Shown here: one piece after another, positions 1 to 20,000 of the stretch
How the letters are laid out: every line of letters begins with the position of its first letter
How positions within the stretch are numbered: the first letter of the stretch is position 1
Source: an uncultured virus (IMG/VR IMGVR_UViG_2937164673_000001)
Taxonomy: Duplodnaviria > Heunggongvirae > Uroviricota > Caudoviricetes
DNA length: 20,000 nt
IMG/VR virus record: IMGVR_UViG_2937164673_000001
Reading direction: 5' to 3' (one strand)
Notes under the pieces: model-generated
What the model saw: the letters and a program-made list of their open reading frames with translations, nothing else
What the model was told of the DNA's origin: nothing
The model's database searches: none
Position numbers and translations under genes: made by a program

Positions 1-354
1 GCGTCAACACCAAGCGGAACGTATGTTAAGGAACAACACCGAGTTTCGTATAATACGGCTAAGAAACAGTCGGGTAAGACATATAAGTTAGCGTTTTTTG
101 AAAATCGTGCAAGTTCCGATACGGGTTCGGTATATTACACGCTTGGGTATTATCAAGGCGGCAAGCTTAAAATGATTAATTTGGACGACAGTGACTTTGG
201 AGGTTTTATTGAGGTTATTGATCCAAATTTGAAAACGCCGTTTGTGCAAATCAAGAAACATGATCATGCCAACACTTACTACATTCATCGTCCACCGTAC
301 AGTCAATATAACCAACCCACAGTCAAGGGTAGTGTTGCTGCTAAGGAAGATTAG
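1..354 (+). CDS. Hypothetical protein, 5'-truncated by the window edge
   Basis: Frame 1 is open from base 1 (ASTPSGTYVKEQ...) into the 172..354 ORF, ending at TAG. Confidence 0.75.
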   Translation, partial: ASTPSGTYVKEQHRVSYNTAKKQSGKTYKLAFFENRASSDTGSVYYTLGYYQGGKLKMINLDDSDFGGFIEVIDPNLKTPFVQIKKHDHANTYYIHRPPYSQYNQPTVKGSVAAKED

Positions 355-357
355 GTC

Positions 358-1047
358 GTGATTGACATGAAATGTAAAAGCTTAATGATGTATGGAGTCA
401 TGGGAGTAATGTTAATGACTGCCACACCAGTTCATGCAATAGCTCATTCATCTGGTGGACATGCTTCGACGGGAACCCATGCTTCAACAAGTCATACAAC
501 AGCTAGTAGAGGGGTAACATCAACTAGTCGTCCTTCTAGTTCTGCAACGGCAACAAGATCTGTAACAACTGGTGCCAAGCCAACGTCTATGCCAACAAAA
601 AGCACTAGTACAACTGTTGGGAAAAATACGGCTACACAATCAATTACAGCCAAACCATTGCCAACTAATGAGGCGACAAGAACAGCTTTAAATAGTACAT
701 ATAAGTCGCCAACATATCATAGCCTAATAGATCCCATACAAAGAAATAGTTATAGCTATTGGCATGGCTACTATGGGATTAATTCGCTAAATGCTACTTC
801 TGCCTATTCACGGATGGGGAATAGTTACTTCTGGTTGCCATACTGGATGATGTATAGCAACCAGACCCAAAAGGAGACACAAGTTGTTAAAGAGACAGCT
901 CAGAAACGTCATCTGAAATGGATAAGAATTGGTGATGATGTTGTATATGTACCCGAAAGTATAGCTCGCAAAGTGAAGGTTGGCGATAGAGTTAGCCTTT
1001 TGGATGATACACATATTCAAATTAATAATAAAATTTATAAGAGATAG
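358..1047 (+). CDS. Hypothetical secreted/membrane-anchored phage protein with Ser/Thr-rich linker
   Basis: 229 aa ORF with a signal-peptide-like N-terminus (ending VHA), HSSGGH and a long S/T-rich tract, then a Y/W-rich segment. Confidence 0.8.
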   Translation: MIDMKCKSLMMYGVMGVMLMTATPVHAIAHSSGGHASTGTHASTSHTTASRGVTSTSRPSSSATATRSVTTGAKPTSMPTKSTSTTVGKNTATQSITAKPLPTNEATRTALNSTYKSPTYHSLIDPIQRNSYSYWHGYYGINSLNATSAYSRMGNSYFWLPYWMMYSNQTQKETQVVKETAQKRHLKWIRIGDDVVYVPESIARKVKVGDRVSLLDDTHIQINNKIYKR

Positions 1048-1123
1048 AAGGGCAAATGTGCCTGGATAAGCAACCCATATAAAGGGTAAAAGCTACTATA
1101 TAAGAAAGAAGGAATATAGAAAG

Positions 1124-1927
1124 ATGTTTACACAATACAAGGATGTTTTAACTCATTTACCAGAATACTCAAAGAATATTTTCCGTAGAGGATATTTCAA
1201 ATGGCTGTTTGGACAAATGAAAAATTGGAGCAAGTTCTCGTGGGGACTTGTGGCGTTCAACTTTGTTTTGCAAATTTTCTTGGCAATCCAAGGGCTCGCA
1301 ACGACACCATTATCACATACCATCATAGGTTTCCTTTCAGCTAATTTAAGTGTTCTTTGCGTGGTAGGAATTAGTAATAAATCTGCGATCCAAGGATGGT
1401 TTGGGGCTACGTCAGCAATCTGTATCGCTATTAACGCATACTTGGCTCACAACTATGCAGACATGACATTGCAATTATTCTATCTGGTATTTCTTGATGC
1501 CTTTTGCATTCTATCTCCATCGTGGAATGATAATATTAAGGTACACAGCATTGGCGGTATTAAAGGTTGGCTGAAATATATCGGCTTCTTCTTTGTCGCT
1601 TGGGGAATTATTTACTATGTATATGGGTTGCTAAATGATCCACGTTTGTTCTTGGATTCATTAACTTTAGCAGTAAGTTTAACAGGTGCTTTGCTTGAAT
1701 TTAATCTAGCAAAAGAACAATTTGTATTCTGGATTTTAGGATCAGTAATTACCTTGGCGTTATGGGGACAAACAGCCATGCAAGGTGACGCCAACTGGGC
1801 GCTATTTGCTAGTTATAGTGTATTCTTGTTGAATGATATGTACGCATTATTTGGTAAGAACGGTTGGTTCCGTAAACAAGAAATTGTAACTGGTTTCGGT
1901 GACGAAGAGCGTAAATTAGCCAATTAA
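1124..1927 (+). CDS. pnuC: PnuC-family nicotinamide riboside/(deoxy)nucleoside transporter
   Basis: Multi-TM protein with PnuC-like motifs (ANLSVLCVVG, NYADMTLQLFY, DPRLFLDSLTLAVS, EQFVFW). SD AAGGA upstream. Confidence 0.85.
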   Translation: MFTQYKDVLTHLPEYSKNIFRRGYFKWLFGQMKNWSKFSWGLVAFNFVLQIFLAIQGLATTPLSHTIIGFLSANLSVLCVVGISNKSAIQGWFGATSAICIAINAYLAHNYADMTLQLFYLVFLDAFCILSPSWNDNIKVHSIGGIKGWLKYIGFFFVAWGIIYYVYGLLNDPRLFLDSLTLAVSLTGALLEFNLAKEQFVFWILGSVITLALWGQTAMQGDANWALFASYSVFLLNDMYALFGKNGWFRKQEIVTGFGDEERKLAN

Positions 1928-1940
1928 TACAATAATACAG

Positions 1941-1972
1941 AAAAACCGCCTAGTCCCGAAAAACTAGACGGT
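1941..1972. terminator. Hairpin after pnuC, putative terminator
   Basis: accgcctagt / actagacggt imperfect inverted repeat preceded by an A-tract. Confidence 0.45.
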
Positions 1973-2000
1973 AGATAAAAACACTAACTCATGCTATAAT
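1972..2000 (+). promoter_or_regulatory. Sigma-A promoter with extended -10
   Basis: TAGATA-17 bp-TATAAT, with TG preceding (TGCTATAAT 1992-2000). Confidence 0.6.
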
Positions 2001-2004
2001 ATAA

Positions 2005-2178
2005 CCGTATCAAAGAATTATATTACTTCAATAGTTGGGTTGATAAGTTAGCTGGCAAGTGTTCCTAGTCTGGTGTATTGCCGTACACCACCAACCAAAC
2101 ACTCGACAAAAAGGCTTGCGACTTAATCACACCCTTTAAACGGTTTTGGTGTATTGGGTCTCGACCAATGCACTTTTT
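2005..2178 (+). ncRNA. Putative ~170 nt rod-shaped sRNA
   Basis: Own promoter upstream, long irregular hairpin (2037-2134), and intrinsic terminator gtgtattgg/ccaatgcac + T5 (2149-2178). No credible ORF. Confidence 0.5.
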
Positions 2179-2278
2179 AATTATAACAGATAAAATGGCT
2201 ATTCTAACAAAAGAGTTAGGATGGTCATTTTTGTTTAAGGAGCGATAATATGACAAGATATATTAAGTGGGTGAACTA

Positions 2279-2542
2279 ATGATTAAGGTAAAAATTTATA
2301 CAAAAGAAAATTGCCCGGCTTGCATGATGACTAAGAAGTTGTTTAATAAGCTGGGCGTAGATTATAAAGAGGTAACAGTTCTTCAAGATAGTCCAATGTT
2401 AGAAGTTTTACGTGAACAGGGGTGGCACAGTTTTCCCGTAGTAGAATGGCTAGACGAAGAAGGCGTAGGAGACGCTTGGTCAGGATTTAACCCAGATAAT
2501 ATTAAGGAGGTAGCTAGTTATTATGGACAAAGCATTGATTAA
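2279..2542 (+). CDS. nrdH: NrdH-like glutaredoxin
   Basis: IYTKENCPACMMTK (CxxC), SFPVV and WSGFNPD motifs. ATG at 2279. Confidence 0.85.
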   Translation: MIKVKIYTKENCPACMMTKKLFNKLGVDYKEVTVLQDSPMLEVLREQGWHSFPVVEWLDEEGVGDAWSGFNPDNIKEVASYYGQSID

Positions 2543-2765
2543 ATTGTTTGAAAAAGAAATGTTTAACAAAGAGAATAGTGAAGATGGGTTTCGTAACTTC
2601 GTTCTTGATTACTATAAAAAACATTCAAAGGATACGTTTGAATATCCTAAAGATCGTTACGAACTTTTAACAAAGGGTGATCCTAAAGCGCAATGGACTA
2701 TGGAAGATATTGTTGTATATTACTTATCTAATAGCGATCAAAAAGGTAAAGTAACTTTTATTTGA
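2523..2765 (+). CDS. Hypothetical protein
   Basis: 80 aa ORF with SD AAGGAGG, overlapping the end of nrdH. Confidence 0.75.
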   Translation: MDKALIKLFEKEMFNKENSEDGFRNFVLDYYKKHSKDTFEYPKDRYELLTKGDPKAQWTMEDIVVYYLSNSDQKGKVTFI

Positions 2766-2806
2766 ACACAACAAAAATATTTTATATTAAATTGTAGGTA
2801 AATCAA

Positions 2807-2835
2807 TTGACAAATATTTTTGTTTGGGGTATTAT
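2807..2835 (+). promoter_or_regulatory. Strong sigma-A promoter for the RNA-gene island
   Basis: TTGACA (2807-2812), 17 bp spacer, TATTAT (2830-2835), AT-rich upstream. Confidence 0.85.
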
Positions 2836-2930
2836 AGATATCGTTGATGAGGAGCAACGCAGTTGCGACCCATTAATAAATCACACAGATCAAATGATCA
2901 CTTCAACATTTCAGGAGTAATCCTGATTAT

Positions 2931-3003
2931 GGACCTATAGTTTAACTGGATAGAACAGTAGTCTTCTAAACTACCAACCTTGGTTCGAGTCCAAGTGGGT
3001 CTA
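2931..3003 (+). tRNA. tRNA-Arg (UCU)
   Basis: GGACCTA/TGGGTCT acceptor, anticodon stem gtagt/actac with loop cTTCTaa, T-loop GGTTCGAGTCC. No encoded CCA. Confidence 0.9.
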
Positions 3004-3005
3004 TC

Positions 3006-3143
3006 GCGAAGAGTGGAAAGACAATAGTGCATTTTGGAAGTACACACTCCCTATATCTTTTAAGTTGATAATACAAATACACCTTTCTAATTTTTAATCA
3101 TCCATGTTTGTCTTTTACAGAGGTTCGACTCCTCTGCTTCGCA
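3006..3143 (+). ncRNA. tRNA-like RNA: acceptor stem + T arm with a ~105 nt insert replacing the D and anticodon arms
   Basis: GCGAAG/CTTCGC+A, T arm agagg-TTCGACT-cctct, inner stem gtggaaagacaa/ttgtcttttac. Confidence 0.7.
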
Positions 3144-3169
3144 TAGGGCAGAAATGCCCGAAATTATTA

Positions 3170-3263
3170 AACATTTATGTGCTGTGTTTGATAATCGAAA
3201 ATTGTTATTTTTTTATCACCTTCTTTTTGTTAACACACTGCGGTTCGATTCCGTTTTGTGTTA
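3170..3263 (+). ncRNA. Second tRNA-like RNA with an inserted stem-loop (weak acceptor stem)
   Basis: T arm gcgg-TTCGATT-ccgt, aacat/gtgtt acceptor-like pairing, inner stem tgtgtttgataa/ttgttaacaca. Confidence 0.5.
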
Positions 3264-3371
3264 TTCCCAGCTAAGTGGTTGGGCTGGGGAACTCCTTTCA
3301 TGGTTAAGCACCTCCGAAATATGAAAGATTGGTTAGTCAGATAAGATATGTGTGATCTTATCTTGACAAGT

Positions 3372-3440
3372 TTCGGTATAGCTCAATGGTAGAGCAACAT
3401 TATGTAGTGTAGATATGTGGTTCGATTCCCATTACCGAAA
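3372..3440 (+). ncRNA. tRNA-like RNA with collapsed anticodon loop
   Basis: Perfect TTCGGTA/TACCGAA acceptor and canonical D arm (gctc-aatggta-gagc). Anticodon arm acatt-ATGT-agtgt has only a 4 nt loop; T stem is bulged. Confidence 0.75.
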
Positions 3441-3592
3441 TTCCTAGAAATAGGTTGTTCCAAATGACGGAAAACGTTTGGAATGTAAAATCACCTAACG
3501 TATGTTCAATAGGTTATATTTTCCATATACCTTTACCTTTACATTTTTCAATTCGATCATTGTTATGTATTTGTTGAAATGCATAACAGGAT

Positions 3593-3675
3593 GCCTAGGT
3601 AGCGAAGTGGTTAAACGCTGCGGACTGTAAATCCGCCACCTTTTGGTTTCGGGGGTTCGAATCCCTCCCTGGGCA
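3593..3675 (+). tRNA. tRNA-Tyr (GUA)
   Basis: GCCTAGG/CCTGGGC acceptor, gcgga-ctGTAaa-tccgc anticodon arm, long variable arm, GGTTCGAATCC. Confidence 0.93.
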
Positions 3676-3711
3676 TTAAGAACTAATATGAAGAAAGGAG
3701 TAAGAGTGCAT

Positions 3712-4281
3712 ATGCCACTTAATGATGACTTAATTAGAGATATTCTGAAAAATGTTGCTATACATGGTGTAAAGGGGAATAACCTTACTAGCATCATAGC
3801 TGAACTTCCTGGATATTCAGAAAAGGCAATTTTGGAAACCCTTAACTGGATGGAAATAAATGATTTCATTGGTAAAACACAATTAGAAAACTACATTCTA
3901 TCTTATTATGGACGGTATGTGTTTGGAGTTATCGCCGATGATTCAGTTTGGGAATACGCAAAAAGCGAGTACACCAAACGAAATTGCAAAACATGGTCTT
4001 GGAGTTCTAAGGTTAGAATTGCCACTCAATACCTGAAAAAGTATGATCCTGAGGCTCCTGTAAAATTTGACTATTTGCCATATAAGAATGAGGAAAAAGG
4101 CACCTTATATTACTACAAAGATAAAGAGGGCAATAACATTCCTGCCTTTGGTGATTATAAGGGCGCATCGATTATGATTGACGACAAGAATGTTGATCGA
4201 GTTTTAGAGTTCTTTCCACAAGCTAAGAATAACTTATATGTGGTATATCAAGGTGTGGAATTCAAGATTAATAATGTTTAA
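3712..4281 (+). CDS. DUF2513-like protein with C-terminal extension
   Basis: SD AAAGGAG at ~3694-3700; start ATG 3712 or GTG 3706. LNDDLIRDIL...LSYYG...IADDSVWEYAK resembles the DUF2513 pattern as recalled. Confidence 0.6.
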   Translation: MPLNDDLIRDILKNVAIHGVKGNNLTSIIAELPGYSEKAILETLNWMEINDFIGKTQLENYILSYYGRYVFGVIADDSVWEYAKSEYTKRNCKTWSWSSKVRIATQYLKKYDPEAPVKFDYLPYKNEEKGTLYYYKDKEGNNIPAFGDYKGASIMIDDKNVDRVLEFFPQAKNNLYVVYQGVEFKINNV

Positions 4282-4294
4282 CCATTTAATGGTG

Positions 4295-4700
4295 AGAAGT
4301 AGGGTAGGACAGCAGGCGACCTAAGCCGCACGAAACTGTCCATGTTGCGGCAGGCAGTTTACTGAAAGTTCTTCTGCCAGTAAAATGATTCTTTTATAAA
4401 GTTTTTGCGTCTTTAAATTGCTGTTGTAACAGCGATAAGATAATAAACTTATTTATATAATCTGATTACGGCTCACGTAGGGCTTCGAAATACAGCATAA
4501 TTACCCACCTCGGTGTTCGTGTGAATACAAAAGAAATAGGTATGACAGATAAGAAAGAGGCTGTCTTGTTCAAGATTAATCAGATTAACGTGGAGCTTGA
4601 CTCCTTAATGGCTTGGGGCGAATTCGTCCTCGTGTTGATGTCTTTTGCTGACAAGTTTCAACCGTCACGTAAAAGCGGAAATGAAACGATACATGTATTA
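4295..4700 (+). ncRNA. Unassigned structured RNA(s): pseudoknot, long hairpin and multibranch domains
   Basis: ggacag/ctgtcc crossed by gccgca/tgcggc; 10 bp closing stem aatctgatta/taatcagatt (4459-4586); several more hairpins. Confidence 0.5.
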
Positions 4701-4708
4701 TGTTTGGA

Positions 4709-4763
4709 AGCCTTGTCTGATGGTGCCAGGAAGATTGATTGGGTTCGATCCCCAACAAGGCTA
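4709..4763 (+). ncRNA. Mini tRNA-like RNA (55 nt) lacking an anticodon arm
   Basis: Perfect AGCCTTG/CAAGGCT+A, D-like hairpin ctg-atggtgc-cag, T arm ttggg-TTCGATC-cccaa. Confidence 0.75.
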
Positions 4764-5018
4764 TTTCAGATAGTTCTTTATAGAATGGTCAGCTTAAGAT
4801 CGACTGAACTGTCTGAAAATGATTTGCCTAGTTATAGACCACATCTTCGCAATGCGAAGGTATCTACTAGAAATAGTAGTGATTAATCGCGGACAGAATT
4901 GCTAAGTTAATGTCCATCAAAAAGATATAAGCTCTAAGAGTAATCAGATTGATACTTAGCACAATCAACAAGCTCTTAACTTATCAGTTCACCATCTAAC
5001 GTTTCTGGGTGGATAACT
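4764..5018 (+). ncRNA. Unassigned structured RNA with an 8 nt loop-loop complement
   Basis: 13 bp stem tttcagatagttc/gaactgtctgaaa. Hairpin loop TGCTAAGT (4900-4907) is complementary to ACTTAGCA (4954-4961). Confidence 0.55.
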
Positions 5019-5020
5019 AT

Positions 5021-5092
5021 TGCCTTATCGTCTAATTGGTAGGACACGACTCTTTGGAAGTCGCAATGTTGGTTCGAGACCAGCTAAGGCAA
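5021..5092 (+). tRNA. tRNA-Gln (UUG)
   Basis: TGCCTTA/TAAGGCA acceptor, cgact-ctTTGga-agtcg anticodon arm, GGTTCGAGACC. Confidence 0.92.
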
Positions 5093-5094
5093 TT

Positions 5095-5212
5095 AACTTG
5101 ATAAATTATCCCTTCGCGGTGGCAAGGTTAGTGTCTCCACCTAAGTTTGCCGAGAATGGGCTGTTTACAGCGCACAAAGTGGAGTCGGTGCCATTCGGTA
5201 ATTTATCAAGTT
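5095..5212 (+). ncRNA. Unassigned ~118 nt structured RNA with kissing loops
   Basis: 16 bp closing stem aacttgataaattatc/ggtaatttatcaagtt encloses two arms whose loops carry CTCCAC (5135-5140) and GTGGAG (5179-5184). Confidence 0.6.
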
Positions 5213-5404
5213 TTGGTTCTAGTGTGCCGTCGCTAGAATTGTATTTCACTTAACGGAGCGGAGAGTAAATCCAGTATGTCCTTGGAAACATAGACTGTAA
5301 AACTGGTGTCTCGAAGTCAACACGAGGGTAGAATACCTGGTATTGTTGGCATGTGATAGCAGCGGGGTGTAGCTGCGAATATAAATAAATCACCTCTTTA
5401 TTAC

Positions 5405-5481
5405 ACTCCAGTAACTCAGTCAGGTTAGAGTGCACAACTTATAATTGTGAGGTCGCTTTGGTTCAAATCCAGCCTGGAGTA
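5405..5481 (+). tRNA. tRNA-Ile (UAU) with a 2 nt bulge in the T stem
   Basis: ACTCCAG/CTGGAGT acceptor, cacaa-ctTATaa-ttgtg anticodon arm, gc(tt)tgg-TTCAAAT-ccagc. Confidence 0.85.
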
Positions 5482-5494
5482 TTGCCATTATGGC

Positions 5495-5900
5495 AAAGAA
5501 CAATCCCTTTGCATTAAAGGTTACGACCGATCGCAGAGGTTTTATCGAGGGGTTATCACATCCCACTTGCTGACCTGAACAGTTTAATAAAATCAGGATT
5601 TTATAAAAGACAGGTACAATATTCGCTGACGGAACGTAGGCATGTGCGGAATCCGTGAGTGGGGCTAGGCTACGCCAACTCTCTATCGGTAGACAGTAGC
5701 AATTATGTCGGAGATAGGAATGAGTGATGTTAAGGTCTTGAAATGAGTCTCCCTTAACAAGAACATATCAAAACATTCAGCGAGTAACGACAGCGCCCCT
5801 TAGCAGGGATAAGGACTATGCCCATCCTATGAAGCTAGTAGGAATAAATGTGGAATAAGGCAAAAGCTGTTAGGGGTTCCACCAGAATAAATATTTTGAT
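5495..5900 (+). ncRNA. ROOL-like large structured RNA (compact, ~400 nt)
   Basis: Blocks I recall from ROOL RNAs occur in order: AACAATCC..TTGCA, TCTTGAAATGAG, ATATCAAAA, GAGTAACnACAGC, GAATAAATG..ATAAGGCAAAAGCTG..GGGTTC..AGAATA. Phage tRNA-cluster context is typical of ROOL. Boundaries approximate. Confidence 0.72.
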
Positions 5901-5908
5901 ATATAAGT

Positions 5909-5982
5909 AACACATTAGCTCAGCTAGGTAGAGCACTTACCGAAATGGTAAGAGGTCACAGGTTCAAATCCTGTATGTGTTA
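5909..5982 (+). ncRNA. Full-length tRNA-like RNA with non-canonical anticodon loop (nominal AAA)
   Basis: All four stems perfect (AACACAT/ATGTGTT, gctc/gagc, cttac/gtaag, acagg/cctgt). The loop CGAAATG lacks U33 and purine 37, and C32-G38 can pair. Confidence 0.8.
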
Positions 5983-6044
5983 TAGACTTCATTAAGAAGT
6001 CGATTTGAGTTATTATTTGGAGTTATGATTTAAAGCTCTATTCT

Positions 6045-6419
6045 GGGGTAGTTTATGGATTCGACAGTCAGACAAAGCCCTAAATACGACTTACGGAAGA
6101 TAACGCCGAAATACTTTCATTTAAATATAAAAGCAAATAACCATAGAGTTACAGCTTTAGCTGCCTAGCTTATAGGCACTTGGTTAATATCTTGATACCA
6201 GATAAGGATATTAACTATCATATTTCACCCCTCTGGTCTTAGTTCATGATTTGCTAGTTTGAGTGTGACTAAGTATTAAAACTAGCTAGACTAGGTAGTT
6301 TTTGGAAAATTACTATGTAACGTTCCCTAAGTCGAAAATTTAGAACATAGTCCTATTAAGTCTAAAATGTATTTGGAAACTGGTTTGGTTGGACACGGGT
6401 TCGACTCCCGTCTACTCCA
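6045..6419 (+). ncRNA. ssrA: tmRNA; tag (A)ANNHRVTALAA
   Basis: GGGGTAG...GGATTCGAC 5' end and GGGTTCGACTCCC-GT-CTACTCC-A 3' end with G3:U70. Tag reading frame 6133-6168 ends ALAA-TAG. Confidence 0.93.
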
Positions 6420-6421
6420 TA

Positions 6422-6549
6422 TTCACAACTCTTTCAGGTTGCGGGTTCGAGTCCCGTCTCCGGCACGTGATACATGGTCACAATAGTTGCCAGAGTAGCT
6501 CAATCCTATACTGCTAAAAGGTATACGGCAGAGCGGTCAGACTTGTGAA
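6422..6549 (+). ncRNA. Circularly permuted tRNA-like RNA (T arm and 3' acceptor strand precede 5' acceptor strand and D arm)
   Basis: AGGTT-gcggg-TTCGAGT-cccgt-CTCCGGC-A (6436-6465), 23 nt linker, GCCAGAG-TA-GCTC...GAGC (6489-6534). Closed by ttcacaa/ttgtgaa. Confidence 0.75.
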
Positions 6550-6766
6550 GAAGACGTGTATCCGTCTATAAATGGAAACGTGGCATCTAAGGTTACACCA
6601 CCGTTAATATGTAGCTGGAAGAGGGTAGCTCCCTCATTTGTTAGAAATTTCTTTTAGAAAACCATGGCGATTTAGGTAAACGTAGAACCTAGCTCCTATC
6701 CGTGTAATAAATTTGTGAGCTTAAAACAAGATCTTATGGAATGTTGGTGAGTGTACAAAGCCGACA

Positions 6767-6826
6767 GAGGTAGTAGTTCAATTGGTAGATCATGCTAGGA
6801 TGTGGGTTCGATTCCCATCTACCTCA
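6767..6826 (+). ncRNA. Mini tRNA-like RNA (60 nt) lacking an anticodon arm
   Basis: Perfect GAGGTAG/CTACCTC+A, D arm gttc-aattggta-gatc, 10 nt connector, T arm gtggg-TTCGATT-cccat. Confidence 0.8.
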
Positions 6827-6880
6827 TAGCTATAATTAGCGAAATTCTTTATTACGTATTTACAAACGAGACATACAAAT

Positions 6881-6925
6881 AAAGCGTCACTTTGCGAGAT
6901 TGGTTAGAATCTGGTGACGCTTTTT
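6881..6925 (+). terminator. Intrinsic terminator closing the RNA island
   Basis: aaagcgtcac / gtgacgcttt stem followed by a T-run. Confidence 0.7.
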
Positions 6926-6952
6926 GTATACAAAAATTTAAGAGGAGGAAAG

Positions 6953-7903
6953 ATGGCCGTGGAATTAACTTATCGTAAATTTCCTAAGATTTACCGTTTA
7001 GAGCAAGAAGAGGCAAACTCGAAGCATGAAGGAGTAGCCAGTCTTTTAGAACAGAATAAAGCAGGTAACTACTATGTTGCTACTGAAAAGATTGATGGTG
7101 CTAATAGTTGTATAGAGGTTCTTAAAAGGGACGGAAAAATTGACTTTGCAATTTATTCACATCGTCAAAGACTTAGTGAGGACAATACTTTGCGAGGCTT
7201 TTACGAATACGCACAAGAGGTCTTAATTCCAAAGTTAATGGAATTCTATAAGAATATTGACGAGGCACATGACTATCTCTATGGGGAATGGCTGGTATCT
7301 CATCGAGTTGAATATCAACAAAAAATGTACAACCATTGGTATTTCTTTAGTTTTTATGATGATCTATTCGGTCATGAATATAATTTCTTTGAACGTACTG
7401 CTTTTGCCGATCGAGTAGGGTTAAGACAGCCGAATGTAGTTAGTATGGCAAACTACACTTTAACCAAAGAAGATATCAAGACGATGGTTGGAAGATCAAT
7501 GATTACAAAGGAACCAGATCATGGTGAAGGAATAGTTATCGAATGTGATGGCGTTCGAGCAAAGGTAGTGTCTGATAAGTTTAAAGAAACTCGAAAGCAA
7601 AAGAAACCACAGCCATCTCAGACCGAAAGCGAGAAGTTCATTGATGAGACAATTACGGAAGCTCGCATTACCAAAATGATTGAAAAGTTTAAAGATGAAA
7701 ATCTTTTACCAGATGTAATTGATTTTGAACATTTTGGTGATATTGCTAGACCACTAGCCAATGCGTTGTGGAATGATGTCATTGAAGAAGAAGGCAGCAA
7801 TGCACCAGAATTGTTTGATGTGAAGAAGGCACGCAAACGATTAAATAAGATTATCTCAAAATATGTCCGAGAATTAATTGAAAATGAAATGATGAGTGTT
7901 TAA
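6953..7903 (+). CDS. ATP-dependent RNA ligase, Rnl2-like family
   Basis: Nucleotidyltransferase motifs: TEKIDGAN (I), LYGEW (III), GEGIVI (IV), AKVVSDKFKE (V). SD GAGGAGG before ATG 6953. Confidence 0.85.
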   Translation: MAVELTYRKFPKIYRLEQEEANSKHEGVASLLEQNKAGNYYVATEKIDGANSCIEVLKRDGKIDFAIYSHRQRLSEDNTLRGFYEYAQEVLIPKLMEFYKNIDEAHDYLYGEWLVSHRVEYQQKMYNHWYFFSFYDDLFGHEYNFFERTAFADRVGLRQPNVVSMANYTLTKEDIKTMVGRSMITKEPDHGEGIVIECDGVRAKVVSDKFKETRKQKKPQPSQTESEKFIDETITEARITKMIEKFKDENLLPDVIDFEHFGDIARPLANALWNDVIEEEGSNAPELFDVKKARKRLNKIISKYVRELIENEMMSV

Positions 7904-7917
7904 AAAAGAAAGGAGAC

Positions 7918-8631
7918 ATGTGTTTGAAAGAAGCCGAATGTTATCCAGGCAAAAAGGTTGGAAGATTGACGTTGATTGAGAAGAGAAGAATTCCTAATGG
8001 TCGTTACACAAGGGGCGGTTGGCTATGTCGTTGTGATTGCGGTACCGAGAAGGTGTTTCGAACTGATGGGCTAGGTGTAAGTGCGATTTCGTGTGGATGC
8101 TATAACAGGGAAAACAATTATGCTTCGGCAAACAACCCGCTACACAAAAAATACACATACAGTGATAGTCAGATGTCTAGCCCGTACAAACGTCTTTACG
8201 ATGTTTGGAAACATATGTTGGGGCGATGCTACAACTCAAATGATAGCTCTTATTCCAACTATGGTGGTAGAGGAATTAAAGTTTGCGACGACTGGCATAC
8301 TTATCGCGAGTTTCGTGAGTGGGCACTAGCTAACGGCTTTGACAAGTCGAAAACTGGGCAAGAACAATCAATTGATCGAATTAACGTAAATGGCAATTAT
8401 GAGCCAAGTAATTGTCGGTGGGCTTCTAAACTTACGCAATCATATAACAAGCGTAACAATGTATACATAACGTTGAATGGGAAGACGTACACATATCGGG
8501 AACTGTCGCAGGAAACAGGTATCGATAGACTTACACTATATGCCCGCTATAAAAAAGGTAAGAGAGGGGCAGAATTAACAGCTCCGATTAATGAGAAGAT
8601 GTCGCACAAAAGAAAGGTAGTTGAAGTATAA
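7918..8631 (+). CDS. Free-standing HNH homing-endonuclease-like protein
   Basis: WLCRCDCG, SCGC, YGGRGIKVC and SIDRINVNGNYEPSNCRWA motifs typical of phage HNH proteins. Confidence 0.85.
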   Translation: MCLKEAECYPGKKVGRLTLIEKRRIPNGRYTRGGWLCRCDCGTEKVFRTDGLGVSAISCGCYNRENNYASANNPLHKKYTYSDSQMSSPYKRLYDVWKHMLGRCYNSNDSSYSNYGGRGIKVCDDWHTYREFREWALANGFDKSKTGQEQSIDRINVNGNYEPSNCRWASKLTQSYNKRNNVYITLNGKTYTYRELSQETGIDRLTLYARYKKGKRGAELTAPINEKMSHKRKVVEV

Positions 8632-8634
8632 ATT

Positions 8635-9372
8635 ATGTTATATATTCTAGGAAGCATCGGCGCTGGGAAGACAACATTAACACAAATGTTAGCAAAAGAC
8701 ATGGGTGTTAAAGCCTATTACGAAGACGTAAACAATGGTTTGGTCAAAGATATGTTGGAGGAGTTTTATTCTGCTGGTATTGAAAGTCGTAAGCGGGTCA
8801 GCGCTATGCTCCAAGTGGCATTTCTGACCGTAAGATTTCAACAGGCACTAAAGGCGGTTCGTGAAAAGAACGCCATCCTGGATTCGAATCTCACATCCGA
8901 TTTTATAATGTGTACTCATCTATACGAACGTGGAGAGATGGATTACGCCTCATATAAAGCATATATGGCTCTTAATCAAATCATGCAAGGGCAATTAGAC
9001 AGTGAACCATATAATGGCAAGCCCGATGTGATCGTCTATTTAGATATTGATCCAGAGCATGAACTTGACGAAATTCAAAAACGTGGACGAGATATGGAAG
9101 ATGTTCGCAAGGATCCCAAACTGGTTGATTATTATCACTCTGTAAATCGAGCTTACAAGAATTGGGCTGCTGGCGGTTATGTTCAAGCACCATTGTTAAA
9201 GGTTGATCGTGACAAGTATGATTTCGTCAATAATATTGAGGATCGTAATGCAGTGCTCGACATGATCGAACAAACTCTGGTCGATTACGGCAAGCTTACC
9301 GAAGCCGAGTTTGAACAAATTAAAGCTGAACGCGCTGAAAAGTTTAACGATCCAGCTCCAGTCGCAGCTTAG
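8635..9372 (+). CDS. Deoxynucleoside kinase
   Basis: P-loop GSIGAGKTT, LQVAFL..RF, PDVIVYL and IQKRGRDME lid motif. Confidence 0.9.
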   Translation: MLYILGSIGAGKTTLTQMLAKDMGVKAYYEDVNNGLVKDMLEEFYSAGIESRKRVSAMLQVAFLTVRFQQALKAVREKNAILDSNLTSDFIMCTHLYERGEMDYASYKAYMALNQIMQGQLDSEPYNGKPDVIVYLDIDPEHELDEIQKRGRDMEDVRKDPKLVDYYHSVNRAYKNWAAGGYVQAPLLKVDRDKYDFVNNIEDRNAVLDMIEQTLVDYGKLTEAEFEQIKAERAEKFNDPAPVAA

Positions 9373-9438
9373 CACATAACAAACATATTTAAACAAAAGG
9401 GACACTCCCCTTATACATATAACCGAGGAGGAACAACA

Positions 9439-9934
9439 ATGCTTACGTACGAAAAAGATATTAAACCAATTAAAATTACTGCTCGCGAAGCATATAAGCA
9501 ATCTGTTGGTACCGAAGAATATCTCAATACTTTAAAAGATGTTTACTCTGATATTCAAGGCAATATTGATGATGGCTATACAAATGCCCACTTCTTTTAT
9601 GACTCAATGAGCCTAGTAAATCGGGTATATCGTGAGCTGCTTGCCCAAGACTACAACTTAACTCTTGAAAAAGAAAAGACTTGCTATCACTTAACTGTTG
9701 ACTGGTCTGATGTAGATCTTGATCCTAATAAAAAATACATTTTACCGCTGGAAGAAGCAGAGACAACTGACGGTGCATACTATTACGCAGTTCGAGATGG
9801 TGGTAAGTGGCAAATTGCGGTTTCCTACAATCCAAGTGAGTTGGAGGCATTTTAGATTTACCGTCACCGCCAAAGATATTGAAGAAGCACCAGAATGGGT
9901 AAAGGCGATTGAACCAGTGGAGGTAGAAGGCTAA
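9439..9934 (+). CDS. Hypothetical phage protein split by a +1 frameshift at ~9850-9855 (paralog of 10975..11589)
   Basis: Frame 1 has DPNKKYILPLE then TTT TAG. The +1 frame continues to APEWVKAIEPVEVEG, matching GPDWVKAIKPIEVKE in the paralog. Confidence 0.75.
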
Positions 9935-10350
9935 TGACCAATAAAGAGATCAATGCTGAAAAAATAAATGTTGAATTATTTGAATTAGAAAATAAGATGA
10001 AAAAACTACAAGAATTCGTTGATAGTGATGATTTCTTAAGCATTTCAACCATTAATCAAATGTTGTTGGCTAATCAAATGGTTGGTATGGCAATGTATAG
10101 AGATAGTCTGCATAAACGCATTAAATTAGCAGAAAATAATATTAAATATACTGTTCAAGTATTACCTCAGAGCAACGGGTATTTAAATCTAAACAGACGT
10201 GAACAGGTATGGTACTTATTACCGAATAATAATGTGGGAGATTATCAAACCCATTTTACACAATCGGAAATTAATGAAATGAAAGACAATCCATTCTTTG
10301 CCGCTATTAATTGGGACAACGTGAAGATTGAACCAGTAGAGGACAAGTAA
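9934..10350 (+). CDS. Hypothetical phage protein (helical N-terminus + shared C-terminal module)
   Basis: 138 aa. The C-terminal KYTVQV..GYLN..QTHFTQ.EI..AI.WD..IEPV module is shared with 12118..12459. Confidence 0.8.
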   Translation: MTNKEINAEKINVELFELENKMKKLQEFVDSDDFLSISTINQMLLANQMVGMAMYRDSLHKRIKLAENNIKYTVQVLPQSNGYLNLNRREQVWYLLPNNNVGDYQTHFTQSEINEMKDNPFFAAINWDNVKIEPVEDK

Positions 10351-10356
10351 TAGCTA

Positions 10357-10674
10357 ATGTCTAAAAAGGTATTAGAAGGAGTTATTCTCACATATGCAAA
10401 TTTAACCTTGGCTATATGCTATCCAATATTAGCATTGCTTAGATTAATTGGAATTGCTTTTTATGAGTTGATTGTATTGCTTTTCTACATTCTCTCTTAT
10501 CCCGCTAATGTAAGCCTTACAAAATGGAAATGGGGAGTCATGTCATATGAAAATTTCTCATGCAAAATGGATGAAATAAATTTCGCTGACGTTAAAGATC
10601 ATTACAAATGGATCTTTCAAAAGTATATTTTGCGAAAAGAAAACAAGAAGAAGTCAATTCGTGTGGAGGAGTAA
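10357..10674 (+). CDS. Hypothetical membrane protein
   Basis: 105 aa ORF with a long hydrophobic N-terminal segment, in operon spacing. Confidence 0.75.
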   Translation: MSKKVLEGVILTYANLTLAICYPILALLRLIGIAFYELIVLLFYILSYPANVSLTKWKWGVMSYENFSCKMDEINFADVKDHYKWIFQKYILRKENKKKSIRVEE

Positions 10675-10676
10675 GT

Positions 10677-10871
10677 TTGAATAAGTTAAGTTTTCTCTCC
10701 GGCTTTTGCTATGGAGTAAGTGTTATGGTTGCAGGGCTAATTATTGCATCATGGATAGCAGCTACTATAAATAACTTTGCATTAGTGTCAAAAATAACTG
10801 TTTGGATTTATTTGATTGCCATGTTTGTCGGAATTATTTGTAACTTTATTATAGTTAGGAGATTTAAATGA
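10677..10871 (+). CDS. Small two-TM hypothetical protein
   Basis: TTG start after SD GGAGGAG; two hydrophobic segments. Confidence 0.7.
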   Translation: MNKLSFLSGFCYGVSVMVAGLIIASWIAATINNFALVSKITVWIYLIAMFVGIICNFIIVRRFK

Positions 10872-10975
10872 TTCGTATATGTCTTGATTGTGGTGAACGT
10901 TTCTTTGTCGAAGATACTGATGAATTAGATGTTTGTCCTTATTGTTGGAGTGATGAATTACAGGAGGTGGCTTAA
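10868..10975 (+). CDS. 35 aa zinc-ribbon protein (not in the ORF track)
   Basis: MIRICLDCGERFFVEDTDELDVCPYCWSDELQEVA with CxxC..CxxC. SD AGGAG; ATGA and TAATG overlaps with neighbours. Confidence 0.8.
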   Translation: MIRICLDCGERFFVEDTDELDVCPYCWSDELQEVA

Positions 10976-11589
10976 TGGGATTATTTGATCATTTTAAGTC
11001 TAAAGATATTGAATCAATGGACGAATTAAAACAAATGGATCTTAAGCCTAAAAGAAACGATAAAGTTTTGACGGCTGATGAGGCTTTTAAGAAGTCTATC
11101 CAAGCCCAAGATACACATAATAAAGAAGTATTATCTTCTGTATTTGAGCGTATTAATCATGCTGTTGATACTGGTATAAGATCAATAACTTTGTCAGATG
11201 ACTGGGGTAGCGGTTTTACATTAAGTGATTTTAGATCTTTGGAAAAGTTGTTACCTAAGTATGGCTTTAAAGTGAGGGTTGAAAAAGAAGATAGTACATT
11301 TGATGCTTTTTTAACAATTTCTTGGGATAAAGAAAACTATAAAAAGGACAAATCAAATGGTCCCAAAATCGACCCAGATAAAAAGTATATTTTACCAATG
11401 GAAGGCACTGACTGGATAGACAAGGGCGTTAGGCACTATGCGACTATTCATGAAAATTATTGGGAACCACTAAAGTGGACTGGTGGATTTTTGCCACCTT
11501 ATGGACTCCTTTATGAAGTTCAAGGCAGAGATATTCTTGATGGACCCGACTGGGTTAAAGCTATCAAACCAATTGAGGTGAAAGAATAG
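10975..11589 (+). CDS. Hypothetical phage protein
   Basis: 204 aa, SD GGAGGTG, paralog of the 9439 gene. Confidence 0.85.
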   Translation: MGLFDHFKSKDIESMDELKQMDLKPKRNDKVLTADEAFKKSIQAQDTHNKEVLSSVFERINHAVDTGIRSITLSDDWGSGFTLSDFRSLEKLLPKYGFKVRVEKEDSTFDAFLTISWDKENYKKDKSNGPKIDPDKKYILPMEGTDWIDKGVRHYATIHENYWEPLKWTGGFLPPYGLLYEVQGRDILDGPDWVKAIKPIEVKE

Positions 11590-11590
11590 T

Positions 11591-12118
11591 ATGTCTGAAC
11601 AATTCTACTTAATACGAACAGATCAATACAATTCGTCTGAGTGGGGATTACTAACAGAATATCAATTTGATTATAACGATCATTTAATTAAACATATGTA
11701 TTATAAAAATGACCATCAAGCAGTAAGACAAGGTGCTGTTGTTTCAGCGTCAGTCTTAGAAACGGGTTATGGTCCCCAAGGGTTAGTACAATATTTTATA
11801 TCTCTAAGAGATGAAATAACTCCTGTTAAAGCAATGAAGTACAAAGGGTGTTGGGATTCCCAATGGGGTAACTTAAAGGAGCTTGAAGATAAATCGAGTG
11901 TTCCATTACCCGGTACAATTTGGGGAGGAAGAAAATTCAAAACCCGGAATATTAAAAACGGGAACTGGGTATTTGAAGATGTCAAAGGCCGTATATGGAT
12001 AGCCCCTAATCATCCATGGGGATTAGTTTCGTTTTTAGAAGAAAATTTTGGAACTCAAAGTGCAGACTCTAATGCCACGGAAGTAGATAATCCAGAATAC
12101 GATGAGGTGGAAGAATAA
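11591..12118 (+). CDS. Hypothetical protein
   Basis: 175 aa ORF, tightly coupled to neighbours. Confidence 0.8.
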   Translation: MSEQFYLIRTDQYNSSEWGLLTEYQFDYNDHLIKHMYYKNDHQAVRQGAVVSASVLETGYGPQGLVQYFISLRDEITPVKAMKYKGCWDSQWGNLKELEDKSSVPLPGTIWGGRKFKTRNIKNGNWVFEDVKGRIWIAPNHPWGLVSFLEENFGTQSADSNATEVDNPEYDEVEE

Positions 12119-12459
12119 TGGATACAAAATTAATTGATGACCAAATTAATCAATTAGAGGCTGTCATGGATGTACATGAGGGGACTCCGGCTATCCTTGT
12201 CGAGGACGCATTAAGTTGGCTCTATAAAGTTCGTGGACAAATTTTGAGTAATCAAAAATATACTGTACAAGTCTTTCCTGGCGAACGTGGATATTTAAAT
12301 GTTTTTCAGGGTGAAGATATTGTTCTTAACAACATTGATAAAGATAGTGATTTTCAAACTCATTTCACTCAAGAAGAAATTGATAAGTTAAAAGAACGAA
12401 AAGATTTAGCAATCGACTGGGATAAAGCAATTATTGAACCAGTAAGGGAGGAAGATTAA
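12118..12459 (+). CDS. Hypothetical phage protein
   Basis: 113 aa, TAATG overlap, C-terminal module shared with 9934..10350. Confidence 0.8.
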   Translation: MDTKLIDDQINQLEAVMDVHEGTPAILVEDALSWLYKVRGQILSNQKYTVQVFPGERGYLNVFQGEDIVLNNIDKDSDFQTHFTQEEIDKLKERKDLAIDWDKAIIEPVREED

Positions 12460-12674
12460 TGCACATTTACGAAGTGGTAGCACTTAAAGATAATATTGCG
12501 TTTAAAGGAATTGAAAGTAGCGTGGTAATTGCTAGATCGCCAGAAAATGCAGTACGCCTAGTAGTAAATAGCTGTAATGATATGGCTGGTTTTGAGCGTT
12601 ATAAAACAAGTGACTTTGCGGCTAGTAGTCCAATTGACCCAAATGATTATGCCGAAGAAACGATTATTAATTAA
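12459..12674 (+). CDS. Hypothetical protein
   Basis: 71 aa, SD GGAGG, TAATG overlap. Confidence 0.75.
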   Translation: MHIYEVVALKDNIAFKGIESSVVIARSPENAVRLVVNSCNDMAGFERYKTSDFAASSPIDPNDYAEETIIN

Positions 12675-12686
12675 GGAGCGTCTTAA

Positions 12687-12920
12687 ATGAAAGCATTTCG
12701 AGGAAGACCAGTATCAGGTAATTTTTCATGGCTAACGACAATCAACCTGAAACATCAAGCACTTATGTCATTTCCGGGTAAAGTTGAGAATATTACCGAA
12801 CCAATTAAGGGAGTGTGCACGATTGACTTCGGGAATGACGGATCATTTACTTGCAAACTTGAAGATTTAAATAGTATTACAACAACGCCAATGATGCTAG
12901 ACAACATAATGAGAATGTAA
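12687..12920 (+). CDS. Hypothetical protein
   Basis: 77 aa, SD AAGGAG. Confidence 0.75.
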   Translation: MKAFRGRPVSGNFSWLTTINLKHQALMSFPGKVENITEPIKGVCTIDFGNDGSFTCKLEDLNSITTTPMMLDNIMRM

Positions 12921-12936
12921 TAATGGAGGATTTTAG

Positions 12937-13461
12937 ATGGGAGTTAAGAACTTTCCGCTTTATAAAGTAACAGAACATGCTAAAGAACGAATCTTAACAC
13001 GCTTCAATATCACTAAAACTGAATTTGATGGTTGGATGAGTCGTTTATTATCTCAAGGTGAATTCGTTGAGAAACAGAATAATAATCGTGAAAAGTATCG
13101 ACTACACGATATTGTGTTTGTTATTGATACACGCCAGAAACAGGTTATTACTGTTTATTCAGAAAATGAGCATGACGATAACGGGTTCAAGGTGAATACT
13201 AATCCAGAAGTGAAATCGGCTATTAATAAAGCATTGGATTTGTTAATAAAGCAGAAGAAAGTTCGAACTGCCGGGAAAATCTACGACAATATTCAAGCAA
13301 TGATGGATTACTGCGAACGAATGAAGAGCCCTCATGTTAATCATCGTTTTGCTGATGTTGCTTGGGAACAGTTATTGAAAGAATTCAATGAAATTAGGCA
13401 AACGCTGGACGGAAGTATGCAGGTTATTTCTGAAGCTAAACAAAAGATTGCGGAGGGTTAA
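12937..13461 (+). CDS. Hypothetical protein with DUF4258/RelE-like N-terminal pattern
   Basis: SD GGAGG. VTEHAKER...IVFVID...VITVY pattern followed by a helical C-terminus. Fold call is tentative. Confidence 0.6.
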   Translation: MGVKNFPLYKVTEHAKERILTRFNITKTEFDGWMSRLLSQGEFVEKQNNNREKYRLHDIVFVIDTRQKQVITVYSENEHDDNGFKVNTNPEVKSAINKALDLLIKQKKVRTAGKIYDNIQAMMDYCERMKSPHVNHRFADVAWEQLLKEFNEIRQTLDGSMQVISEAKQKIAEG

Positions 13462-13463
13462 AG

Positions 13464-13661
13464 GTGCATTTATATAGGGTCGTAATTGGAACATATTATC
13501 TAGGACTAGTAGCAGCTCATTCAGAAGAAGAGGCTATTAATACCGCTGTCCATAATGTTTTGCCTGGGCTATGTGGTGAAAGACTCGCTTATGAGCGGGA
13601 AGTAGCTTCTGCGGAATTGATTAAAGCGTCCATGTTTGATAAACCAACAATGATTATATAA
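13464..13661 (+). CDS. Hypothetical protein
   Basis: 65 aa, GTG start after SD GGAGG; loosely resembles 12459..12674. Confidence 0.7.
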   Translation: MHLYRVVIGTYYLGLVAAHSEEEAINTAVHNVLPGLCGERLAYEREVASAELIKASMFDKPTMII

Positions 13662-13674
13662 GTGGAGGGATAGA

Positions 13675-14091
13675 ATGACTGGTATGTATTTTGACGAAAA
13701 TAATAATGAAGTGCGGAACGTTGTTGAGGTGTTTAGAAACAATAATATTCGTTACCCAAGCACCGTAGATGAGCTTGTACTTAGTTCTGAACAAATAAGG
13801 GCTATTGAAATGGTGCTAGACCATTGGTCAGAACGACGCAAGAAAGACAAGGGCAAAGACCCACGAGAAAACATTGAAGTTAATACTTTCAGTGGTCTCC
13901 CAGTTGTGTATATTGCTGAATACACAACTCATGATGATTATGGTCCATTACGTGAGACTGATGTCTTTTCAGAAGAAATAGATGCCTGGGCTTTTGTTTT
14001 AAAACAGCGTGACGAAGGGGCAACTGATATTTCTGTTAAGCCTCGTTTAGTTTACCTTGATGCAGATAGAACAGTGAATTTTGATGATTGA
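13675..14091 (+). CDS. Hypothetical protein
   Basis: 138 aa, SD GGAGG. Confidence 0.8.
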   Translation: MTGMYFDENNNEVRNVVEVFRNNNIRYPSTVDELVLSSEQIRAIEMVLDHWSERRKKDKGKDPRENIEVNTFSGLPVVYIAEYTTHDDYGPLRETDVFSEEIDAWAFVLKQRDEGATDISVKPRLVYLDADRTVNFDD

Positions 14092-14269
14092 GCATTTATT
14101 AATTCCAGTTATTGCAACGTTAGTAATTGAGGTGACGATGTATCTCACTATAAGAATAGTTGATAATGGATCAGAAAATCATGCAAAGAGTAACGCTGAA
14201 AGTGTTGTAATGCTATCAGCGCCTATTATTTTGGGCATTTATGGCATTATGTCTTTCATGCCATTTTAA
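14081..14269 (+). CDS. Small membrane protein
   Basis: 62 aa with two hydrophobic segments. Confidence 0.6.
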   Translation: MMIEHLLIPVIATLVIEVTMYLTIRIVDNGSENHAKSNAESVVMLSAPIILGIYGIMSFMPF

Positions 14270-14350
14270 GTAAAATGCCAGTTTTATCAGTTTTTAATGC
14301 TCGTCAATCGCTGATATAACTTTGCTGATATAATAAATTTATTTATGAAT

Positions 14351-14506
14351 ATGAAAAGTACTAATAATTACAAAAGAAAAGCAATTGGTAAGTTTGAATG
14401 GTGGGACCATGGGGAACACCCTAGAAAATGGTTGCTAAAGAAACATAAAAAACTTGCCAACCGCTATGAGAGACGGAAACTAAAACGGATTAGTCATATA
14501 TGCTAG
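14351..14506 (+). CDS. Small basic hypothetical protein (51 aa)
   Basis: MKSTNNYKRKAIGKFEWWDHGEHPRKWLLKKHKK...; no clear SD. Confidence 0.45.
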   Translation: MKSTNNYKRKAIGKFEWWDHGEHPRKWLLKKHKKLANRYERRKLKRISHIC

Positions 14507-14619
14507 AAAGATATTTTCATTCGGGACAAGAGTTTAATAAATGGCTGGATGCTACATATAATCCAGAAGAGTTTAAACGATCGTTTACAAAATTTTTGCG
14601 AAAAATTCACGGAGGACAA

Positions 14620-14958
14620 ATGAAAACAAAAGATATTTATGTAGTAGTTCACGCTAGTGGTTGGTATAGCGATTATGCAGAATATGTGGTTGGGGTAACT
14701 GATTCATATGAATTAGCGCTAAGTTATGCTGACAAGGAAGCAGAAGCCACTAATAATGATGAGCGTTATTGGTTTGATCATGACACAATTCGTATTCGTA
14801 GATATCAACTTAATAGGTACAACCGATACTTATCTGAAGCAGAAAAAGTTGTCGAGAATATTGAAATGTATAGAAATGAATTTGAGTATGATGAAACAAT
14901 ATATGAAGAGTCAGCGACTCAGGATAAATTTGTAAAGGTTAAGAAAGATGCAGCTTAA
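14620..14958 (+). CDS. Hypothetical phage protein
   Basis: SD GGAGG before ATG 14620 (MKTKDIYVVV). The frame is open back to 14500. Confidence 0.75.
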   Translation: MKTKDIYVVVHASGWYSDYAEYVVGVTDSYELALSYADKEAEATNNDERYWFDHDTIRIRRYQLNRYNRYLSEAEKVVENIEMYRNEFEYDETIYEESATQDKFVKVKKDAA

Positions 14959-15145
14959 ACAATTATTTTGTAAACATGATTATAGGTGGTTAGATGACAT
15001 CTATTACCCCTACTGGGACGGTAGTAACATGTCAGAAATCTATCAATGTAGTAAATGAGGAAAATATAAACGAATACGAGAGTTAGATTTAAGTAATTAT
15101 GGCATTGAGCAATCTATTAAAGCGGGACTAAGGTATGAAGAATGA
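14948..15145 (+). pseudogene. DUF1660-like small Cys/His phage protein with in-frame TGA
   Basis: MQLKQLFCKHDY...YQCSK*GKYKR; TGA (15056-15058) falls where the second Cys of CxxCGK is expected. Confidence 0.65.
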
Positions 15146-15219
15146 AGTATTGGTAGTTATCACCGCAGCAATATTTTGTTTGCTGGTGTTGGTTAATTCA
15201 AGAAGGAAATGGTAAATAA

Positions 15220-15366
15220 ATGGGAACACTTATTGTAAAAGGCGTAGCAAGCTTAGCAATTCCAATTATGGTGTCGGTTTATTTTGTAACGCAAAAAGAT
15301 GTTAATAGTGCAACCTTGCTGTGTGCGTGTGCATGGGAATGGTGCGTAGTGCATGTGGTTAATTAA
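15220..15366 (+). CDS. Small hydrophobic hypothetical protein
   Basis: MGTLIVKGVASLAIPIMVSVYFVTQKD..., 48 aa, fills the operon gap. Confidence 0.5.
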   Translation: MGTLIVKGVASLAIPIMVSVYFVTQKDVNSATLLCACAWEWCVVHVVN

Positions 15367-15396
15367 ATACATATAAAAGATGGAGGAAATGCATAA

Positions 15397-15864
15397 ATGA
15401 AGACAGTATATTTTGGTTCAGGTTGGTTTACAGAAAAGCAAGTTAGGGCATATAACCAAGCAATGAGTGCGGTTTCTAATAATCCTACGGTAGACTTAAA
15501 GAACAGTTATGTTCCCAAGGATCACCAATACCATGGATTGGAAGTGGAAGATCACCCCGAATTACTTCAAGATCTTGAATGGTCGACTGGCACTTACCGG
15601 GGTGACTTAAGTGGACTTAAGGGTAGCGATGTTACTCTTGCCGTATACATTCCCAGCGAAGAAGATTCTGGTTTAGCGTTTGAAATTGGTTACGCCGCAG
15701 CCATTCAGAAACCAGTTATTATGGTTATTCCAGATGAAGAGTTTGGTAATCCTATCAATCTAATGCCTTGGGGCGGAGCTGACAATGTTATTAAGATGTC
15801 TGAGTTGAAGGATTATGACTTTAATATGCCACAATTCGATTTCTATCGTGGAGGCGTTTATTAA
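15397..15864 (+). CDS. Nucleoside 2-deoxyribosyltransferase family protein
   Basis: VYFGSGWF, TYRGDL, EDSGLAFEIGYA and INLM motifs. SD GGAGG. Confidence 0.9.
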   Translation: MKTVYFGSGWFTEKQVRAYNQAMSAVSNNPTVDLKNSYVPKDHQYHGLEVEDHPELLQDLEWSTGTYRGDLSGLKGSDVTLAVYIPSEEDSGLAFEIGYAAAIQKPVIMVIPDEEFGNPINLMPWGGADNVIKMSELKDYDFNMPQFDFYRGGVY

Positions 15865-15974
15865 TATGCATGATGTTCATCTAGAAATATCGGATGGAAT
15901 TATTCGCTTATATACTGATGATAAACCTGACAAGATTATTGTAGATGGCGAAGTAGTAAGACGGTAGGTGAATT

Positions 15975-16250
15975 ATGGTTATCGTTTTAGTGCAGCCTAC
16001 CGCTGAAAGTCCATCGTATCTTAGAGGGGATTATTGGGACGTAACAGAGAAGTATGAAAGTTATGAGACGTATGCTTTTTATACTCAATTAGATCTTGCT
16101 CATTGTAGGTATGACATATTTTCCTCGTTCAAAAAAGCAGAGGAATTCATAAAAACAACAGCGTCAACAAAATTCTATAAAGCACGTATGTTACATGAGC
16201 TTGACGAGTTAGAGGATCGTGCAAAGACATTCAATTGGGCGGTGGCATAA
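15975..16250 (+). CDS. Hypothetical protein
   Basis: 91 aa, SD AGGTG. Confidence 0.7.
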   Translation: MVIVLVQPTAESPSYLRGDYWDVTEKYESYETYAFYTQLDLAHCRYDIFSSFKKAEEFIKTTASTKFYKARMLHELDELEDRAKTFNWAVA

Positions 16251-16251
16251 T

Positions 16252-16392
16252 ATGAGCTACACAGCAATTATTTCATTATTAGTAATATTGGCGTTTTTAG
16301 GCGTATCTACTATTGCATATGGTGGTGTTAGCCTATTGATTATTGTCCCAATTATCATTGCAACAGGATTTTTAGTTAAAGAAGTTAGTTAG
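16252..16392 (+). CDS. Small two-TM hypothetical protein (46 aa)
   Basis: MSYTAIISLLVILAFLGVSTIAYGGVSLLIIVPIIIATGFLVKEVS, adjacent to the previous stop. Confidence 0.6.
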   Translation: MSYTAIISLLVILAFLGVSTIAYGGVSLLIIVPIIIATGFLVKEVS

Positions 16393-16403
16393 GAGTTTGT
16401 TAA

Positions 16404-16580
16404 TTGTTAGCAACTGAATTCAAACAACGATTAGAACAAATGGCTGGAGGATAGGTCGAGGTTAGTATTTGCGATAATAAAGATGTGCTAATTCGACCGG
16501 CAATTAACTTTAATGCGGCTCCACCATTTGTAAAACAGTTATTGTGGGACTATTTAGATACTCCAAGAGAGGAACGGTGA
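16404..16580 (+). pseudogene. Small phage protein with in-frame TAG
   Basis: SD AGGAG + TTG start: MLATEFKQRLEQMAGG*VEVSIC...WDYLDTPREER. TAG at 16452-16454; GTGA overlap with the next gene. Confidence 0.55.
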
Positions 16581-16825
16581 TCCTTATAAAAGAGACATTT
16601 TATTTAATCAAGGTTGGACAGTTATATGTAAGTGGAGTTGATGGTAAGCAACTAACAAGTAGATTTGGTATGAAGACCTCTGATATTGAAGTTAATGAAG
16701 TATATTTGACACCCAATTTAAACGAAGCATTAATCTTTGAAAAAGATGATCCTTACTATGAAATTTATTGTCACGCAGCTGCAATGATGAGAACTAAGTT
16801 GACTAAAATGGAGCAGGCAGCATGA
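16577..16825 (+). CDS. Hypothetical protein
   Basis: GTG start after GAGGA within the 16544 ORF; ATGA overlap with the next gene. Confidence 0.7.
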   Translation: MILIKETFYLIKVGQLYVSGVDGKQLTSRFGMKTSDIEVNEVYLTPNLNEALIFEKDDPYYEIYCHAAAMMRTKLTKMEQAA

Positions 16826-17268
16826 AATTAATTCGAGATATATTCTTTTTGGGGTTGGAACCTCCGAGCGATGATAGTTTTGAGCGGGTTCTCTTAATTC
16901 TCATTTGGGCATTAGTATTACTTGCGGTGTTTTGTTTTATCATGATGATATGTGAAGCTTTTTCTTCTTTCGGCCATTCTTCAAAAGGTGAAAAGTGGGA
17001 AGAAAAAGAAAAGCTTAAAGAACTATTACTTAAATACGGGAATAAATATCATGATAATTTGATTTCTGTTTTGCTCTTTAGCCAAGATAAAGAAATATCA
17101 AATGTTCGAACCAGTATGATTATGGATGGTAACTTAGATGAGGCCGTTCGTCAGATTCTAAATGAAATTCACCATGACAATAACAATGGCGATAGTGATT
17201 CAGATAATTGGGTTGCAATTCAAAGCATGAATACTGCAACGATGAATATGAATTCTATAATGCACTAG
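16822..17268 (+). CDS. Hypothetical single-TM protein
   Basis: 148 aa with one long hydrophobic helix; last gene of the + strand run. Confidence 0.75.
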   Translation: MKLIRDIFFLGLEPPSDDSFERVLLILIWALVLLAVFCFIMMICEAFSSFGHSSKGEKWEEKEKLKELLLKYGNKYHDNLISVLLFSQDKEISNVRTSMIMDGNLDEAVRQILNEIHHDNNNGDSDSDNWVAIQSMNTATMNMNSIMH

Positions 17269-17303
17269 GATTCAGATAAATAATTAATTGTTATAAAATG
17301 GCA

Positions 17304-17488
17304 TTGACAACGTCACCAACCTTTTGTATTATCTGATATGAAATGTTATAATATTTACGTAAACAAAAAGAGCTATGCTGCAACATAGCTCTTCCTGAGA
17401 TTAATAAGTATTGTTGATAATGCCTAATCTCTAAACGTCGTGAGATCAAACACCATCGTTCGCCGTCAAACTAACGAATGGTGTTTTT
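17304..17488 (+). ncRNA. Putative antitoxin sRNA with promoter and bidirectional terminator
   Basis: TTGACA-17-TATTAT (17304-17332) and TGTTATAAT (17344-17352), a hairpin at 17368-17393 and terminator aaacaccat/atggtgttttt. Convergent on a small hydrophobic ORF. Confidence 0.5.
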
Positions 17489-17502
17489 ATTTGCAATGAA
17501 CG

Positions 17503-17652
17503 CTAATGCGTATAGCAAATAGTAAACGCAATGATGCCAACCACAATTACAAATGTGGCAAGGGTGGCATATTGCACACCGGTATCGAGTCCACGCATAG
17601 CCCGAATAACCTTTGCAAGGCCTTCAAATGGGTCTAGGCTGTTGAAACTCAT
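17503..17652 (-). CDS. Small hydrophobic peptide, candidate type I toxin (49 aa)
   Basis: MSFNSLDPFEGLAKVIRAMRGLDTGVQYATLATFVIVVGIIAFTICYTH. SD AGAAAGGAG; extended -10 TGATATAAT at 17785-17793 (- strand). Confidence 0.65.
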   Translation of the reverse strand: MSFNSLDPFEGLAKVIRAMRGLDTGVQYATLATFVIVVGIIAFTICYTH

Positions 17653-17874
17653 TTACCCGCCATTCTCCTTTCTTACGAAAATTGAACTTAGGGTCAAGTT
17701 TGTTTAACTGCTTTCATTGGCAGCACCTCCAGTATTATAAACCAGAGATTAGGAACCACCAACGCTTCCTTATAATCCATAAATATTATATCATAGGAAA
17801 GATTATTTGAAATTAAATGATTACAACTTACACTAAGTTTTTCTATAGTGTATAATAAGACAATGTAGAGACTA

Positions 17875-17980
17875 AGCACCATCTAAAGTCGGTCAAAACT
17901 TTATTGGATGGTGTTTTTTGTTTGCCTTATTTACATGGATGCGTATAGCAAATGGTAAATGCAATAATACCAGTTGACAG
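17875..17980 (-). pseudogene. Truncated paralog of the 17503..17652 peptide plus its terminator
   Basis: Encodes GIIAFTICYTHPCK* with no start (stops upstream), followed by a similar caccat/atggtg hairpin. Confidence 0.6.
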
Positions 17981-18002
17981 ATACCCAGATTAGCTTTACA
18001 AT
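17974..18002 (+). promoter_or_regulatory. Sigma-A promoter for the hydrolase gene
   Basis: TTGACA-17 bp-TACAAT. Confidence 0.7.
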
Positions 18003-18062
18003 TCTATTAGTGAAACCGCTTTCTGATTTGGCACAGTTATATAAGTAAAGAGGGTCTCAATA

Positions 18063-18896
18063 ATGAGTTTTTATAGTGAACAAGTCGACCAGATGATTAA
18101 TTCAAATACATCAGGTGTTCAGTTACATATTGTTACGAATTTGGCTCCTACACCACAAGCAAATGTTATTATAGTTCACGGGTTGGCAGAATATGCAGGA
18201 CGTTTTGATCCACTTGCAAGTTACTTAGTGCAACATAATTGTAATGTTTTTCGTTATGATCAAATTGGTCACGGAAAAAGTGATGGAAAACGTGGCTTTA
18301 TGAAGTCACCAAATGACCTTTATGAAAATTTGAAAATTATCGTTGGACGAGTCAAACATGATTATCCTAATTTACCATTATTTGTTATTGGTCATAGTAT
18401 GGGTGGTGAGACAGTTTTATTATATACTGCAAAGTATCCTGGTACGGTCGATGGCTTAGTTGTGACTGATCCAGTTTCTATTATTAAGGGGCCCAGTAGT
18501 TTAACTGTACCAATGGATGGCGATGAAGAAACGGAATTTACTAACCAGATTAAAGGCGGACTAGATTGTGATCGCCGAGTTGTAGATAAGTATATTAATA
18601 ATGATCAAGTTCTTCATACACTGACTGTTGGTATTATGAACAATGCAATTTGGCAGGGTGCCTTGTATTTGCGCGAACACTTAGAAAATATTACAGATCC
18701 AATTTTATATCTCCAAGGGTTAAAAGATGGGTTGATTAATTATCAAGATTCGTTGACGGCGTATACTAAGATTAATTCAGTCGATAAAGAGTTGCACGTA
18801 TACCCGTTTTTGATGCATGAAATACTTAACGAAACTAGTCGGAAATGGGAAATCTATGACGAAATTTTACGGTGGATTAATAAGCATCGGTATTAA
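18063..18896 (+). CDS. Alpha/beta hydrolase (lysophospholipase/monoacylglycerol lipase family)
   Basis: HGLAEY, GHGKS, GHSMGG nucleophile elbow, LQGLKD and MHEILNE motifs. Confidence 0.92.
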   Translation: MSFYSEQVDQMINSNTSGVQLHIVTNLAPTPQANVIIVHGLAEYAGRFDPLASYLVQHNCNVFRYDQIGHGKSDGKRGFMKSPNDLYENLKIIVGRVKHDYPNLPLFVIGHSMGGETVLLYTAKYPGTVDGLVVTDPVSIIKGPSSLTVPMDGDEETEFTNQIKGGLDCDRRVVDKYINNDQVLHTLTVGIMNNAIWQGALYLREHLENITDPILYLQGLKDGLINYQDSLTAYTKINSVDKELHVYPFLMHEILNETSRKWEIYDEILRWINKHRY

Positions 18897-19103
18897 TTAA
18901 GGTGAAAGGGCCATTGCTAACGTGATGACTCTTTTTTGTTTGCCATTAAATAGTATTATGTACAAGCGCAACTAGAATAGTAAAATAGGATTAAAATATT
19001 ATTGATGTCGCATTAAAACAAGAATTTTAATGACTGGTTATAACACGAAAGACTCATGAACACATCACTGAGTATTCACTGACTACTCAATTCCCCTCTT
19101 TCA

Positions 19104-19220
19104 TGCTATAATATAGGTACACAAAAAGCAGGCCCGTTAAAAAGACGGTGGCCATGTGACATCAGATCAGTAAAAGATCGTCCTGCAACCTGCCAAAGTT
19201 ATACGAGGACGGTCTTTTAT
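19104..19220 (+). ncRNA. Putative antitoxin sRNA of the holin-like toxin
   Basis: TGCTATAAT at 19104-19112; terminator aaaagatcgtcct/aggacggtctttt; convergent with the toxin. Confidence 0.55.
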
Positions 19221-19309
19221 TATGCACAAAATGTGAAAATAAAGGTTAGCAATGCGATAATAAATGTCGCAAAGGCCAACATTAACATAAGTGCTTGGTA
19301 AGCGCTCAT
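19220..19309 (-). CDS. Putative holin-like type I toxin (29 aa; not in the ORF track)
   Basis: MSAYQALMLMLAFATFIIALLTFIFTFCA fits the MS..AL.LM.AF..F...LL family pattern. SD GAAAGGA; TGATATAAT at 19400-19408 (- strand). Confidence 0.8.
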   Translation of the reverse strand: MSAYQALMLMLAFATFIIALLTFIFTFCA

Positions 19310-19415
19310 GTGCCGATAATCCTTTCATAATGGTGAAGTCCATATGAACCACCTCCAGTCAGGAATCGGCCACCGTCCTTAAAACTTGCCTGCTCTAGTA
19401 TTATATCATACAGAT

Positions 19416-19450
19416 AAAAAGAGACCCAGGAACCAAAATGATTCCTGGGT
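19416..19450 (-). terminator. Intrinsic terminator of the GGDEF gene
   Basis: acccaggaa/ttcctgggt hairpin with a T-rich tail on the - strand. Confidence 0.7.
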
Positions 19451-19484
19451 TATCTAATAATTGCTATTTATTTTACGTTCTGAA

Positions 19485-20000
19485 CTAGTCTTTAGGGGGA
19501 CGTTTGCGGTGCTGATCTGTAATAATCCAGCCCCGACCATTGTTCTTGACACTATATAACATTTTATCAGCTCGCTTCAAGGTTGTGTCAAGTAATTCAT
19601 CATTCAAACGATCAGTTAAACTACATGAAAAGCTAATTGTTAATTTTATCCCTTCCTTGGTAACAATCGATTTATTATTAAAGAAGTTTTCAATCGACTG
19701 GAGTAATTGATAGACTTCTTCTAGTGAATGGTTAGAAACTACGATCGTGAATTCTTCGCCTCCAAAACGATATACATACCCATGTTTGTGAAATGCGGAA
19801 TGAATTTGTTCACGAAAAACCGTTGAGAAATAATTTAACACTTCATTGCCAACAAAGTGCCCATATGTATCGTTTATCTTCTTAAAATGATCAATATCTA
19901 ATGCCCCAATTACAATATTATGAATTTCATTATTATTAGCTAATCGATTAATTTCTTGACTAAGAGCTCGGTAATTAAGTAACCCTGTTAAATCATCACG
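19485..20000 (-). CDS. GGDEF-domain diguanylate cyclase, 5'-truncated by the window edge
   Basis: Frame open from 20000: DDLTGLLN...DIDHFKKINDTYGH...YRFGGEEF...RADKMLYSVK. Confidence 0.92.
   Translation of the reverse strand, partial: RDDLTGLLNYRALSQEINRLANNNEIHNIVIGALDIDHFKKINDTYGHFVGNEVLNYFSTVFREQIHSAFHKHGYVYRFGGEEFTIVVSNHSLEEVYQLLQSIENFFNNKSIVTKEGIKLTISFSCSLTDRLNDELLDTTLKRADKMLYSVKNNGRGWIITDQHRKRPPKD

What the first reader, a model, noticed from the sequence alone, without database searches (positions are those of the whole stretch)
3006..3263. tRNA-scaffolded RNAs displaying anti-Shine-Dalgarno loops
Seen: two tandem elements have an acceptor-like stem and T arm, but a stem with a large U-rich loop replaces the D and anticodon arms. 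The loops carry CACTCCCT, CACCTTTCT and ATCACCTTCT. One loop's reverse complement reads like a translation start region (..AGGGAGTGTGTACTTCCAAAATG). Established: P1 C4 and P4 CI antisense RNAs are matured by RNase P, and tRNA scaffolds stabilise cargo RNA. Inference: these are natural tRNA-scaffolded antisense RNAs that silence ribosome-binding sites of host, defence or competing-element genes.
Basis: partly seen in the sequence, partly recalled or inferred. Interest (0 to 1): 0.82.

Follow-up and report, generated by a model that had tools for sequence, protein, structure and literature searches.

The report
Anticodon-less tRNA look-alikes in megaplasmid
Two conserved RNA-like elements in the tRNA gene row of a phage-like Limosilactobacillus reuteri megaplasmid keep the top half of a tRNA but have no anticodon; they are probably cut out like tRNAs, and the idea that they silence ribosome-binding sites did not pass its own test.

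Summary
The window is part of a phage-like ~130-140 kb Limosilactobacillus reuteri megaplasmid. It holds a 4-kb island of tRNAs, a tmRNA and an RNA ligase gene.

Element 1 (3006-3143) is as described. It has a 6-bp acceptor stem, a canonical T arm, two invariant G, and a 9-bp stem closing an 83-nt A+U-rich interior. It starts 2 nt after tRNA-Arg. A divergent variant keeps this shape with a different, still complementary long stem.

Element 2 (3144-3263) is built differently: two hairpins, a U-rich linker and a 33-nt acceptor/T-arm minihelix.

All three quoted motifs are present, but the anti-Shine-Dalgarno reading is not supported:
- Element 1's interior matches ribosome-binding sites no better than shuffles.
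- ATCACCTTCT occurs in only 2 of 14 homologs.
- The best target match is not conserved.
- The minus-strand ORF is not conserved.

Most likely these are tRNA-derived, non-decoding RNAs cut from the tRNA transcript by RNase P and RNase Z, as T4 RNAC/RNAD are thought to be. At least three more such modules lie in the island.

A much better, invariant anti-SD loop (GCACCTCC, 3308-3315) lies just outside the finding.

This scan has noted anticodon-less tRNA look-alikes in other phages before.

The parts
2807..2835 (+). Promoter-like site (TTGACA, 17 nt, TATTAT) upstream of tRNA-Arg; likely start of the transcript that carries both elements
   Evidence: 11 of 12 consensus positions, the best site in 2500-7000. 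This is a consensus match only.
2931..3003 (+). tRNA-Arg(UCU). Its 3' end lies 2 nt before element 1.
   Evidence: ARAGORN; Rfam 62.4 bits.
3006..3143 (+). Element 1, a 138-nt tRNA-like RNA without D or anticodon arm. Acceptor 3006-3011 with 3137-3142; invariant GG 3015-3016; long stem 3016-3024 with 3108-3116; interior 3025-3107; T arm 3118-3136; discriminator A3143.
   Evidence: fold; 0 of 200 shuffles as stable. (scaffold invariant in 15 copies). (the L009 variant has the same architecture with a different complementary long stem).
3045..3052 (+). Motif CACTCCCT in the interior of element 1
   Evidence: ACTCCCT is invariant in 14 of 14 window-type copies. RBS-complementarity lies only at the 4.7th percentile of all 12-mers.
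3081..3094 (+). It is the only interior stretch kept letter for letter between the window-type and the L009-type element 1.
   Evidence: RBS-complementarity at the 5.0th percentile.
3144..3230 (+). 5' part of element 2: hairpin A (3146-3150 with 3155-3159), hairpin B (3163-3174 with 3184-3195) and a U-rich linker (3196-3230) holding ATCACCTTCT at 3215-3224
   Evidence: The other allele of hairpin A refolds into its own 7-bp hairpin.
3231..3263 (+). Acceptor/T-arm minihelix of element 2: 7 bp, an internal mismatch, a 4-bp T stem and loop UUCGAUU
   Evidence: In one search, helix 3 is paired in 97% of cells and changes only to G-U. In one search (repeat D2) it is 72% identical, trailer included, to the 3' part of the odd tRNA at 3416-3447.

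Best explanation
Both elements are tRNA-derived RNAs that cannot decode. They sit in a tRNA/tmRNA operon of a phage-like L. reuteri megaplasmid.

Proposed mechanism:
1. They are transcribed with tRNA-Arg from the promoter-like site at 2807-2835.
2. The stacked acceptor and T-arm helices, with the T loop, are the part of a tRNA that RNase P, RNase Z and the CCA-adding enzyme recognise. In element 1 the two invariant G (3015-3016) may stand in for the D loop.
3. Element 1 is therefore released as a stable ~138-nt RNA. Its 83-nt A+U-rich interior is held on a 9-bp arm.
4. The minihelix of element 2 serves as a cutting mark. It separates the hairpin-bearing leader (3144-3230) from the next RNA (3264-3371).

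What is shown: the architecture, its conservation, its position, and its presence in RNA-library assemblies.

What is inferred: co-transcription, the cuts, the stability, and any role of the interior.

What the interior of element 1 does is unknown. My best guess is binding of a protein or another RNA through the conserved ACCUUUCUAAUUUU, not general ribosome-binding-site silencing.
For: Architecture:
- It is beyond chance: 0 of 200 shuffles fold as well for element 1 or for element 2.
- The T-loop word occurs 12 times, all on the + strand, against 2.1 expected.
- Element 1 begins 2 nt after tRNA-Arg, and element 2 begins right after the discriminator of element 1.

Conservation:
- The scaffold letters are identical in 15 of 15 copies, including G10 and G11.
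- 94.8% of cells (element 1) and 94.2% (element 2) form standard pairs, against 35-54% when the 3' partners are slid by 1-3 columns.
- The divergent L009 copy swaps the long stem GAAAGACAA/UUGUCUUUU for AAGAAAGAUU/AAUCUUUCUU and keeps the same three-helix fold.
- The second allele of hairpin A (4 of 14 copies) refolds as a hairpin.

The same theme elsewhere in the island:
- 4709-4763 is a 55-nt acceptor plus T arm, with two compensatory pairs in the G001 copy.
- The orphan T arm at 6441-6465 has a compensatory pair.
- 6767-6826 is a 60-nt tRNA match too short for a full cloverleaf (by my reading it lacks the anticodon arm).

Expression and coding:
- In two RNA libraries of one mouse-gut sample, assembled contigs cover 2889-3404 at word depths 4.9-45.9. 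They cover none of the flanking coding DNA (2200-2865, 3680-4400). Two probable-DNA runs do cover 2200-2939.
- No reading frame is conserved on either strand.

Precedent:
- RNase P processes tmRNA and the phage C4 antisense RNA (PMC11143913, passages read).
Against: - No transcript ends were seen. The RNA evidence is assembled contigs from one sample, and such libraries can contain DNA.
- Column-wise covariation is nil in the close family: 0 of 35 pairs (element 1) and 0 of 28 pairs (element 2) change on both sides. Structural support therefore rests on one divergent copy and one hairpin allele.
- 150 of the 155 nt of the L009 copy fold no better than shuffles (z -0.61, 46 of 200). The L002 copy is only moderately better (9 of 200).
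- The acceptor stem of element 1 has 6 pairs plus an A-G mismatch. The T stem of element 2 has 4 pairs plus a U-U mismatch.
- The family is confined to one plasmid lineage, so conservation may partly reflect recent common descent.
- The tested function is unsupported and no other function was tested.
Confidence: 0.6

Rival explanations
1. One reading: the tRNA frame stabilises and displays pyrimidine-rich loops, which pair with Shine-Dalgarno regions of host, defence or rival-element mRNAs and block translation.
For: - The motifs are predicted to be mostly unpaired (0.67-0.90).
- UCCC-type and CU-rich loops are how several Firmicute sRNAs bind ribosome-binding sites (recalled, not checked here).
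- ACTCCCT is invariant in 14 of 14 copies.
- ACCTTTCTAATTTT survives in the divergent L009 copy.
- On LN906635.1, the interior of that plasmid's own element 1 has a 13-nt perfect complement to the start region of the annotated CDS that begins at record position 113341. Only 4 of 200 shuffles reach 13 nt.
- ATCACCTTCT beats 97 of 100 shuffles.
Against: - Element 1's interior is no better than composition-matched shuffles against 24 window starts (63 of 100 as good). The same holds against 159 plasmid starts (25, 17, 65 and 73 of 100 on four measures).
- The common allele of the element 2 linker also fails (11-21 of 100).
- ATCACCTTCT is in 2 of 14 homologs.
- The 13-nt target is perfect only in that one plasmid. 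4 of 6 other records carry a mismatch with no compensating change in the RNA, and 2 of 6 lack the site.
- None of the three motifs holds the CCUCC core of the host 16S tail (read).
- The host chromosome and rival phages were not screened, so a specific target is not excluded.
Confidence: 0.12
2. Decaying leftovers: tRNA genes or duplicated tRNA 3' halves broken by insertions and homing-endonuclease traffic. They are kept only because the lineage is young, and they have no function of their own.
For: - The family is narrow. The region is found in 1 of 401 Lactobacillaceae species genomes. The exact 22-mer has 1 locus in genome contigs and 6 in the metagenome collection; the two exact-pattern scans of viral contigs gave 5 and 6 loci.
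- No two-sided covariation is seen in the close family.
- Element 2's minihelix with its trailer is a 72% copy of the 3' end of the neighbouring odd tRNA.
- Indels are tolerated in the element 2 linker (13 nt).
- An HNH endonuclease gene sits between tRNA-Arg and element 1 in one relative.
- Other strains show an insertion and a deletion joint at 3177.
- tRNA gene fragments are common by-products of integration (PMC9897764, abstract only).
Against: - Both acceptor strands of element 1 are intact and identical in 15 of 15 copies, although they lie 130 nt apart.
- The L009 copy has re-made the long stem with different letters.
- The noncoding stretch 3006-3590 is at least as conserved as the neighbouring tRNA-Arg, which exists as two very different alleles.
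- The region is present in RNA-library contigs at higher depth than its flanks.
Confidence: 0.18
3. Decoys: the anticodon-less tRNA tops soak up a host or rival factor that recognises the acceptor/T-arm half of tRNAs. Candidates are a tRNA-targeting toxin or defence nuclease, SmpB, or a processing enzyme.
For: - The island also holds odd tRNAs, its own tmRNA and an RNA ligase gene (6914-7903). That is the gene set expected of an element contending with tRNA damage.
- At least five non-decoding tRNA tops lie in 4 kb.
- A phage RNA that is little more than the tRNA-like domain of tmRNA is on record (mycobacteriophage DS6A), and a similar molecule strongly inhibits tmRNA, perhaps by titrating SmpB (PMC4131195, passage read).
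Against: - Nothing here tests binding.
- Element 1 has G3-C70, not the G3-U70 of tmRNA and tRNA-Ala.
- No partner gene is evident beside it.
Confidence: 0.1

Closest known systems
Phage T4 RNAC and RNAD (species 1 and 2 RNAs)
   Same: Small RNAs of unknown role transcribed from a phage tRNA gene region (PMC3014915 and PMC9697503, passages read). That they have tRNA-like ends and are matured with the tRNAs is my recollection and was not checked here.
   Different: No sequence relation was tested. The host is Gram-positive and the element is a plasmid-like phage relative. Here there are several such modules, of different builds.
tRNA-like domain of tmRNA, including the domain-only form of mycobacteriophage DS6A
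   Same: Acceptor stem plus T arm, no anticodon arm, and a long helix leading to an inserted domain. A domain-only phage form exists, and a similar molecule inhibits tmRNA (PMC4131195, passages read).
   Different: G3-C70 instead of G3-U70. No tag reading frame or pseudoknots were seen. Not called by ARAGORN or by the Rfam tmRNA model, whereas the island's real tmRNA at 6045-6419 is.
   Same: A phage regulatory RNA whose precursor is cut by RNase P (PMC11143913, passage and reference list read).
   Different: No Rfam family of any kind matched the elements at E up to 10. No conserved target was found. C4 is not embedded in a tRNA frame, as far as I recall.
tRNA punctuation and tRNA-like cutting marks (mitochondrial transcripts, MALAT1 mascRNA)
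   Same: tRNA-shaped modules that serve mainly to direct RNase P and RNase Z cuts between other RNAs. This fits the minihelix of element 2 (recalled knowledge).
   Different: Those systems are eukaryotic or organellar. Cutting was not shown here.
Engineered tRNA scaffolds for recombinant RNA
   Different: The engineered scaffold keeps the D arm and replaces only the anticodon stem-loop. Element 1 has no D arm.

Membership tests
tRNA (Rfam RF00005) | Acceptor stem closed by the 5' and 3' ends | tested here: met
   Element 1: 6 Watson-Crick pairs plus an A-G mismatch. Element 2: 7 pairs, but as a hairpin.
tRNA (Rfam RF00005) | T arm with a UUCRANY loop | tested here: met
   UUCGACU and UUCGAUU.
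tRNA (Rfam RF00005) | D arm and an anticodon arm with a 7-nt loop | tested here: not met
   Neither is present in any fold. ARAGORN makes no call at default settings, even with introns of 0-150 nt allowed. At an 80% threshold it makes calls with inconsistent anticodons (agt in the window, tcc in L009).
tRNA (Rfam RF00005) | Score at or above the family threshold | tested here: not met
   No RF00005 match in 3006-3263, even at E up to 10.
tmRNA (RF00023), or its tRNA-like domain alone | G3-U70 alanine identity pair | tested here: not met
   G3008 pairs with C3140.
tmRNA (RF00023), or its tRNA-like domain alone | Tag reading frame, pseudoknots and a model match | tested here: not met
   No call by ARAGORN or Rfam at the elements. 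The true tmRNA is found at 6045-6419.
RNase P-matured phage antisense RNA (C4/CI type) | Conserved complementarity to a target translation start | tested here: not met
   No enrichment over shuffles. The best site is not conserved. Only plasmid genes were screened.
RNase P-matured phage antisense RNA (C4/CI type) | Cleavage of the precursor by RNase P | not testable with these tools
   Only contigs of RNA libraries were available, and they show no ends.
Stable RNAs of phage tRNA clusters (T4 RNAC/RNAD kind) | Encoded within, and on the strand of, a phage-type tRNA cluster | tested here: met
   Phage genes on the replicon are shown.
Stable RNAs of phage tRNA clusters (T4 RNAC/RNAD kind) | Accumulates as a discrete stable RNA | tested here: inconclusive
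   RNA-library contigs cover 2889-3404 but not the flanks. This is one sample, with no ends.
Bacterial Y RNA-like YrlA (RF02553) | Model match, with the ends forming the Ro-binding stem and the tRNA-like part distal | tested here: not met
   No match at the elements. The only weak hit (20.7 bits against a threshold of 69) is at 6412-6564. Here the ends form the acceptor stem.

The most novel reading that the evidence does not exclude
The 4-kb island is a toolkit of at least five non-decoding tRNA tops. The megaplasmid uses them in two ways. As frames and cutting marks, they turn one tRNA-type transcript into a set of stable small RNAs. These include element 1, with its conserved ACCUUUCUAAUUUU, and the tRNA-flanked 108-nt RNA (3264-3371), whose hairpin loop shows a perfect, invariant anti-Shine-Dalgarno GCACCUCC. 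As decoys, they engage host factors that recognise the tRNA elbow. That would make a natural tRNA-punctuated regulatory RNA operon in a Gram-positive phage-plasmid.
Probability: 0.2. Interest if true: 0.75.

Novelty: new variant of a known kind. Interest (0 to 1): 0.5.

Why it matters
Phage and plasmid tRNA clusters are usually annotated only for what tRNA finders call. Here about a third of a 4-kb tRNA island is conserved, structured and probably expressed RNA that no tool names.

If these modules are processed and stable, they extend the old, unexplained case of T4 RNAC/RNAD to Gram-positive phage-like plasmids of a gut commensal that is also used as a probiotic. They also offer a tractable system: ATCC 53608 carries the 138.5-kb plasmid (PMC4667477, passages read). 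That system could answer what non-decoding tRNA look-alikes do, whether cutting marks, decoys or regulators.

The ribosome-binding-site silencing idea is not supported for these two elements.

Tried and rejected
**Minus-strand gene behind AGGGAG...ATG.** The spacing is 14 nt. The frame is 44 aa in the window but 10-22 aa in 11 of 13 other copies, and it runs antisense through tRNA-Arg. Rejected.

**Plus-strand ORFs.** The frame 3104-3274 is 56 aa here and 4-34 aa in 7 other copies. Rejected. The overlapping ORF 3154-3324 was not checked in the relatives.

**Intron-containing tRNA.** ARAGORN with introns of 0-150 nt makes no call at default settings. Relaxed calls disagree between variants and overlap tRNA-Arg. 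Rejected.

**Known RNA family.** Rfam at gathering thresholds and at E up to 10 gives only two chance-level overlaps, snoZ266 (E 6.3) and rpsL_pseudo (E 8.2).

**Overall CACCT enrichment.** 31 found against 25.9 +/- 5.0 expected; 32 of 200 shuffles reach 31. No enrichment in the window as a whole. 4 of the 12 plus-strand copies fall in 3080-3496, but that is a post-hoc count.

**A specific target.** The 13-nt complement at the start of the LN906635.1 CDS beginning at 113341 is not conserved.

**Wider relatives.**
- blastn against 50,697 phage records found only tRNA-Arg matches, in 5 records. Megablast of the whole window found none.
- In 401 Lactobacillaceae genomes only G001 holds the region.
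- A motif-plus-T-loop scan of viral contigs gave one unrelated phage (L029), where the motif is probably a chance match.

**Covariation counts.** They gave no two-sided changes. The alignment also puts the second hairpin A allele out of register.

**Sequencing runs.** All 4 runs laid were contigs, so no ends, strand or levels could be read. Parts without cover say nothing.

**Literature.** Five full-text searches found no description of these elements. PMC4667477 lists only tRNA genes on the plasmid. This is not proof that none exists.

**Not done.** No covariance model was built, and the host chromosome was not screened for targets.

Full report
**Where the window lies**

The window matches three Limosilactobacillus reuteri plasmids of 129-139 kb at 89-94% identity over 15-41% of its length. 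It matches no record of the phage collection.

The sister plasmid LN906635.1 (138,515 bp, strain ATCC 53608) carries two kinds of genes:
- plasmid genes: RepA and ParA;
- phage-type genes: structural, tail, holin, endolysin, primase, helicase, DNA polymerase and ligase.

Its authors call it a megaplasmid with an incomplete prophage and extra tRNA genes (PMC4667477, passages read).

In the window, PnuC, glutaredoxin, RNA ligase, an HNH nuclease, a deoxynucleoside kinase and a nucleoside deoxyribosyltransferase flank a 4-kb RNA island. The island holds:
- tRNA-Arg(UCU);
- an odd tRNA (3372-3440) that Rfam calls but ARAGORN does not;
- tRNA-Tyr, Gln, Ile(UAU) and Phe(AAA);
- a tmRNA (6045-6419);
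- a 60-nt tRNA match (6767-6826).

**Checking the observation**

Element 1 is real and is as described.
- It runs from 3006, two bases after tRNA-Arg, to the discriminator A3143.
- It folds into a 6-bp acceptor stem, a 9-bp stem closing an 83-nt interior (71% A+U), and a T arm with a canonical UUCGACU loop.
- Its energy is -30.3 kcal/mol against -21.9 +/- 3.2 for shuffles; 0 of 200 shuffles fold as well.
- The T-loop word occurs 12 times in the window, always on the + strand, against 2.1 expected.

Element 2 is stable too (0 of 200 shuffles) but has another build. It has two hairpins, a U-rich linker, and a 33-nt hairpin that is an acceptor stem stacked on a T arm. Its U-rich stretch is not enclosed by an acceptor stem.

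The three quoted motifs and the reverse-complement string are all present, and the motifs are predicted to be mostly unpaired. No tRNA, tmRNA or other Rfam model matches either element. ARAGORN finds no intron-containing tRNA at default settings.

**Relatives**

I collected 15 copies of element 1 and 14 of element 2. They come from the sister plasmids, IMG/VR records and metagenome contigs.

The family is narrow:
- 1 of 401 Lactobacillaceae species genomes has the region.
- The exact 22-mer has 1 locus among the species genomes of genome contigs, and that locus is LN906635.1 itself.

Fourteen copies of element 1 are 96% identical column by column. One copy, L009, has a 155-nt version with the following features:
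- the same acceptor strands, GG and T arm;
- a long stem made of different but complementary letters;
- an interior of which only the 3' half is recognisably related;
- ACCTTTCTAATTTT kept letter for letter.

Column-wise covariation in the close family is nil: 0 of 35 and 0 of 28 pairs change on both sides. Against that, about 94% of cells are paired, compared with 35-54% for slid controls. Hairpin A of element 2 has a second allele in 4 of 14 copies, and it refolds as a hairpin.

**Testing the anti-Shine-Dalgarno reading**

I scored every 12-mer of both strands for mean duplex energy against 24 translation starts of the window.

| Motif | Percentile of all 12-mers |
|---|---|
| CACTCCCT | 4.7 |
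| CACCTTTCT | 5.0 |
| ATCACCTTCT | 1.1 |

Shuffle controls:
- Shuffles of element 1's interior do as well in 63 of 100 cases.
- Against all 159 annotated starts of LN906635.1, using that plasmid's own elements, the interior of element 1 is matched or beaten by 17 to 73 of 100 dinucleotide shuffles on four measures.
- The common allele of the element 2 linker is matched or beaten by 11 to 21 of 100.

ATCACCTTCT is in 2 of 14 copies; the other 12 have a 13-nt insertion and no such motif.

The best single hit is a 13-nt perfect complement of ACCTTTCTAATTT at one plasmid gene start, reached by 4 of 200 shuffles. In 4 of 6 other records the site carries a synonymous change that breaks it, with no compensating change in the RNA. 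In 2 of 6 the site is absent.

The host 16S tail reads CACCUCCUUUCUAAGG. None of the three motifs has its CCUCC core.

The minus-strand frame behind AGGGAG...ATG and the plus-strand frame 3104-3274 are not conserved.

A specific target on the host chromosome or on another phage was not screened and stays possible.

**What it most likely is**

The acceptor/T-arm stack with its T loop is the part of a tRNA that RNase P, RNase Z and the CCA-adding enzyme read (established knowledge; RNase P substrates are listed in PMC11143913).

Several observations fit a transcript cut at tRNA-like marks:
- The two elements sit head to tail with tRNA-Arg, downstream of the best promoter-like site of the region.
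- None of the island's tRNAs whose 3' flank I read encodes CCA. I checked tRNA-Arg and tRNA-Tyr.
- The same theme recurs in the island. There is a 55-nt acceptor plus T arm at 4709-4763 with two compensatory pairs in G001. An orphan T arm at 6441-6465 has a compensatory pair. The 60-nt tRNA at 6767-6826 is too short to hold a full cloverleaf; by my reading of its sequence it lacks the anticodon arm.
- Element 2's minihelix and trailer are a 72% copy of the 3' end of the odd tRNA, which points to an origin by duplication.
- In two RNA libraries of one mouse-gut sample, contigs cover 2889-3404 but not the flanking genes, whereas probable-DNA runs cover the left flank. This is a weak hint of stable RNA, nothing more.

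I therefore read the elements as tRNA-derived, non-decoding RNAs cut out of the tRNA transcript. Element 1 is a stable RNA with a displayed interior. Element 2 is mainly a cutting mark with a structured leader. Confidence is 0.6. The role of the interior is open.

**Comparison with known systems**

- The closest by place and kind are T4 RNAC and RNAD, small RNAs of unknown role from the T4 tRNA region.
- The closest by topology is the tRNA-like domain of tmRNA, which exists alone in mycobacteriophage DS6A. Element 1 lacks G3-U70, a tag frame and any model match, so it is not a member.
- It is not a member of the C4/CI antisense kind either. No family match and no conserved target were found.

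Earlier notes of this scan report anticodon-less tRNA look-alikes in tRNA clusters of at least eight other phages. These are unchecked leads. They suggest the phenomenon is recurrent rather than peculiar to this plasmid.

**Verdict**

This is a new variant of a known but unexplained kind. Interest is moderate.

Noticed in passing
window 3264-3371 (loop GCACCTCC at 3308-3315): A 108-nt, three-hairpin stretch lies between element 2's minihelix and the odd tRNA. The 17-nt loop of its middle hairpin shows a perfect anti-SD core. It ranks at the 0.03rd percentile of plus-strand 12-mers and beats 98-100 of 100 shuffles against 159 plasmid translation starts. The motif is identical in all 8 copies aligned.
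   Followed up: partly
window 3372-3440: A tRNA-like gene found by Rfam (51.8 bits) but not by ARAGORN at default settings. By my reading of the sequence the anticodon loop is mis-sized; relaxed ARAGORN reports a 2-letter anticodon. The anticodon region differs among relatives while the rest is conserved.
   Followed up: partly
window 4709-4763: A 55-nt module: a 7-bp acceptor stem, a 23-nt connector and a T arm, with no D or anticodon arm. It lies inside a dubious 121-aa ORF that has no SD. The G001 copy has two compensatory acceptor pairs.
   Followed up: partly
window 6441-6465 and 6767-6826: An orphan T arm plus a 3' acceptor strand lies right after the tmRNA, with a compensatory T-stem change in LN906635.1. 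Further on is a 60-nt tRNA match (45.7 bits); by my reading of its sequence it keeps the acceptor, D and T arms and lacks the anticodon arm.
   Followed up: partly
window 3592-3676; L010, L008, L011, L012, L014: The 85-nt long-variable-arm tRNA is tRNA-Tyr(GTA) in the window, L009 and L013. At the same place in five relatives, ARAGORN reads the anticodon CCA (Trp) on an equally long body.
   Followed up: no
window 5405-5481 and 5908-5983: tRNA-Ile with anticodon UAU and tRNA-Phe with the unusual anticodon AAA.
   Followed up: no
L013 1775-2467 (minus strand of the locus, the strand of the RNA island): A 230-aa ORF is inserted exactly between tRNA-Arg and element 1 in one relative. I read its sequence as HNH homing-endonuclease-like, but ran no family search on it.
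   Followed up: partly
window 3177: The loop of hairpin B is a breakpoint in other strains. An RNA-library contig carries about 1.37 kb of other sequence there. Another run joins 3177 to the hairpin that precedes the downstream tRNA in relatives.
   Followed up: no
window 4282-4520, 5094-5404, 5482-5907, 6466-6766: Long stretches inside the island with no ORF of 75 aa or more and no credible Rfam match, even at E up to 10. They look G+C-richer by eye, and the 5001-6000 bin is the G+C-richest of the window (0.428). They may be further structured RNAs.
   Followed up: no
window 19240-19415 (minus strand): A match to the Listeria sRNA family rli28 (71.4 bits). The same DNA recurs on many L. reuteri plasmids, where a 'putative holin-like toxin' is annotated under it. 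This may be a small toxin with an antisense RNA.
   Followed up: no

What the first reader, a model, noticed from the sequence alone, without database searches (positions are those of the whole stretch)
4709..4763. 55 nt three-arm mini-tRNA, with a 60 nt counterpart at 6767-6826
Seen: both have perfect 7 bp acceptor stems, intact T arms and D-like arms, but only 8-10 nt where the anticodon arm and variable loop belong. Their sequences are unrelated, suggesting the same arm was lost twice. Established: the eukaryotic mascRNA is a similar-sized RNase P/Z processing signal. Inference: processing tags, or decoys for tRNA-binding defence proteins or uncharged-tRNA sensors.
Basis: partly seen in the sequence, partly recalled or inferred. 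Interest (0 to 1): 0.7.

Follow-up and report, generated by a model that had tools for sequence, protein, structure and literature searches.

The report
Anticodon-less mini-tRNAs in phage array
Two small genes in a phage's tRNA cluster keep the top half and elbow of a tRNA but have no codon-reading arm; relatives maintain them, so they most likely mark where host tRNA-trimming enzymes cut, and many other phages carry unannotated genes of this shape.

Summary
Both elements are real and lie at the stated coordinates (4709-4763, 55 nt; 6767-6826, 60 nt; + strand). Each has a 7-bp acceptor stem, a 5-bp T arm with a canonical T loop, a GG-bearing D region, and 9-10 nt where the anticodon arm belongs. 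Neither is a strain-specific deletion. The 60-nt form is kept in 5 of 5 relatives examined, and the 55-nt form or a 60-nt variant occupies 11 of 13 homologous slots. Substitutions in both stems are compensatory, with G.U intermediates.

They sit in a 4-kb promoter-to-terminator array of tRNAs, a tmRNA and several other tRNA-like RNAs that cannot decode. A single narrow pattern found at least 28 sequence families of about 57-nt anticodon-arm-less tRNA look-alikes in viral contigs. Most of these lie alone between genes.

My best reading (about 45%) is that they are decoding-dead tRNA bodies kept as RNase P / RNase Z / CCA-enzyme recognition modules, like t-elements or mascRNA. No cleavage has been shown. 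The rivals are a sponge for acceptor- or elbow-binding proteins, a tmRNA-related role for the 60-nt element, and slow decay.

Earlier notes of this scan describe similar elements on other DNA. I found no paper that describes the class.

The parts
4709..4763 (+). 55-nt anticodon-arm-less tRNA-like gene: 7-bp acceptor, 21-nt central segment with GG, 5-bp T arm, discriminator A
   Evidence: R1 model gives 22.5 bits, E 5e-7. On 8 distinct homologs the acceptor is 100% paired and 4 of 7 pairs change on both sides.
6767..6826 (+). 60-nt anticodon-arm-less tRNA-like gene: acceptor, D arm, 10-nt linker, T arm, discriminator A
   Evidence: RF00005 gives 45.7 bits. R1 gives 58.5 bits, E 3.5e-22. Covariation was counted.
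2807..2835 (+). Promoter-like site (TTGACA-17-TATTAT, 11 of 12) at the head of the array
   Evidence: This is a consensus match only.
2931..3003 (+). tRNA-Arg(TCT), first gene of the array
3006..3143 (+). tRNA 'shell': a 6-bp acceptor plus a 6-bp T arm enclosing a ~100-nt insert with a 9-bp stem
   Evidence: Read by eye and folded (z -2.28). T-arm motif at 3122.
3232..3263 (+). Minihelix: a 12-position acceptor/T stem (2 internal mismatches) capped by a T loop, then discriminator A
   Evidence: Read from the sequence. T-arm motif at 3242. Partial R1 hit.
3372..3440 (+). 69-nt tRNA-like gene with a 4-nt loop in place of the 7-nt anticodon loop
   Evidence: RF00005 gives 51.8 bits. The 69-nt form is kept in G001 and G002. 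One acceptor pair changes on both sides.
3593..3675 (+). tRNA-Tyr(GTA)
5021..5092 (+). tRNA-Gln(TTG)
5405..5481 (+). tRNA-Ile(TAT)
5909..5982 (+). tRNA with an aberrant anticodon loop (ARAGORN calls it 'Phe-AAA'). G001 and G002 keep the acceptor and T arm but carry a different D/anticodon core, read as Thr-GGT.
6045..6419 (+). Phage tmRNA, tag ANNHRVTALAA
6412..6564 (+). Permuted tRNA-like RNA in the order T arm, acceptor hairpin, D arm, as in YrlA
   Evidence: RF02553 gives 20.7 bits, far below its cut-off of 69.
6873..6929 (+). Terminator-like hairpin with a U run, closing the array
   Evidence: Fold z -3.39. The consensus scan missed it because its loop is long.

Best explanation
Both elements are tRNA-derived RNAs made from the + strand. 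They keep the parts of a tRNA that end-processing enzymes read: a 7+5 bp acceptor/T-stem stack, the T loop, a GG-bearing D region that can form the elbow, and discriminator A followed by U. They have no anticodon arm, so they cannot decode.

They lie in one promoter-to-terminator unit of about 4 kb (2807-6929). That unit also holds 4 ordinary tRNAs, a tmRNA, long spacers conserved among relatives, and five more tRNA-like RNAs that cannot decode.

Proposed mechanism (inferred, not shown):
1. Host RNase P cuts at the 5' end of each module.
2. Host RNase Z cuts after the discriminator. None of the genes encodes CCA.
3. The host CCA enzyme finishes the end.
4. The modules therefore punctuate the long transcript and set the ends of the neighbouring RNAs.

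When a tRNA in such an array is no longer needed for decoding, deletions of its lower half are tolerated while the upper half stays under selection. This gives the observed series: full tRNA, 4-nt-loop form, three-arm mini, minihelix. The released 55-60-nt RNA may be a by-product or may have a second use.
For: Shown here:
1. Structure is selected in RNA on the + strand.
   - 55-nt element: 96.6% of 117 cells pair (0 of 500 shuffles reach this). The acceptor is 100% paired and 4 of 7 pairs change on both sides. The G.U intermediates (U.G at pairs 3:59 and 5:57) would be C.A on the other strand.
   - 60-nt element: 4 pairs change on both sides (4 of 500 shuffles), including two acceptor pairs in the distant L110.
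2. All 8 differences between the window and G001 in the 55-nt element are compatible with the fold.
3. End features are shared with the true tRNAs. Nine of 9 tRNA, tRNA-like and tmRNA genes end in discriminator A followed by T, and none encodes CCA. The shell and the minihelix do the same.
4. The array has a strong promoter-like site at its head and a terminator-like hairpin directly after the 60-nt element.
5. In an unrelated phage group a 61-nt analogue abuts the 5' end of a ROOL RNA in 2 of 4 loci.
6. Class-wide context:
   - 40 of 80 fetched viral pattern hits have full three-arm geometry.
   - 31 of 41 loci scanned have no ARAGORN tRNA within 700 nt.
   - 24 of 36 overlap no ORF of 60 aa or more, and 11 of 36 sit between two same-strand ORFs with gaps of 60 nt or less.
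7. The minis belong to the phage. All 52 R1 hits on the chromosome of G001 are 71-83 nt long, while the 55-, 60- and 69-nt forms lie on its phage contig.

From papers (passages read): a tRNA-like module with a 7-bp acceptor stem is cut by RNase P and receives CCA in M. smegmatis YrlA (PMC4201824).
Against: - No cleavage, RNA end or small RNA was observed. The RNA runs are contigs and cannot show ends.
- G003, a complete 117-kb relative, has lost the 5' half of the 55-nt element through a 144-nt deletion, so that copy is dispensable.
- G004 has a full tRNA-Phe in the slot.
- A bare minihelix is thought to be enough for these enzymes (recalled). Processing alone therefore does not explain why the D region and a linker of uniform length are kept.
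- The 60-nt element is the last item before the terminator, where the need for a cut is least obvious.
- Folding energies are not exceptional.
- The ORF-context counts are rough. They use my own ORF calls, and some loci are near-duplicates.
Confidence: 0.45

Rival explanations
1. Sponge or decoy. The released CCA-tailed mini RNAs soak up a protein that grips tRNA by its acceptor end and elbow without reading the anticodon. One candidate is a host immune effector that modifies or cuts tRNA 3' ends. This would protect the real tRNAs.
For: - The elements keep exactly the acceptor and elbow and discard the decoding arm.
- Linker length is uniform across 40 elements, with a mode of 8-9 nt. This suggests a defined compact shape and not just a cleavage site.
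- The minis are on the phage and absent from the chromosome of G001.
- They sit beside an RNA ligase gene (PF09414), in an array whose tRNA cassettes turn over quickly.
- Full-length phage tRNAs are known counter-defences, and CapRel pyrophosphorylates tRNA (PMC13728456, passages read).
Against: - No partner is known and no defence system was linked to the elements here.
- One complete relative lacks an intact 55-nt element.
- My paper searches found no published anticodon-less decoy.
Confidence: 0.2
2. Decaying tRNA pseudogenes. The arm was lost by deletion, and the remnants persist only because the relatives are close. They have no function.
For: - The array is a site of rapid cassette turnover and deletion. 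G003 has a 144-nt deletion between short repeats. G004 carries a different tRNA in the slot. G002 has a TnpB insertion.
- Several other elements in the array look degenerate.
- The 55-nt element diverges about as fast as its flanks, at about 85% identity.
Against: - Compensatory changes with G.U intermediates occur in both elements, and no C.A combination is seen among 8 distinct sequences.
- The 60-nt element differs at 1 of 60 positions between the window and G001, while its upstream flank carries large indels.
- It survives with two compensated acceptor pairs in L110, where almost nothing else aligns.
- Discriminator A followed by T is kept in all copies.
Confidence: 0.12
3. For the 60-nt element only: a relative of the tRNA-like domain of the phage's own tmRNA. 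It would act on trans-translation, for example by binding SmpB, as proposed for the 'TLD-only' gene of mycobacteriophage DS6A.
For: - Over the acceptor strands, T arm and discriminator it matches the tmRNA 345 nt upstream at 25 of 32 positions. The next best element matches at 17 or fewer. Some comparisons in that call were one base out of register.
- All differences preserve pairing.
- PMC4131195 (passages read) reports the DS6A TLD-only gene and cites work showing that such a molecule inhibits tmRNA.
Against: - It lacks the G3.U70 alanine mark (it has G3-C70) and has a normal tRNA D arm instead of the tmRNA D loop.
- The DS6A element matches R1 only in part, at 13.3 bits.
- The phage has no SmpB gene.
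- The analogous minis in other phages have no tmRNA nearby.
- It is not clear why a phage that carries a tmRNA would block SmpB.
Confidence: 0.08
4. The 55-nt element is part of a protein-coding gene (ORF 4521-4886) and its fold is incidental.
For: The frame is open in the window (141 codons from stop to stop) and, through an in-frame 144-nt deletion, in G003.
Against: - The frame is broken or absent in G001, L192, L205 and L188, and its start differs in L190 and L197.
- There is no Pfam match.
- The substitutions follow base pairing.
Confidence: 0.02

Closest known systems
t-elements of plant mitochondria (Forner et al. 2007, PMC1920247; only the search listing and the start of the abstract were seen)
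   Same: tRNA-like structures that cannot decode and that RNase P and RNase Z use to make the ends of neighbouring transcripts. This is the mechanism proposed here.
   Different: They are organellar, not phage. Their architecture was not compared here. Cleavage is shown for them and not for these elements.
mascRNA, the tRNA-like module at the MALAT1 3' end (PMC8457004, listing only; otherwise recalled)
   Same: A tRNA-like RNA of about 60 nt, cut out by RNase P and RNase Z, that defines the end of a long non-coding RNA.
   Different: It is eukaryotic and keeps a short anticodon-like stem (recalled). Rfam listed no mascRNA match in 2500-7200 at E<=10.
'TLD-only' tmRNA gene of mycobacteriophage DS6A (Hudson et al. 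2014, PMC4131195, passages; locus L328 read)
   Same: A phage gene for a tRNA-shaped RNA with acceptor and T arm but no anticodon arm. The 60-nt element resembles the ends of its own phage's tmRNA.
   Different: DS6A has G3.U70, is about 83 nt long and has an internal helix. Neither element here has G3.U70, and the 60-nt one has a true D arm.
tRNA-like domain of bacterial Y RNA YrlA (Chen et al. 2014, PMC4201824, passages)
   Same: Acceptor, T arm and D arm without an anticodon. One member is cut by RNase P and tailed with CCA. A weak YrlA-like, permuted element lies in the same array.
   Different: YrlA is circularly permuted, carries a Ro60-binding stem and is encoded next to Ro60. No TROVE gene was found in G001 or G003, and the two elements here are not permuted.
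Full-length phage tRNAs that counter PARIS, Septu and Retron-Eco7 (as summarised in PMC13728456, passages)
   Same: tRNA-shaped RNAs carried in phage tRNA arrays, under pressure from host systems that attack tRNA.
   Different: Those are complete decoders that replace cleaved host tRNAs. These have no anticodon arm.

Membership tests
tRNA (Rfam RF00005) | Score at or above the family's gathering cut-off (29 bits) | tested here: met
   This verdict is for 6767-6826, which scores 45.7 bits. For 4709-4763 the feature is not met: no hit at E<=10.
tRNA (functional decoder) | Anticodon stem-loop with a 7-nt loop | tested here: not met
   The Rfam alignment shows 15 anticodon-arm positions replaced by 3 nt in 6767-6826. 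In 4709-4763 there are 21 nt in all between position 9 and the T stem. ARAGORN calls neither.
Three-arm mini-tRNA class (model R1, built here from 41 elements of other phages and bacteria) | Full-length match to acceptor, D arm, short linker and T arm | tested here: met
   6767-6826 scores 58.5 bits, E 3.5e-22, with no insertion. 4709-4763 scores 22.5 bits, E 5e-7, but the D-arm positions are not aligned.
tmRNA tRNA-like domain / TLD-only gene | G3.U70 wobble pair (alanine identity) | tested here: not met
The 60-nt element has A2-U71 and G3-C70. The phage tmRNA and DS6A do have G3.U70.
tmRNA tRNA-like domain / TLD-only gene | Binding of SmpB in place of the anticodon arm | not testable with these tools
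   No RNA-protein prediction was available. There is no SmpB gene in phage G003.
YrlA / bacterial Y RNA (RF02553) | Gathering score, and an adjacent Ro60 (TROVE) gene | tested here: not met
   Neither element gives a YrlA hit. The neighbouring 6412-6564 scores 20.7 bits against a cut-off of 69. No TROVE gene in G001 or G003.
t-element / mascRNA-type processing signal | tRNA-like acceptor/T-arm stack of 12 bp with a discriminator and no decoding arm | tested here: met
   Both have 7+5 bp and discriminator A.
t-element / mascRNA-type processing signal | Cleavage by RNase P at the 5' end and by RNase Z at the 3' end, creating the ends of neighbouring RNAs | not testable with these tools
   Only contigs of RNA libraries were available, and these cannot show ends.

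The most novel reading that the evidence does not exclude
Phages carry a large, unannotated class of anticodon-less tRNA bodies of about 57 nt that are not mere cut marks. After release and CCA addition they would act as molecular sponges for host immune effectors or quality-control factors that seize tRNA by its acceptor end and elbow. This would be an RNA counter-defence parallel to the known full-length phage tRNAs. The two elements here would be the array-borne members of that class.
Probability: 0.17. Interest if true: 0.85.

Novelty: new variant of a known kind. Interest (0 to 1): 0.6.

Why it matters
- tRNA finders skip these genes, so phage annotations miss them. One narrow pattern nevertheless recovered 28 sequence families among its first 80 viral hits.
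- If they are cut marks, they show how phages shape long tRNA/sRNA and mRNA transcripts with host tRNA enzymes. They would also explain why large phage RNAs such as ROOL sit next to tRNA-like genes.
- If they are sponges, they would be a new kind of RNA counter-defence.
- Either way they give a simple, testable model of which parts of a tRNA remain under selection once decoding is no longer required.

Tried and rejected
- **Close relatives among deposited phages.** None were found by megablast or blastn for the array or for either element. Only T-arm-length matches to tRNA genes appeared.
- **RNA-ligase search.** The protein-based locus search returned only the two contigs already known.
- **Whole genome.** The window's own genome is not held.
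- **RNA libraries.** Four metatranscriptome runs hold parts of relatives' arrays, but only as contigs.
  - In run X18 the contig covering the array (depth 404) stops at 6418, and the downstream contig has depth 34. This fits strong expression of the array but is no proof.
  - Contig ends at tRNA borders are expected from assembly breaks at shared T-arm sequence, so I draw nothing from them.
  - In that relative, 6736-6824 is replaced by 95 letters that I could not see.
- **Anchor scans.** 33 of 38 viral stretches and 12 of 18 metagenome stretches were chance matches.
- **Folding z-scores.** They did not separate the elements from shuffled sequence.
- **Enzymes encoded by the phage.** No CCA-adding enzyme, SmpB or Ro60 gene was found in the complete relative G003.
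- **Papers.** Five searches found none that describes anticodon-arm-less tRNA-like genes of phages as a class. No supplements were read.

Full report
**Setting.** The window looks like part of a large virulent-type phage of a Firmicute.
- The gene after the array is an RNA ligase (PF09414). Its relatives, all below 60% identity, lie in 332 phage records of Staphylococcus, Bacillus, Listeria and Lactobacillus.
- Close relatives of the window are a 138.5-kb contig that accompanies a 2.1-Mb genome (G001), a complete 117-kb record with terminal repeats (G003), and two fragments (G002, G004).
- Bases 2807-6929 form one non-coding unit. It starts with a promoter-like site (11 of 12 consensus positions).
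- ARAGORN finds 5 tRNAs and a tmRNA in it. Rfam adds two more tRNA matches.
- The unit ends in a hairpin with a U run (z -3.39).

**Observation.**
- *6767-6826* passes the Rfam tRNA cut-off (45.7 against 29 bits). Its alignment shows the anticodon arm replaced by 3 nt.
- *4709-4763* is missed by Rfam at E<=10 and by ARAGORN.
- I built a covariance model (R1) from 41 three-arm elements of other phages and bacteria, leaving out all relatives of this window.
  - R1 finds 6767-6826 as the best hit in the window (58.5 bits).
- The D region of the 55-nt element is only a 3-bp candidate stem with a GG loop. The D stem of the 60-nt element has one invariant U.U.
- The T-arm motif occurs 10 times, all on the + strand inside the array, against 0.05 expected.

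**Not strain-specific.**
- The 60-nt element is present at 59-60 nt in G001, G002, G003, G004 and in a far more distant contig, L110. Little else in L110 aligns apart from an 18-nt motif just downstream.
- For the 55-nt element I collected 13 homologous slots through a conserved upstream anchor and through G003 and G004.
  - 8 carry the 55-nt form.
  - 3 carry a 60-nt variant with a different central hairpin.
  - 1 is G003, which lost the 5' half by a 144-nt deletion between short repeats.
  - 1 is G004, which holds an unrelated full tRNA-Phe(GAA).
- Some metagenome copies are identical to the window and may come from the same source.

**Selection on structure.**
- *55-nt element:* across 8 distinct sequences, 96.6% of 117 cells pair. 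Slid controls give 35-58%, and 0 of 500 shuffles reach the observed value. The acceptor is 100% paired, and 4 of its 7 pairs change on both sides.
- Two pairs show the full path C-G, U.G, U-A (or U-A, U.G, C-G). No C.A combination occurs. G.U intermediates point to RNA from the + strand.
- *60-nt element:* 4 pairs change on both sides (4 of 500 shuffles). These include G-C to A-U and A-U to G-C in the acceptor of L110, and G.U / A-U / G-C at the first T-stem pair.
- The samples are small and related, so these are indications and not probabilities.
- The ORF over the 55-nt element is not kept across relatives.

**The array as a whole.** Of about 12 T-arm-bearing elements, only 4 look like ordinary decoders. 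The remainder:
- the tmRNA;
- a 69-nt form with a 4-nt 'anticodon' loop;
- a tRNA with an aberrant loop, whose D/anticodon core is swapped in relatives while its acceptor and T arm stay;
- the two minis;
- a 138-nt 'shell' (acceptor and T arm around a long insert);
- a 32-nt minihelix;
- a permuted YrlA-like RNA.

Every one of the 9 tRNA, tRNA-like and tmRNA genes ends in discriminator A followed by T, and none encodes CCA. The shell and the minihelix do the same. Spacers between the elements are often better conserved than the tRNA cassettes.

**A wider class.**
- Of the 80 fetched, 40 have full three-arm geometry. These give 34 distinct sequences in 28 clusters. Total length peaks at 57 nt and the linker at 8-9 nt. 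Four carry G3.U70.
- The linker usually reads as position 26, then 2-3 nt, then a normal variable loop. Only the anticodon stem-loop is missing.
- In bacterial genomes 15 of 80 fetched hits have this geometry.
- Of 41 viral loci scanned, 31 have no tRNA within 700 nt.
- Of 36 loci examined for ORF context, 24 overlap no ORF of 60 aa or more. Eleven lie between two same-strand ORFs with gaps of 60 nt or less (rough).
- In one unrelated phage group a 61-nt mini abuts the 5' end of a ROOL RNA in 2 of 4 loci.
- In G001 the minis are confined to the phage contig. All 52 chromosomal R1 hits are 71-83 nt long.

**Mechanism.**
- The retained parts are those that RNase P, RNase Z and the CCA enzyme read. 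This is established knowledge, recalled. For a 7-bp-acceptor tRNA-like module it is shown in PMC4201824 (passages read).
- I therefore favour punctuation of the long transcript, with loss of the lower half tolerated once decoding is not needed.
- This is inference. No RNA end was seen.
- The uniform compact shape, the phage-only distribution and the neighbouring RNA ligase keep a sponge role open.
- The 60-nt element's likeness to the phage's own tmRNA ends (25 of 32) keeps a tmRNA-related role open. However, it lacks G3.U70 and the phage has no SmpB gene.

**Literature and earlier notes.**
- Five searches found no description of this class.
- The nearest items in print are:
  - t-elements;
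  - mascRNA;
  - the DS6A TLD-only gene (PMC4131195);
  - YrlA (PMC4201824);
  - ROOL and GOLLD lying in tRNA arrays (PMC5737381, PMC12990946).
- Earlier notes of this scan describe like elements on other DNA. I used them as leads only.

Noticed in passing
window 3372-3440: A 69-nt tRNA-like gene (RF00005, 51.8 bits) whose anticodon loop is only 4 nt. G001 and G002 keep the 69-nt length with a different tetraloop, and one acceptor pair changes on both sides.
   Followed up: partly
window 3006-3143: A tRNA 'shell': a 6-bp acceptor and a 6-bp T arm enclose about 100 nt with a 9-bp stem (fold z -2.28). It follows tRNA-Arg directly.
   Followed up: partly
window 3232-3263: A natural minihelix: a 12-position acceptor/T stem with two internal mismatches and a T loop. 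Its acceptor letters resemble those of the tRNA at 5909-5982.
   Followed up: no
window 5909-5982: A tRNA with an aberrant anticodon loop (ARAGORN calls it 'Phe-AAA'). In G001 and G002 the same acceptor and T arm carry a different D/anticodon core, read as Thr-GGT. This suggests that tRNA cores are swapped inside a fixed frame.
   Followed up: partly
window 6412-6564: A permuted tRNA-like RNA (T arm, acceptor hairpin, D arm, outer stem) that weakly matches YrlA (20.7 bits, cut-off 69). No Ro60/TROVE gene was found in G001 or G003.
   Followed up: partly
window 6045-6419: A phage-encoded tmRNA with tag ANNHRVTALAA, identical in tag in all relatives scanned. No SmpB gene was found in the complete relative G003.
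   Followed up: partly
window 4452-4609, 4887-5019, 5588-5905: Long spacers between the tRNA genes are 95-100% conserved among relatives, while the tRNA cassettes between them are exchanged. They may be small RNAs in their own right. They gave no Rfam match at E<=10.
   Followed up: no
L017 1759-3258 (G002): A TnpB-type gene (OrfB_IS605 plus Cas12f1-like TNB domains) is inserted in the tRNA array of one relative. The end of a similar gene lies upstream of the mini in L110.
   Followed up: yes
window 18063-20000: The right end of the window looks bacterial. It holds an alpha/beta hydrolase and a GGDEF gene; 19456-20000 is 93% identical to the chromosome of G001. A stretch around the rli28 match (19240-19415, minus strand, 71.4 bits) recurs at three places on the phage contig of G001. 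This could be a phage-host junction, a captured host gene or a chimeric assembly.
   Followed up: partly
L022 2992-3627; L027 2418-3050: In an unrelated phage group a 61-nt anticodon-less mini-tRNA overlaps the first 9 nt of a ROOL RNA (374-377 bits). Sister contigs keep the mini without ROOL.
   Followed up: partly
window 6845-6862; L110 reverse strand 747-764: An 18-nt stretch just downstream of the 60-nt element is identical in the distant contig L110, although the acceptor stem beside it has changed at two pairs.
   Followed up: no
Genome-contig loci L208, L216, L224, L238, L242, L252, L253, L256 and others: Eighteen pattern hits, the eight named here from Actinomycetota and Mycobacterium genomes, share a different short form: only 4 nt lie between the D-like motif and the T arm, and the end resembles a tmRNA 3' end. 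I did not work out what they are.
   Followed up: no
G003:C1:17813-17857: A weak 45-nt match to the mini-tRNA model (17.7 bits, E 3e-4) lies far outside the tRNA array of the complete relative.
   Followed up: no

Follow-up and report, generated by a model that had tools for sequence, protein, structure and literature searches.

The closest described systems to the RNA gene analyzed here are the YrlA RNAs. Chen et al. (2014, PMC4201824) define them by nearness to a Ro60 gene (about 4 kb, same strand) and by a 5' GNCGAAN0-1G motif; with 22 bacteriophages given in that study, YrlA RNAs in Ro60-encoding phages are already known. The same study describes the YrlA of Mycobacterium smegmatis, which has a 7-bp acceptor stem, as cut by RNase P and CCA-tailed in vivo, whereas the Salmonella YrlA with its 6-bp stem is reported as not cut. 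According to Wang et al. (2018, bioRxiv 10.1101/312249) the domain of YrlA that resembles a tRNA has a tRNA-like crystal structure; its T and D stems are described as highly conserved, and an effector that binds to the elbow is predicted. The preprint also refers to the permuted tRNAs of Cyanidioschyzon merolae (Soma et al. 2007, via 10.1101/312249), in which RNase P and RNase Z later remove the intervening sequence.

We here report on a stretch of 20,000 nucleotides from an uncultured virus of the Caudoviricetes (IMG/VR record IMGVR_UViG_2937164673_000001), referred to as the window. Positions 6422-6549 are a real, conserved, structured RNA gene with a circularly permuted tRNA topology of the YrlA type. 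This conserved structure is kept by selection in a system without Ro60, and the gene is tRNA-shaped and non-decoding. For YrlA-like RNAs in Ro60-less phages we found no description in the literature, surveyed mostly at the level of abstracts.

Genomic setting and architecture of the element

The window is a one-strand block of phage-type genes, with PnuC, glutaredoxin, an RNA ligase (PF09414, 6953-7903), an HNH endonuclease, a deoxynucleoside kinase and a nucleoside deoxyribosyltransferase. A cluster of tRNAs (2930-5983) is followed by a tmRNA and, directly behind it, by the element (Table 1), which lies in a stretch free of open reading frames. Close relatives of positions 6000-7000 were identified in a viral record of 54 kb (89% identity) and on contig C2 in the nearest genome; a blastn search of 5900-7000 against GenBank phages gave a tRNA in three Rhizobium phage records as the sole match. 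Two carriers bear names, the "Lactobacillus reuteri plasmid p53608_1" (138,515 bp) and a 124,216-bp contig of Limosilactobacillus ingluviei DSM 15946. According to the paper on p53608_1 this is a megaplasmid that bears phage remnants and tRNA genes, and 98.8% of its genes share one strand; the term "tmRNA" occurs 0 times in the main text of the paper. The gene table of p53608_1, which contains no RNA genes, has no listed feature at 100395-104640.

Table 1. Positions of the element, its parts and the neighboring RNA features in the window
Feature	Position	Strand	Remarks	Basis
tmRNA, phage-borne, one-piece, complete	6045..6419	+	tag ANNHRVTALAA*	ARAGORN; Rfam RF00023, 77.5 bits
TA spacer	6420..6421	+	separates the closing helix from the upstream tRNA-like 3' end	alignment and locus sequences
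Closing helix, 5' strand	6422..6435	+	occupies the anticodon-stem position	sequence, folding, pair counts, RNAalifold
AGGTT	6436..6440	+	variable-loop position (tRNA 44-48); unchanged in 9/9 sequences	
T arm	6441..6457	+	stem GCGGG 6441-6445 / CCCGT 6453-6457; loop TTCGAGT	
Acceptor 3' strand CTCCGGC (6458-6464) and discriminator A6465	6458..6465	+		sequence, pair counts
Linker, 23 nt	6466..6488	+	closes the acceptor stem	sequence, folding, pair counts
Acceptor 5' strand GCCAGAG	6489..6495	+	pairs with 6464-6458	pair counts
U8/A9-like TA (6496-6497) and D arm	6496..6534	+	D stem GCTC 6498-6501 / GAGC 6531-6534	
G6535 (position 26) and closing helix, 3' strand	6535..6549	+		sequence, folding, pair counts, RNAalifold
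Conserved 3' tail GAAGACGTGTATCCGTCTATAAAT	6550..6575	+	small hairpin 6553-6556 / 6563-6566	alignments
Armless tRNA-like gene, 60 nt	6767..6826	+	missed by ARAGORN	Rfam tRNA, 45.7 bits
Terminator-like hairpin and T run	6881..6925	+	end of the noncoding RNA cluster; the ribosome-binding site of the ligase follows shortly after	by eye

Read from the sequence, the element consists of the closing helix, AGGTT, the T arm, the acceptor 3' strand with its discriminator A, the linker, the acceptor 5' strand and the D arm. The closing helix (6422-6435 / 6536-6549) has 14 positions in register, of which 11 are paired, and terminates in TTCACAA/TTGTGAA. Six of the seven acceptor pairs form, the mismatch being A6492.C6461 (pair 4), and the discriminator A6465 is followed by CGT rather than CCA. 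Within the linker a hairpin (GTGAT 6467-6471 / GTCAC 6477-6481) is conserved without compensatory change, and the last base of the linker, T6488, which is also a T in the relatives, occupies position -1 of a would-be RNase P site. The D loop comprises 29 nt and contains an inserted hairpin (TATAC 6507-6511 / GTATA 6521-6525) directly before G6527 and G6528, the equivalents of G18 and G19 of tRNA. The insertion point is between tRNA positions 17 and 18, which is where the natural length variation of D loops is located. All features named in the initial annotation, including the linker hairpin, the D-loop hairpin, the TTCACAA/TTGTGAA end and the six acceptor pairs, were recovered at their places, and the permuted order it had claimed, with the tRNA 3' half upstream of the 5' half, is borne out by the sequence and by the conserved fold.

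By our own mapping to standard tRNA numbering the bases for tertiary contacts are all there (U8, A14, A15/U48, G18 G19, A21, G26, G46, T54-A58). The RNA of positions 6420-6550 is predicted to fold into the L-shape of a tRNA whose ends lie at the site of the anticodon loop and whose amino-acid end is sealed by the 23-nt linker. The pattern from T loop to D arm, GGTTCGANTCC-N30-50-GTAGCTCA, occurs once in the window and in 0 of 200 dinucleotide-preserving shuffles. A canonical tRNA was rejected as an assignment: neither ARAGORN nor the Rfam tRNA model RF00005 made a call at 6422-6549, and no standard-order cloverleaf with an anticodon arm was called by either.

The position of the element relative to its upstream neighbor is fixed. 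Its start lies 2 nt behind the discriminator A of some tRNA-like gene at all ten loci, with a constant junction A|TATTC; in the window the tmRNA discriminator A6419 is 2 to 3 bases ahead of it, and CCA is not encoded. The upstream gene is a tmRNA at seven of the ten loci, a tRNA at two (L179, L230) and a mini tRNA-like structure at one (L130). Because the upstream gene varies among the loci, it is a tRNA-type 3' end ahead of the element that is essential, and not the tmRNA itself. The upstream unit of L130 is neither a tmRNA nor a full tRNA; it is a short structure of T arm plus acceptor that ends in ...TTGGGGTA, and adds a third type to the reduced tRNA-like units of this group of phages.

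Downstream, a weak terminator-like hairpin at 6621-6635 is deleted in two relatives. The terminator-like hairpin at 6881-6925 is strong and shows compensating stem changes in L179; it was unlisted by the terminator scan because its loop is above the limit of that scan. The noncoding stretch at 6570-6735 (+), located between the element and the armless gene, is a mosaic among the relatives, with its right half in two unrelated versions, and is deleted in L132 and L230. Two RNA-library runs have contigs that join this stretch to unrelated flanks, as if it were a mobile module.

Metatranscriptome contigs from four runs cover the tmRNA body and parts of 6547-6735 in all four. One X16 contig (6488-6735, depth 6.4) reaches the element and extends 10 letters into a linker of the relative type; in the other three runs 6423-6547 is without cover. 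Such contigs show neither ends nor strand nor level, their ends fall at strain-variable borders, and RNA libraries may contain DNA.

Three further RNA features of the window are reported as side observations. The tRNA at 5908-5983 (+), called "Phe (aaa)" by ARAGORN and lacking an encoded CCA, has the anticodon loop CGAAATG, with G in place of U33 and T at position 37. This is odd for a phage tRNA; U33 is universal in tRNA anticodon loops. A tRNA at 3372-3440 (+) reaches 51.8 bits with Rfam and was missed by ARAGORN. On the minus strand, 19240-19415 gives a full-length match to the Listeria sRNA family rli28 (RF01492; 71.4 bits against a cut-off of 45 bits), here in an element whose named relatives are Limosilactobacillus.

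Conservation and covariation of the fold

Pattern scans found the element in five viral contigs, four metagenome contigs and two named genome records. From their identical lengths and coordinates, the two named records were taken to be the same contigs as two of the viral ones, so that together with the window 10 loci with 9 distinct sequences were available. An earlier pattern, consisting of T loop and acceptor 3' strand, had been too general (122 stretches, nearly all ordinary tRNA 3' ends). With the pattern of the D-arm insert 19 stretches were obtained in viral contigs, five of them the known contigs and the rest unrelated, and no new family member was added. A parent tRNA with the same acceptor 5' strand was searched for in the nearest genome and three complete relatives, where only the element itself matched exactly.

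Pairs were counted over the 9 distinct sequences and our structure of 35 pairs. At the true register 95.9% of the cells are paired, compared to 30-47% after a shift of the 3' partners by 1-3 columns. Both partners differ in six of the pairs, a number reached in 0 of 500 shuffles; the family is shallow, with essentially two lineages, and all six changes come from one split, that between the window and the rest. Three of these changes lie in the closing helix, where 3 of 9 counted pairs differ on both sides between window and relatives, and one each in the T stem, the acceptor stem and the D-loop hairpin. In the T stem, where all cells are paired, the window has GCGGG/CCCGU, while GUUGG with CCAGC or CCAAC is seen in the relatives. 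Pair 6509:6523 of the D-loop insert is U:A in the window and C:G in eight relatives. Covariation between 6458-6464 and 6489-6495, on which the initial annotation had made its reading depend, was found at pair 6462:6491 (pair 3), which is G:C in the window, A:U in four relatives and G:U in four. The A.C mismatch at acceptor pair 4 is invariant and unpaired in 9 of 9 sequences.

Folding calculations agree with this picture in part. Minimum free energy folds of two relatives yield the four-way junction unaided, with modest z-scores of -1.3 to -2.6. RNAalifold independently predicts the closing helix, the T arm and the D arm, the latter including its insert, as well as the top three of seven acceptor pairs; it misses the four lower acceptor pairs and pairs G6437-G6438 with C6460-C6461 instead. 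In the relatives, both MFE folding and RNAalifold allow the linker to lengthen the acceptor helix, and with such an extended helix RNase P would be hindered.

The conservation bears on two explanations that do without a function in trans. The element could be a decaying remnant with no present function, left by two neighboring tRNA genes or by a tandem duplicate whose outer halves are gone. It does sit in a tRNA array, and precisely this order would result if a tRNA gene were duplicated in tandem and the outer halves then lost, as in the origin model for permuted tRNAs. Against such decay, ten loci keep the element, with compensating changes in five helices and with all bases for tertiary contacts retained, while the flanks are reshuffled by another upstream gene, a deleted or swapped downstream part and another next open reading frame. 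We therefore give hardly any credence to a remnant.

It is also unlikely, if somewhat less so, that the element serves as cis-acting punctuation. Here the tRNA-shaped fold would draw RNase P and RNase Z, or block exonucleases, and a long noncoding transcript comprising tRNAs, tmRNA, the RNA of 6550-6766 and the armless tRNA-like gene would be cut or stabilized at fixed points, with its pieces having no function in trans. This would be in agreement with the abutment on a tRNA-like 3' end at all ten loci and with the location in an ORF-free stretch that ends at the terminator-like hairpin 6881-6925, and mammalian lncRNAs are described as using tRNA-like structures as RNase P processing signals (10.1101/312249). 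A mere processing signal would need neither the closing helix nor the D-loop hairpin nor the elbow contacts, yet these are conserved with compensating changes, and the element is retained in relatives in which the downstream region is mosaic or deleted.

Relation to YrlA RNAs and Ro60

A search with the YrlA covariance model (RF02553), suggested in the initial annotation as a check, aligned positions 6412-6564 of the window with 20.7 bits, below the gathering cut-off of 69 bits (E = 0.074 in a 521-base search). The alignment puts the T arm, acceptor and D arm in their correct places. With the same model 0 of 7 family loci gave a match at E <= 1. The element family is well outside the curated YrlA model.

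A scan of metagenomes with a pattern derived from the element returned 97 stretches. Many of these are tandem tRNA genes, and they include dozens of permuted modules with acceptor strands pairing at 6-7 of 7 positions. For 30 chosen candidate loci, open frames of at least 170 amino acids were translated (66 frames in 21 loci), revealing TROVE and/or Ro60-vWA domains at 10 loci (within 1.5 kb), RtcB at 3, Tpt1 at 1 and RlaP at 1. The 10 Ro60-linked loci served as controls; all match RF02553 at the site of the pattern (39-78 bits), and 2 of 10 reach 69 bits. As a pattern derived from the element retrieves Ro60-linked YrlA RNAs, the shared design is that of YrlA. A dense Y RNA/tRNA array was observed in the metagenome locus L188 (minus strand, 808-2000), with five RF02553 matches (78.3, 70.5, 62.4 and 37.6 bits being those listed) and tRNA genes between them, adjoining a Ro60-vWA ORF and an ORF for the RNA 2'-phosphotransferase Tpt1.

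The part of YrlA that is missing lies 5' of the tRNA-like domain. Between the upstream tRNA-like gene and AGGTT there are only 16-17 nt in the family compared to 45-60 nt in the Ro60-linked controls, where this stretch carries the Ro60-side strand and the V hairpin; 16-17 nt are too short for both. The motif GNCGAAN0-1G, the proposed Rsr contact, occurs in 0 of 10 family loci (+/-140 nt). Of the 10 controls, 3 have the exact motif and others have variants of it, which makes it a weak test. The architecture is that of YrlA's tRNA-like domain standing alone, without the Ro60-binding module.

As to Ro60 itself, the initial annotation had reported none in the window, and this holds for the 20 ORFs scanned for TROVE/Ro60. 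It had also advised looking elsewhere, and the outcome was negative throughout: no match to TROVE (PF05731) came from the two nearest records, from three of three CheckV-complete related phages, from a fourth, partial one, or from any of 301 sampled genomes (287 of high quality) of the family to which the nearest carrier genome belongs. As controls, Deinococcus radiodurans and Bacteroides thetaiotaomicron were positive.

The earlier proposal of a YrlA-like mimic is hence retained as regards topology and the bases for tertiary contacts and dropped as regards membership in YrlA, given the score, the missing 5' module and the missing Ro60. The shared motifs of the T and D arms are also generic tRNA consensus and thus do not establish common descent with YrlA. 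One may ask whether the element is a true Y RNA all the same, bound by an unrecognised Ro60-like or other ring protein of phage or host and tethering it to an exoribonuclease as YrlA does. The architecture is that of YrlA's tRNA-like domain, and the conserved 3' tail could bind a protein. With TROVE absent from the three complete relatives and from the 301 genomes of the host family, the motif found at none of the family loci and a 5' stretch too short for the Ro60-binding strand and the V hairpin, we regard a true Y RNA as quite improbable. A tRNA-like domain that occurs naturally on its own, in a phage and a host family without Ro60, separates the two modules of Y RNAs.

Decoding tRNAs, proposed maturation and possible role

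The initial annotation had further drawn attention to an RNA ligase 400 nt away and considered a two-piece or ligated tRNA-like RNA. The ligase ORF does start at 6953, about 400 nt downstream of the element, and its position is thus correct; a link to the element is not borne out. The ligase directly follows the RNA cluster in the window and in 2 of 5 relatives with a scanned downstream gene. By locus, the next gene is an RNA ligase in the window and L132, an RNA ligase with an in-frame TGA in L131, a deoxynucleoside kinase in L129, L144 and L186, and an HNH endonuclease in L179. One complete relative has the element and no PF09414 match anywhere, and in another the only match (23 bits) is about 26 kb away. 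The single in-frame TGA was observed in record G002 (36767-37261; the same contig as L131) and reflects either a broken gene or a sequencing error.

These data weigh on the idea of a permuted pre-tRNA, in which the phage RNA ligase would connect the two ends and the linker would be removed to yield a decoding tRNA as in the alga C. merolae. The order of the halves, the 7-bp acceptor stem and the nearby ligase in the window would fit. Joining the ends would leave a closing helix that is a rod of about 14 bp, with no anticodon arm and no 7-nt anticodon loop. When the halves were swapped in silico, as the initial annotation had proposed, no decoding tRNA emerged: ARAGORN at default settings called 0 of 10 constructs, and at relaxed settings 6 of 10, where the calls were inconsistent, with long "introns" and a total of three anticodons. 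RtcB (PF01139) was found in 0 of 3 complete relatives; as noted above, PF09414 is absent from one complete relative, weak and distant in another, and one adjacent copy has the in-frame TGA. No splicing endonuclease of the C. merolae type is known in bacteria. A decoding tRNA is therefore very improbable, and the ligated form is abandoned; the two-piece form has a published precedent in M. smegmatis.

A two-piece tmRNA (RF04321) was likewise rejected as an assignment. The element has no tag frame, no pseudoknots and no G3:U70, and the only RF04321 match, at 6392-6450 with 17.5 bits against a cut-off of 47 bits, spans the 3' end of the one-piece tmRNA. Alanyl-tRNA synthetase needs G:U at pair 3:70, where the element family has C:G, U:A or U:G.

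The second tRNA-like gene, at 6767-6826, was found downstream of the element at 10 of 10 loci. It has an acceptor stem, a D arm and a T arm, with about 4 nt in place of an anticodon arm, and CCA is not encoded. Two types with compensating acceptor stems occur (GAGGTAG/CTACCTC, and GGGGCGG or GGGTCGG/CCGTCCC). A second anticodon-less gene beside the element fits the idea that the phage makes anticodon-free tRNA bodies on purpose. As ARAGORN missed the element, the armless gene and one more tRNA here, phage tRNA clusters contain structured RNAs that are skipped by tRNA finders.

In our judgment the element is probably a Ro60-independent, anticodon-less tRNA mimic that is part of the tRNA/tmRNA transcript of the phage, with its ends probably set by the tRNA-processing enzymes of the host. 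The tRNAs, the tmRNA and the element would share one transcript. The 5' end of the element may be formed as host RNase Z, or an equivalent 3' processing enzyme, frees the upstream CCA-less tmRNA or tRNA. In Bacillota, RNase Z cuts CCA-less precursors after the discriminator; as the upstream gene is CCA-less, the 5' end of the element would arise at this cut.

RNase P could then open the acceptor stem at 6488/6489, where position -1 is U, and RNase Z or trimming could do so at 6465/6466; CCA addition would follow. A 7-bp acceptor stem, U at -1 and the lack of CCA after the discriminator are traits of RNase P and RNase Z substrates. Removal of the linker would give a two-piece, CCA-tailed mimic as for the M. 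smegmatis YrlA. Considering that the 7-bp stem of M. smegmatis is cut and the 6-bp stem of Salmonella is not, we put the chance of such a removal here at about even. A CCA-adding enzyme domain (PF01743) was found in 0 of 3 complete relatives; with neither this enzyme nor RtcB in the related phages, host enzymes would do the processing.

The mature RNA would not enter translation as a decoder. It would be a decoy, sponge or competitor that targets a tRNA-binding factor of the host by way of its elbow and acceptor region, and the element probably engages a reader of the tRNA elbow or of the acceptor end. Candidate partners would be processing and modification enzymes, the CCA-adding enzyme, translation factors and host enzymes that attack tRNAs during infection. 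The element represents a simple system for finding the predicted elbow effector, in a Limosilactobacillus strain that stably carries the replicon.

A wider reading, for now doubtful, is that large phages whose hosts lack Ro60 carry a class of free-standing tRNA mimics without an anticodon, which would be decoys or sponges for host factors reading the elbow or acceptor. Two such mimics would then be neighbors in the window, the permuted element and the armless gene at 6767-6826. Such mimics might hit, for instance, tRNA-directed anti-phage enzymes without disturbing decoding. If this were true, the tRNA-like domain of Y RNAs would have an effector function of its own for which Ro60 is not needed.

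Compared to known systems, the element resembles two-piece tmRNA in that its T arm and its acceptor 3' strand lie upstream of the acceptor 5' strand; there the intervening segment is removed. The element differs by a true D stem and by the lack of a tag reading frame and pseudoknots. With the permuted tRNA genes of C. merolae it shares the 3' half upstream of the 5' half and an acceptor end closed by an intervening sequence. The algal precursors, in contrast, are circularised by a splicing endonuclease and a ligase, which restores a normal anticodon loop, whereas the joined ends of the element restore none.

The likeness to YrlA (RF02553) extends over the permuted tRNA-like domain, with ends at the position of the anticodon stem, followed by the T arm, a closed acceptor-like stem and the D arm. 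The bases of the T loop, D loop and variable loop are the same, and tRNA genes adjoin the element as they do some YrlAs. Binding by Rsr and modification by TruB and DusA are further traits of the YrlA family. The element differs from YrlA in that it has no Ro60-binding 5' module, no V hairpin and no Ro60 gene in phage or host family, in the 21-nt hairpin inserted in its D loop, and in a T stem that is not fixed within the family (GCGGG or GUUGG). The M. smegmatis YrlA (Chen et al. 2014) in particular is encoded beside rsr and bound by Rsr, and its processing is described, while that of the element is our proposal. In M. smegmatis the RNase P cut and the CCA addition lead to two pieces that stay together, which is the route proposed here for the element.
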